Source: Escherichia phage vB_EcoM_SA21RB. Taken from it: 64,000 nucleotides of DNA. The stretch lies in sequence record OL960580; one strand, 5' to 3'. This document shows positions 1 through 64,000 of this stretch, piece by piece (position 1 is the stretch's first letter; every line of letters starts with the position of its first letter). The translations under genes and the position numbers were made by a program. Below the pieces are notes generated by a model, which made no database searches, had not been told where the DNA came from, and saw nothing but the letters and a program-made list of their open reading frames with translations.

Positions 1-566
<566 letters not shown>

Positions 567-594
567 TATTAAAGCATATTAAAGAGGATTAAAA

Positions 595-2574
595 ATGACT
601 TTATTATCTCCGGGCATTGAGCTCAAAGAAACTACGGTTCAAAGCACCGTGGTTAATAACTCTACTGGTACAGCAGCTTTGGCCGGTAAATTCCAGTGGG
701 GTCCTGCTTTTCAGATTAAACAGGTTACAAATGAAGTAGATTTAGTTAATACTTTTGGTCAACCAACCGCTGAAACTGCTGACTATTTTATGTCTGCGAT
801 GAATTTCTTGCAGTACGGAAATGACTTACGAGTAGTTCGTGCTGTTGATAGAGATACCGCTAAAAACTCATCGCCAATTGCTGGTAATATTGAATACACA
901 ATTTCTACCCCAGGTAGTAACTACGCGGTTGGAGATAAAATCACGGTCAAATATGTTTCAGATGATATTGAAACTGAAGGTAAAATTACTGAAGTAGACG
1001 CAGATGGAAAAATTAAGAAAATTAATATTCCTACTGCAAAAATTATCGCTAAAGCGAAAGAAGTAGGCGAATATCCAACACTAGGTTCTAACTGGACTGC
1101 GGAAATTTCTTCATCTTCCTCTGGTTTAGCTGCAGTAATAACTCTTGGAAAAATTATTACTGATTCTGGTATTTTATTAGCTGAAATTGAAAATGCTGAA
1201 GCTGCTATAACAGCTGTTGATTTTCAGGAAAATCTTAAAAAATATGGAATTCCAGGAGTAGTAGCTCTTTATCCAGGCGAATTAGGCGATAAAATCGAAA
1301 TCGAAATCGTATCTAAAGCTGACTATGCAAAAGGAGCTTCTGCATTACTCCCAATTTATCCGGGCGGTGGTACTCGTGCATCTACTGCTAAAGCAGTGTT
1401 TGGATATGGACCACAAACTGATTCACAGTACGCTATTATAGTTCGTCGCAATGATGCTATTGTTCAAAGCGTTGTTCTTTCAACGAAGCGTGGTGAAAAA
1501 GATATTTACGATAGTAACATCTATATTGATGACTTTTTCGCAAAAGGTGGTTCAGAATATATTTTCGCAACTGCACAAAACTGGCCAGAAGGCTTCTCTG
1601 GAATTTTAACTCTGTCTGGTGGATTATCGTCAAATGCTGAAGTAACAGCAGGAGATTTGATGGAAGCTTGGGACTTCTTTGCTGACCGCGAATCTGTTGA
1701 TGTTCAGTTGTTTATTGCGGGTTCTTGCGCCGGCGAATCTTTAGAAACAGCATCTACTGTCCAAAAACACGTCGTTTCAATTGGTGATGCTCGCCAAGAC
1801 TGCTTAGTATTATGCTCACCACCGCGCGAAACTGTAGTTGGAATTCCTGTAACTCGTGCTGTTGATAACTTAGTCAATTGGAGAACTGCAACAGGTTCAT
1901 ACACTGATAATAACTTTAATATCAGTTCAACCTATGCGGCAATTGATGGTAACTATAAGTATCAGTATGACAAATATAATGATGTGAATCGTTGGGTTCC
2001 ATTAGCAGCTGATATTGCTGGTTTATGCGCAAGAACTGATAACGTTTCTCATACTTGGATGTCTCCAGCTGGTTATAATCGTGGCCAAATTTTGAACGTT
2101 ATTAAACTGGCTATTGAAACTCGCCAAGCTCAGCGCGACCGTTTATACCAAGAAGCTATTAACCCGGTAACTGGCACAGGTGGCGATGGTTACGTATTGT
2201 ATGGTGATAAAACAGCTACTTCTGTTCCTTCTCCGTTTGATCGTATTAACGTTCGTCGTCTGTTTAATATGTTGAAAACGAATATCGGACGTAGTTCAAA
2301 ATATCGTTTGTTCGAATTAAACAACGCGTTTACTCGTTCATCATTCCGCACAGAAACTGCCCAGTACTTACAGGGAATTAAAGCTCTCGGTGGAATTTAT
2401 GAATATCGTGTAGTTTGCGATACAACAAATAACACTCCGTCAGTAATTGATAGAAATGAGTTTGTTGCAACATTCTACATCCAACCGGCTAGAAGCATTA
2501 ACTACATTACCTTGAACTTCGTAGCAACTGCTACTGGTGCAGATTTCGATGAGTTAACTGGTCTTGCAGGTTAA
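595..2574 (+). CDS. 18: Tail sheath protein gp18
   Basis: 659-aa ORF, N-terminus MTLLSPGIELKETTVQ recognised as T4 gp18; SD AGAGGA upstream; length equals T4 gp18. Confidence 0.95.
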   Translation: MTLLSPGIELKETTVQSTVVNNSTGTAALAGKFQWGPAFQIKQVTNEVDLVNTFGQPTAETADYFMSAMNFLQYGNDLRVVRAVDRDTAKNSSPIAGNIEYTISTPGSNYAVGDKITVKYVSDDIETEGKITEVDADGKIKKINIPTAKIIAKAKEVGEYPTLGSNWTAEISSSSSGLAAVITLGKIITDSGILLAEIENAEAAITAVDFQENLKKYGIPGVVALYPGELGDKIEIEIVSKADYAKGASALLPIYPGGGTRASTAKAVFGYGPQTDSQYAIIVRRNDAIVQSVVLSTKRGEKDIYDSNIYIDDFFAKGGSEYIFATAQNWPEGFSGILTLSGGLSSNAEVTAGDLMEAWDFFADRESVDVQLFIAGSCAGESLETASTVQKHVVSIGDARQDCLVLCSPPRETVVGIPVTRAVDNLVNWRTATGSYTDNNFNISSTYAAIDGNYKYQYDKYNDVNRWVPLAADIAGLCARTDNVSHTWMSPAGYNRGQILNVIKLAIETRQAQRDRLYQEAINPVTGTGGDGYVLYGDKTATSVPSPFDRINVRRLFNMLKTNIGRSSKYRLFELNNAFTRSSFRTETAQYLQGIKALGGIYEYRVVCDTTNNTPSVIDRNEFVATFYIQPARSINYITLNFVATATGADFDELTGLAG

Positions 2575-2590
2575 TACGGTGCATTCTAAA

Positions 2591-2608
2591 GGCCTGTTTC
2601 GGCAGGCC
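2591..2608. terminator. Intergenic stem-loop GGCCUG-loop-CAGGCC after gene 18
   Basis: 6-bp GC stem seen directly; no strong U-run so may be a stability or processing hairpin rather than a terminator. Confidence 0.4.
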
Positions 2609-2609
2609 A

Positions 2610-2617
2610 TATAAATA
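2610..2617 (+). promoter_or_regulatory. Late promoter box TATAAATA (distal, gene 19)
   Basis: Exact TATAAATA in the 18-19 intergenic region. Confidence 0.45.
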
Positions 2618-2668
2618 CACTATATCCTTAATTCTTTAATTCTATATGCCCTAGGTTAAACATAGGGA

Positions 2669-2676
2669 TATAAATA
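2669..2676 (+). promoter_or_regulatory. Late promoter box TATAAATA (proximal, gene 19)
   Basis: Exact TATAAATA 15 nt upstream of the gene 19 ATG. Confidence 0.55.
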
Positions 2677-2690
2677 CTACAGAGGCTAAT

Positions 2691-3182
2691 ATGTTTGTAG
2701 ATGATGTAACACGAGCGTTTGAATCTGGTGATTTTGCTCGACCTAACTTGTTCCAAGTAGAAATTTCTTATCTTGGACAAAATTTTACGTTTCAATGTAA
2801 AGCCACTGCTTTACCAGCTGGTATTGTAGAAAAAATTCCAGTCGGATTTATGAACCGTAAAATTAACGTAGCAGGCGATCGTACATTCGATGACTGGACT
2901 ATTACAGTAATGAATGATGAGGCGCATGATGCACGCCAGAAGTTTGTTGACTGGCAAAGCATTGCTGCTGGGCAAGGAAACGAAATTACCGGTGGAAAAC
3001 CAGCAGAGTATAAAAAGAGCGCTATTGTACGCCAATATGCTCGTGACGCTAAAACTGTAACAAAAGAAGTCGAAATTAAAGGCCTGTGGCCTACTAACGT
3101 GGGTGAACTTCAATTAGATTGGGATTCAAACAATGAAATCCAAACCTTTGAAGTAACTCTCGCTCTCGATTATTGGGAATAA
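2691..3182 (+). CDS. 19: Tail tube protein gp19
   Basis: 163-aa ORF, same length as T4 gp19; follows gene 18. Confidence 0.93.
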   Translation: MFVDDVTRAFESGDFARPNLFQVEISYLGQNFTFQCKATALPAGIVEKIPVGFMNRKINVAGDRTFDDWTITVMNDEAHDARQKFVDWQSIAAGQGNEITGGKPAEYKKSAIVRQYARDAKTVTKEVEIKGLWPTNVGELQLDWDSNNEIQTFEVTLALDYWE

Positions 3183-3189
3183 AATGAAT

Positions 3190-3203
3190 GGGGAGAAATC
3201 CCC
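3190..3203 (+). terminator. Small stem-loop GGGGA-GAAA-UCCCC after gene 19
   Basis: 5-bp stem with GAAA tetraloop, seen directly. Confidence 0.35.
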
Positions 3204-3214
3204 ATCCTGCTTAA

Positions 3215-4839
<1,625 letters not shown>

Positions 4840-4840
<1 letters not shown>

Positions 4841-5088
4841 TGGAAGGTTTAATTGAAGCTATTAAATCAAACGACCTCGTAGCCGCTCGTAAATTATTTG
4901 CTGAAGCCATGGCTGCAAGAACGATTGATTTAATTAAAGAAGAAAAAATCGCTATCGCTCGTAATTTCTTAATCGAAGGTGAAGAACCTGAAGATGAGGA
5001 TGATGACGAAGACGAAGATGGTGATGATAAAGACGACAAAAAAGACAAAGACTCTGACGAAGATGACGAAGACGAGGATGATGAATAA
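4840..5088 (+). CDS. 67: Prohead core protein gp67 with acidic D/E-rich C-terminal tail
   Basis: 82-aa ORF overlapping the gene 20 stop (TAATG); acidic tail typical of T4 gp67. Confidence 0.88.
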
Positions 5089-5513
5089 TGCTTCTGATCC
5101 CTGAAACTCATGAATTAGTTCTCGAGAATGTCGAAGCACTTATTCCTGAAGCACAGGGTCGCTTTGACGAATTGTCTTCTGCTTTAAATAAAGACGATAT
5201 AAATACAATTGTCGAGAATATGCTTGATGATGAAACTGATTTAGCAGTTGCATTAGCTTCTATTAATGAAAACATGCCGTTAAATGAATTCATTGTTAAG
5301 CACGTTTCAGCTCGTGGTGAAATTACACGTACTAAAGATCGCAAAACACGCGAACGTAATGCATTTCAAACCACTGGGCTGTCTAAAGCAAAACGTAGAC
5401 AAATTGCTCGTAAAGCTACCAAAACGAAGATTGCCAATCCAGCAGGTCAATCTCGTGCTCAGCGTAAGCGTAAAAAAGCTCTTAAACGCCGTAAAGCATT
5501 AGGATTAAGCTAA
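5088..5513 (+). CDS. 68: Prohead core protein gp68
   Basis: 141-aa ORF, start overlaps gene 67 stop; position and length as T4 gp68. Confidence 0.88.
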
Positions 5514-6151
5514 TGAATGAACCCCAATTACTAATTGAAACTTGGGGTCAACCTGGCGAAATTATTGATGGTGTGCCAATGCTTGAATCCCACGATGGAA
5601 AAGACCTAGGTTTAAAACCGGGTTTATACATCGAAGGAATATTCATGCAAGCAGAAGTCGTCAATAGAAATAAACGTCTTTATCCAAAACGCATATTAGA
5701 AAAAGCGGTAAAAGACTATATCAATGAGCAAGTTTTAACTAAACAAGCTCTCGGAGAATTAAATCATCCTCCACGCGCTAATGTTGACCCGATGCAAGCC
5801 GCTATCATTATAGAAGATATGTGGTGGAAAGGAAATGACGTATACGGACGAGCTCGTGTTATTGAAGGTGACCACGGTCCTGGAGATAAATTAGCAGCTA
5901 ATATTCGTGCCGGATGGATTCCAGGAGTTTCTTCTCGTGGATTAGGTTCATTGACTGACACAAATAAAGGTTATCGTATCGTAAACGAAGGATTCAAATT
6001 AACTGTAGGTGTTGATGCAGTATGGGGTCCAAGTGCTCCAGATGCATGGGTAACTCCTAAGGAAATTACCGAATCACAGACGGCGGAAGCCGATACAAGT
6101 GCCGATGACGCCTATATGGCTCTCGCAGAGGCCATGAAAAAAGCGTTATAA
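5513..6151 (+). CDS. 21: Prohead core scaffold protease gp21
   Basis: 212-aa ORF, same length and position as T4 gp21. Confidence 0.92.
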   Translation: MNEPQLLIETWGQPGEIIDGVPMLESHDGKDLGLKPGLYIEGIFMQAEVVNRNKRLYPKRILEKAVKDYINEQVLTKQALGELNHPPRANVDPMQAAIIIEDMWWKGNDVYGRARVIEGDHGPGDKLAANIRAGWIPGVSSRGLGSLTDTNKGYRIVNEGFKLTVGVDAVWGPSAPDAWVTPKEITESQTAEADTSADDAYMALAEAMKKAL

Positions 6152-6153
6152 AT
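6146..6153 (+). promoter_or_regulatory. Late promoter box TATAAATA upstream of gene 22
   Basis: Exact motif 29 nt upstream of the gene 22 ATG. Confidence 0.55.
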
Positions 6154-6181
6154 ATTATTATCTAAACAACAGGACTACAAA

Positions 6182-6991
6182 ATGCTTAAAGAACAACTGA
6201 TTGCCGAAGCGCAGAAAATTGATGCTTCCGTTGCTCTTGATAGTATTTTCGAATCAGTTAATATTTCTCCGGAAGCAAAAGAAACTTTCGGCACTGTATT
6301 CGAAGCTACCGTCAAGCAGCACGCCGTTAAATTAGCTGAATCTCATATCGCTAAAATTGCTGAAAAAGCAGAAGAAGAAGTAGAAAAAAATAAAGAAGAA
6401 GCCGAAGAAAAAGCTGAGAAGAAAATCGCTGAGCAAGCTTCTAAATTCATCGACCATCTTGCGAAAGAATGGCTCGCTGAAAATAAATTAGCAGTTGATA
6501 AAGGCATCAAAGCCGAACTGTTTGAATCCATGCTTGGTGGATTAAAAGAGCTCTTTGTTGAACACAACGTTGTTGTTCCAGAAGAATCAGTTGATGTTGT
6601 AGCTGAAATGGAAGAAGAGCTGCAAGAACATAAAGAAGAATCAGCTCGTCTGTTCGAAGAACTCAATAAGCGTGACGCATATATCAATTATGTGCAGCGT
6701 GAAGTGGCATTGAGCGAAAGTACTAAAGATCTGACTGAGTCTCAAAAAGAAAAAGTCTCTGCTCTGGTCGAAGGTATGGATTATTCAGATGAATTCTCAA
6801 GTAAATTGAGTGCCATCGTAGAAATGGTGAAGAAGTCTAATAAAGATGAAAGCACTATTACTGAGGGTATAAATACTCCTGATACTGAAGCAGCCGGACT
6901 GAATTTCGTCACTGAAGCTGTAGAAGATAAAACTGCACCTGGTGCAGAAGATATTGTAAGTGTATATGCGAAAGTCGCATCTCGTTTCTAA
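6182..6991 (+). CDS. 22: Prohead core scaffold protein gp22
   Basis: 269-aa ORF, acidic coiled-coil-like composition, length as T4 gp22. Confidence 0.92.
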   Translation: MLKEQLIAEAQKIDASVALDSIFESVNISPEAKETFGTVFEATVKQHAVKLAESHIAKIAEKAEEEVEKNKEEAEEKAEKKIAEQASKFIDHLAKEWLAENKLAVDKGIKAELFESMLGGLKELFVEHNVVVPEESVDVVAEMEEELQEHKEESARLFEELNKRDAYINYVQREVALSESTKDLTESQKEKVSALVEGMDYSDEFSSKLSAIVEMVKKSNKDESTITEGINTPDTEAAGLNFVTEAVEDKTAPGAEDIVSVYAKVASRF

Positions 6992-7009
6992 TTTTAAAGG
7001 TTAACACAA

Positions 7010-8575
7010 ATGACTATCAAAACTAAAGCTGAACTTTTGAACAAATGGAAGCCATTACTGGAAGGTGAAGGTTTACCGGAAATTGCTAATAGCAAACAAG
7101 CGATTATCGCTAAAATCTTTGAAAACCAGGAAAAAGATTTCCAGACAGCTCCGGAATATAAAGACGAAAAAATTGCTCAGGCATTTGGTTCTTTCTTAAC
7201 AGAAGCTGAAATCGGTGGTGACCACGGTTACAATGCTACTAACATCGCTGCAGGTCAGACTTCTGGCGCAGTAACTCAGATTGGCCCGGCTGTTATGGGT
7301 ATGGTACGTCGTGCTATTCCTAACCTGATTGCTTTCGATATTTGCGGTGTTCAGCCGATGAGCAGCCCAACCGGTCAGGTATTCGCACTGCGCGCAGTAT
7401 ATGGTAAAGACCCAATCGCTGCCGATGCTAAAGAAGCATTCCACCCAATGTATGGTCCAGATGCAATGTTCTCTGGTCAGGGTGCTGCTAAGAAATTCCC
7501 AGCTCTGGCTGCTAGCACACAAACCGTTGTAGGTGATATCTATACTCACTTCTTCCAGGAAACTGGTACTGTGTATCTGCAAGCTTCCGCTGTAGTAACA
7601 ATCGATGCTAGTGCTACTGATGCAGCTAAATTAGATGCTGAAATTAAGAAACAAATGGAAGCTGGTGCACTGGTAGAAATCGCTGAAGGTATGGCTACTT
7701 CTATCGCTGAACTCCAGGAAGGTTTCAACGGTTCTACCGATAACCCATGGAATGAAATGGGCTTCCGTATCGATAAACAAGTTATCGAAGCTAAATCTCG
7801 TCAGCTGAAAGCTGCTTACTCTATCGAATTAGCACAAGACCTCCGCGCTGTTCACGGTATGGATGCTGATGCTGAACTGTCTGGTATTCTGGCTACCGAA
7901 ATCATGCTGGAAATCAACCGCGAAGTTGTTGATTGGATTAACTACTCAGCTCAGGTTGGTAAATCTGGTATGACCCTGACTCCGGGTTCTAAAGCTGGTG
8001 TATTTGACTTCCAGGATCCGATTGATATTCGTGGTGCTCGCTGGGCGGGTGAATCCTTTAAAGCTCTGTTGTTCCAGATTGACAAAGAAGCAGTTGAAAT
8101 TGCTCGTCAGACCGGTCGTGGTGAAGGTAACTTCATTATCGCTTCCCGTAACGTAGTTAACGTACTGGCTTCAGTTGATACTGGTATTTCTTATGCTGCA
8201 CAGGGTCTGGCTACCGGCTTTAACACTGATACTACCAAGTCAGTATTTGCTGGTGTTCTGGGTGGTAAATACCGTGTATATATCGATCAGTATGCTAAAC
8301 AGGATTATTTCACTGTAGGTTATAAAGGTCCGAACGAAATGGATGCTGGTATTTACTATGCTCCATATGTAGCTCTGACTCCGCTGCGTGGTTCCGATCC
8401 GAAGAACTTCCAACCAGTAATGGGATTCAAAACTCGTTACGGTATCGGTATCAACCCATTTGCAGAATCCGCTGCTCAGGCTCCGGCTTCTCGCATCCAG
8501 AGCGGTATGCCTTCTATTCTGAATAGCCTTGGTAAAAACGCTTACTTCCGCCGTGTATATGTTAAAGGTATCTAA
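7010..8575 (+). CDS. 23: Major capsid protein gp23
   Basis: 521-aa ORF, same length as T4 gp23; strong codon bias consistent with a highly expressed gene. Confidence 0.96.
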   Translation: MTIKTKAELLNKWKPLLEGEGLPEIANSKQAIIAKIFENQEKDFQTAPEYKDEKIAQAFGSFLTEAEIGGDHGYNATNIAAGQTSGAVTQIGPAVMGMVRRAIPNLIAFDICGVQPMSSPTGQVFALRAVYGKDPIAADAKEAFHPMYGPDAMFSGQGAAKKFPALAASTQTVVGDIYTHFFQETGTVYLQASAVVTIDASATDAAKLDAEIKKQMEAGALVEIAEGMATSIAELQEGFNGSTDNPWNEMGFRIDKQVIEAKSRQLKAAYSIELAQDLRAVHGMDADAELSGILATEIMLEINREVVDWINYSAQVGKSGMTLTPGSKAGVFDFQDPIDIRGARWAGESFKALLFQIDKEAVEIARQTGRGEGNFIIASRNVVNVLASVDTGISYAAQGLATGFNTDTTKSVFAGVLGGKYRVYIDQYAKQDYFTVGYKGPNEMDAGIYYAPYVALTPLRGSDPKNFQPVMGFKTRYGIGINPFAESAAQAPASRIQSGMPSILNSLGKNAYFRRVYVKGI

Positions 8576-8588
8576 TCTTTGACGATTT

Positions 8589-8620
8589 AAGGGACCTTCG
8601 GGTCCCTTAGTTGTTTTTAT
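8589..8620 (+). terminator. Rho-independent terminator after gene 23
   Basis: AAGGGACC-UUCG-GGUCCCUU hairpin followed by a U-rich tract. Confidence 0.75.
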
Positions 8621-8622
8621 GG

Positions 8623-8630
8623 TATAAATA
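8623..8630 (+). promoter_or_regulatory. Late promoter box TATAAATA upstream of gene 24
   Basis: Exact motif 28 nt upstream of the gene 24 ATG. Confidence 0.55.
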
Positions 8631-8657
8631 AATCATATAAACCAAAAGGAAAGCGCA

Positions 8658-9941
8658 ATGGCTAAAATCAACGAACTTCTGCGCGAATCAACCACAACGA
8701 ATAGCAACTCAATCGGTCGCCCAAATCTCGTTGCTTTGACTCGCGCTACCACTAAATTAATATATTCTGACATTGTAGCAACGCAAAGAACTAATCAACC
8801 TGTTGCTGCTTTTTATGGTATCAAATACCTTAACCCAGATAACGAATTTACGTTTAAAACTGGTGCTACTTACGCTGGCGAAGCTGGATATGTAGACCGA
8901 GAACAAATCACAGAATTAACAGAAGAGTCTAAATTAACTCTCAATAAAGGCGATTTATTCAAATATAATAATATCGTTTATAAAGTATTAGAAGATACAC
9001 CATTTGCTACCATTGAAGAAAGCGATTTAGAACTAGCTCTTCAGATTGCAATTGTTCTTTTAAAGGTTCGTCTATTTTCTGACGCAGCGTCAACGAGCAA
9101 ATTTGAAAGCTCTGATAGCGAAATTGCTGATGCTAGATTCCAGATTAATAAATGGCAAACCGCAGTTAAATCTCGTAAACTTAAAACTGGCATTACAGTT
9201 GAATTAGCACAAGATTTAGAAGCAAATGGATTCGATGCTCCTAATTTCTTGGAAGATTTGCTTGCAACTGAAATGGCAGATGAAATCAATAAAGATATTC
9301 TGCAATCTTTGATTACAGTATCAAAACGCTATAAAGTTACAGGAATTACTGATACTGGATTCATTGATTTGAGTTATGCATCTGCACCTGAAGCTGGTCG
9401 TTCATTATACCGAATGGTATGTGAAATGGTTTCGCATATCCAAAAAGAATCAACTTATACTGCAACGTTCTGTGTTGCTTCAGCTCGTGCCGCTGCGATT
9501 CTTGCTGCATCAGGTTGGTTAAAACATAAACCAGAAGATGACAAATATCTTTCACAAAATGCCTACGGGTTCTTAGCTAATGGTTTACCGCTTTATTGCG
9601 ATACTAACAGCCCATTAGATTATGTAATCGTTGGTGTAGTAGAAAATATCGGTGAAAAAGAAATTGTTGGGTCAATTTTCTATGCTCCGTATACAGAAGG
9701 TCTTGACTTAGATGACCCTGAACATGTAGGTGCATTTAAAGTTGTAGTCGATCCAGAAAGTTTGCAGCCATCTATCGGTTTATTAGTTAGATATGCTTTA
9801 TCTGCAAATCCTTACACTGTAGCAAAAGATGAAAAAGAAGCAAGAATAATTGATGGTGGAGACATGGATAAAATGGCGGGTCGTTCAGATTTGTCTGTTT
9901 TATTAGGTGTTAAACTGCCAAAAATTATCGTTGATGAATAA
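8658..9941 (+). CDS. 24: Capsid vertex protein gp24
   Basis: 427-aa ORF, length as T4 gp24, recognisable similarity to gp23. Confidence 0.93.
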   Translation: MAKINELLRESTTTNSNSIGRPNLVALTRATTKLIYSDIVATQRTNQPVAAFYGIKYLNPDNEFTFKTGATYAGEAGYVDREQITELTEESKLTLNKGDLFKYNNIVYKVLEDTPFATIEESDLELALQIAIVLLKVRLFSDAASTSKFESSDSEIADARFQINKWQTAVKSRKLKTGITVELAQDLEANGFDAPNFLEDLLATEMADEINKDILQSLITVSKRYKVTGITDTGFIDLSYASAPEAGRSLYRMVCEMVSHIQKESTYTATFCVASARAAAILAASGWLKHKPEDDKYLSQNAYGFLANGLPLYCDTNSPLDYVIVGVVENIGEKEIVGSIFYAPYTEGLDLDDPEHVGAFKVVVDPESLQPSIGLLVRYALSANPYTVAKDEKEARIIDGGDMDKMAGRSDLSVLLGVKLPKIIVDE

Positions 9942-9944
9942 AAC

Positions 9945-9970
9945 AAAGGGACCGAAAGGTCCCTTTTTAT
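9945..9970. terminator. Bidirectional terminator between gene 24 (+) and rnlB (-)
   Basis: 9-bp stem AAAGGGACC-GAAA-GGUCCCUUU with U-runs on both strands. Confidence 0.75.
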
Positions 9971-10975
9971 TTAACTTACCAATTCAATCCAAGCCGGACG
10001 AAGTACATCTTGTACCATTTTAACTAATTCCTTTTTAATCAAAGAAGGATTATCCGCTTGAGTTAGAGTAATACCTTCACGAGAAGTTTCTTCCAAAATA
10101 TCTTGAACAGTTAGTCCCATCACCTTTCCAAAATCCTTTGGACCAATTTCGCCAATTTTAGAAATAACGTTATTTACTCGGTTCAGTGTAACGTAGCAAG
10201 CTAAAATTCCCAGCAATTTATTATCAGCTTCTGACAACTCAACTTTAGCTTTAATAGGCTTATCAGACTTTTTCTTTTCGCTGAATTTAGAGTTCTTGCA
10301 TTTAATCGCTACGCGATTGCCATTAGGCATCCAAGAAGGATAACAAGGTTTTAATACATAACCTTCAGCGGTAAATACTTCGCCTTTTGCTTCGGCATTC
10401 CAAACGCATTTATTTGCATCAACTAATCCAGCGTGGTCTACCGTAAAATTATAATCCTGGACGACAGAATCTAAATCATTTGGCAATTTAATAAGTTCTT
10501 CAAATTTACCACGACCCAAAAGTGGAGCCATTTTAAATTTGAATGTATTACAGAATGATTCCATCATATAATCATCGACATAAGTCACATCACCACTTTC
10601 TGTAGTAACAATAATGTCAAATACATAAAAATCTTTATCGCCATAATCAACATTCTTCTGAATGCCAGGTCCAGCGAATTCGCCGAAAACTTGATAAGAT
10701 ACAACCGCTGAAGTTTCCATAATATCTTGTACTGCTTTAATGGAATCAGCGTAATTCTTTAGAATAATTTCATACCCAAAGAAATCTTCAGCAGGAAGAA
10801 TCGGTCCAGTACGTTTAGCACAAGTTGCTTTATCGCGTTCAATAATCAGTGAGAAATTTGTGCCATGAATCTTTTCACGAGCTACCCATTCGCCACCAGT
10901 CAATCCTAAACTGTAGAGTTTTTCAATGAATTTAGAATTGTAATGATTTTCAAGACTGCTATACTTTTTAAACAT
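9971..10975 (-). CDS. rnlB: RNA ligase 2 (Rnl2)
   Basis: 334-aa ORF with nucleotidyltransferase motif KIHGTN near the N-terminus; length and position of T4 rnlB. Confidence 0.9.
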
Positions 10976-10984
10976 AATTAATCC

Positions 10985-11263
10985 TCAAAATGTAATTTCT
11001 AACCAATCACCATCACGCTGATCACTATTGACTTTAAAGCTAAATCCTTCTTTTCTCAGCCAATCACCAATTTCTTCAGTAATCAATTTATCGCGAGCAG
11101 CACAATAATAACTAAAATATGTTTTACCTTGTTCAGCTGCTTTATTAGCAAGTTCCGAAAAATCTTTAATAAAACACTCTAGTTTAAACTGTTTACTTTT
11201 AAGTGCTTTTTCGCGTAATTGATTAGCAAAAGATTCATTTTCATAAAGATCATACTGTTCCAT
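10985..11263 (-). CDS. 24.2: Hypothetical protein (T4 24.2 position)
   Basis: 92-aa ATG-initiated ORF in a tightly packed array. Confidence 0.7.
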   Translation of the reverse strand: MEQYDLYENESFANQLREKALKSKQFKLECFIKDFSELANKAAEQGKTYFSYYCAARDKLITEEIGDWLRKEGFSFKVNSDQRDGDWLEITF

Positions 11264-11465
11264 TTTTCACCTTTTTATTAATATGTCTTTTTCTATAGAC
11301 AACTTTTTCTCGAGTCTCAAATTTATTCTTAGCAGTCATAGCTCGAGCCCACAATACAGCCACTTCTTTCGCCTGCAAGTTCAATTCACGAGCAATTTCA
11401 ATGAATGACTTTCCAGACTCATGAAGAGTAAACACCACAACCTCAGTTCTCATAATCAATCTCAT
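11250..11465 (-). CDS. 24.3: Hypothetical small basic protein (T4 24.3 position)
   Basis: 71-aa ATG-initiated ORF; basic C-terminus. Confidence 0.65.
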   Translation of the reverse strand: MRLIMRTEVVVFTLHESGKSFIEIARELNLQAKEVAVLWARAMTAKNKFETREKVVYRKRHINKKVKNGTV

Positions 11466-11520
11466 GTTATCGAGTTGATGCCATTATATACAACGTTTTC
11501 TGATTGTGTCTTGCGTGCTT

Positions 11521-11548
11521 TCAAAATGAAGAAAGGGGCCGAAGCCCC
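11521..11548 (-). terminator. Terminator-like hairpin after hoc
   Basis: GGGGCC-GAAG-GCCCC hairpin followed by a U-rich tract on the minus strand. Confidence 0.6.
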
Positions 11549-11553
11549 TGAGA

Positions 11554-12684
11554 TTATGGATAGGTATAGATGATACCAGTTTCTAAAGCAGTTTTATGAA
11601 TGATGTATCCATTGCGCGATTCTTGAACATCAACTTCTGGATAGTCTTTCATCATCTTCTGAAGAGTGTAACGATGCAAGTAGTACTTACTATCTGGGTC
11701 GTCAGTTTTCCAATCTTTACCTTCTTCAGTCATTTTTTGGATTTCATCCATAACCCACCAACCGCACCAGATGTAAGCTGAAGTACGATGTGGAAGAGGA
11801 TGAACATAAGGCAATTCACCTTCTGGTTCCGGAGCAACTTTATCAGTTACCTGAACTTGACCTTCTGCTGTGATAGTTTTGCTATCATAATCAGTAGCGG
11901 TAACAGTTGCAGTAACTTCAATAGTTTGACTTCCAATAGATGATGTATCAACGGTGTATACATTAGTTGACCCTTCTACTGGAGAAGAATCTTTCTTCCA
12001 TGAATATTCAATTTGCGCTTCTTCTGGAGCATCAGTGACATTAGCAGTAAATGTAGCCGAAGCATCCTGCTGAACGTTAATAGAAGGAGGAGTCAATATA
12101 ACCTGTGGATTCATTGTCTTCTTATTAACTGTCAATGATACTTCATTAGAAGTAACTTCCTTTGCATCATAATCTGCCGCTGTTACTTGAGCTACGCATT
12201 TAATTCTTTTTACTCCACTTGTAGTTGGAGTATAGCTAAATGTAGCGGAAGTTGCTTCACTAACAGGAGAATCATCTACATGCCACTGATACGTAGCAGA
12301 TGCGCCTGATGGTTGAGAAGCTAAAGCAGCAGTAAATTCAACAGGAGTTCCAATCACTCCAGCAGCAGGACTATCAGGAGTTACAGCTAAGGTAGTTGTC
12401 TGTGTCTTATTTTGAACTGTGATAGTTGTAGTAGCTTCTGCTGTTTCAGCATCAGTATCTGGAACTGTGTTTGTTGCAACTACTTTAATAGTCTTTTGAC
12501 CAGCAGGTCCTTTTAATACATAATCAAAAGTTGCTGCTGATCCTTCTTGAGGAGCATTATCTACGCTCCAAGCATAGGTAATAGTTCCACCTCCAGTTTC
12601 ACCACTGGGTGTAGCAGTAAACTGCTGAGTCTGATCTATAACTCCAGTAGGTGTTTTAGGAGTTATATCAACTGTAAAAGCCAT
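11554..12684 (-). CDS. hoc: Hoc, outer capsid decoration protein with Ig-like domains
   Basis: 376-aa ORF, Thr/Val-rich repeated beta-rich segments; length and position of T4 Hoc. Confidence 0.9.
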   Translation of the reverse strand: MAFTVDITPKTPTGVIDQTQQFTATPSGETGGGTITYAWSVDNAPQEGSAATFDYVLKGPAGQKTIKVVATNTVPDTDAETAEATTTITVQNKTQTTTLAVTPDSPAAGVIGTPVEFTAALASQPSGASATYQWHVDDSPVSEATSATFSYTPTTSGVKRIKCVAQVTAADYDAKEVTSNEVSLTVNKKTMNPQVILTPPSINVQQDASATFTANVTDAPEEAQIEYSWKKDSSPVEGSTNVYTVDTSSIGSQTIEVTATVTATDYDSKTITAEGQVQVTDKVAPEPEGELPYVHPLPHRTSAYIWCGWWVMDEIQKMTEEGKDWKTDDPDSKYYLHRYTLQKMMKDYPEVDVQESRNGYIIHKTALETGIIYTYP

Positions 12685-12693
12685 AAGTTATCC

Positions 12694-13374
12694 TTATTTT
12701 AATGTCACGAAAGAAGAGTTGCGTGTTTCACGAATTAAAACTGATCCGTCACGGTTAATGTAATAGATTAAGCTAAATAAAGTTTGGTGTGCTGACGCGT
12801 GTTCAAAACTAGTTGGGTGAGATTTCCAATCCGGAGTTTCAGCAATCCATTGATAAATCCACCAAGGAACAGTACAGAATCCTGGATTTTTTCCAATCAG
12901 CTGAAGATTCGGACTAAAGTTTTCCGGAAGAGTAAATACAGACGGCTTTTCAGATTCAATAATCTCAGCTACGGCCTGCTCGAATTTTTCTTCAACAAAA
13001 GGAGTATCTTCAATCAAAACATCGGTATTTTCAGGAATTTTATCCTTTTCTACTACTTCAATTTTAATGTCAGATTTAACCGGAGAATCAATCAGAAGTG
13101 CTGCTTCTGGATTGACTTCTTCATCGTCATATTTTAATCCTTCTGCAGCATCAGCAGCATTAATTAAGTCTTTAATAGATAACCCATCAGTCTCTGGCAT
13201 AGGTTCACTAGCGAGCTTCTGGAGGGCTTCTTCAATATCAACAACGATATTATCAAAAGATTTATTCTTTTTGACCTTTATACCAAACTGTTCAGCATAT
13301 TCAGCTAATTTAGCTTTAGCTTCTTTATTATCATCAAGAGCCTTCAGCTCTGCAATATAATCTTTATCTATCAT
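12694..13374 (-). CDS. inh: Inh, inhibitor of prohead protease
   Basis: 226-aa ORF between hoc and uvsW as in T4. Confidence 0.8.
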   Translation of the reverse strand: MIDKDYIAELKALDDNKEAKAKLAEYAEQFGIKVKKNKSFDNIVVDIEEALQKLASEPMPETDGLSIKDLINAADAAEGLKYDDEEVNPEAALLIDSPVKSDIKIEVVEKDKIPENTDVLIEDTPFVEEKFEQAVAEIIESEKPSVFTLPENFSPNLQLIGKNPGFCTVPWWIYQWIAETPDWKSHPTSFEHASAHQTLFSLIYYINRDGSVLIRETRNSSFVTLK

Positions 13375-13387
13375 AATATTTCCTCAG

Positions 13388-13395
13388 TATAAATA
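13388..13395 (+). promoter_or_regulatory. Late promoter box TATAAATA upstream of uvsW
   Basis: Exact motif 30 nt upstream of the uvsW ATG. Confidence 0.45.
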
Positions 13396-13424
13396 TAGAT
13401 ATATTTATTACATGGTATTTAGAC

Positions 13425-14936
13425 ATGACTGACATTAAAGTACATTTTTATGATTTTAGTCACGTGAGAATTGATTGTGAAGAAAGTACATTTCATGAAC
13501 TCCGTGATTTCTTTAGCTTTGAAGCTGATGGGTATCGTTTTAATCCGAAGTACAAATATGGCCACTGGGATGGACGAATCCGTCTTTTAGATTATAATCG
13601 CCTTCTTCCATTTGGTTTAGTCGGGCAAATTAAAAAGTTCTGTGATAACTTTGGCTATAAAGCCTGGATTGACCCGCAGATTAACGAAAAAGAAGAATTA
13701 TCAAGAAAAGATTTTGATGAATGGCTTTCTAAATTAGAAATCTATTCAGGAAATAAAAGAATTGAACCGCACTGGTATCAAAAAGATGCAGTGTTCGAAG
13801 GATTAGTTAATCGTCGTAGAATTCTTAATCTTCCAACATCCGCAGGTAAATCCTTAATTCAAGCTTTGCTTGCACGTTATTATTTGGAAAATTATGAAGG
13901 TAAAATTCTTATCATTGTTCCAACAACTGCTCTGACAACTCAGATGGCTGATGACTTTGTTGACTATCGTTTATTCAGTCATGCAATGATAAAGAAAATC
14001 GGTGGTGGAGCATCAAAAGATGATAAATATAAAAATGATGCACCGGTCGTTGTTGGTACATGGCAAACTGTAGTAAAACAACCGAAAGAATGGTTCTCAC
14101 AGTTTGGAATGATGATGAATGATGAATGCCATCTTGCTACAGGAAAAAGTATTTCATCTATCATATCAGGTTTAAATAACTGTATGTTTAAATTTGGTTT
14201 GTCCGGTTCATTGCGCGATGGCAAAGCTAATATCATGCAGTATGTTGGAATGTTTGGTGAAATATTTAAGCCAGTAACGACTTCTAAATTAATGGAAGAT
14301 GGACAAGTAACTGAGCTAAAAATTAATAGTATTTTTCTTCGCTATCCTGATGAGTTCACTACTAAATTAAAGGGAAAAACTTACCAAGAAGAAATAAAAA
14401 TTATTACTGGGCTCAGTAAAAGAAATAAATGGATCGCTAAATTAGCTATTAAACTTGCACAAAAAGATGAAAACGCTTTTGTCATGTTTAAACACGTATC
14501 GCACGGTAAAGCTATTTTCGATTTAATTAAAAATGAATACGATAAAGTTTATTACGTATCAGGGGAAGTTGATACCGAAACCCGCAATATAATGAAAACC
14601 TTAGCTGAAAATGGTAAAGGAATAATTATAGTAGCTAGTTATGGTGTATTTTCTACTGGTATTTCAGTTAAAAATCTGCATCACGTTGTTTTAGCGCACG
14701 GTGTTAAATCTAAAATTATTGTATTGCAAACAATCGGTCGTGTATTACGTAAGCATGGTTCTAAGACAATAGCAACCGTCTGGGACCTCATAGATGATTG
14801 TGGCGTTAAGCCAAAATCTGCTAATACGAAAAAGAAATATGTTCATTTGAACTATCTTTTAAAACACGGCATTGATCGTATTCAGCGCTACGCAGATGAA
14901 AAATTTAATTACGTAATGAAAACAGTTAATTTATAA
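13425..14936 (+). CDS. uvsW: UvsW DNA/RNA helicase (SF2)
   Basis: 503-aa ORF with Walker A (PTSAGKS) and DECH box. Confidence 0.92.
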   Translation: MTDIKVHFYDFSHVRIDCEESTFHELRDFFSFEADGYRFNPKYKYGHWDGRIRLLDYNRLLPFGLVGQIKKFCDNFGYKAWIDPQINEKEELSRKDFDEWLSKLEIYSGNKRIEPHWYQKDAVFEGLVNRRRILNLPTSAGKSLIQALLARYYLENYEGKILIIVPTTALTTQMADDFVDYRLFSHAMIKKIGGGASKDDKYKNDAPVVVGTWQTVVKQPKEWFSQFGMMMNDECHLATGKSISSIISGLNNCMFKFGLSGSLRDGKANIMQYVGMFGEIFKPVTTSKLMEDGQVTELKINSIFLRYPDEFTTKLKGKTYQEEIKIITGLSKRNKWIAKLAIKLAQKDENAFVMFKHVSHGKAIFDLIKNEYDKVYYVSGEVDTETRNIMKTLAENGKGIIIVASYGVFSTGISVKNLHHVVLAHGVKSKIIVLQTIGRVLRKHGSKTIATVWDLIDDCGVKPKSANTKKKYVHLNYLLKHGIDRIQRYADEKFNYVMKTVNL

Positions 14937-14950
14937 GGGCTTCGGCCCTT
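14935..14950 (+). terminator. Stem-loop AAGGGC-UUCG-GCCCUU overlapping the uvsW stop
   Basis: 6-bp stem with UUCG tetraloop; weak U-run. Confidence 0.4.
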
Positions 14951-14961
14951 TGGAGAAAAAG

Positions 14962-15192
14962 ATGTTACTAGAATTTAAACAATTTCTTTATGAAGCTTCT
15001 ATTGATGAATTTATGGGTAAAATTGCCTCTTGCCAAACATTAGAAGGTCTAGAAGAACTTGAAGCTTATTATAAGAAAAGAGTTAAAGAAACTGAATTAA
15101 AAGATACTGATGACATCTCTGTGAGAGATGCTTTGGCAGGAAAAAGAGCTGAATTAGAAGATTCAGACGATGAAGTAGAAGAAAGCTTTTAA
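14962..15192 (+). CDS. uvsW.1: UvsW.1 small acidic protein
   Basis: Start moved to ATG 14962 with GGAG 6 nt upstream (track start is TTG); 76 aa. Confidence 0.8.
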   Translation: MLLEFKQFLYEASIDEFMGKIASCQTLEGLEELEAYYKKRVKETELKDTDDISVRDALAGKRAELEDSDDEVEESF

Positions 15193-15248
15193 ATTAAAAA
15201 AGGCCCAACCAAAAAAGGAAGGGCCAAAACTATAGACTAAAGGTCACA

Positions 15249-15416
15249 CTATAGCAAAAGTTGTGTTTCATTTAATTGTTCTTCCGAACTTTCTGAAACT
15301 GGTAGTTCTTTAATGTAATTATAACAAGGCCCAGGATGTACAGGACCTTTGTCTGTTTCAACAACCAATGCAGAATCGATTGGAGTTTTACAGACAACAC
15401 AAATCTTATCTGACAT
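15249..15416 (-). CDS. uvsY.-2: Small Cys-containing protein (T4 uvsY.-2 position), 55 aa
   Basis: Below the 60-aa track cutoff; ATG with strong SD GAGGAG; contains CVVC and a distal Cys. Confidence 0.55.
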   Translation of the reverse strand: MSDKICVVCKTPIDSALVVETDKGPVHPGPCYNYIKELPVSESSEEQLNETQLLL

Positions 15417-15446
15417 GATTGTCTCCTCTAAATTATATATATCTAT

Positions 15447-15671
15447 TTATATAACTCTCATATGCATATCAATGCCCATATCTTTAGAATAAAAATATTC
15501 ATCAAGATATCCGGCAAATTTTCCTTTAACATAAAGTACATCTTCACCGCATGGATGGTCGGCCAGGATACGAATATCCTGACGCTTGAGATTATACTTT
15601 TTCATTAAGAATTGAATTTCCGTTTCGAATTCTTCTTCATAATTAAAAGCATCATCAATGCTATATCTCAT
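15447..15671 (-). CDS. uvsY.-1: Hypothetical protein (T4 uvsY.-1 position)
   Basis: 74-aa ORF, start overlaps the uvsY stop. Confidence 0.7.
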   Translation of the reverse strand: MRYSIDDAFNYEEEFETEIQFLMKKYNLKRQDIRILADHPCGEDVLYVKGKFAGYLDEYFYSKDMGIDMHMRVI

Positions 15672-16084
15672 TATTTTCCAGCCTCAAATGCTCGCATGTC
15701 TTGAATATGCTTAATAGCAAATCCACGTGATTTTATAGCATCAAGAGCTCCGCTACAGAAATCTAATAAAATTCCCCAATATTGTAATGAAGTATCAACT
15801 TTTAAAACATCCTTATCAGCTGATAAAACTGTCTTCATTTCTGATTTCTCATAACGGTCCATACTAAATTCATCACCATCTCCTCGTCCCGAGTAGTAGT
15901 CTAATTTAGCTTTAAGAGCAACTTTTTTCTGTGCGTCAATTCTAAGCATTTCCTTTTTAATACTTGAATGCTTATTGAGCCATTTACTATATAACATCAC
16001 ATTATTAGCTGCTTCATACTGTAATTTAGTCGAATCTATAAACACATCTTTCTTCAATTCTTCTTGAAGATCTTCTAATTTCAT
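15671..16084 (-). CDS. uvsY: UvsY recombination mediator
   Basis: 137-aa ORF, length and position of T4 UvsY. Confidence 0.9.
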   Translation of the reverse strand: MKLEDLQEELKKDVFIDSTKLQYEAANNVMLYSKWLNKHSSIKKEMLRIDAQKKVALKAKLDYYSGRGDGDEFSMDRYEKSEMKTVLSADKDVLKVDTSLQYWGILLDFCSGALDAIKSRGFAIKHIQDMRAFEAGK

Positions 16085-16150
16085 ATTGTTCTCTATTCAA
16101 TTGTTATTGGATGGACTTAGATTCATTATACCACGTTTATACGTGAAGCA

Positions 16151-16549
16151 TTATACTCTGTTACTGGAAGCCAGTTGCAATTTTATCTGCTCAATATCAT
16201 CAGGGTTATCGATGACCGAAAAGCGTATTTCTACTATCAGAGTGTAATCATCATAAACTGGTATTACATTAACTGCTAATTTATCAATACGTGGCTCGTA
16301 GTTTCTTACTGCGCTTTCAATGTTACGCTCAACAGTATCAGCAGTAAGAGGAGTCATATTCTCAAAAAGCTGATCAGATAAATCACATCCAAATTCTGGG
16401 TCAAATGGTCTCGACCCTTTTCTGGTTGTAATAATTCCCAAAAGGCTATTTTTAATTGACCTTAATCCAAGGGATCTAGAAACATCTTTGTCCCAATCCA
16501 TTTTCATTTCTGGGTCAATGTCAGAATAAAGTTTATTGATATTTGCCAT
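16151..16549 (-). CDS. 25: Baseplate wedge protein gp25
   Basis: 132-aa ORF, length of T4 gp25; start overlaps gene 26 stop. Confidence 0.9.
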   Translation of the reverse strand: MANINKLYSDIDPEMKMDWDKDVSRSLGLRSIKNSLLGIITTRKGSRPFDPEFGCDLSDQLFENMTPLTADTVERNIESAVRNYEPRIDKLAVNVIPVYDDYTLIVEIRFSVIDNPDDIEQIKLQLASSNRV

Positions 16550-17175
16550 TACAATAGCTCAAAGAATTCTTTGAGTCCTCTTATTACATGAGCGTGAGAT
16601 TTTCCACACTCTGGACATTTAATTGGAACAGCCAAATAAACAGTAGGCTTTAAAAGCATATCTTTTATAGCTACAATATCTGACTCTGTGATGATAGAAT
16701 ATAAATCTTCCAACTCTTTTTCATTCAAGTCTTCAATTGGAATGCTTTCACCGTTAGCATGAATAGTTTCTATACATGATACTATCATGTGGGCTATATT
16801 TTTATCATCAAAAATTTTAGGGTAATGGAACTTAATTTTAATGTCACCCAGTGTATACCAGAGGTCTTCTGGCGCATCTATTTGCGTATGTAATAGATTT
16901 ATATGGGTTGGTATTTCAGTTCCACAGGTGCACTTCCAGGAGTTTTCGTGATTAACTTCTCCAAGAGAATGCGCCCATAAATGAATCAGCAGTAGTTCTG
17001 ATTCTTGGCGGTTTAAATCTTTTGCATTTGTGCATTCTTTGATTAGCTTTTTAACGATCTCTTCTACTGAACCGTTCTTTTTAGCAGTAATAAGTTCTAG
17101 ATATTCTTTAAGAGTAAATGCGCGACAATTGATTATTTTAGAACCAACTCTCACGTCAAATTTGTATTCATACAT
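16549..17175 (-). CDS. 26: Baseplate hub subunit gp26
   Basis: 208-aa ORF with SD AAGGAG; divergent from gene 51. Confidence 0.88.
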
Positions 17176-17196
17176 ATTTAGCTCCTTTATTTATCA

Positions 17197-17204
17197 TATT
17201 TATA
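17197..17204 (-). promoter_or_regulatory. Late promoter box TATAAATA (minus strand) for genes 26-25
   Basis: Reverse complement of plus TATTTATA, 22 nt upstream of the gene 26 ATG; overlaps the plus-strand box. Confidence 0.55.
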
Positions 17205-17208
17205 AATA
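17201..17208 (+). promoter_or_regulatory. Late promoter box TATAAATA for gene 51
   Basis: Exact motif 18 nt upstream of the gene 51 ATG; overlaps the divergent minus-strand box. Confidence 0.55.
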
Positions 17209-17225
17209 GAATAAAAGGAGCATCT

Positions 17226-17975
17226 ATGGCAAACATTATTCGTTGTAAATTACCAGATGGTGTTCATCGTTTTAAACCATTTACGGTAGAAGATTATCGA
17301 GATTTTTTGTTAGTTCGAAACGATATAGAACATCGGTCACCACAAGAACAAAAAGAAATAATTGCTGATTTAATTGCTGATTATTTTGGAGACTATCCGA
17401 AGACTTGGCAACCATTTATATTTTTGCAGGTATTTGTAGGGTCAATAGGTAAAACTAAAGTACCAGTCACATTCGTATGTCCAAAATGTAAAAAAGAAAA
17501 GACAGTTCCATTTGAAATATATCAAAAAGAATTAAAGGAACCTGTTTTTGATGTAGCTAATGTTAAAATTAAATTAAAGTTTCCTTCTGAGTTTTATGAA
17601 AATAAAGCAAAGATGATTACTGAAAATATTCATTCTGTTCAAGTAGATGAAATTTGGTATGATTGGAAGGAAATTAGCGAGTCCAGTCAAATAGAACTAG
17701 TTGACGCCATCGAGATAGAAACACTAGAAAAAATTCTCGATGCAATGAATCCTATTAATTTAACTCTACATATGTCATGCTGTAATAAGTACATTAAAAA
17801 ATACACTGATATAGTAAATGTGTTTAAGCTATTAGTTAACCCAGATGAAATATTTACTTTTTATCAAATCAATCACACGCTCGTAAAAAGTAATTATAGC
17901 TTAAATTCAATAATGAAAATGATTCCTGCCGAGCGCGGATTCGTATTAAAACTGATTGAGAAGGATAAACAATAA
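17226..17975 (+). CDS. 51: Baseplate hub assembly protein gp51
   Basis: 249-aa ORF with SD AAAGGAG; length of T4 gp51. Confidence 0.88.
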
Positions 17976-19150
17976 TGAGTATGTTGCAACGCCCAGGATA
18001 TCCAAATCTCAGCGTTAAATTATTTGATAGCTACGACGCTTGGAGTAATAATAGATTTGTTGAATTAGCTGCTACTATTACCACATTAACTATGCGGGAT
18101 TCTCTTTATGGCCGAAATGAAGGAATGCTGCAGTTTTATGATTCTAAAAATATCCATACAAAAATGGATGGAAATGAAATAATTCAGATTTCTGTAGCTA
18201 ATGCAAACGATATTAATAATGTTAAAACACGAATTTATGGATGTAAGCATTTTTCCGTGTCAGTAGATTCAAAAGGTGATAACATCATTGCTATTGAATT
18301 GGGAACTATTCATTCAATAGAAAACCTTAAATTCGGTAGACCATTTTTCCCTGATGCAGGTGAATCTATAAAAGAAATGCTTGGCGTCATTTATCAAGAC
18401 CGCACATTATTAACTCCAGCAATAAATGCTATAAATGCTTATGTTCCTGATATTCCATGGACTAGTACATTTGAAAATTATTTGTCCTATGTAAGAGAAG
18501 TTGGTCTAGCTGTAGGAAGCGACAAATTTGTATTTGTGTGGCAAGACATCATGGGAGTTAACATGATGGACTATGATATGATGATAAATCAAGAACCGTA
18601 TCCAATGATTGTTGGTGAGCCATCTTTAATAGGTCAATTCATCCAAGAATTAAAATATCCATTAGCATATGATTTCGTTTGGTTGACTAAATCAAATCCT
18701 CACAAACGTGACCCAATGAAAAACGCTACTATCTATGCGCATTCATTTTTAGATTCTTCATTGCCAATGATTACTACAGGAAAGGGCGAAAACTCTATTG
18801 TAGTGTCAAGGTCAGGTGCTTATTCTGAAATGACTTATAGGAATGGCTATGAAGAAGCTATTCGTCTTCAGACTATGGCGCAATATGATGGCTATGCTAA
18901 ATGTTCTACTGTCGGTAATTTTAACTTGACTCCTGGCGTTAAAATTATTTTTAATGATAGTAAAAACCAATTTAAAACAGAATTTTACGTTGATGAAGTT
19001 ATCCATGAATTATCCAATAATAATTCAGTAACTCATCTATATATGTTCACTAATGCAACGAAACTGGAAACAATAGACCCAGTTAAGGTTAAAAATGAAT
19101 TTAAATCTGATACTACCACTGAAGAAAGTAGTTCTTCCAATAAGCAATAA
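17975..19150 (+). CDS. 27: Baseplate hub protein gp27
   Basis: 391-aa ORF, length of T4 gp27. Confidence 0.92.
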
Positions 19151-19628
19151 AGAAGTTTCTATTCCTAAAATGGGTCTTAAACATTATAACATTTTAAAAG
19201 ATGTTAAAGGTCCTGATGAAAATTTAAAACTTCTTATTGATTCTATTTGTCCGAATTTATCACCGGCAGAAGTTGATTTCGTTTCTATTCATTTATTGGA
19301 ATTTAATGGAAAGATTAAATCTCGTAAAGAAATAGATGGTTATACTTATGACATTAATGATGTTTATGTATGCCAAAGATTAGAATTTCAATACCAAGGA
19401 AATACATTTTATTTTAGACCTCCTGGAAAATTTGAACAATTTTTAACGGTGAGCGATATGTTATCTAAATGCTTGCTTAAGGTCAACGATGAAGTTAAAG
19501 AAATTAATTTTCTTGAGATGCCAGCATTCGTTTTAAAATGGGCAAATGATATTTTTACAACTTTAGCAATTCCTGGCCCTAATGGTCCAATAACTGGAAT
19601 TGGCAATATTATTGGATTATTTGAATGA
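19095..19628 (+). CDS. 28: Baseplate hub distal subunit gp28
   Basis: 177-aa ORF overlapping the 3' end of gene 27 in another frame, as in T4. Confidence 0.85.
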
Positions 19629-21397
19629 AAAAGCCACAAGAAATGCAAACGATGCGTAGAAAAGTTATTTCAGATAATAAACCGACACAGGAAGCGGCTA
19701 AATCCGCTTCCAACACTTTATCTGGACTTAATGATATATCTACGAAATTGGATGATGCTCAAGCTGCTTCTGAATTAATTGCTCAAACTGTCGAAGAAAA
19801 ATCGAATGAAATAATTGGAGCAATTGACAATGTAGAAAGCGCAGTGAGTGATACTACTGCTGGTTCTGAGTTAATTGCTGAAACTGTCGAAATTGGCAAC
19901 AATATTAATAAAGAAATCGGTGAATCGCTCGGAAGCAAATTAGATAAATTAACAAGTTTACTAGAGCAAAAAATTCAGACAGCTGGAATTCAACAGACAG
20001 GAACCAGTTTAGCCACAGTTGAAAGCGCTATTCCTGTTAAAGTCGTTGAGGATGATACTGCTGAATCTGTGGGTCCTTTATTACCGGCTCCTGAAGCAGT
20101 TAATAACGATCCTGACGCTGATTTTTTCCCTACCCCTCAGCCAGTTGAACCTAAACAAGAATCGCCAGAAGAAAAACAGAAAAAAGACGCATTTAACTTA
20201 AAATTATCTCAAGCTTTAGATAAATTAACAAAGACTGTTGATTTCGGATTTAAGAAATCTATTTCAATTAGTGATAAAATATCAAGCATGTTATTTAAGT
20301 ACACCGTCAGTGCTGCTATTGAAGCTGCTAAAATGACTGCAATGATATTGGCTGTTGTTGTTGGAATAGACCTGTTGATGGTTCATTTTAAATACTGGTC
20401 AGATAAATTTTCAAAAGCCTGGGATTTATTTAATACTGACTTTACTAAATTCTCTAGCGAAACCGGAACTTGGGGTCCTTTATTACAGAGCATCTTTGAT
20501 TCTATTGATAAAATTAAACAACTTTGGGAAGCGGGAGATTGGGGTGGATTGACAGTAGCTATTGTTGAAGGGCTTGGAAAGGTTCTTTATAATTTAGGAG
20601 AACTTATTCAGCTTGGAATGGCTAAATTATCTGCAGCAATTCTTCGAGTCATTCCTGGTATGAAAGACACTGCAGATGAAGTAGAAGGAAGAGCACTAGA
20701 AAATTTCCAAAATTCTACTGGAGCATCTCTCAATAAAGAAGACCAAGAAAAAGTAGCAAATTATCAAGATAAACGAATGAATGGAGACCTTGGCCCAATA
20801 GCAGAAGGACTAGACAAAATCTCTAACTGGAAAACTCGTGCATCTAACTGGATTCGTGGTGTAGATAATAAAGAAGCACTGACTACTGACGAAGAACGTG
20901 CAGCAGAAGAAGAAAAATTAAAGCAGCTTTCACCTGAAGAAAGAAAAAATGCTTTAATGAAGGCCAATGAAGCTCGTGCCGCGATGATTCGTTTTGAAAA
21001 ATATGCTGATTCAGCTGATATGAGTAAAGACTCAACGGTTAAATCAGTTGAAGCTGCCTATGAAGACCTTAAAAAACGGATGGATGATCCGGATTTAAAT
21101 AATTCACCGGCAGTTAAAAAAGAACTTGCTGCTAGATTTTCTAAAATTGATGCTACTTATCAAGAGCTCAAGAAAAATCAGCCTAATGCCAAACCTGAAA
21201 CTTCGGCTAAATCACCGGAAGCGAAACAGGTTCAGGTGATTGAAAAGAACAAAGCACAGCAAGCTCCTGTTCAACAAGCATCTCCTTCAATCAATAATAC
21301 TAATAATGTTATTAAGAAAAATACTGTCGTTCATAATATGACACCCGTAACGAGTACGACTGCTCCTGGTGTATTTGATGCGACTGGAGTTAATTAA
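19625..21397 (+). CDS. 29: Baseplate hub / tail length determining protein gp29
   Basis: 590-aa ORF, length of T4 gp29. Confidence 0.9.
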   Translation: MKKPQEMQTMRRKVISDNKPTQEAAKSASNTLSGLNDISTKLDDAQAASELIAQTVEEKSNEIIGAIDNVESAVSDTTAGSELIAETVEIGNNINKEIGESLGSKLDKLTSLLEQKIQTAGIQQTGTSLATVESAIPVKVVEDDTAESVGPLLPAPEAVNNDPDADFFPTPQPVEPKQESPEEKQKKDAFNLKLSQALDKLTKTVDFGFKKSISISDKISSMLFKYTVSAAIEAAKMTAMILAVVVGIDLLMVHFKYWSDKFSKAWDLFNTDFTKFSSETGTWGPLLQSIFDSIDKIKQLWEAGDWGGLTVAIVEGLGKVLYNLGELIQLGMAKLSAAILRVIPGMKDTADEVEGRALENFQNSTGASLNKEDQEKVANYQDKRMNGDLGPIAEGLDKISNWKTRASNWIRGVDNKEALTTDEERAAEEEKLKQLSPEERKNALMKANEARAAMIRFEKYADSADMSKDSTVKSVEAAYEDLKKRMDDPDLNNSPAVKKELAARFSKIDATYQELKKNQPNAKPETSAKSPEAKQVQVIEKNKAQQAPVQQASPSINNTNNVIKKNTVVHNMTPVTSTTAPGVFDATGVN

Positions 21398-21405
21398 GGA
21401 ATAAT

Positions 21406-22500
21406 ATGGCAATTGTTAAAGAAATAACTGCTGATTTAATTAAAAAATCCGGTGAGACAATTTCAGCCGGACAAAGCACTAAATCAGAAGTAGGAATTAA
21501 AACATACACAGCCCAGTTTCCAACTGGGCGTGCTAGTGGTAATGACACTACAGGGGACTTCCAGGTAACAGATCTATATAAGAATGGATTATTATTTACT
21601 GCATACAATATGTCATCTAGGGATTCTGGAAGTCTTAGATCAATGAGATCTAACTACTCTTCTTCATCTTCGAGTATTTTACGTACAGCCAGAAACACTA
21701 TCAGTAATACAGTATCAAAACTGTCAAATGGATTAATATCAGATAATAATTCAGGAACAATAAGTAAAGCCCCTGTTGCAAATATTCTTTTACCGAGATC
21801 TAAATCTGATGTTGATACATCATCACACAGATTTAATGATGTTCAAGAAAGTCTTATCAGCAGAGGCGGAGGTACTGCTACTGGTGTGTTAAGTAATATT
21901 GCTTCAACTGCAGTATTTGGGGCACTGGAAAGTATAACACAGGGTATAATGGCTGATAATAATGAACAGATTTATACTACAGCCAGAAGTATGTATGGTG
22001 GAGCTGAGAATAGAACTAAAGTGTTTACATGGGATTTGACTCCACGTTCAACAGAAGATTTAATGGCTATTATCAATATCTATCAATATTTTAACTATTT
22101 TTCTTATGGTGAAACAGGTAAATCTCAATATGCTGCTGAAATAAAGGGGTATTTAGATGATTGGTATCGTTCTACATTAATTGAACCTTTATCTCCGGAA
22201 GACGCAGCTAAAAATAAAACACTATTTGAGAAAATGACATCGAGTTTAACTAACGTTCTAGTAGTTTCAAACCCGACAATTTGGATGGTGAAAAACTTTG
22301 GTGCAACATCTAAGTTTGATGGAAAAACGGAAATATTCGGTCCATGCCAAATACAGAGCATCAGATTTGATAAAACGCCTAATGGTAACTTTAACGGATT
22401 AGCTATTGCTCCAAACCTCCCTAGTACATTTACTCTTGAGATTACTATGAGAGAAATTATCACGTTAAACCGTGCTTCTTTATATGCGGGGACTTTTTAA
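21406..22500 (+). CDS. 48: Baseplate tail tube cap gp48
   Basis: 364-aa ORF with SD AAGGA. Confidence 0.9.
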   Translation: MAIVKEITADLIKKSGETISAGQSTKSEVGIKTYTAQFPTGRASGNDTTGDFQVTDLYKNGLLFTAYNMSSRDSGSLRSMRSNYSSSSSSILRTARNTISNTVSKLSNGLISDNNSGTISKAPVANILLPRSKSDVDTSSHRFNDVQESLISRGGGTATGVLSNIASTAVFGALESITQGIMADNNEQIYTTARSMYGGAENRTKVFTWDLTPRSTEDLMAIINIYQYFNYFSYGETGKSQYAAEIKGYLDDWYRSTLIEPLSPEDAAKNKTLFEKMTSSLTNVLVVSNPTIWMVKNFGATSKFDGKTEIFGPCQIQSIRFDKTPNGNFNGLAIAPNLPSTFTLEITMREIITLNRASLYAGTF

Positions 22501-23465
22501 TGTATTCTTTAGAGGAATTTAATAATCAAGCAATAAACGCAGATTTCCAGCGTAATAATATGTTTAGCTGCGTTTTTGCGACAACTCCATCAACTAAAAG
22601 CTCTTCGTTGATAAGTTCAATTAGCAACTTTTCTTATAATAACTTGGGCCTAAATTCAGATTGGTTAGGATTGACTCAAGGCGATATTAATCAGGGAATT
22701 ACCACGCTAATTACTGCTGGCACACAAAAACTGATAAGAAAATCAGGGGTTAGTAAATATCTTATTGGTGCCATGAGTCAACGTACAGTTCAAAGTTTAT
22801 TGGGCTCATTTACAGTTGGTACATATTTAATTGACTTCTTTAATATGGCATATAACTCATCTGGGTTGATGATATACTCTGTAAAAATGCCAGAGAATAG
22901 ATTATCCTATGAAACTGACTGGAACTATAACTCTCCTAATATTCGTATAACTGGGAGAGAATTAGACCCTTTGGTTATTTCATTTAGAATGGATTCAGAA
23001 GCTTGTAACTATCGTGCAATGCAAGACTGGGTTAACGCTGTTCAAGACCCAGTAACTGGACTGCGTGCTTTGCCACAAGATGTCGAGGCAGATATTCAGG
23101 TTAATCTTCATTCTCGTAATGGATTGCCTCATACTGCGGTGATGTTCACCGGATGCATTCCAATATCAGTGAGCGCTCCTGAGTTATCATATGATGGAGA
23201 TAACCAAATAACTACATTTGATGTTACTTTTGCGTACAGAGTGATGCAGGCTGGAGCGGTTGATAGGCAAGCTGCGCTTGAATGGCTTGAATCTGCTGCT
23301 ATAAATGGTATTCAAAGCGTTCTCGGAAATAGTGGAGGTGTTACTGGACTATCTAATTCGCTTTCACGACTTAGTAGATTAGGAGGGACTGCTGGAAGCA
23401 TTTCAAACATTAATACTATGACAGGAATTGTTAATTCGCAGAGTAAAATATTAGGAGCAATATAA
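22500..23465 (+). CDS. 54: Baseplate tail tube initiator gp54
   Basis: 321-aa ORF following gene 48. Confidence 0.9.
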   Translation: MYSLEEFNNQAINADFQRNNMFSCVFATTPSTKSSSLISSISNFSYNNLGLNSDWLGLTQGDINQGITTLITAGTQKLIRKSGVSKYLIGAMSQRTVQSLLGSFTVGTYLIDFFNMAYNSSGLMIYSVKMPENRLSYETDWNYNSPNIRITGRELDPLVISFRMDSEACNYRAMQDWVNAVQDPVTGLRALPQDVEADIQVNLHSRNGLPHTAVMFTGCIPISVSAPELSYDGDNQITTFDVTFAYRVMQAGAVDRQAALEWLESAAINGIQSVLGNSGGVTGLSNSLSRLSRLGGTAGSISNINTMTGIVNSQSKILGAI

Positions 23466-23469
23466 CAAT

Positions 23470-23495
23470 GGGGACCTTTCGGTCCCCATATTTTT
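23470..23495. terminator. Bidirectional terminator between gene 54 (+) and the minus-strand alt region
   Basis: GGGGACC-UUUC-GGUCCCC hairpin followed by a U-rich tract. Confidence 0.75.
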
Positions 23496-23784
23496 ATTTA
23501 CGGAATGAAATGAAAGCAGAAACTGAAGCAACTAAACTGTCTTCAATATAAACTTCAATTTTTACCGGAGCTTCTGACTCGAATTTACCTGTTACTACAC
23601 CTTGGAAAATACTTTCAGTTTGTTCTGGCTTTGAAAAATTTTCAGAAGGAAAAATTCCGAACTTTTTATCTGTTCCAAAAATTTTGATAAATTCATCATA
23701 AACTGCTTCATTAAAAGCATTATCAGCAGGAATAACGCCTTCAACTACAAGTTCTTGACCTAAAAAGCGCAAAGAAGATTTCAT
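23494..23784 (-). CDS. Hypothetical protein (T4 alt.-x position)
   Basis: 96-aa ATG ORF with SD AAGGA, downstream of an early promoter. Confidence 0.7.
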   Translation of the reverse strand: MKSSLRFLGQELVVEGVIPADNAFNEAVYDEFIKIFGTDKKFGIFPSENFSKPEQTESIFQGVVTGKFESEAPVKIEVYIEDSLVASVSAFISFRK

Positions 23785-23796
23785 TTTGTGTTCCTT

Positions 23797-23845
23797 ATGT
23801 TATATCAGTAAGATTACTATAACACAACACGAGGGACTTGTAAAC
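23797..23845. repeat. 49-bp promoter-leader repeat, copy A (48/49 identical to 39071-39119)
   Basis: Direct comparison of the two sequences. Confidence 0.9.
23816..23845 (-). promoter_or_regulatory. T4-type early promoter (GTTTAC -35, 18-nt spacer, TATAGT -10)
   Basis: Reverse complement of the plus-strand sequence; sits upstream of the 96-aa ORF. Confidence 0.65.
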
Positions 23846-25902
23846 TACATTTTGAACTTTTTAGACATTCCGTTAATGTTAACCAAAGAAGCTAAGATTT
23901 GAGAAACTTCGTTTTCCTCTTCTTTTGATTCTTCTACAAGGAATTGATTAAATCCAGCCATTGGACGAACTTCACCAGTTTCCATTAAATGGTCGCCATC
24001 ATATACTGATTCTTCTAATTGTTCAGAAGGAGGAACGATTGTACCTTCGATTAGATACTTATTATAAGCAGTTTCTTTCATAAAGTACGTACTTACTTTA
24101 TTAATCTTCAGTAAAATTCCACGCGGTAGAATAACTTCAGCTTCTGATGGAAATCCTGATAAATGACCTGGAACGATAACTTTGATTCGCTCAGCTCCTT
24201 TAATTACCATACCCACGCTAGTTTCAGCATCTTCATTAGCATATGTAGAATGACTACCCATATGCATCAAATCTTCTGCATCAACGGAACCTTCTCCTTC
24301 ACCAGAAAATACTGCGCCGGAATCATCTAGAGCCATATAGTTTTTACCATGCTCACCGAAGATATTTGGTTTAAGCGATGTGGATACGAAGTTCTTGAAA
24401 TAGAACATTTTATTTTCAATGTTATGACGCAAAGTTTTAAAGGTAACTTCTTGCCCACGATAAAGAGTAGTTCCTGGAGGAAGAACTGAACCTTTAGCAA
24501 ATGCAGAATCCAACGTCTCGATGTGTTTAATAGCTCGTTCCATATATTCTTCACGAGTAGAATCTGGTTTACCCAAGAGGAACGAGTTCATTTCAACATA
24601 TGAATCTGCACAATAATCTTCAATTACATCAGACTCAGCCTGAGTCAGTCCTTTTGGAGTTACTTCGGTGCTTGCGTATTCATATGCCTGAGCAGCAGAT
24701 TCATTAATCAATTTATAAATGCCATTCATGACAAATTGAATAATAGCTGTCTTTTCATCTGACGTAGCTTTAGAACCTTTAACTAAATCATTGATAATTT
24801 TCTTAATAACATCAAAGCTATTAGAAATATTAATATCAGCAAGATCGCTTAAAATTTTATCAGTTTTATAATCAAAGAATTCTTTATTCTTTAAATATTC
24901 TTGAGAACCTTGATATGTTATATCGCTCTGCAACTTGATGGATGGATCACGTAAACGTGCATGGGCTAATGCAATATGATTTCGGAAGTTTTCTAGTTCA
25001 TAATCGCTAGATTTAAAACGAGAAGCACTTCTCATACCACCGATAGCTCCTTTGCTGAAGTTTGAACCAATCTGAATAACGCCAGAGTTCATTGGTCCTT
25101 CTGCTTTATATACCGGAACTTTAGATTCAAACTCTTGATATTTCTTGGCAGCGAAGCTATCACCCTGAAGCGAAGCATCTACAGTAGAATATTGAGCTTG
25201 CGCTGCTAATCGACGACTAATTTTAGTTTTCTGAATAACAGCTTGATCCGTGCGCTTATCATTTTCTAAAGCAATAGAAGCAGCAACAGCAACAGCTTTA
25301 GGAACAGCATTACCTGTTTTAACATCTACATAAACATCACCAACCTTTGATTCAACTTTTGTGAATAACTCAGTTGAAATAGGAGGTACACCTGGAATGT
25401 CTTCTAAATTGGCATTTTTACGGTAAACCATAATATATGCATACTTTTTATCATAATCCCAGATTTCCTTTAAAAGAACATATCGACCTGCTCCTTTAGT
25501 ACGTACTAAACGGTCAGCAATAACTTGCATTTGACGAGCTGCGCCATTTGTTTTACTTTTTAGTACGCGGAATAGGCATGCGTCAATTTTATACTGTTTC
25601 ATTGTTTGAAGAGCAGTATCAAAAACCGCATTAATAACACCAATTGGATTTCCACCCAAGTTTTTAAGTTTAACTAATGATAGTTTCTCATTAACACCTA
25701 TCATTACGATATGCATCATTTTATCGCCTGGCTTAACGTTTTTATTTGTATCACCGCCAGAGGTGTATGTACAAAATCTAAATCCAGGAAGCACGCTTTC
25801 TTCGCCGGCTTGAATAGCAAAAATTTGAGGTATTTTATGCTTAGGATTTAAGTTAACAACCGGCGCCGAAGCGCCGTCAAATAATTCTGTAATAAGTTCC
25901 AT
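23845..25902 (-). CDS. Alt-like ADP-ribosyltransferase paralog (685 aa)
   Basis: N-terminus MELITELFD shared with the neighbouring paralog; ART motifs YRGQ, STS and EAEVILPRG. Confidence 0.85.
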   Translation of the reverse strand: MELITELFDGASAPVVNLNPKHKIPQIFAIQAGEESVLPGFRFCTYTSGGDTNKNVKPGDKMMHIVMIGVNEKLSLVKLKNLGGNPIGVINAVFDTALQTMKQYKIDACLFRVLKSKTNGAARQMQVIADRLVRTKGAGRYVLLKEIWDYDKKYAYIMVYRKNANLEDIPGVPPISTELFTKVESKVGDVYVDVKTGNAVPKAVAVAASIALENDKRTDQAVIQKTKISRRLAAQAQYSTVDASLQGDSFAAKKYQEFESKVPVYKAEGPMNSGVIQIGSNFSKGAIGGMRSASRFKSSDYELENFRNHIALAHARLRDPSIKLQSDITYQGSQEYLKNKEFFDYKTDKILSDLADINISNSFDVIKKIINDLVKGSKATSDEKTAIIQFVMNGIYKLINESAAQAYEYASTEVTPKGLTQAESDVIEDYCADSYVEMNSFLLGKPDSTREEYMERAIKHIETLDSAFAKGSVLPPGTTLYRGQEVTFKTLRHNIENKMFYFKNFVSTSLKPNIFGEHGKNYMALDDSGAVFSGEGEGSVDAEDLMHMGSHSTYANEDAETSVGMVIKGAERIKVIVPGHLSGFPSEAEVILPRGILLKINKVSTYFMKETAYNKYLIEGTIVPPSEQLEESVYDGDHLMETGEVRPMAGFNQFLVEESKEEENEVSQILASLVNINGMSKKFKM

Positions 25903-25905
25903 GAT

Positions 25906-28002
25906 TTATCCTTGAACGAACTTGTAAGGCATGTTTGTAATATCTATGCAAGACGCAATAATTCCAAGAGATGATTCTACTTTTTGTTTAACATTTGATG
26001 AAACAAATGATGCAAAGTCAACTCTGTCTTCTATTTCAATATCACCTGTCATTGCAACTACTTCACCAGTTTCCATTAGACGGTCACCGTCATAAATTAC
26101 TGATTCGGTGAGTTCTTCCGTAGTCATAACTTCAGCTTGAATGAGTTTTGTATTATTAGATGTTGTTCCGTCATTATTAGAAGCATCAGTTATTTTATTA
26201 ACTTTGACCATCAATCCGCGTGGTAGAATAACTTCAGCTTCTGTTGCTATTCCGAGACTTCCTGGATATACAACATTAACTTTATGTGCGCCGTCAATTG
26301 CCCATCCTATTTGAACTTTAACGTATTCAGGATTTTCTTTATACGCTCTTATTTCGTTTGGATTAATAGTTATTCCTTCTTCATTTTTATCAACTGTCAA
26401 TTCATTACGAGCTTCTGGTTCTAAAAGACCAATACCAGCATGTGTAATTCCAAAACGTCCAAAAATGATAGGAGTTAAAGAAGTAGATACAAAATTTCTG
26501 AAATAGAACACTTTATTTTTAACTAGTGCTTCGTATATAGGAGCAGTCATACTTTGTGCACGATAAACTGTAATGCCTTCCGGTATACGGTCACCATTTT
26601 CAAAAGCTGAATCTAAGTTATTTATAGCAGATTCAATTTCTTTTTCACTCATTACATCATATCGTTCTGGATTGTAGCGTCCTAAAAGAAGATTATTGAT
26701 GTCAGTATATCCTGAACCACAATACTCTCTAATGCCGCGCTTTTGTGATGGAGTATATTTAGAACCATCACGGGCAATAGTAATATCAATCATTGGACCT
26801 GCACCAATTCCAGAAAAGCTATAAATCATTCGTTTGAGGAATTTAGTTTTTGCTGCGTTCCAGGAATTTTTAGTTATTTCTTCCCAGACTTCATCTGGCT
26901 GTCCTTTACGGGTTTTATTATGTTTATCAAGCCAAGTATCTTTATATTCTTCAAAGAATTTATTAATAGCTGCTGCATACTTCTCTAAACATTTTATTGA
27001 AGTAGTTGGTTCATTTTTGATCGCGTTAAAAATTACATCTTTAATTTTTTCAGAAACTTCATTAACCTCACTTTTTGAAAAGAATTTATAATCATAGTGA
27101 AGTTCATCTGCAGTTCCTTCAGCAATAATTTTTGCTGCCTTAGTTTTAGAAGCCAATGAATTAATTCCAAGTTTCATTTCTTCTGCTTCAGGAATTAAAG
27201 GAGCGGTAGCAGGTTTATTGAAATTAGCTGCGGTAGATTCATACTTCTGGAATAATTCACTTTCAAATCTAGAAGATTCCAATGACTGACTTTGTGCAAT
27301 TGCTCTACGGGAAATTTTAACTTTAACGATTACAGCTTGGTCAGAACGTTTATCATTTTCTTGCGCAATAGATGCAGCAATTGCCTCATTTTTAGTTACT
27401 TGAGCTCCAGTATCTTTATTGATATAAACATCACCGACCTTCGATTCAACTTTAGTAAAGAGCTCGGTGCTAATTTCCGGAATTCCTGGAATGTCTTCTA
27501 GTGATACATTTTTGCGATGTATAAGAATATATGCATACTTTTTATCGTAATCCCAGAGTTCCTTAAGAAGGACGTATCTGCCACCCGAACGACTACGGAT
27601 AAGTCTATCAGCAATAACTTGAATTTGTCGAGCTTGACCAGCAGTTTTAGACTTAAGAATACGGAGCATACAGGCATCAATTTTATACTGACGCATCGTC
27701 TGCATTGCAACAGTAAAAACTGAATTGATGTAATTAATTGGGCTTGGACCGAGACCTTTCAATTTAGCAATTGAACCTTTAGCAGTTAATGTAAAAGGAA
27801 CAATATGCATCATTTTATCGCCCATTTTTAAATCGCGATTAGTATCACCTCCAGATGTATAGGTACATAAACGAAAGCCTGGTTGTTCAATTGCGTCATC
27901 AACATGAACTGAAAAAATTTGCGGTATTTTCTTCTTTGGATTTAAGTTTGTAATCGGAAGAGTAGTATCTTCGTCAAATAATTCTGTAATAAGTTCCATC
28001 AT
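25906..28002 (-). CDS. alt: Alt ADP-ribosyltransferase (698 aa), packaged capsid effector
   Basis: R-S-E ART motifs (VYRAQ, FVSTSL, EAEVILPRG); adjacent to the gene 30 side as T4 alt. Confidence 0.85.
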   Translation of the reverse strand: MMELITELFDEDTTLPITNLNPKKKIPQIFSVHVDDAIEQPGFRLCTYTSGGDTNRDLKMGDKMMHIVPFTLTAKGSIAKLKGLGPSPINYINSVFTVAMQTMRQYKIDACMLRILKSKTAGQARQIQVIADRLIRSRSGGRYVLLKELWDYDKKYAYILIHRKNVSLEDIPGIPEISTELFTKVESKVGDVYINKDTGAQVTKNEAIAASIAQENDKRSDQAVIVKVKISRRAIAQSQSLESSRFESELFQKYESTAANFNKPATAPLIPEAEEMKLGINSLASKTKAAKIIAEGTADELHYDYKFFSKSEVNEVSEKIKDVIFNAIKNEPTTSIKCLEKYAAAINKFFEEYKDTWLDKHNKTRKGQPDEVWEEITKNSWNAAKTKFLKRMIYSFSGIGAGPMIDITIARDGSKYTPSQKRGIREYCGSGYTDINNLLLGRYNPERYDVMSEKEIESAINNLDSAFENGDRIPEGITVYRAQSMTAPIYEALVKNKVFYFRNFVSTSLTPIIFGRFGITHAGIGLLEPEARNELTVDKNEEGITINPNEIRAYKENPEYVKVQIGWAIDGAHKVNVVYPGSLGIATEAEVILPRGLMVKVNKITDASNNDGTTSNNTKLIQAEVMTTEELTESVIYDGDRLMETGEVVAMTGDIEIEDRVDFASFVSSNVKQKVESSLGIIASCIDITNMPYKFVQG

Positions 28003-28022
28003 AGCCTCTCTAGTGTTTATTC

Positions 28023-28030
28023 TATTTATA
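28023..28030 (-). promoter_or_regulatory. Late promoter box TATAAATA (minus strand) upstream of alt
   Basis: Reverse complement of plus TATTTATA about 20 nt upstream of the alt ATG; SD GAGAGG follows. Confidence 0.55.
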
Positions 28031-28036
28031 AAATTA

Positions 28037-28054
28037 AAGGCCCGAAGGCCTTTA
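28037..28054 (-). terminator. Stem-loop AAAGGCC-CGAA-GGCCUUU between the 62-aa ORF and alt
   Basis: 7-bp stem with 4-nt loop, AT-rich flank. Confidence 0.55.
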
Positions 28055-28240
28055 GTAATCTAGTGGTAAGAGAGTACGATATATTTCAAACTTTGGTCCT
28101 TTTTCATAGGCATCAAATGTTTCTGTAAATTTATTATAAGCATATGCATCTACAAATTCGAGAATGACTTGTGATACAGAAGTAGAAACATCTCCACCTT
28201 CTTTTTGAGCAATGACAATTGTTTCTAAGTAAGCTTTCAT
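28052..28240 (-). CDS. Hypothetical protein, 62 aa, between gene 30 and alt
   Basis: ATG ORF with ATGA overlap onto the gene 30 stop. Confidence 0.6.
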   Translation of the reverse strand: MKAYLETIVIAQKEGGDVSTSVSQVILEFVDAYAYNKFTETFDAYEKGPKFEIYRTLLPLDY

Positions 28241-29700
28241 AGACCAGTTACCTCATGAAAATCACCAAATACATCCTCGAATGTATTAGCTTTAGTTTTA
28301 TCTTCGCGTAAACGAATCGCAATCGGAAGAAATAATTTAACGTAATCAGTGCGGCCATCAGATTTTAACCAACCATTGCATTCGCACTCTAGAATTTTTC
28401 CAATATAATAATTTTGGTTTTCCATAATGCGAGTACGGTCAAGTTCATGTGATTTTACACCGGCTTTATCTTTTAAGCCTGAACCAGCATTTACTTTAAT
28501 TTTTCCACATTCTGATTCAAGAATAAATCCACCGGCTTTAGTAGGGTCTTTACGGTGAGGATAAATTCCTACAATTTTTAAATCAACATCAATTACTTCT
28601 TTAAATTTATAGAGATTTTTTGAACGAGCATTTTCCCACAATCCATCGGTATTTTTGAGAATAATACCTTCAAGACCTTGGTCAATATATTTTTTATAAA
28701 TTACCTTAGCTTCATCTAGGTTATTTACTACCTGGTTTTCAATTAAAATTACTTTATCATATCCTGATGTCATTTGTTCTAGTTTAGAAAAACGTACATC
28801 ATATTTTAAACGAAACGCCGGAAGACCGTATATTTCTACCAACGGGACATAATCCCAGACCTGAAACTTCATACATTGAGCTTCTTTTTCAGAAATGGTT
28901 CCTTTTAAGGATTTATTGGCGATTCCATTAGAAGTAGTACGAGATTCCGCTACTTCGGCGAATTCTTTAGCTTTACTAATTTCAGGATAAGCATCAAAAA
29001 GAAAATCTAGGCCTTCTGGTTCCTTTTTAACTTGCTCATGGTATACCAATTCGCCATCAATTAACACACCTTCTGGATGAATCTGGCGGGCTTCAGCAGT
29101 CATTTTGATTAACTCTTCCTTAAGAAGATCTAATCCTAGATATTCATTACCAGCTCGTGATAAAAGACGAACATCATCTAATTCATCGCCTCGGACTTCA
29201 GCAAAACACCGAGCTCCATCTGCTTTTAACTGCGCAAAGGCTGGAAACTTGATATTCTTACTAATGCCTTTTTCATCATAAGAACTTGCCAGCATTTGAG
29301 GTTGTTCAGGAATTAAACCTGGCCAAACTTTATTTGCAATAGATACTGAAGCACCGCATTCAAGGTCTCGCATCATAACTCGACGCAAAACTTCAACATC
29401 ATCCTTTTTACCATCGGTGATATATCCAATTAATTCCTCAATTGCCGCATTTCCAGTCAATTTCCGAGTAGCTAACGTGAATTCAATGAAGTCAAGCATA
29501 TCGGTAATAGTCAGCATTCCAAAACTCTGGGTAGCAATACCAGGTTTAGGCCATTTCTTGATATAATACTGTAACCCACGAGAATAAGTTAGACGATATA
29601 CTCGTTTAAGCAATTCATTATCTTTATTCTTTTCAAGAATTGCTTGCTTCTGCTTAGTTGATCCAATAGATGCTATTTCATTCAGAATTTTAAGAATCAT
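28237..29700 (-). CDS. 30: ATP-dependent DNA ligase gp30
   Basis: 487-aa ORF with ligase adenylation motif KADGAR; length of T4 gp30. Confidence 0.93.
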   Translation of the reverse strand: MILKILNEIASIGSTKQKQAILEKNKDNELLKRVYRLTYSRGLQYYIKKWPKPGIATQSFGMLTITDMLDFIEFTLATRKLTGNAAIEELIGYITDGKKDDVEVLRRVMMRDLECGASVSIANKVWPGLIPEQPQMLASSYDEKGISKNIKFPAFAQLKADGARCFAEVRGDELDDVRLLSRAGNEYLGLDLLKEELIKMTAEARQIHPEGVLIDGELVYHEQVKKEPEGLDFLFDAYPEISKAKEFAEVAESRTTSNGIANKSLKGTISEKEAQCMKFQVWDYVPLVEIYGLPAFRLKYDVRFSKLEQMTSGYDKVILIENQVVNNLDEAKVIYKKYIDQGLEGIILKNTDGLWENARSKNLYKFKEVIDVDLKIVGIYPHRKDPTKAGGFILESECGKIKVNAGSGLKDKAGVKSHELDRTRIMENQNYYIGKILECECNGWLKSDGRTDYVKLFLPIAIRLREDKTKANTFEDVFGDFHEVTGL

Positions 29701-29966
29701 TGTTCATCCTTCAGAGTTTGATTTACAGCTCTATTATAAATCAATTCATCATTAAGCTCAGTCAAAGACTTATGATATGTAGTTCTAACTTTATTTCCTT
29801 GCATCCAGTGCTTGATATAAATGAAACCTTGCTCTACGCATTTTTTAAAAATTCGTTCGTCTTTTTGAGCTCGGAATTCTGGATTGCATCTAAAAAATTG
29901 ATTTACGTGACCGTAATCACGCGTAGTATTACCTTCATTTTCATAAATAGTGTGAACGACAAACAT
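29697..29966 (-). CDS. 30.1: Hypothetical protein (30.1 position)
   Basis: 89-aa ORF overlapping neighbours by 4 nt. Confidence 0.65.
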   Translation of the reverse strand: MFVVHTIYENEGNTTRDYGHVNQFFRCNPEFRAQKDERIFKKCVEQGFIYIKHWMQGNKVRTTYHKSLTELNDELIYNRAVNQTLKDEQ

Positions 29967-30805
29967 TAGAATGCTCCTTGGAAAATATTATCACCACAAG
30001 TAGGTCTATTATACAAATACTCTATTCCACCAGGTTTAATATAGTTCCATGTCTGAAACGGATGTGTCTGATATGGATGATATAGATGATTATAAGGATT
30101 AACTCCAGGTGTTCTCCAGGTAGTGTTCCAACGAAAAGAATCATTTTTAATCATCTTTTCAATTATATTTTTTATAGCTTTTTCGCTATCAAAACTTTCT
30201 TTATTTTCCTTTGGTGAAAAAAGCTTATTTTCTACATCATTCCATGTATAAACTCGCTGCGCAGTTTTTGGAATATTGTCACGCTCTCCTCGAGCCATCC
30301 AATAAACTGGAACATTTAATATTTCACTCGCGTGGTCGCAGTGGTGAGCGAGATCGTCAATATAACAAATTACGTTATATTTCTCTTTTGCCTTTTTGAA
30401 TAACTCTTCTTTTGAAGAATCATGACCACACATCATTACTTCTGAGAAGGCACCAGGAAAAAGAGCATTCAAATTAAATTGACGATTCAGCAGAGCGTCA
30501 ATAGAATCACCCAATGCTGTAACAGCTACAAAATTATAATCTTCTTTTAATTTGTTAATTACACACAGGGCATCTTTATATGGAGACAAGTAACGAATAA
30601 AATCTGAACGATTGTATTTTTCAATTAACTTGACGCCAAGTTCTTCATCACAATTAAAGAGTTTACCTGGAGAAATAAATTTCTCATCTTGGATCATTTT
30701 TAAAATATGTTCTAATGGAAGATTATATTTCTGGGCAAAATAAGGAAGGCCTGATTGCCAGCTTAAACATACACCATCAATATCAGTCAAAATAGTTGGC
30801 TTCAT
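29966..30805 (-). CDS. 30.2: HAD-like phosphatase-fold hypothetical protein (30.2 position)
   Basis: 279-aa ORF with N-terminal DIDGV (DxDG[TV], HAD motif I). Confidence 0.7.
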   Translation of the reverse strand: MKPTILTDIDGVCLSWQSGLPYFAQKYNLPLEHILKMIQDEKFISPGKLFNCDEELGVKLIEKYNRSDFIRYLSPYKDALCVINKLKEDYNFVAVTALGDSIDALLNRQFNLNALFPGAFSEVMMCGHDSSKEELFKKAKEKYNVICYIDDLAHHCDHASEILNVPVYWMARGERDNIPKTAQRVYTWNDVENKLFSPKENKESFDSEKAIKNIIEKMIKNDSFRWNTTWRTPGVNPYNHLYHPYQTHPFQTWNYIKPGGIEYLYNRPTCGDNIFQGAF

Positions 30806-31260
30806 AGAGAGTCTCTTAATAGGTTTAACACATCAATAAATTCAGCTTCGGTTAGTATTGTATCATCTTTTGTTAGACCACTAGCCATGCTGTGCTTCAA
30901 AACTTTTCCTTTCGAGGCTTGTAATGCATCGCGAAAGCCCTTATTTTGGATCGCTGCTTCAAAATATGCATTTGTGTATAATTCTTTCCACGCCGGGGAG
31001 TATCTTGAAAACGGAACTCCAAGCCAAAAGAGGGTCCCACGGTCCTGAGCTCTAGCATAAGACCTTCCAGCTTGTTGGGCGGCAAGCCCGGATAACCCAA
31101 ATATACGTCTTTGCTGTTCAACATTTTTCACCTTACACCCTTGGAGAAATCCTTCGAGACCTCCAAATTGGATACCATCCATAACAAAAGGCCATTGGGC
31201 GAAATTACTTAATGCACATGATGGCCATCTAAAATTGCTTCTAATCTCTAATTCAGACAT
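30802..31260 (-). CDS. 30.3: Hypothetical protein (30.3 position)
   Basis: 152-aa ORF. Confidence 0.65.
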   Translation of the reverse strand: MSELEIRSNFRWPSCALSNFAQWPFVMDGIQFGGLEGFLQGCKVKNVEQQRRIFGLSGLAAQQAGRSYARAQDRGTLFWLGVPFSRYSPAWKELYTNAYFEAAIQNKGFRDALQASKGKVLKHSMASGLTKDDTILTEAEFIDVLNLLRDSL

Positions 31261-31468
31261 CTTTAATACTTATAATTTCAATATCAGCCCAATGACCATA
31301 ACTTGGTAAACGGTCTTCAATAGATAATCCGCCATCATATTTAAGCATTTTAATTGTCATAATATATGGCTCTAAATGGTCTTCAGTGAGCGGAGAGACA
31401 TCAGTCACACGATAAGTAACTTCAACCATTTCCGTGCCCAGTAATTTCTGGATTAATTTCTTAAACAT
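31253..31468 (-). CDS. Hypothetical protein (30.x)
   Basis: 71-aa ORF. Confidence 0.55.
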   Translation of the reverse strand: MFKKLIQKLLGTEMVEVTYRVTDVSPLTEDHLEPYIMTIKMLKYDGGLSIEDRLPSYGHWADIEIISIKDV

Positions 31469-31472
31469 TTTA

Positions 31473-31760
31473 TTAAAATCTCATCTGAAAACCGTGTGAT
31501 TTAACATTACCGCCGCCGATATCAGAAATGTTAATTTCGCGCGCGATTGAAGGGTCAATGTCAATTTCACGATTGAGTTTAGTGATAGCTAAAGTATCGC
31601 GGCCATTTACAGTACGGAACTCTAAAGGGCAGACTACATTAACATAGTTTTTAATCGATTCACTGGTAGGCTGCAAATGAGCAGGAAGGTCTTTAGGTGC
31701 CTTTGAGAAAACCACTTCACAGAAATTTTTGCGGGTATCAAAATAAGTAGTCATAAACAT
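31473..31760 (-). CDS. Hypothetical protein (30.x)
   Basis: 95-aa ORF with SD GAGGA. Confidence 0.6.
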   Translation of the reverse strand: MFMTTYFDTRKNFCEVVFSKAPKDLPAHLQPTSESIKNYVNVVCPLEFRTVNGRDTLAITKLNREIDIDPSIAREINISDIGGGNVKSHGFQMRF

Positions 31761-31777
31761 AGTATTTTCCTCAGTAA

Positions 31778-31791
31778 GGGGCCAAAGCCCC
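31778..31791. terminator. Intergenic stem-loop GGGGC-CAAA-GCCCC
   Basis: 5-bp GC stem; plus-strand U-run follows. Confidence 0.4.
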
Positions 31792-31801
31792 TCATTTTAT
31801 T

Positions 31802-32167
31802 TTAAATATCAAATTCGTTAAGAACTACATCAAAGATCGCTTCAAGATGCTCAGGTTTAGCTCGGTTGCTCAGGATGTGACGAATCCAAGTTTTAACCAG
31901 AAGCTTACGATTAACGCCATTCCAGCAAGGATGAGTCCCCAAATCGCGTTGACGAAAATCATCATCTAATGCGATTTTAAAAGAAGAACCTTCTTTCGTG
32001 ATTGAAACCGTGATGCCATTTTCAAATCGCATATAAACGTAGTTAGGAGTCATATACTGTTCAATTTCGCATACTGATCCATTTTGATGTTTCCAAAGGC
32101 AGATAGTATCAATAGAACCTGCAATACCGTTAGAAACATATTTACGTTCAAAGTTGATGTAGTTCAT
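31802..32167 (-). CDS. Hypothetical protein (30.x)
   Basis: 121-aa ORF downstream of an early promoter. Confidence 0.65.
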   Translation of the reverse strand: MNYINFERKYVSNGIAGSIDTICLWKHQNGSVCEIEQYMTPNYVYMRFENGITVSITKEGSSFKIALDDDFRQRDLGTHPCWNGVNRKLLVKTWIRHILSNRAKPEHLEAIFDVVLNEFDI

Positions 32168-32204
32168 TTTTATTCTCCGAGATGTTTAATTGCGGTACAG
32201 GTAT

Positions 32205-32233
32205 ATAATATCATATCCTGTACCAAAGTAAAC
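32205..32233 (-). promoter_or_regulatory. T4-type early promoter (GTTTAC, 17-nt spacer, TATTAT) flanked by an 8-bp inverted repeat
   Basis: Reverse complement read directly; inverted repeat GGTACAGG / CCTGTACC at 32194-32201 and 32217-32224. Confidence 0.65.
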
Positions 32234-32235
32234 AA

Positions 32236-32568
32236 TTATTTTACTACTTTCCAGTGCTGCATGTCAAGTTTACCAACTTTTTTCATCTTCTCAATTAAGC
32301 GTTCGGCACGTTGGCGAGCTGTAACATAATACCATTCACCCAATTCATTTTGTTCAATTTTTCCAACGATTACTGTATTCAATTCATAAATCCAACCAGT
32401 AAAGAAATTATGAACTTGAATTGTAAAGGTGAAATCTGTTCCCATACCTTCTGTTGTTTCTACTTCAATAATATCACCTTCAACTGCCATTAAGAACCAC
32501 ATAGTTTCATCATATTTACCATTGAAGCATTTAGTTTTAACTGTGGCGTTCAGATTAATCGTTTTCAT
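32236..32568 (-). CDS. Hypothetical protein (30.x)
   Basis: 110-aa ORF. Confidence 0.65.
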   Translation of the reverse strand: MKTINLNATVKTKCFNGKYDETMWFLMAVEGDIIEVETTEGMGTDFTFTIQVHNFFTGWIYELNTVIVGKIEQNELGEWYYVTARQRAERLIEKMKKVGKLDMQHWKVVK

Positions 32569-32595
32569 TTTATTCTCCTTTGTTTGTGTAAGATA

Positions 32596-32625
32596 ATACT
32601 ATCACAAAGGAACCATACTGTAAAC
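32596..32625 (-). promoter_or_regulatory. T4-type early promoter (GTTTAC, 18-nt spacer, TAGTAT)
   Basis: Reverse complement read directly. Confidence 0.6.
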
Positions 32626-32642
32626 AACTTTGTGCAATCTTT

Positions 32643-32674
32643 GGAAAATAAAAAAGGACTCCCGAAGGAGTCCT
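32643..32674 (-). terminator. Rho-independent terminator after 30.9
   Basis: AGGACUCC-UUCG-GGAGUCCU hairpin followed by a U-run on the minus strand. Confidence 0.75.
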
Positions 32675-32678
32675 CAAC

Positions 32679-32855
32679 TTATGCTTTCTGCTTACCAAAA
32701 CGAGAAGCATCATCTCGAAGAACCGCACGTGCTCGACGCATGATCTTCTCAACAGTTTGATTGATACGAGAGTTCGACCCACGCTTGTAGCCAGCGCGTT
32801 TAGAATCACCAACTTTCTTTTCAACTGCTTTCTTTGCTTTAACTTGTTTTGCCAT
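32679..32855 (-). CDS. 30.9: Small basic protein (30.9 position)
   Basis: 58 aa from ATG 32855 (MAKQVKAKK); an upstream ATG at 32897 would give 72 aa. Confidence 0.6.
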   Translation of the reverse strand: MAKQVKAKKAVEKKVGDSKRAGYKRGSNSRINQTVEKIMRRARAVLRDDASRFGKQKA

Positions 32856-33251
32856 TATAAATTCTCTTTTAAATGAAAATGCAGGACTTATTGGCATTGC
32901 CTGCGCAAGCCCTCAAGGGGAACATAGGTTTTGGATATTTAACGACAGGATAACCATAAACCCGTCATCATACCTTATAGCTCTTATCTGTTGCACACCG
33001 TTAGCTTAAAGGTTCCGGGTCCGATTTCTCGAGGATAAGATATATACTGATGGATATATAGGCCTTGAGGCGTACTCCCGATTGGCCATCACCTCGGGGT
33101 AGCATGCACTTGCCGCTATAAGAATAACATTCAAGAGGTACACCGTAAAACTGCCGGGGTCTTAAAACTATAATGATTCGCAAATCATTAATCAGACAGT
33201 TCGACGGCTCCTCGTTTTAACTTCACACTAAGGCAGTGACTCTCCAATAAA

Positions 33252-33500
33252 TTATTTCAGTGTTACCACAAAGTGACGAACTGCTTTTCGTGCAGCAGAA
33301 GCCAGAGGCTTAGCATACTTAAGTTCATCTTTTTCCTGAAGCTCAGCAGCTAATGCAGTTTGAGCAGGATTCAGATGTTTGAAATAACGCAGGATTTCAA
33401 GAGCTTCGGCTTCAACATCAATAGATGCGCCATAGTTTTCGTGACCATTATTCCATGCGTTTCGTTGCAGTTCAAGAGCGTGTTGTAATTGTTTAATCAT
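33252..33500 (-). CDS. rIII: RIII, lysis-inhibition accessory protein (cytoplasmic antiholin)
   Basis: 82-aa ORF immediately downstream of gene 31, matching T4 rIII length and position. Confidence 0.7.
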   Translation of the reverse strand: MIKQLQHALELQRNAWNNGHENYGASIDVEAEALEILRYFKHLNPAQTALAAELQEKDELKYAKPLASAARKAVRHFVVTLK

Positions 33501-33639
33501 TTAAAAATTCTCGTTAGAGATTAAAACTCGGTAGTCACGTTCTTCTGAATTTCATCTTCTTTCGACAGATCTCTCAGTTGTAGACTACCACGTAGAATTG
33601 TTCGGTTAACTTATTATTCCGACACCCAATTCATATTAT

Positions 33640-33647
33640 TATTTATA
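33640..33647 (-). promoter_or_regulatory. Late promoter box TATAAATA (minus strand) between gene 31 and rIII
   Basis: Reverse complement of plus TATTTATA; about 140 nt upstream of rIII. Confidence 0.4.
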
Positions 33648-33983
33648 TCACTTATAAAGACACGGAATAGCTTTATAGTGACAGGTAACGAATTTTTGTT
33701 TAATTTCTTTTGGCTGCTTAAGACCCAGAGCTACAAAAGGATGCGGAACGTTTCGAATTTGACCAACTGGAAGAGAAGTCAAATCACCAACTTCGCAGAA
33801 ACCTTCAGGAACATCAGGACCAACAGAGTGAATTACACACAGTTCAGGAACTTCACCTTGGACACGTTTACCGATAATAAGTCCTGATTCTGTAACTTCT
33901 TCATCACCGGCTTGTGCAGGTTCAGAAACTAAAATAACATATTCACCGACAGCACGAATTGGTAGCTGTTGTACTTCAGACAT
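33648..33983 (-). CDS. 31: Gp31 co-chaperonin (GroES-like)
   Basis: 111-aa ORF, N-terminus [16 protein letters not shown]; length of T4 gp31. Confidence 0.92.
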
Positions 33984-34039
33984 CGTTTTTCCTTTTTGTT
34001 AACAGATGAGTTAATAATAACAAATAATTCTTAAAGCAT

Positions 34040-34348
34040 TTATTTACCAATAAATTGAAGCAAATGCTCAACTTTCATACCATTAACGGAAATCAATTTG
34101 TCAATAGAAAAACCTCGCCATGCACCAAGCTCAACATCAAATACTGGAATCATATCAATAGATTCTTTCCGAGTAGATTCAGTCAATTTACCGGTTTGCA
34201 TAGTTGGCATAAAGTCAGCATCACGAGTGCCTTTCATAGTACGAATAGTACCATCAGACTTTTCAAAAACCACGTTTGAAATACCCATGGACAATTTAGT
34301 TTTCAAAATTTCACGAATTGCTTGCTTCTGCTTAGTTGTCAGTTTCAT
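34040..34348 (-). CDS. 31.1: Hypothetical protein (31.1 position)
   Basis: 102-aa ORF. Confidence 0.65.
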   Translation of the reverse strand: MKLTTKQKQAIREILKTKLSMGISNVVFEKSDGTIRTMKGTRDADFMPTMQTGKLTESTRKESIDMIPVFDVELGAWRGFSIDKLISVNGMKVEHLLQFIGK

Positions 34349-34585
34349 TTATTTACCTATTACAGTTTTAATATGGGTTGTTCCACGTTCTTTAAGAGTG
34401 GAAAGCAATTTTTGGCATTTTTCTAAATCAGATTTCCAACTATATGGTCTATCAATACAAACCCATTCTGACTTATAATACTGCTTCCATTTAGAGAAAA
34501 AATATTTCTTATACTCTACAGCAAATGAAATGTTCTCATTAGAATAAGAACTAATTGCTGTGAGTTGTACCAAACGAAATTTCAT
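34349..34585 (-). CDS. 31.2: Hypothetical protein (31.2 position)
   Basis: 78-aa ORF. Confidence 0.6.
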   Translation of the reverse strand: MKFRLVQLTAISSYSNENISFAVEYKKYFFSKWKQYYKSEWVCIDRPYSWKSDLEKCQKLLSTLKERGTTHIKTVIGK

Positions 34586-35166
34586 TATTCACCACAGAAT
34601 TCGTTGATATTTTCCCAATTTAACTTATTCAAGTTTTTCTTAGGAACATTAAACACTTCAATACCTGCATTTCGCAGAATATCATCCCAGCCAGGTTTAT
34701 TCTTATCGTATGTTTCGCAATAAACCAGCTTTTTAATTCCAGATTGAGCTATCGCTTTTGCACAATCTGGGCAAGGAGAAAGTGTTACATACATAGTAGC
34801 ACCTTCAATTGAAGAACCGTTTCGCGCAGCAAACAAAATTGCATTTAGCTCAGCATGAATTTCATTTTTAGACGACCATTCAGAGTGAGCACTACGGTGT
34901 TCTTTCGCTAAGACAAAACGATCAGTTGAACCAAACGATACACATTCGGGCTTATGACCTTGAATGATAGTATGTTTAGGTTTATTCAGCAACCAACCTT
35001 GCTCAGCAGCATAATCACAACAGTTCACACCACCTGCCGGAGAACCATTATATCCGGTAGAAATAATACGTCCATTCTTTTCAATTACTGCTCCTACCTT
35101 CCAGGAGCAACATTTGGATTCTTGTGATACTAAATATGCAATTTGAAGTACTGTACTCGCTTTCAT
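34585..35166 (-). CDS. cd: dCMP deaminase
   Basis: 193-aa ORF with zinc-binding deaminase motifs HAE and PCxxC. Confidence 0.9.
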   Translation of the reverse strand: MKASTVLQIAYLVSQESKCCSWKVGAVIEKNGRIISTGYNGSPAGGVNCCDYAAEQGWLLNKPKHTIIQGHKPECVSFGSTDRFVLAKEHRSAHSEWSSKNEIHAELNAILFAARNGSSIEGATMYVTLSPCPDCAKAIAQSGIKKLVYCETYDKNKPGWDDILRNAGIEVFNVPKKNLNKLNWENINEFCGE

Positions 35167-35501
35167 TTCATAATCACCAGATAAGCAGATTTAGCAGTTT
35201 CAACACGATAAATTTCATGACGAAGTTTAGTTATACTTTTAATAACAGAACTAATTATATTCTGCCCATCTTTAAAGCGGTTTTTCTTATCAATGAAAAT
35301 TGCACCAGCCATCTTTTTGTGAAGCTCAACTGGATACTTCGTCACAATAATAGCATCATACACAGAAGGATGAATACTATTCACTAGAGTATCGTTCATT
35401 AAAGTTATTCTAATGAACTGTGCTGTTTCAGAATCAAGCGCTCTATGATCGCCAGTATCATTTTCAAGACAATTATCAATTATATCAGTTAAATTCATCA
35501 T
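35163..35501 (-). CDS. cd.1: Hypothetical protein (cd.1)
   Basis: 112-aa ORF. Confidence 0.6.
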   Translation of the reverse strand: MMNLTDIIDNCLENDTGDHRALDSETAQFIRITLMNDTLVNSIHPSVYDAIIVTKYPVELHKKMAGAIFIDKKNRFKDGQNIISSVIKSITKLRHEIYRVETAKSAYLVIMK

Positions 35502-35734
35502 AGTACGCCATACACCCTTTGTGCTTCAACTAATCCATCAAAATCCAATTTGAGATGTGTTATTTGGTCACCATCGCCTGGATTCACAATTACTAATACT
35601 GAACGAGGAGTTTCGGTAATAACACGAACCGATGTTTCAGGAAATCGTTCAGAAACCTTATTTACCAATTCCTGAGCAAATAGTTTAACTTTTTCTTGAA
35701 ATTCTTTAACAGTAATTGGTTTTTCACTTAGCAT
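35498..35734 (-). CDS. cd.2: Hypothetical protein (cd.2)
   Basis: 78-aa ORF downstream of an early promoter. Confidence 0.6.
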   Translation of the reverse strand: MLSEKPITVKEFQEKVKLFAQELVNKVSERFPETSVRVITETPRSVLVIVNPGDGDQITHLKLDFDGLVEAQRVYGVL

Positions 35735-35764
35735 TTCAATTTCCTCATTTATTTTGGTAGAGCT

Positions 35765-35794
35765 ATAATATCACAACTCTACCGTAAAGTAAAC
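35765..35794 (-). promoter_or_regulatory. T4-type early promoter (GTTTAC, 18-nt spacer, TATTAT)
   Basis: Reverse complement read directly. Confidence 0.65.
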
Positions 35795-35796
35795 TA

Positions 35797-36072
35797 TTAA
35801 ATTGCTTTGAATTCTGATGTCTGCGATTCAAAACGAATATCGCCTTTGATGACTAGCTCAGCATCAAGACCGAATACGACAATGATATGCGCAGAACCTG
35901 GATACAGCGTAATGGCGATAGAATCAACCTGGTCTGGAAGCAAAGTGTTCAATACATGAGTCACTTGAGCATGAATTCGAAGCTCAGCTGCGTTATCAAG
36001 CTTTTCAAACATATTATTAGCTATAATTTGGCTAAACACTACTTCTACGATTTTAGAATAAGTCGGAAACAT
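35797..36072 (-). CDS. cd.3: Hypothetical protein (cd.3)
   Basis: 91-aa ORF. Confidence 0.6.
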   Translation of the reverse strand: MFPTYSKIVEVVFSQIIANNMFEKLDNAAELRIHAQVTHVLNTLLPDQVDSIAITLYPGSAHIIVVFGLDAELVIKGDIRFESQTSEFKAI

Positions 36073-36074
36073 AT

Positions 36075-36267
36075 TTACCTCACATAATTTTCTTCAAGCC
36101 AATCAATAACATCTAAAGCATTATCAAAAATTGAGCCATCTACTTTGTCTTCTGTTTCATAATCAAGAACATCTAAGCCTACTCTTCCATCAACAATAGG
36201 CCATAAACAAAATAAATATTTCTTTTCTTTTTCAATCTTATCGCAAAGACGATAAATCTTTTCTAAG

Positions 36268-36275
<8 letters not shown>
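36075..36275 (-). CDS. cd.4: Hypothetical protein (cd.4)
   Basis: 66-aa ORF. Confidence 0.55.
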
Positions 36276-37690
<1,415 letters not shown>

Positions 37691-37693
37691 TTA

Positions 37694-37924
37694 TTATTTC
37701 TCAACCAATGATTGAATATAATCATGCAAGTCTTTAGATGCTTTACCCCACTTATTTTGGTATTCATTTTTAAGATTAGCACGTGATTGAGCTAATAAAA
37801 CATCATTAGTTGGAGGTAAAGATTCTAATCGTTGAATCTGGCGTCCATAAATCATTGCAGCCATCTCGGATTCATAAATCAATCCTTTGAGATGTTCAAA
37901 TTGATGCCATGAAATCATTTGCAT
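37694..37924 (-). CDS. Hypothetical protein
   Basis: 76-aa ORF. Confidence 0.55.
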   Translation of the reverse strand: MQMISWHQFEHLKGLIYESEMAAMIYGRQIQRLESLPPTNDVLLAQSRANLKNEYQNKWGKASKDLHDYIQSLVEK

Positions 37925-38214
37925 TTATCCTCTTTTAACTCTTGGCGATAATAACATATCATAGTTTTCTGATCATGTACATATCGTTTTACATCATTAA
38001 GCCAAATACGAAATTCCTGGGAATCTTCAAATGGCATACCGACCCAAGCTTTACCATCGATAACTTTAACTTGCCAAGATAGTTTAGCTTCATCATATAA
38101 CTTTATCTGCACAGGCCAATTAGGATGAACTGTTTCTTTCTTTACTTCTAGAGGCTTTGTCGAACAACCAACTAGAAGACCAATAGATAATATTACTGCT
38201 GATAGTTTAATCAT
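37915..38214 (-). CDS. pseT.2: Outer-membrane spanin (lipoprotein)
   Basis: 99-aa ORF with signal peptide and lipobox LVGC followed by S; overlaps the i-spanin gene. Confidence 0.75.
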   Translation of the reverse strand: MIKLSAVILSIGLLVGCSTKPLEVKKETVHPNWPVQIKLYDEAKLSWQVKVIDGKAWVGMPFEDSQEFRIWLNDVKRYVHDQKTMICYYRQELKEDKCK

Positions 38215-38564
38215 TTAGAAAGGTCCTGGATGTCTTCTGCGAACTTATTAAAGGAGTTGTTGATTTGTTTTTCAACCAATCCTGGCTTATGAGCCACCAC
38301 ATCCGCCTTCTTTGCGTCTTTGCGCAGTTTTTCATTTTCACGCTCAATAGCAGCAATTGCCTCACGATTTTTATTATTCATCGCATCAATATAATTATAT
38401 TGAATTTTTAAATCATTTAATGCTAAAGCGTTTTCATTGGCCGTTTTTGTAATTTCTACAACAGACGTTTCTAATCTTTCAATTTTACTTTTTAAAATTA
38501 AAGAAGTTCCGCCCAATGCAATTACAATTAATAACAAACCTGCTGTCGTATTACTTAATTGCAT
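38211..38564 (-). CDS. pseT.3: Inner-membrane spanin
   Basis: 117-aa ORF with N-terminal transmembrane segment followed by coiled-coil-like sequence. Confidence 0.75.
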   Translation of the reverse strand: MQLSNTTAGLLLIVIALGGTSLILKSKIERLETSVVEITKTANENALALNDLKIQYNYIDAMNNKNREAIAAIERENEKLRKDAKKADVVAHKPGLVEKQINNSFNKFAEDIQDLSK

Positions 38565-39061
38565 AAAGTTTTAATAACCTCTACAATATCGTCTTGAGAA
38601 AGACCGTTAATTAAAATATGATGTTCAGCCGGAGATTTAGAAATTTTAAAGCATGCCTCAACATCTTCTGCCATATCTGATGCGCTACGATTTGGATTAC
38701 TAATTCCAAGACGATGTTTTCCCGTTAAAGGATTAACGATGATATAACATTTACAGTTGTTAATATGAACATTAGGTTGAGTCTGATTAATGAATACTTC
38801 GCAGTCGTATTTCGCAAGCTGATTTTCTAAAAAGACTTTCATCTCCTCAACCGCATCAGGAAGCATATCACGGGCTTGCTCAAGACGACGATTTCGATAT
38901 TCTTTAATGGTCGTTTTCCGCTTTGCTTGCTTAGCTAAATCTTTCTTAAGATCGGTGATATATCCAACTCGACGATTTCCTTTAAATACAGAAATCCCAT
39001 CCGTGGTATCACCGTATGCTTCAACGACCATTTCAGTAGTAATAAGCTGTAAATCCATCAT
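38555..39061 (-). CDS. alc: Alc, host transcription shutoff protein
   Basis: 168-aa ORF upstream of the spanins and downstream of rnlA, as T4 alc; SD GAGGA. Confidence 0.7.
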   Translation of the reverse strand: MMDLQLITTEMVVEAYGDTTDGISVFKGNRRVGYITDLKKDLAKQAKRKTTIKEYRNRRLEQARDMLPDAVEEMKVFLENQLAKYDCEVFINQTQPNVHINNCKCYIIVNPLTGKHRLGISNPNRSASDMAEDVEACFKISKSPAEHHILINGLSQDDIVEVIKTLCN

Positions 39062-39070
39062 AAAGTCCTC

Positions 39071-39119
39071 ATGTTATGTCAGTAAGATTACTATAACACA
39101 ACACGAGGGACTTGTAAAC
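39071..39119. repeat. 49-bp promoter-leader repeat, copy B (48/49 identical to 23797-23845)
   Basis: Direct comparison. Confidence 0.9.
39090..39119 (-). promoter_or_regulatory. T4-type early promoter (GTTTAC, 18-nt spacer, TATAGT) upstream of alc
   Basis: Reverse complement read directly. Confidence 0.65.
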
Positions 39120-39122
39120 AGC

Positions 39123-40710
<1,588 letters not shown>

Positions 40711-40717
40711 AATAAAA

Positions 40718-40733
40718 TGGGCCTTGCGGCCCA
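40718..40733 (-). terminator. Stem-loop GGGCC-UUGC-GGCCC between nrdB and denA
   Basis: 5-6 bp GC stem followed by AUUUUAUU on the minus strand. Confidence 0.5.
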
Positions 40734-40737
40734 CTCC

Positions 40738-41907
40738 TTAAAAATATTTTTTAAAACCCATCATAACTTTATCATCAACATCATTATCAATCTGTGCTAC
40801 AAGGTAAGATGACAGTTCTACTTCTTGTGGCGCGGATTGAACATTATCAGAATTAAGATATTCACGAATCCAAGGATACGGGTGTTTAACCGGAGCATCG
40901 GTAATTGGGCATGGAAGACCACACTGTTTCATACGAGATACAGTTAAGTAATCAATAAAGCTCCACATGCTATTTGTATTTAATCCAGGAACATCGCCAT
41001 CTTTAAATAAATGAACTGCCCAGTCTTTTTCTTGACGGTTAACTTCCATGAAAATATCAACTGCTTCTTGTTCACACTCTTGAGCAATTTTAACCCATTC
41101 ATCGCCATCAGTGCCAAGTTGAAGTTGACGAATAATATATTGAGTGCCTTTAAGGTGAAGCTGTTCATCACGAGCAATGAACTTCATAATCTTGGCATTA
41201 CCTTCCATGATTTCCATGTTCTTATGGAAGTTAAAGGTACATGCGAAAGATACATAAAAACGAATAGCTTCCAATGCGTTGATTACATGAAGGCAAAGAT
41301 AAAGAGATTTCATTAATGCTCGTTTAGTACATTCAACAACTTTGCCTAACTCTTCTTTACGAAATCCTTCTGATAAAATTCCTTCATAATCTTCAACCGC
41401 ATTCTGATATTCACGAGTCTTAACTAGAACGTCATCATAATAACGACCAATAGATTCAGCACGTTTCATGATAGCTTTATCTAATACAATCTCATCAAAT
41501 ACCTTTGATGGATCAGTATAAAGATTTCGCATGATATGGGTATATGAACGACTGTGAATAGTTTCGCTAAAAGTCCATGTAGCAACCCATGTATCAAGGC
41601 TTGGATCTGAAATTAATGACATAAGTACAGCAGATGGTGCACGACCCTGAATGCTATCTAGAAGTGATTGATACTTCAGGTTATTAGTAAAAATATCTTG
41701 CTGATACTGAGGAAGCTTGTTAAATTGTGCAGCATCCATCATCAAGTTTACTTCTTCAGGACGCCAGAAAAATGATAATTGCTTTTCGGTTAAATCTTCA
41801 AAAACTTTATGGCGTTGAATATCATAACGCGCAATACCAAGACCTGAACCGAAGAACATGGGTTCTTTTAAAACATCAACTGGATTTGTATTAAAAACTG
41901 TGCTCAT
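40738..41907 (-). CDS. nrdB: Ribonucleotide reductase small subunit NrdB (uninterrupted)
   Basis: 389-aa continuous ORF; no intron. Confidence 0.93.
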   Translation of the reverse strand: MSTVFNTNPVDVLKEPMFFGSGLGIARYDIQRHKVFEDLTEKQLSFFWRPEEVNLMMDAAQFNKLPQYQQDIFTNNLKYQSLLDSIQGRAPSAVLMSLISDPSLDTWVATWTFSETIHSRSYTHIMRNLYTDPSKVFDEIVLDKAIMKRAESIGRYYDDVLVKTREYQNAVEDYEGILSEGFRKEELGKVVECTKRALMKSLYLCLHVINALEAIRFYVSFACTFNFHKNMEIMEGNAKIMKFIARDEQLHLKGTQYIIRQLQLGTDGDEWVKIAQECEQEAVDIFMEVNRQEKDWAVHLFKDGDVPGLNTNSMWSFIDYLTVSRMKQCGLPCPITDAPVKHPYPWIREYLNSDNVQSAPQEVELSSYLVAQIDNDVDDKVMMGFKKYF

Positions 41908-41943
41908 AAATTTTCCGCTTAGTTAATAGATAGTGACTCGTCC

Positions 41944-41961
41944 GTGAGTCAAATTATATCA
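41944..41961. terminator. Stem-loop UGACUC-loop-GAGUCA overlapping the nrdA stop
   Basis: 6-bp stem with 6-nt loop. Confidence 0.35.
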
Positions 41962-44223
41962 TAATTTACAGGATGAACAATCTTCAGCTTTTGGAGTTTC
42001 TATTTCATAATCATCAGTACCAGAACCATCGCGGGTATTATGATAATAAAGGTTTTTTCCACCAAAATACCAGAAGTACATCAAGTCGTCAAGCATAACT
42101 GACATCGGAACCTTTCCTTTTGGAAAAATCTGCGGGTCATAATATGTATTCGCTGAAGCTGATTGACATACCCATTTCAACATAATAGCTACTTGCGTAA
42201 GATAAGGTTTATTACCTTTCTTAGCTAATTTCCACGTATAATCATAGAGGTCTATGTTATGCTCAATATTGGGCACGACTTGATTAAAGGAACCCTCTTT
42301 TGATTCTTTAACAGAGACTGGTCCACGTGGAGGCTCGATACCGTTTGTACTGTTAGAAACTTGGGAAGATGACTCACATGGCATAAGTGCTGATAATGTG
42401 CTATTACGGATGCCAAAGAGCTTAAGGTCTTCCCGCAGCGACGACCAGTCACAAACGTATTTTGGAGCTGCGATTTGGTCAATCTTTTTATTGTACCAGT
42501 CGATAGGTAATTCGCCTCGAGCCCAACGAGTGTCTGAATAATATTCGCAAGGTCCTTTTTCTTTGGCGAGCTTAATGGATGCTTTAATGAGTCCATACTG
42601 TAATCTCTCAAATAGTTCATGTGTTAAATCGTTAGCATCTTCATAAGAAGCAAAGTTACTTGCCAGCCAAGCTGCATAGTTAGTAACACCTACGCCAAGG
42701 TTTCGACGCTTTTTAGCTTTTTCTGCTTCAGGAACTGGATATCCTTGGTAATCCAAAAGATTATCAAGAGCACGAACTTGGACTTCTGCTAATTCATTAA
42801 TTTTATCTTGGTCTTGCCAATCGAAGTTATCTAACACAAATGCAGATAACGTGCACAATCCAATTTCGGCATCAGGACTATTCACATCATTTGTTGGAAT
42901 AGCAATTTCACAGCACAAGTTACTCTGACGAATAGGTGCCTTTTCACGAATAAATGGAGTATAGTTATTCGTATTATCAATGAACTGTACATAAATCCTT
43001 GCTGTTCCTGATCGTTCAGTCATGAGCAATTCAAACAGTTCACGGGCTTTAATACGCTTTTTGCGAATATTAGGGTCTTTTTCTGCGGCTTCATACAATT
43101 CACGGAAACGGTCTTGGTCTTTAAAATAAGAATAATAAAGCTCGCCACCCATTTCGTGTGGACTGAACAAAGTAATGTAGTCGTTCTTTCCAAAACGTTC
43201 CATCATCAAATCATTCAGTTGAACGCCATAATCCATATGACGGATACGGTTTTCTTCTACGCCTTTGTTATTTTTCAAAACGAGAAGATTTTCAACTTCC
43301 AAATGCCAAATAGGATAATAAGCAGTAGCAGCGCCGCCACGAATTCCGCCTTGTGAACATGATTTAACAGCAGTCTGAAAATGTTTCCAAAAAGGAATAA
43401 CGCCAGTATGACGCACTTCACCTGTGCCAATCTTAGAACCTTCAGCACGAATCATACCAACGTTAATGCCAATTCCAGCTCGTTTAGAAATATACTCAAC
43501 AATTGAAGCAGAAGCCTTATTGATAGACTTCAGCGAATCACCTGCTTCAATAACAACGCATGAACTAAACTGTCGAGTTGGAGTACGGCAACCAGCCATA
43601 ATAGGAGTTGGCAGTGAAATCTGTCGAGTAGATACTGCTTCATAAAAACGAATAACGTGTTTTAGTCTATCAACAGGTTCATCTTGATGCAGTGCCATTC
43701 CAATAGTCATAAATGCAAACTGTGGAGTTTCATAAATTTGACCAGTGGTTTTATCTTTAACAAGATATTTTTCTTTTAATTGCATCGCCCCGGAATAAGT
43801 AAATTCCATATCCCGCTCGTGCTTAATTTTTGATTCTAAAAATGTAATTTCTTCTGCTGAATATTTTGACAACAATTCAGGGTCGTATTTACCTTCATTT
43901 ACGCAGTAAGAAATATGGTCAATAAATGAACGTGGTTCATATTGACCGTAAACATGCTTACGAAGAGCAAACATTAAACAGCGTGCAGCTACGTATTGAT
44001 AATCAGGCTCTTCAACTGAAATAGAATTCGCAGCAGCCTTAATGACAATGGTTTGAATGTCATCAGTTGTCATTCCATCACGGAGATATGATTTAATATT
44101 TTCATATAATTCATAAGGATCTACAGATGTTCCTTCAGCTGCCCAAGATAAAACTTTAATAATTTTTTGCGGGTCAAAGCTCTGAGAAACACCACTACTT
44201 TTGATAACATTAATTAATTGCAT
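41959..44223 (-). CDS. nrdA: Ribonucleotide reductase large subunit NrdA
   Basis: 754-aa ORF, N-terminal ATP-cone; length of T4 NrdA. Confidence 0.95.
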   Translation of the reverse strand: MQLINVIKSSGVSQSFDPQKIIKVLSWAAEGTSVDPYELYENIKSYLRDGMTTDDIQTIVIKAAANSISVEEPDYQYVAARCLMFALRKHVYGQYEPRSFIDHISYCVNEGKYDPELLSKYSAEEITFLESKIKHERDMEFTYSGAMQLKEKYLVKDKTTGQIYETPQFAFMTIGMALHQDEPVDRLKHVIRFYEAVSTRQISLPTPIMAGCRTPTRQFSSCVVIEAGDSLKSINKASASIVEYISKRAGIGINVGMIRAEGSKIGTGEVRHTGVIPFWKHFQTAVKSCSQGGIRGGAATAYYPIWHLEVENLLVLKNNKGVEENRIRHMDYGVQLNDLMMERFGKNDYITLFSPHEMGGELYYSYFKDQDRFRELYEAAEKDPNIRKKRIKARELFELLMTERSGTARIYVQFIDNTNNYTPFIREKAPIRQSNLCCEIAIPTNDVNSPDAEIGLCTLSAFVLDNFDWQDQDKINELAEVQVRALDNLLDYQGYPVPEAEKAKKRRNLGVGVTNYAAWLASNFASYEDANDLTHELFERLQYGLIKASIKLAKEKGPCEYYSDTRWARGELPIDWYNKKIDQIAAPKYVCDWSSLREDLKLFGIRNSTLSALMPCESSSQVSNSTNGIEPPRGPVSVKESKEGSFNQVVPNIEHNIDLYDYTWKLAKKGNKPYLTQVAIMLKWVCQSASANTYYDPQIFPKGKVPMSVMLDDLMYFWYFGGKNLYYHNTRDGSGTDDYEIETPKAEDCSSCKL

Positions 44224-44540
44224 AAGTCCTCAACTTGAAAATCGTCTTTAAACAATCGGTTAACTATATGAGCTATTATATCACCATGACACGGCTTTGG
44301 TTTACATGTGCATCCTAGCCTCATTCCACGTAAAGGCTCTAAATGTGCTTTAGTTATTTCTCCGGATTTAATTCGACGTATAAAATCTTTTTTGAATAAT
44401 TCAATGGCAGCCTCCCGGCTGCCAGCATCTTTACCGACGTAATTTCCCCAAAATGTACCACGGTGAATATTAACATCAAAGTCGGATTTATATTTATTCA
44501 CTACCCGGCATAGACGGTCCGCGCGGTAATAATTCTTCAT
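44214..44540 (-). CDS. nrdA.1: Hypothetical protein (nrdA.1)
   Basis: 108-aa ORF. Confidence 0.6.
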
Positions 44541-44769
44541 ATTGTTGTTCCGTTAAAACAGTAATATCATAGTAGCAATCAGAAGAAGTTTTAACTGTAG
44601 AAATTTTATTATCAAAATACTCACGGGTCATTTTATGAGTATAATATTTTTTGCCATAAATGATAATAGGCTGTTCTGGTCCTGGAACTTCTAACTCGCT
44701 TGGATTAGGAAGTGTAAAAAGAACGACACCAGAAGTATCCTTAAATCGTAAAATCATATATCCTCTCAA
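44494..44769 (-). CDS. nrdA.2: Hypothetical protein (nrdA.2)
   Basis: 91-aa ORF. Confidence 0.6.
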
Positions 44770-44780
44770 TTAAATTAAAA

Positions 44781-45640
44781 TTATACCGCCATTTTACCTT
44801 TAATTGGCGGATGAGATACATAGTTGTTAAGAACAAAATTATGCGGCTTTGCGAATTGACTCAACCAAAATACCTGCGATTCTGTGTCCCATTCATCAAA
44901 TTCATCTGGAAATTTTAATTGTAATTCGCATAAATCCATAGGTTCACGACGTAAAATTTCTTTACATTGTTCTACGTGATTCATATAGATATGAGTATTA
45001 CCACCAGAAAATATCAAATCTCCTGGAATAAGATTACACATCTTAGCTACAATATGAACTAACGTAGCATATGATGCAATATTAAATGGAAGACCGAGGA
45101 AAACATCTACCGAACGTTGATACCACTGCAAATCCAAATAGCCATTACGCACATTAAACTGATAGAACATATGACAAGGTGGCAATGCCATCTGCTTGAG
45201 TTCTGCCGGATTCCATGCTGAAACAATTTGACGTCTATCATTTGGCAGTTTTTTAATACGATCAACAACTTCTATAATTTGGTCTACACCACCAAAATCG
45301 CGCCATTGTTTTCCATAAATTGGACCAAGTTCACCACTATGATATCCTAAATCTTTTGCTTGATTTTCATAATTTTCATCCCAGACTGTTTTGCCTTGAA
45401 TTAATGAATCATGTTGAATTAATCGCAAATCATTGACATTTGTGCTTCCCGATAAAAACCATATTAGCTCAGCAATGCAAGCTTTCCAGGCGAGCTTCTT
45501 AGTCGTTACTGCAGGAAAACCTTTAGTTAAATCCCATCGTAATTTAGTGCCGAACAAAGCAATTGTTCCTGTGCCTGTTCGGTCATCGGTTTCATAACCG
45601 TTTTCCAGGATATCTTTAATTAAAAATTGGTATTGTTTCA

Positions 45641-45641
<1 letters not shown>
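44781..45641 (-). CDS. td: Thymidylate synthase (uninterrupted, no intron)
   Basis: 286 aa from ATG 45641 (MKQYQ); track start is TTG; continuous reading frame. Confidence 0.93.
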
Positions 45642-46673
<1,032 letters not shown>

Positions 46674-46684
46674 ATTATCTCCTA

Positions 46685-47017
46685 TTAAAAAGGATCAGGA
46701 ACATATCCACTAGCTTTAATCATTTTAACTAATGTTACCATTCCTTTGTTAACTGCTTGTGAGATTTCATCAAAAACTTCATCATTAAAAAGTTCTAGCA
46801 CACCCTTCTGAACTTTTAATTTACAGCCAACAATTTCGTCATCGCCTATAGTAAATTCATTACCGCCAATTCCACCGAAAAACTTAATTACCCCAGTTAA
46901 CTGTCTTCCACGAGAATATGGGTCATGTGATAAAGTAATATGAGTCACCCCAGGTACAGTTTTAAATTGGCAGCGAATGTTTACTTGGGAAATTCCAGTT
47001 ACATGAACGTCAGACAT
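46685..47017 (-). CDS. frd.2: Hypothetical protein (frd.2)
   Basis: 110-aa ORF. Confidence 0.65.
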   Translation of the reverse strand: MSDVHVTGISQVNIRCQFKTVPGVTHITLSHDPYSRGRQLTGVIKFFGGIGGNEFTIGDDEIVGCKLKVQKGVLELFNDEVFDEISQAVNKGMVTLVKMIKASGYVPDPF

Positions 47018-47027
47018 AATGTTTTCC

Positions 47028-47270
47028 TCAGACAGACTTTTTCACAATTTTCCAATCAGCTTTAAACTGATCAACGTCAGAATGATAAATCCAGAATCCT
47101 GCGCTTTCTCCATCCTCATAAAGAGGGCATCCATCGCATTCATCTTCCCATCCCATATCACGCAAAAGACGTTCAGCTTTTTCAACAAGTTCAGAATCTT
47201 TACCGATGATATTAAAATACCATTTACCCCTAACTTCTGAATCTTTAATGCTCTGACGTTGTAATCTCAT
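47028..47270 (-). CDS. frd.3: Hypothetical protein (frd.3)
   Basis: 80-aa ORF with SD AAGGAG. Confidence 0.65.
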   Translation of the reverse strand: MRLQRQSIKDSEVRGKWYFNIIGKDSELVEKAERLLRDMGWEDECDGCPLYEDGESAGFWIYHSDVDQFKADWKIVKKSV

Positions 47271-47280
47271 TTTATTCTCC

Positions 47281-47349
47281 TTAGCAAGCTTTAATCAAAA
47301 GGTATAAGCAAACTAACATAACTGCTGCCATAATATAAGGTGCGAACAT
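47281..47349 (-). CDS. Candidate 22-aa hydrophobic micro-protein
   Basis: ATG with GGAG 9 nt upstream; MFAPYIMAAVMLVCLYLLIKAC; stop 10 nt before the frd.3 start; downstream of an early promoter. Confidence 0.35.
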   Translation of the reverse strand: MFAPYIMAAVMLVCLYLLIKAC

Positions 47350-47379
47350 TTTCTTTTCTCCATTAGTTTTGATAGGGTA

Positions 47380-47409
47380 ATAGTATCACACTACTACCCT
47401 TCTGTAAAC
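47380..47409 (-). promoter_or_regulatory. T4-type early promoter (GTTTAC, 18-nt spacer, TACTAT)
   Basis: Reverse complement read directly. Confidence 0.6.
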
Positions 47410-47789
47410 TACTTTTTGAAAGTTTTTCGCAAAAGTTCAATGATTTCGTCTACATTGTTTTCGTCAACAATGCAGTGAATTTTTGTTACGCCAGAAACCT
47501 TGTCTTCGACTTCATCTTCTTCAAAAGTCGGTTCTTTATACTCACGAAAACAATGAAATTCGTCTTCGCAAATTTCTGAAAGTCTATCACAAAGGTAAAA
47601 ATGCTTTCCATTAGCGCATTCAATGTGTTTTACAGCTTTAAATCCATTAGCAAAGAAAACTTCTTTAACTTCAAACCATCCGCCATTTTCTCGAATAATT
47701 TTAACTATTGACGCATTAGATCGTGGGCTATAATTAATAAATGTATCAATAAGTCTTGGAACAAGTTCATACTTTTTGCCAATATACAT
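47409..47789 (-). CDS. Hypothetical protein, 126 aa
   Basis: ATG ORF in the gene 32 to frd.3 interval. Confidence 0.65.
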   Translation of the reverse strand: MYIGKKYELVPRLIDTFINYSPRSNASIVKIIRENGGWFEVKEVFFANGFKAVKHIECANGKHFYLCDRLSEICEDEFHCFREYKEPTFEEDEVEDKVSGVTKIHCIVDENNVDEIIELLRKTFKK

Positions 47790-47810
47790 TGTGTTTTCCT
47801 CATTTTAATA

Positions 47811-47826
47811 GGGGCTTGATAGCCCC
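47811..47826. terminator. Intergenic stem-loop GGGGCU-UGAU-AGCCCC
   Basis: 6-bp stem seen directly. Confidence 0.4.
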
Positions 47827-47833
47827 TTGATAA

Positions 47834-48064
47834 TTATTGTTCAATCAGTCCCATGTAAAATTCTGCGTCTTCAGAATCCATGCCGTCACAATACTCATTA
47901 GCCATAAAGCGGGTGAGGTCTTCAAGAGGACCTTCAATGACAATAGAAAAATTGCAATAATTGGGATCATCGTGAATACTTGTGATACTAAGCTCAGGAT
48001 AACGATTACGAATAATTTCTTCAATATATTCAAAATCAACGATGTCAATATCAACTTTAGCCAT
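47834..48064 (-). CDS. Hypothetical acidic protein, 76 aa
   Basis: Start moved to ATG 48064 (MAKVDIDIV) with SD AAGAGGA; track start 48085 lacks an SD. Confidence 0.6.
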
Positions 48065-48107
48065 ATTATTTTCCTCTTTAATCATCAGCAGTATTGCCGA
48101 TAGTTGT

Positions 48108-48137
48108 ATAGTACCATAAAGCTTTATGCTTGTAAAC
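48108..48137 (-). promoter_or_regulatory. T4-type early promoter (GTTTAC, 18-nt spacer, TACTAT)
   Basis: Reverse complement read directly. Confidence 0.6.
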
Positions 48138-48157
48138 TGTTTTGTGAAAAAATTTTT

Positions 48158-48187
48158 GAAATAAAAAAGGGGACCTCTAGGGTCCCC
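48158..48187 (-). terminator. Rho-independent terminator after gene 32
   Basis: GGGGACC-loop-GGUCCCC hairpin followed by a U-run on the minus strand. Confidence 0.75.
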
Positions 48188-48209
48188 AATTAATTAGTAA
48201 TATAATCTA

Positions 48210-49118
48210 TTAAAGGTCATTCAAAAGGTCATCCAGGTCCGTGTCATCAGCACTAGATGAACTGCCAGAGCTTGAGCTCATAAAATCATCTTCAGTTTTT
48301 GTTTTGAAGTCATCAACATTAAATGCATCCAAATCATCAGCAACTTTATCAGCTTTCTTAGCGGCAGTCGCTGCGGCACCACCCATAGCAGCAGTTCCCA
48401 TAACTTGACTGAACTTAGTGCTCAGTTCTTCAAACGATTTGAATTTATCTTTAGAAGTCATTTCAGAAAGGTCAACCATTTGCTCGAACAGTTCTTTCTG
48501 GAAAGATTCATCATCAATGTTTGGAATCGCAGATTGATTCAGGAATTTAGATTCGTCGTAGTTACTAAAACCAGAAACTTGTTTAACTTTTAGTACAAAG
48601 TTAGCACCTTCCCACGGACAAGTTACATCAACCGGAGTTTCACCCATTTCAACATCAACTGCAATCATTGCATTGATTTTATCCCAGATTTTCTTACCGA
48701 AACGGTATTTAAATACTTTACCTTCATTTTCTGGAGCAGCTGGGTCTTTTACTACAAGAATGTTAGCCCAGTAAGAAGTTTTACGTTTAACAAGACCGTA
48801 CTCTTTATTGTCAGTGTTATACAAATCATTTTTACTGATGTACTGACATACTGGGCAAGAATCGTAATCACCGTGGGTAGATGAACAGTTTTCAATATAC
48901 CATTTACCGTTTTTCTTGAAACCGTGATTTACAAGAATTGCGAATGGTGCTTGTTCATCATTTTTAGACGGAAGAAAACGAATTACTGCTTGACCGTTAC
49001 CCGCATTGTCGAGTTTCAGTTTCCACTCGCCTTTATCTTCAGAAGAAAAACCACCTTTATTTCCAGCCAGTTTAGCCATTTGCGCAGCGAGTTCAGCAGT
49101 AGATTTACGTTTAAACAT
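48210..49118 (-). CDS. 32: Single-stranded DNA-binding protein gp32
   Basis: 302-aa ORF, N-terminus [17 protein letters not shown]; acidic Ser/Asp-rich C-terminus. Confidence 0.95.
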
Positions 49119-49190
49119 TTTTATTTCCTTTTTAATTTAATTAACAGTTGGTGCTATGACGATGTATGACCTCATAGCTGGTCAGTGAGA
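49119..49190 (-). promoter_or_regulatory. Gene 32 translational operator (AU-rich leader with UUAAA repeats)
   Basis: Minus-strand leader reads UUAAUUAAAUUAAAAAGGAAAUAAAAAUG, the T4 gp32 autoregulation site as I recall it. Confidence 0.65.
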
Positions 49191-49201
49191 TAATTATAAT
49201 C

Positions 49202-49209
49202 TATTTATA
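49202..49209 (-). promoter_or_regulatory. Late promoter box TATAAATA (minus strand) upstream of gene 32
   Basis: Reverse complement of plus TATTTATA, 84 nt upstream of the ATG. Confidence 0.4.
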
Positions 49210-49217
49210 ATAAGCAA

Positions 49218-49871
49218 TTAGTACTTGCAAGATTTCACAGTTTCAATAAAAACACTTTTAGCTTTCTGTGAATCAATATTTAAAATTTTTCTATAAGCCT
49301 TTAACTTTATAGAATAATTATTCCAGACTAAATTATCAGTCTGTTCATCATGTTTATCGATTATATTTAAAAACGAATCAAGCAAGATAAACGTCTCAAA
49401 CGAAATTATATTCGATTGAAGTAGTTTAAAAATATAACTTGATTGAACTTTTGGATTATATTCAAAAATTTCTTTAAAAGCAGAAACTTCAACTTTTTTA
49501 CTAAAATAATAAATGTTGCGAATATCTTCTTCAAACTTAAATTTAATTTGCTTTAAGCGTCCGATATATTCACGATAAAACACAAGTGCATCAGCGTCAG
49601 AGATGTCACCAATCCAAGCATCTTGGTTAGCAACAAGATTGCTTATAAAGATTAAAGCAAGTTCCTTTAATTTATATTTTTCTGATAACTTCTGGAAAAA
49701 ATACTTATCCCTTCGCTTTTGATAAGCGGCATCAGACACCCGCATGCACCAATTATACTTAATTACATCATACTTTCCATTCATATGTTGTTTTATCATT
49801 AAGTATAATTTATAAACTGATTTACCATCAATGTATCTTTCACCACCAGCAGGCATGCGGAGTTTAATCAT
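49218..49871 (-). CDS. 59: Helicase loader gp59
   Basis: 217-aa ORF, length of T4 gp59. Confidence 0.9.
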   Translation of the reverse strand: MIKLRMPAGGERYIDGKSVYKLYLMIKQHMNGKYDVIKYNWCMRVSDAAYQKRRDKYFFQKLSEKYKLKELALIFISNLVANQDAWIGDISDADALVFYREYIGRLKQIKFKFEEDIRNIYYFSKKVEVSAFKEIFEYNPKVQSSYIFKLLQSNIISFETFILLDSFLNIIDKHDEQTDNLVWNNYSIKLKAYRKILNIDSQKAKSVFIETVKSCKY

Positions 49872-50206
49872 AATAGAAAATCTAATGTATTAGTTTTTTC
49901 ACAACGAACAACAGAAGGACGTAAAAGATTTTCGTCAATAGCTTCTGACTGAATTTTTTCAATTATACCCGAAGGAATAAATTTAGCAAATTGAGTTTCA
50001 GGAATAGAATTTTCTTCTAAGAATGCTGTTGTAGCTTCAAGATAACTCATTCCAAACTCTTCTACCATTTTTTCAATAATAAATCCATTTTCTTGGCGGT
50101 CAAGAAGCTTTGCAATTTCATCCTTTTCTTTCTTAATTGAAAGTTCTTTTTCTGAAAGACCGGTCTCATCGACCGGACGAATATCATTTAGAGAAAACTG
50201 TGTCAT
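49868..50206 (-). CDS. 33: Late transcription co-activator gp33
   Basis: 112 aa from ATG 50206 (MTQFSLNDIRPV). Confidence 0.88.
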   Translation of the reverse strand: MTQFSLNDIRPVDETGLSEKELSIKKEKDEIAKLLDRQENGFIIEKMVEEFGMSYLEATTAFLEENSIPETQFAKFIPSGIIEKIQSEAIDENLLRPSVVRCEKTNTLDFLL

Positions 50207-50453
50207 AAAGTTCAACTACCTCTTCAGTTTCAGCTTCAAACACATCACGGTTATCTTTATGATACAAAGCTAAAAGACGATTAAACATCTTACCATCAAC
50301 GCCAAGTTCATCTTTGGCACGAATTCGAATGTCTTTAATCAATTCATTATAACCGGAAATTTTCAGTTTATGATCAGATGCTTCTTTGATAAATTTAGCT
50401 AAGTCTTCGCCATGGATAGCTTCATCAAATTCAACCATTTCTTTTTTAGCCAT
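50184..50453 (-). CDS. dsbA: DsbA, dsDNA-binding late transcription accessory protein
   Basis: 89-aa ORF, length and position of T4 DsbA. Confidence 0.85.
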   Translation of the reverse strand: MAKKEMVEFDEAIHGEDLAKFIKEASDHKLKISGYNELIKDIRIRAKDELGVDGKMFNRLLALYHKDNRDVFEAETEEVVELYDTVFSK

Positions 50454-50461
50454 TATTCACC

Positions 50462-51379
50462 TCAAAATTCATTAATGCTATTAGTTAATTTAGAAAGACC
50501 CGCTTTTACAAAATATGAATAAATTTTGCCACGCGGTGGTAATTTATATGAATTATAGTAATTCACAATGTTTGAAGCAATATTATCAGGAATATAATCA
50601 AAATCAATTAGAACTAAATTTTCTTTATAACGATTATATTCAGATTCAGTGAGAAGCACCTTAGCTTGCTCACGATCATTAGCAATAGCTTCAACAATAG
50701 AGGTTTTCATTGAAGGAGTTCGTTCACCTTCAACTCTAGTAAACCAAAAGTCAGATCGTACTTTAACTGAAGCAACGTTATCCTTTTTGTCACCTTTAAG
50801 GATTTTAGTCATACAGTCAATTTCAGCAGAACCGCTTTTAATTTTAACCCATTTCTTGTGCATCGGTGACCATTGCTTAACATTTGGGTATTTGTGAAGT
50901 TGAGTAAAGTCACCATCCGATGAAATGATTAAAATCTTATGTCCTTCTAAAGAGAACTTTTTAACAAGAACAGCAATATGGTCATCTGCTTCATACTTAT
51001 CAATATCCATAACAATGTATGGCATATAAGCTTTCAATTCATCTATAACTTTATGACTGGATTCAAAATAACCTTCCCAGTCCCAAGTAGATTCTTCTCG
51101 TGCTTTTCCACGGTTTTTCTTATAATAATAAGCGAAATCACGACGCCAGTATCCAGATTTCGCGTTATCAATACACAATACAATTTTAGTGTATCCAAGA
51201 GTTTTTGCTTTTTTGACATTAAACTTAATTGAGTTCAATATCAAATGACGAACCATTGATAAATTAATTTTTTCTTTATCTGGAAAGTTTACTAAAGCAG
51301 TTGAAAGTGCAATTTGACTAAAGTCAATTAAGCAGATTCCTTCTTTGTAATCTTCATCCAGCATCATTTCTAAATCCAT
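50462..51379 (-). CDS. rnh: RNase H (5'-3' exonuclease / flap endonuclease)
   Basis: 305 aa from ATG 51379 (MDLEMMLDED); track start is TTG. Confidence 0.92.
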   Translation of the reverse strand: MDLEMMLDEDYKEGICLIDFSQIALSTALVNFPDKEKINLSMVRHLILNSIKFNVKKAKTLGYTKIVLCIDNAKSGYWRRDFAYYYKKNRGKAREESTWDWEGYFESSHKVIDELKAYMPYIVMDIDKYEADDHIAVLVKKFSLEGHKILIISSDGDFTQLHKYPNVKQWSPMHKKWVKIKSGSAEIDCMTKILKGDKKDNVASVKVRSDFWFTRVEGERTPSMKTSIVEAIANDREQAKVLLTESEYNRYKENLVLIDFDYIPDNIASNIVNYYNSYKLPPRGKIYSYFVKAGLSKLTNSINEF

Positions 51380-51441
51380 ATGAACCTCGTTCAATTAGTG
51401 AGATTTCTATTATATACCATCCGAATCTTAAAGTAAACAAG

Positions 51442-51449
51442 TATAAATA
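51442..51449 (+). promoter_or_regulatory. Late promoter box TATAAATA upstream of gene 34
   Basis: Exact motif 35 nt upstream of the ATG; SD AGGAGC follows. Confidence 0.55.
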
Positions 51450-51483
51450 CTTATTATTGAAAACACAATAGGAGCCCGGGAGA

Positions 51484-54400
51484 ATGGCCGAGATTAAAAG
51501 AAAGTTCAGAGCAGAAGATGGTCTGGACGCAGGTGGCGATAAAATAATCAACGTAGCTTTAGCTGATCGTGCCGTAGGAACTGACGGTGTTAACGTTGAT
51601 TACCTAATTCAAGAAAACACAGTTCAACAATACGATCCAACTCGTGGATATTTAAAAGATTTTGTAATCATTTATGATAACCGCTTTTGGGCTGCTATAA
51701 ATGATATTCCAAAACCGGCAGGAGCTTTTAATAGCGGACGCTGGAGAGCATTACGTACTGATGCTAACTGGATTACTGTCTCATCTGGTTCATATCAATT
51801 AAAATCTGGTGAAGCTATTTCGGTTAACACTGCAGCTGGTAATGATATTACATTTACTTTACCATCTACTCCAATTGATGGTGATACTATCATTCTCCAA
51901 GATATTGGAGGAAAACCTGGAGTTAACCAAGTTTTAATTGTAGCTCCAGTGCAAAGTATTGTAAACTTCAGAGGCGAGCAAGTACGTTCAGTACTAATGA
52001 CTCATCCAAAGTCACAGTTAGTTTTAATTTTTAGTAATCGTCTGTGGCAAATGTATGTAGCTGATTATAGTAGAGAAGCTGTAGTTGTAACACCAGCGAA
52101 TACTTATCAAGCGCAATCTAATGATTTTATCGTACGTAGATTTACTTCTGCTGCACCGATAAATATTAAACTTCCGAGATTTGCTAATCACGGCGATATT
52201 ATTAATTTCGTCGATTTGGATAAATTAAATCCACTTTATCATACAATTGTTACTACATACGATGAAACGACATCAGTACAAGAAGATGGAACTCATTCCA
52301 TTGAAGGCCGTACATCTATTGATGGCTTCTTGATGTATGATGATAATGAAAAATTATGGAGACTGTTTGACGGGGACAGTAAAGCACGTTTACGTATCAT
52401 AACAACTAATTCAAACATTCGTCCAAATGAAGAAGTTATGGTATTTGGTGCGAATAATGGAACAACTCAAACGATTGAGCTTCAGCTTCCAACTAATATT
52501 TCTGTTGGTGATACTGTTAAAATTTCCATGAATTACATGAGAAAAGGACAAACAGTTAAAATCAAAGCTGCCGGTGAAGATAAAATTGCTTCTTCAGTTC
52601 AATTGCTGCAATTCCCAAAACGTTCAGAATATCCACCTGAAGCTGAATGGGTGACTGTTCAAGAATTAGTTTTTAACGGTGAAACTAATTATGTTCCAGT
52701 TTTACAACTTGCTTATATAGAAGATTCTGACGGAAAATACTGGGTTGTACAACAAAACGTTCCAACTGTAGAAAGAGTTGATTCTTTAAATGATTCTACT
52801 AGAGCAAGATTAGGCGTGATTGCTTTAGCTACACAAGCGCAAGCTAATGTCGATTTAGAAAATTCTCCACAAAAAGAATTAGCAATTACTCCAGAAACAT
52901 TAGCTAACCGTACTGCTACAGAAACTCGTAGAGGTATCGCAAGAATAGCAACTACTGCTCAAGTAAATCAGAACACCACATTCTCTTTTGCTGATGATAT
53001 TATCATTACTCCTAAAAAGCTGAATGAAAGAACTGCTACAGAAACTCGTAGAGGTGTCGCTGAAATTGCTACACAACAGGAAACTAATGCAGGTACTGAT
53101 GATACTACAATCATTACTCCTAAAAAGCTTCAAGCTCGTCAGGGTTCTGAATCATTATCTGGTATTGTAACCTTTGTATCTACCGCAGGAGCTACTCCAG
53201 CTTCTAGTCGTGAATTAAATGGTACAAACGTTTATAATAAAAACACTAATAATTTAGTTGTTTCGCCTAAAGCTCTGGATCAGTATAAAGCTACTCCAAC
53301 ACAACAAGGTGCAGTAATTTTAGCAGTTGAAAGCGAAGTAATTGCTGGACAGAGTCAAGAAGGATGGGCAAATGCTGTTGTAACGCCAGAAACGTTACAT
53401 AAAAAGACATCAACTGATGCAAGAATTGGTTTAATTGAAATTGCTACACAAAGTGAAGTTAATACAGGAACTGATTATACTCGTGCAGTCACTCCTAAAA
53501 CTTTAAATGACCGTATAGCAACTGAAAGTTTAAGTGGTATAGCTGAAATTGCTACGCAAGTTGAATTCGACGCAGGCGTCGACGATACTCGTATCTCTAC
53601 ACCATTAAAAATTAAAACTAGATTTAATAGTACTGATCGTACTTCTGTTGTTGCTCTATCTGGATTAGTTGAATCAGGAACTCTCTGGGACCATTATACC
53701 CTTAATATTCTTGAAGCAAATGAGACACAGCGTGGTACACTTCGTGTGGCTACACAAGTTGAAGCTGCTGCAGGAACATTAGATAATGTTTTAATAACTC
53801 CTAAAAAGCTTTTAGGTACTAAATCTACCGAATCGCAGGAAGGTGTTATTAAAGTTGCAACTCAGTCTGAAACTGTAACTGGAACGTCAGCAAATACTGC
53901 TGTATCTCCAAAAAATTTAAAATGGATTGTACAGAGTGAACCTACTTGGGCAGCTACTACTGCGATAAGAGGCTTTGTTAAAACTTCATCTGGATCAATT
54001 ACATTCGTTGGTAATGATACAGCTGGTTCTACGCAGGACTTAGAGCTATACGAGAAAAATAGCTATGCAGTATCACCATATGAATTAAACCGTGTATTAG
54101 CAAATTATTTGCCATTAAAAGCAAAAGCTGCTGATACAAATTTATTGGATGGTCTAGATTCATCTCAATTCATTCGTAGGGATATTGCACAGACGGTTAA
54201 TGGTTCACTAACCTTAACCCAACAAACGAATCTGAGTGCCCCTCTTGTATCATCTAGTACTGCTACGTTTGGCGGATCAGTTTCGGCAAACAGCACATTA
54301 ACTATTTCTAATACTGGAACGGCAACTCGTCTGATTTTTGAGAAAGGACCTCAAACTGGAACTAACCCAGTACAGACGATGACTATCAGAGTTTGGGGAA

Positions 54401-55353
54401 ATCAGTTTGGTGGCGGTTCAGATACAACACGTTCTACTGTATTTGAAGTTGGTGATGAAACGTCTAATCACTTTTATTCTCAACGCAATAAAGCTGGGAA
54501 TATAACGTTTAGTATCAATGGTACTGTAATGCCAATAAATGTTAATGCTTCGGGTTCTTTGAATGCGAACGGCGTTGCAACATTTGGTAGTTCAGTTACA
54601 GCCAATGGCGAATTCATCAGCAAGTCTGCAAATGCTTTCAGAGCAATAAATGGCGACTATGGATTCTTTATTCGCAATGATGCTGCTAACACCTATTTTA
54701 TGCTTACTGCATCGGGTGATCAGACTGGCGGATTTAATGGATTACGTCCTTTAGCTATTAATAATGCATCTGGTCAAGTAACGATTGGTGAAAGCTTAAT
54801 CATTGCCAAAGGTGCTACTATAAATTCAGGTGGTTTAACTGTTAACTCGAGAATTCGTTCTCAGGGCACTAAAACTGCTGACCTATACACCCGTGCACCG
54901 ACATCTGATACTGTAGGATTCTGGTCAATCGATATTAATGATTCAGCTACTTATAACCAGTTCCCGGGTTATTTTAAAATGGTTGAAAAAACTAATGAAG
55001 TGACTGGACTTCCATACTTAGAACGTGGAGAAGAGGTTAAATCTCCTGGTACATTGACTCAATTTGGTAACACACTTGATTCGCTTTACCAAGATTGGAT
55101 TACTTATCCAACGACTCCAGAAGCACGTACCACTCGCTGGACCCGTACATGGCAGAAAACCAAAAACTCTTGGTCAAGTTTTGTTCAGGTATTTGATGGA
55201 GGTAACCCTCCTCAGCCGTCTGATATCGGTGCTTTACCATCTGATAATGCTACAATGGGGAATCTTACTATTCGTGATTTCTTACGAATAGGTAATGTTC
55301 GTATTATTCCTGACCCAGTGAATAAAACGGTTAAATTTGAATGGGTTGAATAA
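51484..55353 (+). CDS. 34: Long tail fiber proximal subunit gp34
   Basis: 1289-aa ORF, length of T4 gp34; internal repeated motifs. Confidence 0.95.
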   Translation: MAEIKRKFRAEDGLDAGGDKIINVALADRAVGTDGVNVDYLIQENTVQQYDPTRGYLKDFVIIYDNRFWAAINDIPKPAGAFNSGRWRALRTDANWITVSSGSYQLKSGEAISVNTAAGNDITFTLPSTPIDGDTIILQDIGGKPGVNQVLIVAPVQSIVNFRGEQVRSVLMTHPKSQLVLIFSNRLWQMYVADYSREAVVVTPANTYQAQSNDFIVRRFTSAAPINIKLPRFANHGDIINFVDLDKLNPLYHTIVTTYDETTSVQEDGTHSIEGRTSIDGFLMYDDNEKLWRLFDGDSKARLRIITTNSNIRPNEEVMVFGANNGTTQTIELQLPTNISVGDTVKISMNYMRKGQTVKIKAAGEDKIASSVQLLQFPKRSEYPPEAEWVTVQELVFNGETNYVPVLQLAYIEDSDGKYWVVQQNVPTVERVDSLNDSTRARLGVIALATQAQANVDLENSPQKELAITPETLANRTATETRRGIARIATTAQVNQNTTFSFADDIIITPKKLNERTATETRRGVAEIATQQETNAGTDDTTIITPKKLQARQGSESLSGIVTFVSTAGATPASSRELNGTNVYNKNTNNLVVSPKALDQYKATPTQQGAVILAVESEVIAGQSQEGWANAVVTPETLHKKTSTDARIGLIEIATQSEVNTGTDYTRAVTPKTLNDRIATESLSGIAEIATQVEFDAGVDDTRISTPLKIKTRFNSTDRTSVVALSGLVESGTLWDHYTLNILEANETQRGTLRVATQVEAAAGTLDNVLITPKKLLGTKSTESQEGVIKVATQSETVTGTSANTAVSPKNLKWIVQSEPTWAATTAIRGFVKTSSGSITFVGNDTAGSTQDLELYEKNSYAVSPYELNRVLANYLPLKAKAADTNLLDGLDSSQFIRRDIAQTVNGSLTLTQQTNLSAPLVSSSTATFGGSVSANSTLTISNTGTATRLIFEKGPQTGTNPVQTMTIRVWGNQFGGGSDTTRSTVFEVGDETSNHFYSQRNKAGNITFSINGTVMPINVNASGSLNANGVATFGSSVTANGEFISKSANAFRAINGDYGFFIRNDAANTYFMLTASGDQTGGFNGLRPLAINNASGQVTIGESLIIAKGATINSGGLTVNSRIRSQGTKTADLYTRAPTSDTVGFWSIDINDSATYNQFPGYFKMVEKTNEVTGLPYLERGEEVKSPGTLTQFGNTLDSLYQDWITYPTTPEARTTRWTRTWQKTKNSWSSFVQVFDGGNPPQPSDIGALPSDNATMGNLTIRDFLRIGNVRIIPDPVNKTVKFEWVE
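52860..53950 (+). repeat. Tandem coding repeats (about 120-bp / 40-aa units) within gene 34
   Basis: Exact 24-bp ACTGCTACAGAAACTCGTAGAGGT at 52911 and 53031; recurring ATTACTCCTAAAAAGCT (ITPKKL) units. Confidence 0.8.
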
Positions 55354-55361
55354 GAGGTATT

Positions 55362-56477
55362 ATGGAAAAATTTATGGCAGAGTTTGGACAAGGATATGTC
55401 CAAACGCCATTTTTATCGGAAAGTAATTCAGTAAGATACAAAATAAGTATAGCGGGTTCTTGCCCGCTTTCTACTGCAGGACCACACGTTAAATTTCAGG
55501 ATAATCCTGTCGGAAATCAAACATTTAATGCAGGTCTTCATCTAAGAGTTTTTGACCCTTCCACAGGAGCATTAGTTGATAGTAAGTCATATGCTTTTTC
55601 TACTTCAAACGATACTACATCGGCTGCTTTTGTTAGTTTCATGAATTCTTTGACGAATAACAGACTTGTTGCTATATTAACTAGCGGAAAGGTTAATTTT
55701 CCTCCTGAAGTAGTATCTTGGTTAAGAACCGCAGGAACGTCTGCTTTTCCATCTGATTCTATATTGTCAAGATTTGACGTATCATATGCTGCCTTTTATA
55801 CTTCTTCTAAAAGAGCTATTGCATTAGAGCATGTTAAACTGAGTAACAGAAAAAGCACAGATGACTATCAAACTATTTTAGATGTTGTATTTGACAGTTT
55901 AGAAGACGTTGGAGCTACGGGATTTCCTAAAAGAACATACGAAAGCGTTGAGCAATTTATGTCAGCAGTCGGTGGAACTAATAACGAAATTGCACGTCTA
56001 CCAACTTCAGCTGCCATAAGTAAATTATCTGACTATAATTTAATTCCTGGCGATGTTCTTTATCTCAAAGCACAGTTATATGCTGATGCCGATTTACTTG
56101 CGCTTGGAACTACAAATATATCTATCCGTTTTTATAACGCATCGAATGGATATATTTCCTCGACACAAGCTGAGTTTACCGGACAAGCTGGGTCTTGGGA
56201 ATTAAAGGAAGATTATGTAGTTGTTCCAGAAAACGCTGTCGGATTTACGATATACGCACAGAGAACTGCGCAAGCTGGTCAAGGTGGCATGAGAAATTTA
56301 AGCTTTTCTGAGGTGTCAAGAAATGGAGGTATTTCGAAACCTGCTGAATTTGGCGTCAATGGCATTCGTGTTAATTATATCTGTGAATCTGCTTCACCTC
56401 CGGATATAATGGTACTTCCTACGCAAGCATCGTCTAAAACTGGTAAAGTGTTTGGGCAAGAATTTAGAGAAGTTTAA
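55362..56477 (+). CDS. 35: Long tail fiber hinge connector gp35
   Basis: 371-aa ORF with SD AAGAGG. Confidence 0.92.
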   Translation: MEKFMAEFGQGYVQTPFLSESNSVRYKISIAGSCPLSTAGPHVKFQDNPVGNQTFNAGLHLRVFDPSTGALVDSKSYAFSTSNDTTSAAFVSFMNSLTNNRLVAILTSGKVNFPPEVVSWLRTAGTSAFPSDSILSRFDVSYAAFYTSSKRAIALEHVKLSNRKSTDDYQTILDVVFDSLEDVGATGFPKRTYESVEQFMSAVGGTNNEIARLPTSAAISKLSDYNLIPGDVLYLKAQLYADADLLALGTTNISIRFYNASNGYISSTQAEFTGQAGSWELKEDYVVVPENAVGFTIYAQRTAQAGQGGMRNLSFSEVSRNGGISKPAEFGVNGIRVNYICESASPPDIMVLPTQASSKTGKVFGQEFREV

Positions 56478-56482
56478 ATTGA

Positions 56483-56506
56483 GGGAGCCTTCGGGTTCCC
56501 TTTTTC
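56483..56506 (+). terminator. Rho-independent terminator after gene 35
   Basis: GGGAGCC-UUCG-GGUUCCC hairpin followed by UUUUUC. Confidence 0.7.
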
Positions 56507-56508
56507 TT

Positions 56509-56516
56509 TATAAATA
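56509..56516 (+). promoter_or_regulatory. Late promoter box TATAAATA upstream of gene 36
   Basis: Exact motif 24 nt upstream of the ATG. Confidence 0.55.
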
Positions 56517-56539
56517 CTATTAAAATAAAGGGGCATACA

Positions 56540-57205
56540 ATGGCTGATTTAAAAGTAGGTTCAACAACCGGAGGCTCTGTCATTTGGCATCAAGGAAATT
56601 TTCCATTGAATCCAGCCGGTGACGATGTACTCTATAAATCATTTAAAATATATTCAGAATACAATAAACCACAAGCTGTTGATAACGATTTCGTTTCTAA
56701 AGCTAATGGTGGTACTTATGCATCAAAGGTAACATTTAATGCTGGTGTTCAAGTACCATATGCTGTAAACAATACAAACCCGTGCGGTATTTATCCAGGT
56801 AACGGTGATAATGCTACTTTTGCTGTAGCAAATATCGATATTGTTTCGTGGAATGGTATTGGTTTTAAATCATCACAGGGTTCAGCAGCCCGAACTGTTG
56901 TAATTAATGCACGTAATGGTGATATTAGCACAAAAGGTGTTGTATCAGCTGCGGGTCAAGTAAGAAGTGATGCAGCTGCTCCTATAGCAGCGAATGACCT
57001 TACTAGAAAGGACTATGTTGACGGAGCAATAAATACTGTTACGGCAAATGCGAACTCTAGAGTGTTACGATCTGGTGATACTATGATTGGAAACTTAACC
57101 GCACCAAACTTTTTCTCACAGAATCCTGCATCTCAACCTTCACATGTTCCACGATTTGACCAAATCGTAATTAAGGATTCTGTTCAAGATTTCGGCTATT
57201 ATTAA
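56540..57205 (+). CDS. 36: Long tail fiber distal connector gp36
   Basis: 221-aa ORF, length of T4 gp36. Confidence 0.92.
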   Translation: MADLKVGSTTGGSVIWHQGNFPLNPAGDDVLYKSFKIYSEYNKPQAVDNDFVSKANGGTYASKVTFNAGVQVPYAVNNTNPCGIYPGNGDNATFAVANIDIVSWNGIGFKSSQGSAARTVVINARNGDISTKGVVSAAGQVRSDAAAPIAANDLTRKDYVDGAINTVTANANSRVLRSGDTMIGNLTAPNFFSQNPASQPSHVPRFDQIVIKDSVQDFGYY

Positions 57206-57213
57206 GAGGACTT

Positions 57214-60200
57214 ATGGCTACTTTAAAACAAATACAATTTAAAAGAAGCAAAACCGCAGGTGCACGTCCTGCTGCTTCAGTATTAGCCGAAGGTGAATTG
57301 GCTATAAACTTAAAAGATAGAACAATTTTTACTAAAGATGATTCAGGAAATATCATTGACTTAAGCATTTCCGCTGGCGGTAATATCAGTGGAAATATCA
57401 CTCAAACTGGTGATTATACACAGACTGGAAAATTTAATTTAATTGGCCCGCAGATTATAGCAAGTGGTGGATATATTGAGTTTAATTATCGTACTACTGG
57501 AAGTGGGGCTTGGTCCGGTCAACACACTGCAAAAGCTCCAATTTTTGTAGATTTAAGCTCAGCTACTTCCACATCTGAATATAATCCTATAATTAAACAG
57601 CGCTTTAAAGATGGAACTTTTTCATTAGGTACTTTAGTTTCTGAAGGTTCGTTAAAGATTCATTATATTGATGAAACTGGTCAATCTAAATATTGGACAT
57701 TTGCGCGCTCAGGTAATTTTCAAGTTGATTCTGGTAATTTATTAGTATCTGGTGGATATTTAGTCGCTCAGAGTAATATTGAAACAAGAACAGGTTCTTT
57801 GATTGGTCCATCTGTTGTAACTAAAAATATTTCATTTGATACGAAAGCGTTTGGACAATACGATTCGCAGTCATTAGTTCAATATGTTTATCCTGGAACT
57901 GGTGAAACAAACGGAATTAATTACCTTCGTAAATTCCGTGCAAAATCTGGTGGTACGATTTATCATGAATTAGCTTCTGCACAAACCGGAAAAAGTGATG
58001 AACTGTCTTGGTGGACCGGTAATACAGCCGTTAATAAACAAATGGGCCTTCGCAATGATGGGTCTTTAGTATTGCGACGCTCACTCGCAATTGGTACAAT
58101 TACAACAGATGAAAACATTAATAATTACGGCTCCACTGGAGCAATGGGTGAATGCTATATAGTCATTGGAGATGCCGCAACTGGTATATCATATAAAAGA
58201 TCTGGTGTATATGATTTAGTTGCTAATGGTCTTTCTATCGCGTCTATTACTCCTGACAGTTTCCGTAGTACTCGTAAAGCATTATTTGGACGTTCAGAAG
58301 ACCAAGGTGCAACTTGGATTATGCCAGGTACGAATGCTGCATTTTTATCAGTTCAAACACAGGCTGATGAAAACTCTGCTGGAGATGGTCAAACCCACAT
58401 TGGATATAACTCTGGCGGTAAAATGAACCACTATTTCCGTGGTAAAGGAAAAACTAATATTAATACTCAAGAAGGCATGGAAGTTAACCCGGGTATTCTT
58501 AAACTAGTAACCGGTGCAAATAATGTAATGTTTTATGCTGATGGCGGTATTACATCTGTTAAGCAGCTTTCAATATATAACGGCATATATTTAGCAGCTA
58601 ATAATTCTACTGCTGGGCTGACATTCGCTCCAACTACTACAATTGATGGTACTAAGCAAATCATGTGGGAAGGCGGTAAGCGTGCTGGTCAAAATAAAAG
58701 CTATGTAACCGTTAAAGCGTGGGGTAATTCATTTAACGCATCTGGCGATCGTAATCGTGAAACAGTTTTTGAAGTAGCTGACGGACAAGGTTATTATTTT
58801 TATTCCCAGCGTGTAGCCCCAAGCGGCTCAGAAACTACTGGTCCTGTTGTAACCCAGTTTGCTGGAGCTGTTAATGCTAGAGGAAGTATTATTACTGACG
58901 GAAGTTTTAAAGTTAATGGATTAAGCACTTTAGTCGGTAATGTTACCATGTCTAATGGTTTGTTTGTCCAAGGTGGTTCTTCTATTACTGGACAAGTTAA
59001 AATCGGCGGAACTGCTGATGCATTAAGAATTTGGAATGCCGAATATGGTGCTATTTTCCGTCGCTCAGAAAGTAATCTTTATATTATCCCGACTCTTAAA
59101 GATGCTGGAGAATCTGGCGGTATAAGTAATCTTAGACCATTGATAATAGAACTGAACACCGGCACAGTTAAAATGTCGCATGATGTTCATTTAGGAGATT
59201 CTGGATCTGGTACAGGATTATTACAAGTAAGTAATAGTCTTAAAACTATTAAAATGATATGTCCAGTAACTATTAATGAACGTAATGCAGCGCTTACTCT
59301 AGATTCTCCTTCATCTTCTTCTGCTAATTATTTGCAGGGTTCTAAAGCTGGAACTAGATCGTGGTATGTTGGTCTTGGTGGTGCTGGAAATGATTTATCA
59401 CTTTATAGCCAATCTTATGGACATGGTCTTGTTATAAGTGATAATTTCGTGTCAATCACTAAACCCTTTAAAGTCGGAAATGCCCAACTAGGAACTGACG
59501 GTAATATTACTAGCGGTTCAGGAAACTTTGCTAACTTAAACACCACGCTAAATCGTAAAGTTAATTCTGGATTTATTACTTATGGAGCAACTGCTGGATG
59601 GTATAAGTTTGCAACAGTAACAATGCCACAATCCACTTCTACGGTCTTCTTTAAAATAGCCGGTGGTTCTGGATTTAATAGTGGATTATTCACACAATGC
59701 AATATTGCTGAAATTGTTTTACGTACTAGTAATGAAAGACCTGCTGACTTAAATGCTGTATTATACACAAGAACAATTGCAGCTGCATTTAAAAATATTG
59801 CAGTTAATAACGTCTCTGGAGATACATATGACATTTATGTTTATGCCGGAACATATTGCAATCAATTAACTTGTGAATGGTCATGTACCGAAAATGCTAC
59901 TGTTAGCGTTATTGGTATTAACTCATCTACCCAATCACCTGTGGATGCTCTTCCAGATACAGCAGTTGATGGGCAAGTTGCTAATGTTCTTAATAACTTG
60001 GTTGATCGCGGCAAAGTTAAGCGTTATGAAGCCGATTCTGAAATAGCTATTAATAACCAAACTGGTATTCGTATTAGAAGCAACAGCGATAAAACTGGTT
60101 CTGTTGCTACAATGCTACGAAATGATGGCAGTAGTTTTTATATTCTGTTTACAGATAAAAATGCCACCGATGGCGAAGCAACTGTTAACGGTGATTGGAA

Positions 60201-60996
60201 TAGTAAGCGTCCTTTCGCAATTAACTTAACAACAGGCGAAGTATTAATGAATAACGGCATAGCTGTTCGCAGTGCTGCTTTATTCTATAATAGCATAAAT
60301 GTCAAAGATAATGGTTCTATTAACTTTGATAAGTCTGGTGCTAACCCAAGAAATATGAGAATATTTCATGCTGGCGATGCTTCTCGTGGTAACCGTATTG
60401 AAATTGCCGATGAAACTAACTATATTGCTTACTTTGAAAAAGCTCCAGGTGGAGCTAACCGTTTTGTAGTAAATAATGCTACTGTAGCTGGTGTTAACCA
60501 AATGAATTCATTTGGTATTAATATCAATAACGCACTTGGTGGAAATAGTATAGCATTTGGCGATAGCGATACTGGTATTAAGCAAAATGGCGATGGATTA
60601 TTAGACATATATGCGAACAGTGTACAAGTATTCCGTTTCCAAAACGGTGATTTGTACTCATATAAAAATATAAATGCTCCAAACGTTTATATTCGTTCTG
60701 ATATTCGTTTAAAATCCAACTTTAAACCTATCGAAAATGCACTTGATAAAGTTGAAAAACTTAACGGTGTCATTTACGATAAAGCTGAATACATCGGTGG
60801 AGAGGCAATTGAAACTGAAGCAGGTATTGTGGCTCAAACGTTGAAAGACGTTTTACCAGAAGCCGTCCGTGAAACAGAAGATAGCAAGGGTAATAAAATA
60901 CTCACTGTTTCTTCTCAAGCCCAGATTGCTCTTCTGGTTGAAGCTGTGAAAACACTTTCTTCTCGTGTAAAAGAACTTGAATCTAAACTTATGTAA
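57214..60996 (+). CDS. 37: Long tail fiber distal subunit gp37 (T2-type, with C-terminal intramolecular chaperone domain)
   Basis: 1260-aa ORF with SD AAGAGGA; longer than T4 gp37 (1026 aa); C-terminus carries an SDIRLK chaperone-like signature. Confidence 0.92.
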   Translation: MATLKQIQFKRSKTAGARPAASVLAEGELAINLKDRTIFTKDDSGNIIDLSISAGGNISGNITQTGDYTQTGKFNLIGPQIIASGGYIEFNYRTTGSGAWSGQHTAKAPIFVDLSSATSTSEYNPIIKQRFKDGTFSLGTLVSEGSLKIHYIDETGQSKYWTFARSGNFQVDSGNLLVSGGYLVAQSNIETRTGSLIGPSVVTKNISFDTKAFGQYDSQSLVQYVYPGTGETNGINYLRKFRAKSGGTIYHELASAQTGKSDELSWWTGNTAVNKQMGLRNDGSLVLRRSLAIGTITTDENINNYGSTGAMGECYIVIGDAATGISYKRSGVYDLVANGLSIASITPDSFRSTRKALFGRSEDQGATWIMPGTNAAFLSVQTQADENSAGDGQTHIGYNSGGKMNHYFRGKGKTNINTQEGMEVNPGILKLVTGANNVMFYADGGITSVKQLSIYNGIYLAANNSTAGLTFAPTTTIDGTKQIMWEGGKRAGQNKSYVTVKAWGNSFNASGDRNRETVFEVADGQGYYFYSQRVAPSGSETTGPVVTQFAGAVNARGSIITDGSFKVNGLSTLVGNVTMSNGLFVQGGSSITGQVKIGGTADALRIWNAEYGAIFRRSESNLYIIPTLKDAGESGGISNLRPLIIELNTGTVKMSHDVHLGDSGSGTGLLQVSNSLKTIKMICPVTINERNAALTLDSPSSSSANYLQGSKAGTRSWYVGLGGAGNDLSLYSQSYGHGLVISDNFVSITKPFKVGNAQLGTDGNITSGSGNFANLNTTLNRKVNSGFITYGATAGWYKFATVTMPQSTSTVFFKIAGGSGFNSGLFTQCNIAEIVLRTSNERPADLNAVLYTRTIAAAFKNIAVNNVSGDTYDIYVYAGTYCNQLTCEWSCTENATVSVIGINSSTQSPVDALPDTAVDGQVANVLNNLVDRGKVKRYEADSEIAINNQTGIRIRSNSDKTGSVATMLRNDGSSFYILFTDKNATDGEATVNGDWNSKRPFAINLTTGEVLMNNGIAVRSAALFYNSINVKDNGSINFDKSGANPRNMRIFHAGDASRGNRIEIADETNYIAYFEKAPGGANRFVVNNATVAGVNQMNSFGININNALGGNSIAFGDSDTGIKQNGDGLLDIYANSVQVFRFQNGDLYSYKNINAPNVYIRSDIRLKSNFKPIENALDKVEKLNGVIYDKAEYIGGEAIETEAGIVAQTLKDVLPEAVRETEDSKGNKILTVSSQAQIALLVEAVKTLSSRVKELESKLM
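60697..60996 (+). other. Predicted self-cleaving intramolecular chaperone domain at the gp37 C-terminus (about 99 aa from Ser1162)
   Basis: Motif IRSDIRLKSNFKPIENALDKV resembles tail-spike and fiber chaperone domains that auto-cleave before the Ser. Confidence 0.55.
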
Positions 60997-60997
60997 A

Positions 60998-61015
60998 AGA
61001 GGGCTTCGGCCCTCT
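60998..61015 (+). terminator. Stem-loop AGAGGGC-UUCG-GCCCUCU after gene 37
   Basis: 7-bp stem with UUCG tetraloop; weak U-run. Confidence 0.45.
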
Positions 61016-61026
61016 AAGGATTTTTA

Positions 61027-61821
61027 ATGGCAATTGTAGGTGTTCCTGGCTGGATTGGCGAATCTGCCGTGAATGAAACTGGACAACGCTGGATGGATGC
61101 TGCAATGAAAGCAGTTCGTGTTTCAGTTCCTGGTTGGATGAGCTCAATGGCTGGGCAATCTAAAGAAGTATATTACAGTATTGGCGCTAGTAATTCATAT
61201 AATAAAGACACGCTAATAAATTATCTCAAATCTCAAGGTAGTACTCCTGTTGTTGTTACTATTACAGGAAATATTGTTTCTTCATCAGCTGGGCAACCTT
61301 GCTTAGATTTTCCTAGTTCATTAACTAATGCTTATGTAACGCTTATTATAAATGGTGGCGTAACAGTATATGGTCGTGGTGGTCGTGGCGCGCAAGCGGG
61401 AAACCAGGCAGGCCAAGCTGGCGGTACTGCAATTAACAATGGTATAGGTACTCGTCTACGAATCACTAACAATGGAGCGATTGCTGGCGGTGGTGGCGGT
61501 GGTGGCGCCCAATCAACTGATAATGGATGGGGAGGTAAATATGTTTCTGGCGGTGGCGGTGGACGTCCTTTCGGAGCTGGTGGCAATAATGGCGCAGCAG
61601 CCCCGGGCGCATCGGCATCTTTAACATCTCCAGGTGCAGGCGGAAAAATGTATTCCGGCGTTGGATACTACGGCGGCGATGGCGGTAACGTTGGTGAACG
61701 AGGTAAGGATGCGGTTAGATTGAGCGGCTATTCGAACTCCCCCGGCGCGGCTGGTAAAGCTGTTACTGGTAACGCTCCAACTTGGACTAAAGTTGGTACA
61801 ATATATGGTGCAAGAGTATAA
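61027..61821 (+). CDS. 38: Tail fiber adhesin gp38 (T2-type receptor-recognising protein with glycine-rich motifs)
   Basis: 264-aa ORF; N-terminus MAIVGVPGWIGESAVNETGQRW; several poly-Gly motifs separated by variable segments. Confidence 0.9.
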   Translation: MAIVGVPGWIGESAVNETGQRWMDAAMKAVRVSVPGWMSSMAGQSKEVYYSIGASNSYNKDTLINYLKSQGSTPVVVTITGNIVSSSAGQPCLDFPSSLTNAYVTLIINGGVTVYGRGGRGAQAGNQAGQAGGTAINNGIGTRLRITNNGAIAGGGGGGGAQSTDNGWGGKYVSGGGGGRPFGAGGNNGAAAPGASASLTSPGAGGKMYSGVGYYGGDGGNVGERGKDAVRLSGYSNSPGAAGKAVTGNAPTWTKVGTIYGARV

Positions 61822-61851
61822 TTTGAATAAATATCCTTAAAAGGAGGGTCT

Positions 61852-62508
61852 ATGGCAGCACCTAGAATATCATTTTCGCCCTCTGATATTCTGTTGGGTG
61901 TTCTAGATCGCTTGTTCAAAGATAACGCTACCGGGAAAGTTCTTGCTTCCCGGGTAGCTGTCGTAATTCTTTTGTTTATAATGGCGATTGTTTGGTATAG
62001 GGGAGATAGTTTCTTTGAGTACTATAAGCAATCAAAGTATGAAACATACAGTGAAATTATTGAAAAGGAAAGAACTGCACGCTTTGAATCTGTCGCCCTG
62101 GAACAACTCCAGATAGTTCATATATCATCTGAGGCAGACTTTAGTGCGGTGTATTCTTTCCGCCCTAAAAACTTAAACTATTTTGTTGATATTATAGCAT
62201 ACGAAGGAAGATTACCTTCAACAATAACCGAAAAATCACTTGGAGGATATCCTGTTGATAAAACTATGGATGAATATATAGTTCATTTAAATGGACGTCA
62301 TTATTATTCCGACTCAAAATTTGCTTTTTTACCAACTAAAAAGCCTACTCCCGAAATAAACTACATGTACAGTTGTCCATATTTCAATTTGGATAATATC
62401 TATGCTGGAACAATAACCATGTACTGGTATAGAAATGATCATATAAGTAATGACCGCCTTGAATCAATATGTTCTCAGGCGGCCAGAATATTAGGAAGGG
62501 CTAAATAA
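61852..62508 (+). CDS. t: Holin T
   Basis: 218-aa ORF with SD AAGGAGGG; single N-terminal transmembrane segment and large C-terminal domain. Confidence 0.92.
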   Translation: MAAPRISFSPSDILLGVLDRLFKDNATGKVLASRVAVVILLFIMAIVWYRGDSFFEYYKQSKYETYSEIIEKERTARFESVALEQLQIVHISSEADFSAVYSFRPKNLNYFVDIIAYEGRLPSTITEKSLGGYPVDKTMDEYIVHLNGRHYYSDSKFAFLPTKKPTPEINYMYSCPYFNLDNIYAGTITMYWYRNDHISNDRLESICSQAARILGRAK

Positions 62509-62781
62509 TTATTTGTTTGTATACATCTCTAGATATCGATATACACCCTCAAAACCCTCGTTGAATTCGTCGATGAGGGTTTTCTTATCTTCTTGAGTTA
62601 ATTCAGAAACAATTTTACGGAATGAATTCTGATTCAACTTTCTACCTTCATGCGTTACTCCAATCTCATTCAGAAATGCAATAAAATTAGCGCGATTCTC
62701 AACAATATCTTCTCTGGAAAATTTAATCAAAATAGACGCAACAGTAATAATTTCACGAACTGTATCAATATTTTTATTCAT
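62509..62781 (-). CDS. asiA: AsiA anti-sigma70 factor
   Basis: 90-aa ORF, N-terminus MNKNIDTVREIITVASILIKF. Confidence 0.92.
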   Translation of the reverse strand: MNKNIDTVREIITVASILIKFSREDIVENRANFIAFLNEIGVTHEGRKLNQNSFRKIVSELTQEDKKTLIDEFNEGFEGVYRYLEMYTNK

Positions 62782-62793
62782 TAACTATACCAC

Positions 62794-62946
62794 TCAATTA
62801 GTTGACTTTGTTATAATATCATCAGACGCTTGATTTGTAAACTGGTCTGTGTTATTTTCTTCAAAAATTTTTTCTACGAATTCCTTGAACGACACGCGTT
62901 CCTGAGCTACATTATGCTCGATTACCTTTTCAAGATTATGACTCAT
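62794..62946 (-). CDS. Candidate 50-aa ORF between arn and asiA
   Basis: ATG overlapping the arn stop (ATGA); below the track cutoff; contains the asiA early promoter. Confidence 0.35.
   Translation of the reverse strand: MSHNLEKVIEHNVAQERVSFKEFVEKIFEENNTDQFTNQASDDIITKSTN
62813..62842 (-). promoter_or_regulatory. T4-type early promoter (GTTTAC, 18-nt spacer, TATTAT) upstream of asiA
   Basis: Reverse complement read directly. Confidence 0.65.
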
Positions 62947-63221
62947 TCGAAATAATCTTCAATTTCATAATCAAGAACATAAATCATTATAGTTTTTAAT
63001 ACATCATCAATACTTTTTCCTGGAGCTGGAATTACGTAAAAATATCCTGCTTTTGAGAGGTCTTTATAAGTTCCAACCAAGAAATCATTATTCTCAAGAT
63101 GCAGTTCTTCAACTAATTCATTAACAATTGAGTGGTATAAATTTGGTAGAAACTTATATAGCTTTTCTAGAATATCAATTTTGATTGTGTATTGAACCAC
63201 AGACTGAGAATCAATAATCAT
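62943..63221 (-). CDS. arn: Arn-like anti-restriction protein (acidic, 92 aa)
   Basis: Position after asiA and length match T4 Arn; acidic composition. Confidence 0.6.
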   Translation of the reverse strand: MIIDSQSVVQYTIKIDILEKLYKFLPNLYHSIVNELVEELHLENNDFLVGTYKDLSKAGYFYVIPAPGKSIDDVLKTIMIYVLDYEIEDYFE

Positions 63222-63304
63222 AGACCTTCCCCTTATGTTTCTGTTTGCGATTAGATTCTTTAAACGCTTTCTTCTTATCCTTATGGACAGAAGCTTTATT
63301 AAAA

Positions 63305-63523
63305 TTATGTTTTGCGACTAAATTGTTCATAGTGCTGAATTACCTCTCTCAAACATTTGCATGTGAATGAAAACTTTTTAGCTACACCACATTCAAATAT
63401 ATGTTCTCTTAAATCACGTGTGTCAGTATATCCCATCTCAACAATAAAATGCCGTATTAGATTTTTATCTTTATCATTGAGAGAATTAAAATAATCGGAT
63501 TTTGAATTAATTTCCCTGGCCAA
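63305..63523 (-). CDS. Hypothetical protein (arn.x); start uncertain
   Basis: Track start is TTG; first ATG gives 43 aa from 63436. Confidence 0.45.
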   Translation of the reverse strand: MAREINSKSDYFNSLNDKDKNLIRHFIVEMGYTDTRDLREHIFECGVAKKFSFTCKCLREVIQHYEQFSRKT

Positions 63524-63803
63524 ATTGAATCACCTTCAGTTGACGTTTTAGTTCTTTTATCATTTCTTCGTTCATCGCAATATAAAGATCACGTAAAGCA
63601 GGTTTTAACATTCCATTTACTGGAGAACTAAATGGGCATACATAATCTTTTCCTACGAGCTTTTTGGCGAATTCCATATTACAGAATTGAAATGCCGGTT
63701 CATTAGCATAAATTCCCCAATTAGTTGACATCATTTTATTGGCATATTCCAGTGCCTGGATTTGATTCATAATTCCATCAATTTGAAACTTTTTAATATT
63801 CAT
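63507..63803 (-). CDS. Hypothetical protein (arn.x)
   Basis: 98-aa ATG ORF. Confidence 0.6.
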   Translation of the reverse strand: MNIKKFQIDGIMNQIQALEYANKMMSTNWGIYANEPAFQFCNMEFAKKLVGKDYVCPFSSPVNGMLKPALRDLYIAMNEEMIKELKRQLKVIQFGQGN

Positions 63804-63997
63804 TAGTAAAGGTCCTCAGAGTAAAGTTCTTTTTCACTACCACCGCGTTCAATACGTACTTGTCCAGCATAAGTTGCAATAATCATTGCTTCTTCGCGGG
63901 TCCAATAATTACTATATTGGTCAATAAACCCTTGGTCATCATCACAAACTTGTTGAGTAACTAATTGAGGTTTAACTACATCTAAAACTTCTGCCAT
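63803..63997 (-). CDS. Hypothetical protein (arn.x), at window edge
   Basis: 64-aa ORF from ATG 63997; upstream context is outside the window. Confidence 0.5.
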
Positions 63998-64000
63998 ATC

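Follow-up and report, generated by a model that had tools for sequence, protein, structure and literature searches.

Results

The 30.7 locus and its early promoter

The 64,000-nt stretch of DNA analysed here (the window) represents a T4-like (Tequatrovirus) genome, and the 1 kb around the palindrome described below is 98.8% identical to phage W143 and ~96% identical to T4. All local genes are located on the minus strand and follow the order gp31, rIII, 30.9, 30.8 and 30.7, with the features relevant to this work listed in Table 1. An earlier note on this DNA had postulated an early promoter upstream of a 121-aa ORF; indeed, the ORF encodes gp30.7, and the promoter, P30.7, is of the early sigma-70 type. 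In T4 (NC_000866), both the promoter and the palindrome are identical to those in the window. The -35 element of P30.7 fits the T4-type early consensus TTTACW-N17-TAYWAT (PMC4122927), and the GGAG in the Shine-Dalgarno sequence (SD) of the early transcript 30.7 is a known RegB site (PMC9409239, citing Truncaite et al. 2006). Read on the minus strand, the region runs TAA-TT-GTTTAC-TTT-GGTACAGG-ATA-TG-A-TATTAT-ATA-CCTGTACC-GCAATTAAACATCTC-GGAG-AATAAAA-ATG. The transcription start given in Table 1 is a prediction, and no genome-wide transcription start-site dataset for T4 was found in the literature. The terminator scan of the window detected no terminator between 30.8 and P30.7, and read-through RNA entering P30.7 from upstream would therefore be expected.

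Table 1. Coordinates of the features at the 30.7 locus and of the window promoters whose -10 is enclosed by a hairpin
Feature	Position	Strand	Remarks
Gene 30.8	32568..32236	minus	
Stop codon of 30.8	32236..32238	minus	2 nt ahead of the -35 of P30.7
Whole predicted hairpin	32183..32234	minus	~21 bp; RNA minimum-free-energy folds
Outer stem, UGUUUA with UAAACA	32234..32229 with 32188..32183	minus	Pairs the -35 with the leader
-35 of P30.7, GTTTAC	32233..32228	minus	Early promoter
Hairpin middle, UU/AA, then a U.G wobble, then the 8-bp core	32227-32226 with 32191-32190; U32225.G32193	minus	
Repeat 5' arm (minus-strand sequence GGTACAGG)	32217..32224	minus	In the -35/-10 spacer
Inner stem, AUAUG with UAUAU	32216..32212 with 32207..32203		Uses part of the -10
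Extended -10 of P30.7, TG, A, TATTAT	TG 32213..32212; TATTAT 32210..32205	minus	
Apical loop, AUAU	32211..32208		
Repeat 3' arm (minus-strand sequence CCTGTACC)	32194..32201	minus	About -3 to +5 of P30.7
Predicted start of P30.7	G32198	minus	Approximate, placed by the usual distance from -10 to +1; lies in the 3' arm, 7 nt past the -10; ~129883 in T4
SD of 30.7, GGAG	32175..32178	minus	4 nt downstream of the hairpin base
Gene 30.7	31802..32167	minus	121 aa (gp30.7); ATG at 32167; served by P30.7
Hairpin enclosing the -10	-35 at 47408	minus	z -4.1
Hairpin enclosing the -10	-35 at 39118	minus	z -6.2
Hairpin enclosing the -10	-35 at 35793	minus	z -4.1
Hairpin enclosing the -10	-35 at 32232 (P30.7)	minus	z -5.3
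Hairpin enclosing the -10	-35 at 23844	minus	z -3.2

The nearby rIII-30.9 intergenic gap (32898-33251) is a mosaic, non-coding segment of 354 bp, only parts of which are present in many T4-like phages. Its relatively G+C-rich core (~32981-33115; 135 bp) is ~95% identical in Klebsiella/Raoultella phages whose gp30.7 is ~49% identical to that of T4. The gap has no Rfam match and a fold z of -0.9, and may represent non-coding DNA that is mobile or passed on horizontally.

The palindrome and its chance level

The coordinates and the perfect complementarity of the 8-bp inverted repeat reported around the -10 of P30.7 were confirmed by direct reading of the sequence. On the plus strand, GGTACAGG (32194-32201) and CCTGTACC (32217-32224) are separated by 15 nt, and the perfect repeat stops short of the flanking c32193 and a32225. 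The -10 falls within this spacer, ~1.5 nt off its centre, and the arms are unique within the window. An example of a replacement for GGTACAGG that would break the 5' arm and leave the -35, TG and -10 intact is GGTTGAGG.

The window contains 77 perfect inverted repeats of 8 bp whose loops measure 3-20 nt, as compared with 34.3 +/- 8.2 in dinucleotide shuffles; 9 of them have at least five G+C per arm, as compared with 1.1 +/- 1.5. A perfect repeat of at least 8 bp straddles a fixed point (+/-25 nt) at 1.4% of random genomic sites, and for a perfect run of at least 11 bp the chance drops to ~0.05% per site. With ~10 promoters in the window and a 1.4% chance at each site, the bare 8-bp palindrome is therefore not significant, and we count it as real because of its conservation in relatives.

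The palindrome is the core of a hairpin predicted for read-through RNA

In RNA minimum-free-energy folds, the palindrome forms the core of a longer hairpin, which begins 2 nt past the 30.8 stop codon and ends 4 nt ahead of the GGAG of 30.7. The inverted-repeat search also listed its outer repeat. The predicted stability of an 81-nt RNA is -20.1 kcal/mol (z about -4.6; 0/200 shuffles as stable), that of a 39-nt core RNA is -16.1 kcal/mol (z -5.33), and the hairpin persists in a 482-nt model of the read-through RNA started at P30.8. The earlier note had suggested a hairpin at the 5' end of the transcript. This holds true in that the palindrome does encode a hairpin, but its 5' arm lies upstream of the predicted +1, and for this reason the RNA of P30.7 itself cannot form it. 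Only RNA begun farther upstream, for example at P30.8, holds both strands, and thus only read-through RNA can fold.

An intrinsic terminator was considered for either strand and rejected. On its 3' side, the P30.7 stem is followed by GCAAUUAAACA (GCAAUUAAACAUCUC), which is not a U-tract, no T-run is present past the stem in either direction, and the terminator scan returned no call, so that canonical intrinsic termination is unlikely. Insulation of the 30.7 SD by the hairpin was likewise rejected, since the SD remained just as accessible when the 5' arm was scrambled in silico. The Rfam search returned only a sub-threshold match to mir-126 (22.8 bits versus a gathering score of 47.2; E 0.33), a match that we attribute to the shape of the hairpin alone.

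Pairing is retained and sequence replaced in gp30.7 relatives

Upstream regions of gp30.7 homologues were gathered from GenBank phages, IMG/VR and metagenomes, yielding 41 distinct upstream sequences; roughly 990 phage records carry gp30.7. In the T4 clade, with the arms GGUACAGG/CCUGUACC, and in a clade of 93% protein identity, the leader diverges completely but the core does not change; in the latter clade, the stem is lengthened to 10-11 bp (UUUGGUACAGG/CCUGUACCAAA). Within each of these two clades, the 8-bp core is nearly invariant.

In homologues that are 45-55% identical, the promoter directly follows the upstream stop codon and a repeat again straddles the -10, with arms of unrelated sequence. 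The layout in these distant homologues places the 5' arm in the spacer, the -10 in the loop and the 3' arm at or past +1. The arms are AUUGCUGAUUGA/UCAAUCAGCAAU in MHG19 (12 bp plus an outer 7 bp), GCUGAUUGAGUGU/ACACUCAAUCAGC in the Q7622 (Kanagawavirus) clade (13 bp), UUGGUGUAGGAGUA/UACUCUUACACCAA in the P545 (Marfavirus) clade (14 bp, including one G.U), GGUGAGGGUCU/AGACUCUCACC in L041, UUGGGUGGU/ACCACCCAA in the clade of Klebsiella phages, and CUCCGUUGUAU/AUACAACGGAG in S16 (Gelderlandvirus) and Pet-CM3-4 (Karamvirus). Across the relatives, both arm length (8-14 bp) and loop length (8-31 nt) vary while base pairing stays. Folds of the region from the -35 to the ATG in the hairpin-bearing clades reach -17 to -27 kcal/mol, with z of -3 to -7 in those hairpin-bearing orthologues that were tested against shuffles.

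Covariation is seen between clades, in which the registers differ, and in one lineage within the S16 clade. In the latter, represented by L056, the arms are CUCCGAGGUUU/AAACCUCGGAG as compared with CUCCGUUGUAU/AUACAACGGAG, with three pairs altered on both sides and all of them still paired. The RNAalifold pair table, computed from the MAFFT alignment A2 of the S16 clade, lists two L056 pairs as changed on both sides and the third on a gap; only two of the three compensatory pairs were scored because this run misaligned the L056 3' arm. The comparison with the promoter of related phages, which the earlier note had proposed as a check, thus came out in favour of the stem, which is kept in distant orthologues as pairing, with unrelated arm sequences. 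Judged by these comparisons, selection acts on sense-strand pairing and not on sequence.

Outside the Straboviridae, a gp30.7 homologue is present in the Klebsiella phage KaOmega (L024, Vequintavirinae; 701-1072; 31% identity, E 7e-11), behind another promoter region that lacks a similar hairpin (z +0.3).

Sense RNA tends to fold more stably than antisense RNA

In 35 of the 41 distinct sequences, across all hairpin-bearing clades, the sense RNA exceeds its antisense counterpart in stability, and three of four hairpin-less controls show the opposite strand asymmetry. Several single substitutions yield G.U pairs in the sense strand (L005, L018, L041 and L053). Changes of the A.C type occur in L044 and in the inner stem of L005, and these two hairpins are the weakest. 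The strand asymmetry, as computed from these sequences, favours a structure in the sense RNA over a cruciform, falling short of proof.

The hairpin and an upstream terminator tend to replace each other

The gene upstream of the promoter differs among relatives, with L060 and the 93%-identity clade having other upstream ORF ends, TuIa and Roth19 carrying a terminator module, and TuIa also an extra gene, 30.6A. Four distinct orthologous promoters follow a canonical terminator hairpin with a T-run (TuIa AJ621579, fHe-Yen9-01, Roth19 and L052), and none of them has a hairpin at the promoter itself (dG between -8.8 and -11.1, z about 0). The hairpin is present in 35 of 37 orthologues without a terminator (Fisher p 1.5e-4, uncorrected for phylogeny and resting on approximately three independent contrasts). 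L051 and L052 are near-identical except that the hairpin of one is swapped for a terminator in the other.

A similar distribution was found among the early promoters of the window, of T4 (1-78 kb) and of Q7622, where z is -3 or lower at 16/28 terminator-less promoters versus 0/6 terminator-preceded ones (Fisher p 0.014, uncorrected for phylogeny). P30.8 combines an upstream terminator with a weaker hairpin (z -1.8 to -2.6), and the exclusivity is thus not absolute.

In the deposited annotation of TuIa AJ621579 (L016), the minus_10_signal and minus_35_signal labels are swapped: positions 78-86 read GTTTACTCT, which is the -35, and 101-106 read TACTAT, which is the -10.

Hairpins at other early promoters

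A promoter scan for strict GTTTAC...TGnTAnnnT followed by an SD and ATG contradicted the claim that no other window promoter has a palindrome of this kind, since P30.8 has a repeat of its own and hairpins were found at 35793, 47408, 39118 and 23844 (Table 1; promoters are named by the position of the -35). Similar hairpins occur at about half of the early promoters of T4 and the window. T4 (1-78 kb) has seven more strong hairpins that enclose the -10 (20611, 8217, 73938, 65412, 62796, 57989 and 53942), and in Q7622 hairpins are present at three of five early promoters. P30.7 shares its promoter consensus with the other cassettes of the same genome, and its arms are private to it. No hairpin was found at three window promoters, namely 48136, which is preceded by a terminator; 51437, which starts a divergent unit beside gene 34 and is not preceded by a gene in the same direction; and 62841, which lies inside an ORF.

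P30.8 (minus strand; -35 at 32624, -10 TAGTAT at 32601..32596) has a perfect 8-bp repeat, TCCTTTGT/ACAAAGGA, at 32604-32611 and 32576-32583. Its 3' arm covers the SD of gene 30.8 (AAGGAG), and the RNA is predicted to fold at -15.2 kcal/mol (z -2.6). Read-through RNA from 30.9 would, according to this fold, mask the ribosome-binding site (RBS) of 30.8, although a terminator (32654-32675) precedes P30.8.

The arms at promoter 35793, GGUAGAGUUGUG/UAUAGCUCUACC, are in the same register as those of P30.7, and at promoter 39118 the 3' arm pairs with the SD (GAGGA). The cassettes at 39118..39078 and 23844..23804 (minus strand), although 15 kb apart and driving different genes, are identical over ~41 nt (GTTTACAAGTCCCTCGTGTTGTGTTATAGTAATCTTACTGA); such twins are the kind of repeated cassette, similar to a PeSL (promoter-early stem-loop), that was proposed to mediate modular recombination. 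At 13185 of T4 NC_000866 (L076), upstream of modA.2, a strong stem (z -3.6), in which the SD-AUG region is paired (GAUAGCUUCUG.../...GGAGGCUAUC), is located wholly downstream of the -10; unlike that of P30.7, it would also fold in the transcript of its own promoter.

Discussion

We consider it probable, at roughly 0.6, that the palindrome is the core of a PeSL-type stem-loop that is interleaved with P30.7 and acts in read-through RNA, where its precise function is putative. The 5' strand of the stem is embedded in the -35 and the spacer, the -10 sits on top, and the 3' strand extends over the start site and the first leader nucleotides. As modelled, RNA begun at P30.7 would start inside the 3' strand and stay unfolded, and read-through RNA would fold at ~-20 kcal/mol. 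The hairpin in the read-through RNA may then serve as an intercistronic barrier, doing the job that is elsewhere done by an intrinsic terminator hairpin. It could attenuate or pause transcription arriving from upstream or, after cleavage by RegB or an RNase, could provide the 30.8 message with a stem at its 3' terminus as a block to 3' exonucleases. Since the RegB site GGAG is located 4 nt downstream, a cut at this site would yield an upstream fragment with the stem at its 3' end. It counts against this reading that PeSL shuffling within promoters could, on its own, break the repeat in lineages that gain a terminator-bearing upstream module.

The tandem early promoters of T4 are a textbook case of sigma-70 promoters of very high strength, and the separation of their overlapping transcripts is poorly defined. 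If P30.7 works as we propose, its sequence from -35 to +10 would have a second purpose as one strand of a stem found solely in RNA begun upstream. The spacer and the initial-transcribed sequence of phage promoters would thus not be readable as determinants of promoter strength alone, and the alternation of hairpin and terminator would provide a testable handle on the function of PeSL stem-loops.

A broader proposition, which we regard as rather doubtful, is that U-tract-less hairpins enclosing the -10 and the start are general, selected insulators of T-even early units, interchangeable with intrinsic terminators. Any strong early promoter entered by read-through from the preceding gene would make use of them, and they would act co-transcriptionally, possibly by helping to remove or restart a polymerase that enters an occupied downstream promoter or pauses sigma-70-dependently at the embedded -10. 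Another possibility is that they mark processed 3' ends beside RegB sites. If true, such a mechanism would be distinct from both canonical termination and RBS masking.

The latter, as known from T4 e, soc, 49 and I-TevI, where the 5' half of an RBS-sequestering hairpin contains the promoter (review PMC3014915; McPheeters et al. 1986), is an unlikely explanation for P30.7. The hairpin in read-through RNA would hide the RBS of 30.7, and gp30.7 would be made only from immediate-early RNA initiated at P30.7. The layout matches, in that the promoter is inside the 5' half of the hairpin (PMC3014915). Moreover, in the clade of S16, Pet-CM3-4 and L056 the 3' arm is the SD itself (ACGGAG), and the predicted SD accessibility in the S16 clade is ~0.7 for the short RNA and declines to ~0.1 for the long one. 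Pairing of the spacer with the SD is also found at P30.8 and 39118, and at 8217, 65412, 62796 and 53942 of T4. In the window and in T4, however, the P30.7 stem ends 4 nt before the GGAG and its 8-bp core 15 nt before it. The predicted accessibility of the P30.7 SD is 0.67 in the long versus 0.62 in the short RNA, and it is unaltered by in silico scrambling of the 5' arm.

There is also little probability that the repeat has no function of its own, being either accidental or a side product of recombination between promoter cassettes, in which case it would travel with a conserved strong promoter. In line with such an origin, 8-bp repeats arise by chance at 1.4% of sites, with 34 expected per window, the T4 and 93%-identity clades have an invariant core, like the remainder of their promoter, and PeSL cassettes do recombine (PMC2839356). 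Yet at least six unrelated arm pairs of 9-14 bp have been independently kept at the orthologous promoter, and the flanking leader diverges freely whereas the arms stay complementary. The compensatory changes in L056 and the contrast between the hairpins (z -3 to -7) and the terminator-preceded orthologues (z about 0) further argue against a passive repeat.

We deem it quite improbable that the repeat is an element of the DNA itself, which would tune promoter strength through cruciform extrusion or altered local DNA, for example with supercoiling. The arms flank an AT-rich centre that holds the -10, and in T4 they form a true DNA palindrome. However, many orthologous stems contain G.T wobbles that pair only in the sense strand, and in 35/41 sequences it is the sense strand that folds better. 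Loops of 8-31 nt are unfavourable for cruciform extrusion, the link with an upstream terminator has no rationale at the DNA level, and many strong early promoters lack any repeat.

An operator for a dimeric phage or host DNA-binding protein overlapping the -10, where the earlier note had suggested a protein-binding site, is highly improbable and found no support: despite the perfect dyad symmetry across the -10 and the still unknown shut-off mechanism of T4 early promoters (PMC2988021), half-site sequence, length and spacing are unconserved among orthologues and among the hairpin-bearing promoters of one genome, the 23 bp from centre to centre are atypical for such operators, and conservation of pairing but not of sequence favours a nucleic-acid structure over a sequence-specific protein site. 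A LexA/SOS box was dismissed on inspection, as the arms give ACAG-N17-CTGT, which has the wrong order and spacing as compared with CTGT-N8-ACAG.

Stem-loops preceding ipII, ipIII and denV were reportedly described by Valerie and colleagues in 1986. The P30.7 stem resembles stabiliser hairpins and Rho-independent terminators, being a stable stem right behind a stop codon that appears interchangeable with a terminator in relatives. It differs from them by having no U-tract, and any stabilising effect is putative. With e, soc, 49 and I-TevI, P30.7 shares the principle that the origin of the transcript decides the structure, its own transcript being without the 5' strand. In those genes, however, the promoter is late and the SD or AUG is in the 3' arm, whereas P30.7 is early and its SD is outside the stem; the orthologue of the S16 clade and the neighbouring P30.8 do fit this type.

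The closest comparison is with the PeSLs of RB49 and phi1, in which an early promoter is combined with a stem-loop (Arbiol et al. 2010, PMC2839356). Their subclasses have the stem either in the -35/-10 interval or overlapping the -10; they were proposed to terminate or attenuate transcription arriving from upstream, and the cassettes recombine (PMC2839356). PeSLs were subsequently extended to T4 and PST, with the stem-loops placed immediately ahead of the promoter (Comeau et al. 2014, PMC4122927), and the stem at T4 P30.7 may already be noted in Truncaite et al. 2006 (Virology 344:378). Similarly to PeSLs, P30.7 is a sigma-70-type early promoter between an upstream stop codon and a downstream SD/ATG, its stem overlaps the -35, the spacer, the -10 and +1, and an AT-rich tract (GTAGTAAAATAATT) is located ahead of its GTTTAC. 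It also lies in a plastic region full of small ORFs, the 30.x cluster, which varies among phages. In contrast to the stems of T4 and PST, which are just upstream of the promoter, the arms of P30.7 straddle the -10, with the 3' arm over the start site. Furthermore, they are promoter-specific, without the shared G(n)/C(n) or AGNA/TCNT motif, and are not followed by a U-tract. In its structure, P30.7 is a PeSL, for which termination or attenuation by the stem is a putative function.

Follow-up and report, generated by a model that had tools for sequence, protein, structure and literature searches.

The stretch analysed here (the window) comprises 64,000 nucleotides of Escherichia phage vB_EcoM_SA21RB (sequence record OL960580) and contains, on its minus strand, the gene rIII followed by the gene 30.9. 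The listed frame for 30.9 spans 32679–32897(−); T4 and T2 annotate a 58-aa protein starting with MAKQ, tblastn matches between genera begin at the same start, and the ATG at 32897, upstream of it, sits in a hairpin module. Because 30.9 starts at 32855, the rIII–30.9 spacer truly extends over 32856–33251 (396 bp). A preliminary description of this DNA, made from the letters alone, had placed an island without a credible ORF at 32898–33251 in an otherwise tightly packed genome. Its statement on coding capacity stands, as the spacer holds short ORFs only (33001–33183, TTG, 60 aa; 33006–33143, GTG, 45 aa; two more of 26–27 aa), none of the four matching Pfam or PHROGs, and its lower edge has to be moved from 32898 to 32856. 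The tight packing was borne out by crude ORF tiling, which left three uncovered stretches of at least 150 bp, one of them being this spacer.

The elevated G+C content noted earlier was also reproduced: 33001–33240 has 44.6% G+C, the 97th percentile of 240-bp segments (window mean 36.4%, sd 4.2), 32898–33251 has 44.4%, and the whole spacer has about 44% versus 36% for the window. The rise is concentrated in 32981–33115 (49.6%), with flanks of about 39–40%, and a single module of 149 nt at 32974–33122(−), hereafter called the core, accounts for the GC island. As had been remarked, the promoter grammar found elsewhere in the region is missing here; a consensus scan gave a single weak sigma-70-like match (33279–33251), overlapping the rIII end, and the late-promoter motif TATAAATA was not found in the spacer, its nearest occurrence lying upstream of rIII at 33647–33640(−). 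The transcription unit runs from promoters upstream of rIII, including this late motif, to the terminator past 30.9 (32675–32654), and no promoter or terminator belonging to the core itself was found in 32974–33122. The AT-rich hairpin TAATGATT-CGCA-AATCATTA was located at 33171–33190 exactly as described, where it caps a longer conserved hairpin, M1. The preliminary description had missed that this hairpin belongs to a separate module also present in T4, and that, compared with T4 and T2, the island represents an insertion/deletion polymorphism. The features of the locus are collected in Table 1.

Table 1. Features of the rIII–30.9 locus and of the RNA element in its spacer (positions in the window)
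Feature	Position	Strand	Basis
Late-promoter motif TATAAATA, upstream of rIII	33640–33647	−	Motif scan
rIII, 82 aa, upstream gene of the unit	33252–33500	−	PHROG 1457, lysis inhibition accessory protein
M1, long irregular hairpin; tip is the AT-rich hairpin 33171–33190	33136–33213	−	RNAalifold and T4/T2 alignment
Core, complete structured element of 149 nt with P1 as closing stem	32974–33122	−	Covariance model R1 and flank comparison
P1 5' strand CUUAUAGC, pairs with GCUAUAAG at 32974–32981	33115–33122	−	Perfect 8 bp in this phage
P2 arm	33061–33114	−	Base helix 100% paired, 1 compensatory; upper helix 98.6%, 7 compensatory
P3 hairpin UAUAUA/UAUAUA with 8-nt loop L3 UCCAUCAG	33041–33060	−	100% paired, 3 compensatory
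P4 arm, 7-bp stem UCUUAUC/GAUAAGA enclosing a three-way junction (branches Pe, Pf)	32982–33040	−	Covariation counts
Pe, tetraloop GAAA/GUAA/UAAA	33021–33032	−	Branch of P4 three-way junction
Pf, 5 bp with bulged U, 15-nt loop GA.CC[variable]GCUAA	32995–33020	−	Branch of P4 three-way junction
M3, hairpin GACGGG/CCUGUC, loop pairs downstream (GGUU/AACC) across linker CGUUAAAUAUCCAAA	32923–32971	−	By-eye reading
M4, two hairpins, U-rich run, 30.9 ribosome-binding region	32856–32919	−	T4/T2 alignment
30.9, 58 aa, very basic (entry includes terminator)	32654–32855	−	T4/T2 annotation and tblastn
Strong intrinsic terminator after 30.9	32654–32675	−	
Sigma-70-like early promoter TTTACA-N17-TAGTAT, after 30.9 terminator	32596–32624		Consensus scan

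The covariance model R1 matched the window once, at 32978–33118(−) (175 bits, E=1e-46), on the gene-sense strand shared with rIII and 30.9; the extension of P1 beyond this match was taken from flank comparison among lineages. The core folds into a perfect four-way junction of P1, P2, P3 and P4, with no unpaired bases at the junction. The stem that closes it, P1, is weak and rich in A/U; it is represented in other lineages by 4–9 bp of differing sequence in the flank comparison (UUUAUAAGC/GCUUAUAAA, UGUAUAAUC/GAUUGUAUA, UCAUAUUAC/GUAGUAUGA and UAAAC/GUUUA), and three of its inner 4 bp covary. P2 rises from a 3-bp base helix (GGC/GCC) through a conserved internal loop (AAGUGCAU / CUCAAG) into an upper stem of 10 bp, which carries two bulges and is capped by the 12-nt terminal loop L2 (GGUGAUGGCCAA, 33082–33093); a C-G to U-A change in Yersinia phage fHe-Yen9-01 supports the pairing of the base helix. 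L3 bases 33048–33053 pair with L2 bases 33086–33091 to form a 6-bp kissing loop (a pseudoknot), which is 100% paired with three compensatory pairs (CG:19/UA:10, GC:23/AU:3/UA:3 and GC:26/AU:3), and this pairing implies that P2 must bend sharply at its internal loop. The P4, Pe and Pf helices (helices 6, 7 and 8) each show 100% pairing, and their compensatory pairs number 3, 3 and 2, respectively. About half of the core bases are invariant between genera, many of them in unpaired segments, namely the internal loop AAG.GCAU, the P4 three-way junction strand GCAACA (32989–32994) and the Pf loop GCUAA. In the segment GCUAA(C/U)GGUG(U/A)GCAACAGAU, just the two bracketed positions vary among 29 copies. 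Two other pairings were considered and rejected. A GAGGUG–CGCCUC pairing from an early hand model was dropped, as covariation places those bases in Pa and Pb, and a second pseudoknot between AAGUG of the 5' internal loop and CCUU of the Pf loop is 50–93% paired with no compensatory change and is unsupported beyond AAG/CUU.

The structure was counted on 29 distinct copies, which come from Tevenvirinae of at least 10 genera. Across 45 base pairs in 8 helices, 99.5% of the cells are paired, and 25 pairs show compensatory changes. None of 500 column shuffles reached any of five measures, a control that overstates significance since the copies are related by descent. The slid-partner control, in which structures displaced by 1–3 columns pair in just 30–41%, is free of this weakness, as is the strand test, in which 19 G·U cells stand against 0 A·C cells in the same copies. 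Earlier versions of the structure count gave the same result. The centroid fold of 32974–33122 alone recovers P1, the P2 base, P3, P4, Pe and Pf, and the folding-energy z-scores of single sequences are unremarkable for the element (−1.44) and stand at −0.94 for the whole spacer; such energies are uninformative here. In most lineages, identity to the window sequence is 84–96% in the core versus 70–76% in rIII, and copies of the core differ by indels of 1, 2 and 7 nt. Judging from these alignments, the core is under purifying selection and not decaying. Comparative folding across homologous spacers, proposed earlier as a check, thus yielded covariation, and a structured non-coding RNA, one of the candidates originally put forward, is strongly supported by the covariation-backed pairs including the pseudoknot, the strand-specific G·U pairs and the conservation above that of rIII. 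That the minus strand encodes a genuine structured RNA with a function is, in our view, practically certain. A regulatory or recombination site had been suggested as well; at the DNA level such a site is disfavoured because of the G·U/A·C asymmetry, and what is left of that suggestion is regulation at the RNA level, which is possible.

The core is accompanied by other structured modules. M1 forms a module apart from the core; its sequence is nearly the same in T4 and T2, and RNAalifold on 11 variants gave 25 pairs, five of which have compensatory changes. M3 is an H-type pseudoknot with a conserved linker and is near-universal in the spacer, T4 included. Its stem and loop partners change together (GGUU/AACC, AGUU/AACU, GUGAG/CUCAC, GUUGGUU/AACCAAC and CAAGGUU/AAUCUUG), as read by eye, without a formal count, from the spacers of 21 lineages. 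The hairpins of M4, CCCCUUGAGGG (32909–32919) and GCAGG...CCUGC (32880–32903), the latter followed by the U-rich run, are present in T4 and T2, and equivalent hairpins of different sequence occupy the same place in other genera. M4 weakly resembles the Rfam DUF2815 5'-UTR motif at a sub-threshold level (14.5 bits versus a gathering score of 41.2; E=2.6). M3 and M4 are kept in all T-even relatives and reach the 30.9 ribosome-binding site; the 30.9 Shine-Dalgarno sequence lies more than 100 nt downstream of the core. Rfam matches to Atu_C8 and Phe_leader at 32640–32723 were set aside as they merely reflect the 30.9 terminator.

About 400 genomes of T4-like phages carry the core; 400 phage records were matched at 401 places, and each of the 45 records listed has one such place. 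In every record or rIII-anchored locus whose context was examined, it lies between rIII and 30.9. T4 is devoid of the core, and T2 carries a different 45-nt filler at the same point. The T4 junction, in which GAAUGU is joined to GAAUGAUGA, resembles a microhomology deletion, and no target-site duplication was found at core junctions compared with T4. Close relatives differ, with the core present in VR26 and absent from VR20. JS98 and vB_EcoM_JB75 are further carriers. Its position within the spacer varies: it directly follows the rIII stop in some phages, M1 in this phage, and an M3-like module in Klebsiella phages, where core and M3 have swapped places. What flanks P1 on either side changes from one lineage to another, with M3, M4a or other hairpins downstream. 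The boundaries of the core are sharp and closed by a covarying P1 of lineage-specific sequence. In several lineages, the 3' strand of P1 abuts or overlaps an extended M3 stem (UAUGAUGA...) by 0–6 nt, which is the sole hint of an expression platform. The core is, as these comparisons indicate, an optional member of a set of RNA modules shuffled in the rIII–30.9 spacer.

Outside these phages, pattern searches of 185,579 GTDB genomes for a bacterial origin and blastn searches of E. coli genomes and plasmids gave no match to the core. Looser DNA patterns (ACGGTGNGCAACAGA and CGGCAAGNGCATGNNACC) pointed to about 190 viral loci, and when R1 was applied to the 165 newly fetched ones, all new matches were at chance level; one metagenome pattern match (L070) was judged spurious. 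Two other phage contigs carry, inside a 12-tRNA cluster, a piece of the rIII 3' end together with the first 13 nt of the spacer, which shows that the locus recombines with stable-RNA gene arrays.

The Infernal/Rfam scan that had been recommended matched the core to no catalogued family. Rfam 15 (4227 models) in gathering mode gave no match in the whole window, and scans at E≤10 on 2.2 kb, 176 nt and 141 nt gave chance-level matches (miRNA, snoRNA and a sobemovirus FSE), none covering the core. Ribozyme families (hammerhead, twister, twister-sister, pistol, hatchet, HDV, hairpin, glmS and group I) gave none at E≤10, even with the search narrowed to 141–176 nt, and hammerhead core motifs could not be placed by inspection at the three-way junction. 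ARAGORN found no tRNA or tmRNA gene in the window. No match of the Intron_gpI type was obtained, and the core lies between genes, not inside one. Full-text literature searches with the element sequence and the rIII/30.9 intergenic region found no description, and the locus is absent from the text of a catalogue of structured RNAs in viruses published in 2023 (PMC10690425).

The overall design of the core is reminiscent of known RNAs. Lysine riboswitch (L-box), SAM-I and cobalamin aptamers have a variable P1, a multi-helix junction and invariant unpaired bases, and in lysine-type aptamers a long P2 bends so that its terminal loop makes a kissing interaction of about 6 bp with an adjacent hairpin loop. 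The core shares with these aptamers a P1 of variable sequence, the junction, a bent P2, kissing of about 6 bp and invariant unpaired bases. It has, as an aptamer does, covarying helices (45 pairs, 25 compensatory) together with invariant loops and junctions. However, it does not match their Rfam families at E≤10, its perfect four-way junction with a distal three-way junction differs from the five-way junction of the lysine riboswitch, and it is confined to phages, upstream of 30.9, without a conserved expression platform: the downstream sequence varies, the core/M3 order is reversible, and the 30.9 Shine-Dalgarno sequence is distant. T4 rnaC and rnaD (species 1 and 2 RNAs, about 120–140 nt) are likewise structured, T-even encoded and embedded in a longer transcript, but they occupy a different locus and show no homology. 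R1 with filters off on T4 69.5–74 kb (the tRNA/rnaC/rnaD region) gave at best 7.3 bits, outside rnaC/rnaD, and rnaC ends in a tRNA-like T-arm (GGGUUCGAAUCCC), which the core lacks.

Two further likenesses were followed. The 10-mer GUGCAACAGA is shared with J11/12 in the specificity domain of bacterial RNase P RNA, is highly conserved and unpaired in both, and RNase P RNA likewise has a stacked four-way junction (P7–P10). This likeness is not beyond chance, with a local alignment score of 20 versus 16.6±2.1 for shuffles (46 of 500 as good); the 10-mer lies on opposite sides of the enclosed hairpins in the two RNAs, and RNase P gave no match in the Rfam scans. The pistol ribozyme has a hairpin loop that forms a pseudoknot with a downstream segment across a linker beginning GUUAAAUA, and M3 resembles it in its loop–downstream pseudoknot and linker start. 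Identification of M3 as a pistol ribozyme was rejected: no Rfam Pistol match was obtained at E≤10 on 141 nt, and unlike in pistol, no arrangement of P2/P3 and a G-U cleavage site could be drawn.

PeSL cassettes, which combine a stem-loop with an early promoter, are intergenic and are shuffled, gained and lost between close T4-like genomes (PMC2839356, PMC4122927). The terminator and TTTACA-N17-TAGTAT after 30.9 (32675–32596) fit this description. The core resembles PeSL as a short intergenic module that is shuffled, gained and lost among such genomes. It differs, however, in being a single-copy, 149-nt multi-junction pseudoknotted element without a promoter-like site in 32974–33122, while PeSL are simple and occur many times per genome.

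Taken together, the island is, as far as comparative analysis can tell, a 149-nt structured RNA domain inside the rIII–30.9 transcription unit. Our favoured explanation is that the core would fold autonomously in the rIII–30.9 mRNA as a self-contained, position-independent module with a compact tertiary structure, that its conserved unpaired bases would bind a specific partner (a protein, a small molecule or another RNA), and that this binding would alter the fate of its own transcript through processing, stability or the expression of downstream 30.9. We hold this combined reading, a structured minus-strand RNA acting in cis by putative partner binding, only tentatively, at somewhat less than even odds, and its cis component at about the same level. 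Consistent with cis action, the core lies in a unit with a late promoter upstream of rIII and a strong terminator only after 30.9, and its conserved neighbours M3 and M4 extend to the 30.9 ribosome-binding site. However, the missing expression platform is hard to square with a classical riboswitch, which would work through neighbouring sequences, and would fit a trans-acting RNA or a ribozyme equally well. T4 and T2 express rIII and 30.9 without the core, which makes any cis role dispensable. A stable RNA acting in trans is a possible alternative, if a less probable one. T4 rnaC, rnaD and tRNAs are cut out of longer transcripts by host RNases, and the core might similarly be excised from the rIII–30.9 transcript and serve as a decoy, a sponge or an RNP component, possibly against a host defence system, which would explain its optional and patchy retention. 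The self-contained fold with its ends joined by P1, the irrelevance of position in the spacer, the strong conservation of unpaired bases, the variable presence among close relatives (VR26 with, VR20, T4 and T2 without), the confinement to phages and the recombination of the locus with stable-RNA arrays all agree with this; the absence of a promoter or terminator of its own, the short A/U-rich P1, unusual for a long-lived RNA, and the lack of rnaC/rnaD homology and of a tRNA-like 3' domain do not. A new class of self-cleaving ribozyme, which would cut the polycistronic transcript between rIII and 30.9 and uncouple the fates of the two mRNAs, is improbable. Multi-helix junctions with loop–loop docking are typical of the natural hairpin, twister-sister and VS ribozymes, and the core has these together with a self-contained, position-independent, phage intergenic setting and many invariant unpaired bases in the internal loop and junction; its neighbour M3 also resembles the 5' half of pistol, with a hairpin, a loop pseudoknot and then GUUAAAUA. 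Against cleavage stand the lack of a match to any Rfam ribozyme family at E≤10, a length of 149 nt that exceeds most small self-cleavers and the lack of a nameable cleavage-site signature.

More improbable still is processive antitermination of the put/EAR type, in which the RNA would bind the polymerase transcribing it to read through the hairpin-plus-U-run elements around 30.9. An intra-operon site upstream of M4b (32880–32903 and the U-run) and of the strong terminator would suit this idea, which needs no expression platform and leaves position free upstream of the terminators. It is purely positional, however: M4b, which has a stem of 5 bp and a loop of 14 nt, makes a weak terminator candidate, the same downstream elements occur in T4 and T2 without the core, and the core bears no resemblance to the antiterminator RNAs listed in Rfam. 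A decayed mobile DNA (MITE-like, or left over from an intron or homing endonuclease) or a DNA-level origin or recombination site without RNA function, which the preliminary description had in part envisaged, is very unlikely and already largely refuted. The sharp-ended insertion/deletion polymorphism relative to T4 and T2, the terminal inverted complementarity of P1 and the shuffling of modules in the spacer, a hotspot as known for PeSL cassettes (PMC2839356, PMC4122927), are what such DNA might leave behind. Yet the core is matched once in the window and is single-copy at one locus in the contexts examined; its P1 is lineage-specific and covaries instead of forming the conserved terminal repeat of a transposase substrate; its junctions bear no target-site duplication, and that of T4 looks like a microhomology deletion. 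There is also no Rfam intron or ribozyme match at E≤10, no protein-family signal in the spacer ORFs, and a strong purifying selection in the interior, with compensatory changes in 8 helices and the G·U-only asymmetry. A missed small protein gene, such as the 60-aa TTG ORF at 33001–33183, is hardly credible. Some GenBank records carry a 'hypothetical protein' there (e.g., COW86c_228 and several vB_EcoM entries), but this ORF runs through both the core and M1, two modules that are unrelated to each other in other lineages, and has neither a family match nor a Shine-Dalgarno sequence; moreover, the core copies differ by 1-, 2- and 7-nt indels, and their substitutions are pairwise-compensatory, not codon-periodic. 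The 'hypothetical protein' calls over the core stretch are probably wrong.

Complex maintained RNA folds with junctions, pseudoknots and invariant unpaired bases have usually proved to be ribozymes, riboswitches or RNP scaffolds, and new ones are rare. It is conceivable, though we consider it rather unlikely, that the core is the first known example of a new class of functional RNA restricted to T-even-type phages. It might act as a new self-cleaving ribozyme or a ligand-sensing aptamer. It could also be an RNA-based counter-defence or host-takeover factor, such as a decoy or sponge for a host protein or a signalling nucleotide; if so, its patchy retention would reflect the hosts met by each phage. 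T-even phages have been a model system for sixty years, and the core may have gone undescribed so far because the laboratory strains T4 and T2 lack it. The approximately 400 carrier genomes include many Klebsiella, Enterobacter and E. coli phages that are therapy candidates, and the core offers a well-defined, easily deleted target for studying an accessory phage RNA function. The whole rIII–30.9 spacer, that of T4 included, appears to be built from covarying RNA modules and would in that case be an overlooked array of cassettes, each a small structured RNA (M1, M2, core, M3 and M4), suggesting post-transcriptional control around rIII and the basic protein 30.9.

The genes of this T4-like (Tequatrovirus) genome segment lie on the minus strand in the order cd, 31.2, 31.1, 31, rIII, spacer, 30.9, 30.8 and 30.7. 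The preliminary description had noted a GC-elevated, ORF-free island of 354 bp (32898-33251) between rIII and 30.9. The ORF-free gap stood, but not its length: because 30.9 is annotated in both T4 and T2 as a 58-aa protein starting with MAKQ, and cross-genus similarity begins at the same residue, we set the 30.9 start at 32855 and the spacer at 32856-33251 (396 bp). Starting from an ATG farther upstream, at 32897, 30.9 would have 72 aa, but this codon falls within a hairpin of the M4 module and is probably unused. The spacer ORFs (60, 45, 27 and 26 aa) had no match in Pfam or PHROG. The G+C content was 44.6% in 33001-33240 and 44.4% in 32898-33251, compared with 36.4% for the window (about the 97th percentile), and the excess was concentrated in 32981-33115 (49.6%; flanks, 39-40%). 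The GC-rich, gene-free island is thus confirmed, as is the AT-rich hairpin at 33171-33190. In a crude ORF tiling, the only other uncovered stretches of at least 150 bp in the window were 44541-44780 and 63222-63506.

A blastn search of 50,697 phage records with the spacer matched 1011, only 179 of them with at least 80% coverage. Where the window has approximately 150 nt, both flanks are directly joined in T4 (...CUUGAAUGU followed immediately by GAAUGAUGACGGG...), and T2 has an unrelated filler of approximately 45 nt; neither phage carries the island, which is therefore an insertion/deletion polymorphism. The central 135 nt were 91-96% identical in Klebsiella, Enterobacter and Citrobacter phages and 81-86% identical in Erwinia and Serratia phages, with flanks unrelated to those of the window in both groups. 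The core alone matched 400 phage records, and the element lay between rIII and a 30.9 homologue in all records and loci whose context was read. A 20-nt invariant pattern was detected in contigs from IMG/VR (16) and from metagenomes (14 genuine), of which the large ones match T4-like genomes in size (approximately 160-178 kb); 185,579 bacterial or archaeal genomes lacked it, and E. coli genomes and plasmids gave no blastn match to the element. A covariance model built from element copies found one copy in the window; T2 gave no hit, nor did 25 of the 40 rIII-anchored loci or the 165 loci gathered by loose patterns. In several GenBank records, among them PP597396 (COW86c_228), MZ2340xx and MH355584, one or two 'hypothetical protein' CDSs are annotated across the element; these calls are probably artefacts.

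Distinct copies were aligned, and a model was built by hand from the visible compensatory changes and then tested. The final alignment held 29 distinct copies from Tequatrovirus, Dhakavirus, Karamvirus, Kanagawavirus, Jiaodavirus, Roskildevirus, Tegunavirus, EcS1 and others. Across its 45 pairs in eight helices, 99.5% of cells were paired, both sides had changed in 25 pairs, and every helix had at least one compensatory pair; those in the P2 base helix and Pf came from the divergent copy of Yersinia phage fHe-Yen9-01 (97 bits). None of 500 column shuffles matched any of five measures, and sliding the structure by 1-3 columns left only 30-41% paired. Among the paired cells, 19 were G·U and none was A·C; selection therefore acts on the minus-strand transcript rather than on the DNA duplex or the other strand. 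The centroid fold of the window sequence recovered the same helices, with an unremarkable energy z-score (-1.44). The structured non-coding RNA suggested in the preliminary description, for which covariation was the proposed check, is thus robustly supported by comparative sequence evidence, in gene-sense orientation.

Features of the rIII-30.9 region and its RNA modules (window positions unless a locus is named)
Feature	Position	Strand	Description
Gene 31	33648-33983	-	
Late-promoter motif	33647-33640	-	TATAAATA; upstream of rIII
rIII	33252-33500	-	
M1	33136-33213	-	~78 nt; long irregular hairpin just after rIII; tip is the AT-rich hairpin; also in T4 and T2
Element	32974-33122	-	149 nt; ends set by P1
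P1	33122-33115 / 32981-32974	-	CUUAUAGC paired with GCUAUAAG
Four-way junction			P1, P2, P3, P4; zero unpaired junction bases
P2	33114-33061	-	3-bp base, internal loop, ten further pairs with two bulges, 12-nt loop
P3	33060-33041	-	6-bp hairpin, 8-nt loop
P4	33040-33034 / 32988-32982	-	ends in three-way junction with Pe and Pf
Pe			tetraloop GAAA, GUAA, UAAA or UAAU
Pf			5 bp, bulged U, 15-nt loop with variable centre
M3	32923-32971	-	hairpin; loop pairs ~14 nt downstream across conserved linker CGUUAAAUAUCCAAA, giving an H-type pseudoknot
M4	32856-32919	-	two hairpins and U-rich run, up to 30.9 ribosome-binding site
30.9	32679-32855	-	58 aa
Intrinsic terminator	32675-32654	-	GAGGACUCCUUCGGGAGUCCUU plus U-run; the only strong one; after 30.9
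Early promoter	within 32596-32675	-	TTTACA-N17-TAGTAT; directly after terminator, between 30.9 and 30.8
M2	T2 locus L003, ~1600-1645; L020, L025, L037		small module of T2-type phages

P1 marks the true ends of the element; in other lineages its sequence, 4-9 bp long and mostly A/U, is quite unlike that of the window, and it is kept only as a helix. Six bases of the P2 loop form a kissing interaction with six of the P3 loop, paired in 100% of cases and covarying at three positions; given this contact and the arm lengths, P2 has to fold back at its conserved, asymmetric internal loop (AAG.GCAU / CUCAAG). Approximately half of the element never varies among the aligned copies, and most of its invariant unpaired bases belong either to the internal loop of P2 or to the distal three-way junction. 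In the near-invariant 3' tract, comprising the GCAACA junction strand and GCUAA(C/U)GGUG(U/A)GCAACAGAU, the two bracketed positions are the only variable ones across all copies. The fold itself counts as shown; it is a compact, closed structure with many tertiary contacts.

No Rfam 15 family matched the element at any scale searched, and, with spacer ORFs lacking protein-family matches, the earlier suggestion of a decayed intron or homing-endonuclease remnant was not borne out; the element is neither a remnant of a group I intron or endonuclease nor a tRNA or tmRNA. It is unrelated to T4 rnaC and rnaD, and a 10-mer that it has in common with RNase P RNA does not exceed chance expectation. A MITE-like element was dismissed: there is a single copy, duplications are absent, and the two ends covary. 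Indels of 1, 2 and 7 nt between copies, together with the pairwise substitutions, exclude a coding function.

The element itself contains neither a promoter nor a terminator and is therefore transcribed within the rIII-30.9 message. The terminator and early promoter after 30.9 form a textbook PeSL-type cassette, as in T4-type phages (PMC4122927); Rfam 'hits' to Atu_C8 and Phe_leader in this region are merely the 30.9 terminator. The remainder of the spacer likewise consists of RNA modules. M1 had five compensatory pairs among 11 variants and resembles an RNase III-type processing hairpin in shape. In M3, present in T4 itself (L075) and nearly all rIII loci (L020-L057), loop and partner change together, by eye, in nearly every lineage (GGUU/AACC, AGUU/AACU, GUGAG/CUCAC and others). 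We found no published description of M3; it superficially resembles the 5' half of the pistol ribozyme, but the Rfam Pistol model gave no match. The hairpin and ribosome-binding region at 32853-32913(-) had a weak, sub-threshold match to DUF2815 (14.5 bits, gathering threshold 41.2, E=2.6), an Rfam phage 5'-UTR motif. The extremely basic gp30.9 has no Pfam family and no solved relative; it is a plausible candidate RNA-binding protein and adjoins this cluster of RNA structures.

The spacer modules differ in order and combination between genera. The core follows M1 in the window and M3 in Klebsiella phages, whereas some phages have it straight behind the rIII stop; P1 adjoins or overlaps the M3 stem in several lineages. 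In T2-type phages, the small closed module M2 (...GCGUCAG-AAAAGGUUA-UCUGU-UAAG...) occupies exactly the site of the element, and in CC31-like phages it adjoins 30.9 within a stem formed by GGCUCUA/UAGAGCUC. The spacer thus acts like an array of RNA cassettes that can be swapped. Two IMG/VR contigs of 97 and 150 kb (L058 and L059, ~1120-2350) carry, inside a 12-tRNA gene cluster, a fragment of rIII (residues 43-82) with its stop codon, plus 13 nt from the start of the T4-type spacer (UUUAUUGGAGAUU), which looks like a recombination scar tying the rIII locus to the stable-RNA array of another phage.

The core was 84-96% identical to the window where rIII was 70-76% and 30.9 was 83-87% identical, 30.9 DNA being better conserved across genera than rIII. 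In the two remotest carriers, EcS1 and fHe-Yen9-01, core identity (67-72%) was approximately equal to that of rIII. The fast evolution of P1 and the covariation of the stems fit an element that is inherited vertically, strongly constrained and repeatedly lost, and not one that spread horizontally in recent times. In T4, the junction (GAAUGU followed by GAAUGAUGA) has the appearance of a microhomology deletion.

The element is dispensable and its place within the spacer is immaterial. Together with the compact closed fold and the invariant unpaired bases, these features suggest a self-contained module that would bind a specific partner. We tentatively favour an action on its own transcript, through processing, stability or 30.9 expression, because the element lacks its own transcription signals, stands among leader modules reaching the 30.9 start, and has a P1 that touches the M3 stem in several lineages. 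A classical riboswitch is disfavoured, as there is no conserved expression platform and the module order is reversed in Klebsiella phages. For the same reasons, we retain three alternatives. A processed RNA acting in trans is rather unlikely, though its decoy form would suit the patchy distribution; a new self-cleaving ribozyme is improbable, and a put/EAR-like antiterminator still more so.

Full-text literature searches found no description of the element sequence or of the rIII-30.9 locus. The element is a real and robustly supported family of structured RNA, apparently new to the literature, within a classic group of phages, and is of interest to both RNA and phage specialists.

Follow-up and report, generated by a model that had tools for sequence, protein, structure and literature searches.

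What, if anything, is encoded in the 138 nt that separate frd.2 from frd.1 in T4-like phages? T4 is among the most thoroughly annotated of all viruses, yet its deposited records (NC_000866 and AF158101) leave this gap empty. The window analysed here, a stretch of 64,000 nt from Escherichia phage vB_EcoM_SA21RB (OL960580), comes from a Tequatrovirus (that is, a T4-like phage; the closest match is Shigella phage ESh29, at 96% identity). Its minus strand presents, in order, gene 32, frd.3 (83 aa), frd.2 (126 aa), the 138-nt gap, frd.1 (80 aa), two extra small genes, frd and td, with gene names transferred from the annotations of T4 and Sf24. The gap is flanked by the frd.2 homologue (47409-47789, minus strand), whose TAG stop (47411-47409) adjoins the -35 hexamer of the promoter described below, and by the frd.1 homologue (47028-47270, minus strand), a DUF5417 protein gene. 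In a dCas13d knock-down screen, frd.2 is reported to be the one T4 "Fit" gene whose function is unknown (PMC11879866). An earlier note on this DNA, made from the letters of the window, had proposed that the gap holds a gene for a hydrophobic micro-protein of 22 residues. The answer argued here is that it very probably does: the sequences of this phage and its relatives point to a genuine if optional early gene, carried on a mobile promoter cassette, whose product would be a tiny membrane-spanning peptide.

The reading frame in question (the micro-ORF) occupies 47281-47349 on the minus strand: 22 codons, opened by ATG and closed by TAA, with the product MFAPYIMAAVMLVCLYLLIKAC. It lies, as had been claimed, behind a Shine-Dalgarno GGAG (47358-47361, minus strand), 8 nt 5' of its ATG; an in-frame TGA is found 12 codons 5' of that ATG, with no start codon between the two. 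The early-type promoter that had been placed upstream is also there: a -35 hexamer, TTTACA (47403-47408, minus strand), preceded by an A-rich stretch that includes the frd.2 stop, and a -10 hexamer, TACTAT (47380-47385, minus strand), which is of the extended type, having TG (47388-47387) one base before it. The two hexamers are 17 nt apart (47408-47380), and the site agrees with the T4/PST consensus for early promoters, TTTACW-N17-TAYWAT (PMC4122927). Spacing alone predicts a transcription start near 47373. In the deposited T4 records no promoter feature is entered at this locus. Two particulars of the original description have to be amended. The TAA (47283-47281) does not end 10 nt short of the next Shine-Dalgarno sequence: it abuts that GGAG (47277-47280, minus strand), and 10 nt is what separates it from the following ATG. 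The 80-aa gene that follows, at 47270-47028, had been called frd.3; in T4 nomenclature it is frd.1, and it would be the second cistron of the same promoter.

(A technical note: in phage Lutter an automated promoter annotation, TTGATT-N18-TAAAAT, has been laid over the last part of the micro-ORF, at 652-681 of the extracted locus, which corresponds to 47298-47269 of the window, minus strand. Its 9 matches out of 12 are chance level and its -10 covers the start region of frd.1; the feature is probably spurious.)

How much of this might one expect by chance? Dinucleotide shuffling of the 138-nt gap yields an ATG-initiated ORF of at least 22 codons in 12.5% of cases and one that also has GGAG 5-10 nt upstream in 0.4%; some 4 kb around the locus are overlapped by 59 ORFs of at least 20 aa. 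With a GRAVY of 2.05 the peptide comes fourth in hydrophobicity among the 237 ATG ORFs of 18-30 aa in the window, which by itself is weak evidence, short hydrophobic ORFs being common in this AT-rich genome. From a single sequence the case for coding is suggestive; it is comparison that makes it strong, and it is because of the comparative evidence that the candidate stands well above chance.

Comparison also bears on the earlier note's expectation that so small a gene would be missed by annotation, which is right for the T4 records and for nearly all relatives, and wrong for one phage. In vB_EcoM_ACG-C40 the same gene, in the same position between frd.2 and frd.1 and of the same 22 aa, has been called independently and is entered as D862_gp276 / ACG-C40_0237a (YP_006986794.1, AFH20202.1), differing from the window's peptide by F2L alone. 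The database calls it "hypothetical protein" and nothing else, and the paper describing that genome is silent on it. This is the only annotation found: no CDS underlies the micro-ORF in any of the 60 tblastn matches listed, T4 AF158101 included, nor in T4 RefSeq NC_000866 or the other relatives checked; the T4-type peptide sequence does not occur in a collection of 15 billion proteins; and a literature search that covered a T4 ribosome-profiling study, T4 start-site mapping and the peptide string itself found nothing relevant. The micro-ORF has, in short, been annotated once and never studied.

In T4 the micro-ORF lies at complement 146015-146083 of NC_000866, in a gap that is likewise 138 nt long, and specifies a peptide identical to that of the window. 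The two genes differ at 4 nucleotides, all 4 of them synonymous (chance P = 0.0014). Divergence between the same two phages is pS 0.30 and pN 0 for the micro-ORF, and pS 0.25 and pN 0.010 for frd.1; with its pS like that of its neighbor, the region is not merely frozen: it is constrained at replacement sites only.

Reading more distant copies extends the argument. Twenty-six were read, from Tequatrovirus, Mosigvirus (ESh15) and Dhakavirus (MN04, Esco_phi_B-01). Across these three genera and three genomic contexts, ATG, 22 codons and TAA are intact in 26 of 26 copies, and the Shine-Dalgarno sequence is kept in every one, whatever the context. The complete list of replacements is short: F2L, A8T/V/I, A9V/T, M11I, L12V, V13I and A21T. 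Among the 9 haplotypes there are 18 variable sites, of which third codon positions account for 11, first positions for 5 and second positions for 2, and pairwise dN/dS ranges from 0 to 0.29. Between the window and Dhakavirus MN04, 16 of the 69 nt have changed, at a cost of 5 replacements, all conservative; in simulation, the probability that this divergence would leave the ORF intact with at most 5 changes is 1e-4, and that these would in addition all be conservative, 5e-6. Indels between genera are present in the 5' UTR and absent from the micro-ORF. Loss of the frame in close relatives, by which the earlier note would have had its proposal refuted, is not seen; conservation, which it had named as one way to check the proposal, extends to frame, length, start, stop and ribosome-binding site alike. 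Substitutions are distributed as in a coding sequence that purifying selection maintains, which supports the claim of a micro-protein gene, and we infer that the frame is translated.

In the phage collection exactly 200 records have the DNA region, and all 200 give a full-length tblastn match to the peptide; 161 of these matches are identical, 35 show a single change, and the other 4 have diverged further. Most of these copies are near-identical, so that independent lineages are few; four haplotypes alone carry two or more amino-acid changes.

(The alternative frames were also inspected, and both contain stop codons. T4 has a second 22-codon ORF here, MEKRKCSHLILWQQLCWSVYIF, at 3030-3098 of the extracted locus, minus strand, which begins in another frame at an ATG overlapping the Shine-Dalgarno sequence of the micro-ORF. 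The window has a version shortened to 16 codons, other relatives have stops within it, and it was rejected.)

A gene under selection need not be a gene of every relative, and this one is not. Frd.1 is at least 90% identical in about 513 records, and the micro-ORF is present in only 200. Approximately 60% of the phages with a T4-type Frd.1 lack it, and any benefit that it confers must accordingly be conditional. T2, in which it is missing, shows that it is dispensable. In T2 and in Kha5h the same promoter-hairpin is joined straight to the frd.1 Shine-Dalgarno sequence (TATCAA followed directly by CTAAGGAGAATAAAATG), a clean absence of 84 nt; the indel is bounded by the near-repeat CTAA(T)GGAGAA, whose right-hand copy consists of CTAA and the GGAG region of frd.1. 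Karamvirus, Gelderlandvirus and IMG/VR relatives also place the promoter-hairpin directly before frd.1, without the micro-ORF, and for that reason its absence looks ancestral at the frd.1 site.

The micro-ORF also changes its place. In Dhakavirus MN04 the unit of promoter, micro-ORF and TAAGGAGA junction is found in the dda-dexA...rIIA region, ahead of an unrelated gene of 73 aa, and in Esco_phi_B-01 yet another gene is downstream; in Dhakavirus the micro-ORF is always behind the same promoter-hairpin element. AR1 (278-538 of the extracted locus) and RB27 (351-611) have an extra gene of 86 aa between frd.2 and the promoter/micro-ORF cassette, a further sign of module exchange at this junction; the AR1 annotation gives JS98 as the best match of the extra gene. 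(A search of the IMG/VR and JGI metagenomes with the back-translated C-terminal pattern returned T4-identical copies and chance matches in unrelated ORFs, with no gain in diversity.)

The probable vehicle of these movements has a precedent. The promoter-early stem-loop, or PeSL, was defined by Arbiol et al. (2010; PMC2839356), and recombination between PeSLs inserts or deletes small ORFan genes and moves them to new places in T4-type genomes (PMC2839356; Comeau et al. 2014, PMC4122927). In the window a predicted hairpin, GGGTAGTAG..CTATTACCC (47375-47399, minus strand), lies over the promoter spacer and the -10 hexamer, with a stability of -19.1 kcal/mol (z = -4.1) that none of 200 shuffles equalled. 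Ten variants of it from five genera, ahead of frd.1 or of the micro-ORF, have differing stems (GGGTAG.., GGCTAT.., GGGTTAT.., GATAGGG..), in which some pairs are altered on both sides; they come to 10-14 bp and -13 to -17 kcal/mol, and none of 300 shuffles was as stable. The predicted hairpin over the -10 hexamer is, by this comparison, a PeSL-type element kept by covariation. The other attributes of a PeSL can be ticked off around it: an A-rich region with an upstream stop; σ70-like -35 and -10 hexamers with a 17-nt spacer; a stable stem-loop overlapping the -10 hexamer; a Shine-Dalgarno sequence and the ATG of a cargo gene at the 3' end; and association with an indel (T2, Kha5h) and with relocation (MN04). 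PeSL crossovers have been mapped from the -10 hexamer to the Shine-Dalgarno sequence or ATG (PMC2839356), and the indel described above is bounded by the Shine-Dalgarno region. The resemblance is not complete: a cargo of 69 nt is far below the size of the ORFans that have been described, and the downstream flank is a Shine-Dalgarno remnant alone rather than a full second PeSL. The micro-ORF is best seen as a putative PeSL cargo of extremely small size. (Promoter and terminator activity and the formation of mini-circles have been demonstrated for the PeSL elements of RB49/phi1 only; PMC2839356.)

What sort of peptide is it? From F2 to I19 the peptide is uncharged, and this hydrophobic run of some 18 residues is near the lower limit of length for spanning a membrane. 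Tyr5, Tyr16, Lys20, Cys14 and Cys22 are invariant in all the copies read; the termini, M-[FL]-A-P-Y-I-M and C-L-Y-L-L-I-K-[AT]-C, are nearly so; and exchanges in the core are of one hydrophobic residue for another or involve small residues only. Such variation fits a single short transmembrane helix, and the peptide would be expected to insert into a membrane. Searches of Pfam, NCBIfam and the PDB with the peptide gave no match at E values up to 10, and PHROGs gave a single insignificant one (phrog_32555, E = 0.5); comparisons of neighborhood, family and structure offered no clue to a target.

When would it be made? Of 200 shuffles, 199 are more structured than the predicted mRNA from about 47373 to the start of frd.1 (z = +2.2), and a search of the micro-ORF region against Rfam found no overlapping family. 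This openness suits efficient initiation and disposes of RNA structure as an explanation of the conserved stretch. Both ribosome-binding sites resemble the strong RegB cleavage consensus, GGAGRAYARAA (PMC3014915): that of the micro-ORF (GGAGAAAAGAA; 47351-47361, minus strand) at 10 of 11 positions and that of frd.1 (GGAGAATAAAA; 47271-47280, minus strand) at 11 of 11. Both are likely RegB targets, and the fit suggests that expression ends within minutes of the onset of infection.

The account that best joins these observations, and that we consider probable, is of a dispensable early gene, carried as PeSL cargo, for a single-helix micro-protein of the inner membrane that has a specific partner and is synthesized briefly. 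It would work as follows. The micro-ORF would be transcribed as the first cistron behind a σ70-type early promoter with a hairpin over its -10, and its own GGAG, on an unstructured mRNA, would allow the 22-residue peptide to be made. The peptide would most likely cross the inner membrane of the host as one short transmembrane helix, with Pro4 and Tyr5 at one membrane interface and Tyr16 and Lys20 at the other; the positive-inside rule would place Lys20 and the C-terminus on the cytoplasmic side. It may act by binding specifically to a membrane protein or to another copy of itself, rather than through non-specific damage to the membrane; the former is favored because the two ends hardly vary, whereas the core accepts exchanges among hydrophobic residues. 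The shut-off of early promoters and RegB cleavage at GGAG would probably restrict synthesis to the opening minutes of infection, and the gene would be gained and lost as a unit, through recombination between promoter/Shine-Dalgarno cassettes.

The alternative to be taken most seriously accepts the gene and disputes the action of its product: the peptide might be a counterpart of type I toxins in the style of Ibs, ShoB and TisB, perturbing or depolarizing the membrane non-specifically for host shutdown or for exclusion of competitors. A product of 22 aa with a GRAVY of 2.05 does bring those toxins to mind, and early, brief expression, as implied by the promoter and by GGAG sites of RegB type, would suit a factor of host takeover. 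Yet the peptide matches no type I toxin family (Ibs, ShoB, TisB, Ldr or Hok) in NCBIfam, Pfam or the PDB, and near-invariant termini together with two invariant cysteines suggest specific contacts. Nor is an antisense RNA partner evident: promoter-like sites on the plus strand nearby number 12, against an expectation of 7.8 +/- 2.7, which is chance level, and Rfam contributes no match. A toxin-like action is distinctly unlikely.

A second alternative makes the act of translation matter and not its product: as a leader ORF, the micro-ORF would tune the downstream gene through termination at a TAA set on the next Shine-Dalgarno sequence, followed by re-initiation. The geometry for it is certainly at hand, with the TAA abutting the downstream GGAG, 10 nt before the downstream ATG, and the TAAGGAGA junction is kept in all contexts, even before the unrelated genes of Dhakavirus. 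To that extent the earlier note was justified in seeing an arrangement that allows translational coupling. Coupling is clearly not required, however, since in relatives that lack the micro-ORF frd.1 is served by that very promoter and Shine-Dalgarno sequence; the unstructured mRNA leaves no masked downstream Shine-Dalgarno sequence to be opened; and a pure coupling device has no need of an amino-acid sequence under selection (dN/dS 0-0.29, with conservative replacements only). That the micro-ORF is nothing but a leader is quite improbable.

The third would dispense with the gene altogether, and hold the open frame to be incidental to a conserved untranslated leader or DNA element. ORFs of this size are indeed frequent, as the shuffles of the gap and the 59 ORFs in 4 kb attest, and nearly all annotators have passed this one over. 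Incidental frames should not, however, concentrate their variation in third positions, differ between window and T4 by synonymous changes alone (4 of 4, P = 0.0014), stay open across 16 differences (P of about 1e-4 for the pattern seen), exclude the indels that the UTR admits or keep a Shine-Dalgarno sequence in all contexts, and neither RNA structure nor an Rfam match was found that could account for the conservation. This reading has become very improbable indeed. Next to no credence attaches to the last, a lipoprotein-type signal peptide that ends at a lipobox cysteine (...L-I-K-A-C) and serves as a lipidated Cys only or as an Lgt/LspA decoy: I-K-A-C after a hydrophobic core is loosely lipobox-like and its terminal Cys is invariant, but the lipobox is [LVI][ASTVI][GAS]C, the N-terminal region has no basic residue, Lys at -2 is atypical, RB32 has at -1 a Thr, which is not a usual lipobox residue, and nothing follows the Cys.

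If the preferred reading holds, and a specific partner is bound by a briefly made membrane peptide, with what should it be compared? E. coli has its own small inner-membrane proteins, among them the type I toxins IbsC (19 aa), ShoB (26 aa) and TisB (29 aa) and the modulators KdpF (29 aa), AcrZ (49 aa) and MgrB (47 aa). The likeness is one of size and of the single hydrophobic helix predicted for the peptide, and those proteins act in or on the inner membrane; the sequences are unrelated, and the micro-ORF, for which no antisense RNA partner is evident, is encoded by a phage. The T4 proteins of superinfection exclusion, Imm and Sp, are likewise early, small, membrane-located and dispensable in the laboratory. 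They are four times larger and without sequence similarity to the peptide, and a link between it and exclusion is unsupported. Stp, at 26 residues the smallest annotated product of T4, is another very small product of an early gene; it is polar and acts on the EcoprrI-PrrC complex, while the micro-ORF peptide is almost wholly hydrophobic and shares no sequence with it. The ORFs of T4 have been listed as ranging from 26 to 1,289 aa (PMC4122927, Table 1), and against that minimum the 22 codons of the micro-ORF would make it T4's smallest gene. Small proteins, of no more than 50 aa, are described in a preprint as regulating larger ones (bioRxiv 10.1101/511675).

One can go further and suppose that a conditional factor of host takeover or anti-defence, a cysteine-bearing membrane peptide, is found in T4 and some 40% of its close relatives, where it binds a specific host protein of the inner membrane and moves between early regions on promoter-hairpin cassettes. 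In so specific a form the proposal is rather unlikely to be right; if it were, PeSL gene shuffling would have no smaller known cargo than the micro-ORF, and the peptide would found a new class of phage micro-effectors. Short of that, the locus is instructive in several ways: 1) Even in a model phage, micro-genes under selection escape notice when annotation applies a length cut-off. 2) T4 and T6 versus T2 constitute a compact natural presence/absence system for what would be a single-helix membrane peptide of the first minutes of infection. 3) The distribution of the micro-ORF is narrow, and it provides a very small and clean example of gene gain and loss at promoter cassettes of the PeSL type.

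Some further small ORFs in the vicinity and elsewhere in the window deserve a remark. In Enterobacter phage myPSH1140 an unannotated ORF of 13 codons, MFDAFKKLLKVDD (600-641 of the extracted locus), is preceded at 7 nt by GGAG; on one side of it is a GC-rich hairpin that resembles a terminator, on the other the frd.1 promoter cassette. The two small genes between frd.1 and frd in the window (46428-47017, minus strand; 110 aa and 81 aa) are both missing from T4, in which frd follows frd.1 after 71 nt; since related phages have one, two or none of them, the frd.1-frd interval can be regarded as a hyperplastic stretch. At 63211-63330 (minus strand), there is a very basic ORF of 39 aa (MNNLVAKHNFNKASVHKDKKK...), with a motif that resembles a Shine-Dalgarno sequence; in relatives a small hypothetical protein is annotated next to arn in that region, and the ORF is for this reason probably the already-annotated small gene beside arn (arn.1 in phage ime09).

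Follow-up and report, generated by a model that had tools for sequence, protein, structure and literature searches.

Gene 38 of Escherichia phage vB_EcoM_SA21RB most probably encodes a monomeric T2-type adhesin of the long tail fibre, with a KRT47-type allele that was gained by recombination and OmpC as its most probable receptor; we assign this reading as a whole a probability of about 0.85. The gene was found in the 64,000-nucleotide stretch of DNA that was analysed (sequence record OL960580, hereafter the window), where an open reading frame listing places it at positions 61027..61821 of the + strand with an ATG start and a product of 264 residues, as given in a preliminary description of this DNA. 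It starts 30 nt past the gene 37 stop (60996) and its end is followed, again after 30 nt, by the start of the holin gene t (61852). The same order, 37, 38 and holin t, is present in T2, T6, KRT47 and RB51.

The assignment of the gene 38 product (gp38) to a known kind of protein, the T2-type gp38 tail fibre adhesin, is based on profile, structure and genome matches. The Pfam model GP38 (PF05268, "Phage tail fibre adhesin Gp38") matches residues 47–264 with an E value of 2.6e-72 (243.6 bits, cut-off 25) and is covered end to end (profile positions 1–218 of 218), while the Gp38_N model (PF21721) matches residues 1–42 with 7.3e-18 (64.7 bits, cut-off 25). Over residues 1–264 there is also a PHROG match, to family 2056 ("tail fiber protein; host specificity"; 2.2e-101). 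Phmmer searches against the PDB gave near whole-length alignments to the receptor-binding domain of PP01 gp38 (9V85; 4e-55) and to S16 gp38 bound to the gp37 tip (6F45_D; 1.2e-45), and the closest relative, the gp38 of Shigella phage SP21535, is nearly identical (see below). Glycine makes up 23% of gp38 overall and 34% of residues 115–245; because the Pfam GP38, Gp38_N and PHROG 2056 models all match, this richness is attributed to homology and not to a chance effect of composition. A fold consisting of a β-helix and a polyglycine-II sandwich is very likely, since the alignments to both solved structures span the whole domain. A single-sequence AlphaFold2 model, which was built without an alignment, had a mean pLDDT of 32.4 and a pTM of 0.23, too low for it to be used. 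An antisense open reading frame at 61332-61586 (84 residues, proline-rich) and two short overlapping frames mirror the GGN glycine codons and were rejected as genes.

To describe the anatomy of the adhesin we aligned gp38 with nine others, those of KRT47, Sf22, PP01 and S16 (OmpC), T2 (FadL), T6 and Bas39 (Tsx), AV119 (OmpA) and RB51 (OmpF), with receptors taken from bioRxiv 10.64898/2026.04.02.716166 (supplementary Table S1), PMC12032242 and PMC12892980. All identities per segment come from this explicit alignment; the low-complexity filter of tblastn splits matches at the glycine runs (53–56% "coverage"). Across the ten adhesins, with five different receptors, 61 columns are invariant and essentially all glycines of the glycine-rich motifs (GRMs) are among them. 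Five GRMs follow one another in fixed order with four hypervariable segments (HVS) between them, and identity in the HVS drops to 0–40% across receptor classes. The alternation of glycine motifs and variable segments that had been proposed for this protein is thus borne out by the alignment; the role of the variable segments in setting porin choice is known from the literature (PMC3157838, PMC12032242, bioRxiv 10.64898/2026.04.02.716166). The preliminary description quoted four glycine strings, each of which occurs once: GRGGRGAQAG from residue 116, GGGGGGGA from residue 154, GGGGGRPFGAGG from residue 175 and GGDGG from residue 216. A fifth motif, GAAGKAV (residues 240–246), is also present and conserved, and the canonical description of gp38 has five glycine motifs, GRM1–5 (Trojet 2011, PMC3157838).

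The protein begins with an N-terminal domain (residues 1–42; 61153 is the first nucleotide after it, the domain spanning 61027..61152; this and all following features are on the + strand) that corresponds to Gp38_N and is 95–100% identical to T2, Bas39 and KRT47. This is the conserved gp37-attachment region anticipated from the first reading of the DNA, and by analogy with the S16 gp37-gp38 structure (PMC12892980) it is predicted to dock on the gp37 trimer at its tip. The β-helix part of the receptor-binding domain follows (residues 43–114; 61153..61368), as aligned to the PP01 and S16 gp38 structures, and shares 98% of its residues with KRT47, 86% with Bas39 and 61% with T2. GRM1 (YGRGGRG, residues 115–121; 61369..61389), in which the ten adhesins all share G116, R117, G118, G119 and G121, leads into the variable part of HVS1 (AQAGNQAGQA, residues 122–131; 61390..61419). 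A conserved GGTAINNGIGTRLRITNNGAIA segment (residues 132–153; 61420..61485), which has many invariant columns and is 59–100% identical over all references, separates HVS1 from GRM2 (GGGGGGG, residues 154–160; 61486..61506), where G155–G160 are invariant and G154 is nearly so. HVS2, AQSTDNGWGGKYVS (residues 161–174; 61507..61548), is followed by GRM3 (residues 175–186; 61549..61584), which consists of the GGGGGRPFGAGG string and has G175–G179, R180, P181, G183 and G186 as invariant residues. HVS3 (residues 187–215; 61585..61671), GRM4 (GGDGGNVG, residues 216–223; 61672..61695; G217, G219, G220 and G223 invariant) and HVS4, ERGKDAVRLSGYSNSP (residues 224–239; 61696..61743), complete the variable region, and GRM5 with the conserved C-terminus (residues 240–264; 61744..61818) is 96–100% identical to KRT47, Sf22 and Bas39.

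The gp38 of PP01 (E. coli O157; 9V85; OmpC) has the same fold elements, its glycine motifs all align with those of the window protein, and the two are 54% identical over the receptor-binding domain. Using the numbering of the PP01 paper, which we verified on 17 of 17 named residues, PP01 loops A and B correspond to gp38 residues 122–127 in HVS1 and 164–173 in HVS2, loops C and D to residues 187–192 and 207–214 in HVS3, and loop E to residues 230–236 in HVS4. PP01 residues K168/Y169, Y209 and Y230 are important, with Y209 essential (PMC12892980), and are conserved in the window protein as K171/Y172, Y214 and Y235. The two proteins differ in loop A (AQAGNQ in the window, WAAGAI in PP01) and loop E (VRLSGYS versus NPGAGYS), loop D is two residues longer in the window protein, and the β-helix part is 36% identical. 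The gp38 of S16 (Salmonella; 6F45; OmpC) is built of the same three parts, N-terminal attachment region, β-helix and polyglycine-II sandwich, with 48% identity overall; the two phages also align in the tip and chaperone domain of gp37, but the HVS are essentially unrelated (7–27%).

Alignment of the inter-glycine segments with adhesins of known receptor, the check proposed for this protein, gave a clear answer. HVS1, HVS2, HVS3 and HVS4 are 90, 100, 96 and 93% identical to those of KRT47 and of Sf22, both OmpC phages. The next best match is PP01 (20, 50, 68 and 37%), which leads outside the KRT47/Sf22 group in HVS2, HVS3 and HVS4. In the same order, identities are 10, 7, 27 and 12% to S16, 20, 21, 31 and 10% to T2, 30, 0, 26 and 17% to T6, 40 (4 of 10 residues), 7, 26 and 17% to Bas39, 23, 6, 27 and 15% to AV119 and 10, 28, 27 and 21% to RB51. 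Thus, no segment exceeds 40% identity to the Tsx-, OmpA-, OmpF- or FadL-binding adhesins, or 31% to those of T2, T6, AV119 and RB51. All four HVS of the window protein belong to the ime09/KRT47/Sf22 allele. The gp38 proteins that carry this allele, from KRT47, Sf22 (Shigella), ime09 (E. coli), CrRp10 (Citrobacter), ECP2301 and ESh26, are 264 residues long and 97.3–98.5% identical to the window protein. Their gp37 shafts differ from that of the window, KRT47 gp37 being 57% identical over the first 1023 residues. When the C-terminal 160 residues were searched by tblastn, the cassette proved rare: of 50,697 records, only those of about eight phages contain it, including ESh26, ECP2301, KRT47, ime09, Sf22, CrRp10 and SP21535; the remaining records matched in the conserved C-terminal tail only.

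KRT47 and Sf22 reportedly require OmpC, and resistance mutations fall in OmpC loops 5 and 7 (Tinney et al. 2022, as cited in PMC12892980 and PMC11654681). That it is gp38 which makes these two phages depend on OmpC is itself an inference, and this counts against the receptor assignment. Because all four HVS are those of the ime09/KRT47/Sf22 allele, for which OmpC dependence is reported, OmpC is the best receptor prediction for the window gp38, and we regard it as likely to be correct. At the DNA level, gene 38 differs from that of KRT47 at 52 of 795 nt, but of the 50 codons affected 46 still encode the same amino acid, which indicates strong purifying selection on the whole protein, loops included, across the allele group. 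An identity of 97–98% is nevertheless no guarantee of the same receptor, since a single substitution in HVS3, Q206L, switches a gp38 from OmpF to OmpW (bioRxiv 10.64898/2026.04.02.716166).

This consideration applies to a sub-allele that the window shares only with SP21535 (PQ615101.1). The gp38 of this Shigella phage is identical at 263 of 264 residues, including every hypervariable residue, the single difference being C-terminal (A262 versus S). Both proteins have I83, Q130, A191 and S233 where the rest of the allele group, six phages, has L, E, K and N. Three of these four differences from KRT47 lie in the HVS, Q130 in HVS1, A191 in HVS3 and S233 in HVS4, and two of them remove a charge. 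S233 aligns with A228 of PP01, the tip of loop E that enters the OmpC cleft, where an Asp abolished infection (PMC12892980). It is therefore conceivable, if unlikely, that E130Q, K191A and N233S retargeted the adhesin to other OmpC variants, for example of the Shigella sonnei type, or to another surface molecule; a change of the receptor itself is less likely than a change of OmpC-allele preference. The retention of E, K and N in 6 of 6 other members, the loop-E position of residue 233, the isolation of SP21535 on S. sonnei, the importance ascribed to electrostatics in the binding of Sf22 and KRT47 to OmpC (PMC12892980) and the one-residue switch from OmpF to OmpW all speak for such a shift. 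Against it, the neighbouring residue Y230 of PP01 tolerated 16 of 19 substitutions and the backbone shape of the loop dominated over the side chains (PMC12892980), the three substitutions are conservative in size, and the other 66 hypervariable residues are the same as in KRT47. If retargeting did occur, the SP21535-type sub-allele would amount to a natural switch of host range through three residues, on a scaffold that is otherwise fixed.

The origin of the KRT47-type cassette can be read from DNA identity profiles. In a sliding comparison with T4, identity is 90–98% through genes 34–36, declines where gene 37 begins and is not regained before t. Identity to Bas39 (FriedrichMiescher) is 96–100% through gene 37, is reduced (to 71% and 53%) solely in the bins covering 61234-61733 and then returns to 94–99%. 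Within gene 38 the block that diverges from Bas39 spans approximately nt 190–720, and identity is back to 95% from nt 721 of the gene. The KRT47-type allele arrived by recombination, as is read directly from these profiles: a Bas39-type gp37 and gp38 frame was retained and the cassette was replaced, with the right junction at GRM5. The window phage, like SP21535, thus has a Bas39-type distal fibre with a KRT47-type cassette in place of the Tsx cassette. Similar exchanges, located at conserved motifs or close to them, are known from earlier work (PMC3157838). DNA identity to SP21535 is approximately 100% from gene 36 through gene 38 but just 94–98% in genes 34, 35 and t on either side, so the 36-37-38 module was shared with this phage very recently, more so than the rest of the genome.

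The same frame raises the question of whether gp38 binds Tsx, or another porin that is not OmpC, as the Tsx-binding Bas39 shares the rest of the distal fibre. Its gp37 is identical to that of the window at 1248 of 1260 residues, the N- and C-termini of the window gp38 are of the Bas39 type (97% and 96%), the Bas39 receptor is Tsx (bioRxiv 10.64898/2026.04.02.716166, supplementary Table S1), and among the receptors predicted for gp38 proteins Tsx is the most frequent (PMC12032242). However, specificity sits in the HVS, and an experimental gp38 swap from HVS2 onward sufficed to change Tsx to OmpA (bioRxiv 10.64898/2026.04.02.716166). It is exactly over the HVS region, the replaced cassette of approximately residues 65–239, that DNA identity to Bas39 collapses, and the HVS identities to Bas39 and to T6 given above are correspondingly low. 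We consider a receptor other than OmpC on these grounds very improbable, and OmpC remains the preferred assignment.

The neighbouring genes place the adhesin in a T4-like long tail fibre locus, with genes 34, 35, 36 and 37 identified upstream by Pfam and PHROGs. Identities to T4 and T2 are 95.5% and 93.1% for gp34, 97.8% and 96.5% for gp35, 91.4% and 79.6% for gp36, and 97.2% in both cases for holin t; for gp34 and gp35, where T2 is nearly as close, "T4-like" is not a diagnostic label. Gene 36 (56540..57205; Pfam Phage_T4_gp36, 1.8e-43) encodes the distal hinge connector and gene 37 (57214..60996; PHROG 1699, 5.8e-300) the distal half-fibre subunit of 1260 residues that carries gp38. This gp37 is identical to that of SP21535 at 1258 of 1260 residues. 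It is 99% identical to T2 gp37 over the first 100 residues and 93.9% over the last 165, and to T4 gp37 it is 66% identical over the first 100 residues and 49.5% over residues 1–832, with no significant similarity beyond. These values uphold the claim that the locus is a mosaic relative to T4, T4-like in genes 34–36 and T2-like in 37–38. The arrangement with a gp38 adhesin is predominant in the T4 superfamily (Trojet et al., PMC3157838) and a mosaic of this kind is therefore the norm.

The C-terminal module of gp37 (residues 1096–1260; 60499..60993) is of the T2 type, with a gp38-docking tip and an intramolecular chaperone, and has no T4 counterpart. Residues 1104–1258 align to the S16 gp37 fragment that was crystallised with gp38 (6F45_A; 1.9e-12). 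The chaperone domain (residues 1162–1260; 60697..60993) starts with SDIRLKSN, and the SD(I/R)R(L/I)K motif that marks the start of such domains lies within the 6F45_A alignment. Peptidase_S74 matches residues 1162–1219 (9.3e-15), there is a further match to the MYRF autoprocessing domain 7DC3, and cleavage of the domain from gp37 is predicted. A terminator-like scan of the gap that separates gene 38 from gene 37 found a GC-rich hairpin with a TTCG loop (UUCG in the RNA; 60998..61015), which is followed directly by an AAGGA ribosome-binding site (61016-61020). On the right, the variable module is bordered by the conserved holin t (61852..62508; 218 residues; Pfam Phage_holin_T, 4.7e-117). The late promoters that T4-like phages use at this locus are of the TATAAATA type. 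A pattern search located such a motif at 56509..56516, upstream of genes 36-37-38, which by its likeness to the T4 late-promoter consensus is a putative promoter, and a second motif of this type at 51442. A scan of 56400-62600 for sigma-70 promoters gave 24 sites, not above the chance expectation of 19.8 ± 3.8, and a scan of the whole window found no tRNA genes.

The gp38 of T4 is an assembly chaperone of 183 residues that is not present in the virion, and the tip of T4 gp37 itself binds OmpC/LPS (T4 RefSeq note and established knowledge). It has only its gene position, between 37 and t, in common with the window gp38. BLASTP of the two proteins found no similarity beyond a five-residue match (E = 0.65), so that an end-to-end alignment with T4 gp38 is absent and the adhesin assignment stands; no T4-type gp38 was found anywhere in the 64-kb window (best tblastn E = 8.5). 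A T4-type receptor-binding tip was likewise not found in gp37, the last approximately 430 residues of which show no significant similarity to T4 gp37 (0–16% per 100 residues). That the window gp38 is an assembly chaperone only, absent from the virion as in T4, has a negligible chance of being correct: the GenBank product name "distal long tail fiber assembly catalyst" of its homologues in ime09, RB18, teqhal and teqsoen suggests such a role, but these names follow gene order and not similarity, no sequence similarity to T4 gp38 was found, a homologous adhesin is seen on the gp37 tip in crystal structure 6F45, homologous adhesins cross-link to OmpC (PMC12892980), and the T4 RefSeq note calls the "gp38" of the T2 subfamily unrelated and identifies it as the adhesin. 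The preliminary description's choice of a T2-type adhesin over a T4-type chaperone is in accord with the Pfam, PHROG and PDB matches. T2 itself (FadL/OmpF), the prototype of the family, has its gp38 at the same gene position and of similar length (262 versus 264 residues), with 95% identity over the N-terminal 42 residues, 63% overall and 10–31% in the HVS.

Judged by homology to S16 and T2, the adhesin would be assembled and act as follows. The gp37 trimer would form with the aid of the intramolecular chaperone domain (from S1162) that gp37 itself carries C-terminally and that would then be cleaved off, and the N-terminal 42 residues of gp38 would dock on the gp37 tip thus exposed. The five glycine-rich motifs would pack into a polyglycine-II sandwich from which the four HVS would protrude as five loops that touch the outer-membrane protein of the host. 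As in PP01, the main contacts to OmpC may be made by loop E (residues 230–236) and loop D (residues 207–214).

The kind of protein, its architecture, recombinational exchange at conserved motifs and receptor prediction from adhesin similarity have all been published already, and a near-identical gp37-gp38 pair is public in GenBank (SP21535). Several GenBank records misname the protein, as "assembly catalyst" in some and as "hypothetical protein" in others; in the SP21535 record both gp37 and gp38 carry the latter label. For host-range use or engineering of the phage, our analysis names OmpC as the first receptor to test, together with the residues to mutate.

The DNA identity profile of the window against Shigella phage SP21535 (PQ615101.1) is approximately 100% over the distal half-fibre module, comprised of genes 36, 37 and 38 (window positions 56734–61734), while genes 34, 35 and t, which flank this module, show only 94–98% identity. 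This difference suggests that the whole module was recently exchanged between two genomes that are otherwise diverged. The profile also contains a local dip in the C-terminal third of gp34 (54234–54733) against all four comparison phages, where identity is 74–85% to T4, 70–72% to T2 and 86–96% to SP21535 and the Tsx phage Bas39. Outside of this dip the gp34 gene is 92–98% conserved, and the dip is probably another small exchanged patch.

In a pattern search, exact copies of the T4 late-promoter consensus, TATAAATA, are located at 51442–51449, approximately 35 nt upstream of the gene 34 start, and at 56509–56516, approximately 24 nt upstream of the gene 36 start. The exact motif was not found by this search before genes 37, 38 or t. 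Thus, the motif distribution is consistent with genes 36, 37 and 38 forming a single late transcript. Two GC-rich hairpins with a TTCG loop (UUCG in the RNA) are located in the gaps after gene 35 (56481–56502) and after gene 37 (60998–61015), in both cases immediately ahead of the following gene's ribosome-binding site. In the terminator-like scan, such sites were more common than in shuffled sequences (10 compared to 3.6 ± 1.6).

Residues 58–126 of gp35, the proximal hinge connector (55362–56477), match the Pfam ILEI family (Interleukin-like EMT inducer, a FAM3-type domain) at 3.4e-08, with a score of 34.3 bits where the family cut-off is 27. A "GG" domain common to phage gp35 and the FAM3/POMGnT1 proteins was described previously, and the match is therefore probably already known.

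The annotation of the gp38 adhesin in public records is inconsistent. It is labelled "hypothetical protein" in SP21535 (positions 10001–10795 of locus L009), as is the gp37 of this phage, and in ESh26. In E. coli phage ime09 (positions 101–895 of locus L013), RB18, teqhal and teqsoen it bears the product name of the T4 chaperone, "distal long tail fiber assembly catalyst". The chaperone name on these T2-type adhesins is inherited through gene order, without sequence similarity to T4 gp38.

Near-identical gp38 proteins can be combined with very different gp37 shafts, as revealed by comparison of the window gp37 (57214–60996) with that of Shigella phage KRT47. The two gp37 proteins share 57% identity over residues 1–1023 and 93% over the last 165 amino acids. 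From these alignments, the adhesin appears to move as a pair with the gp37 tip, independently of the shaft.
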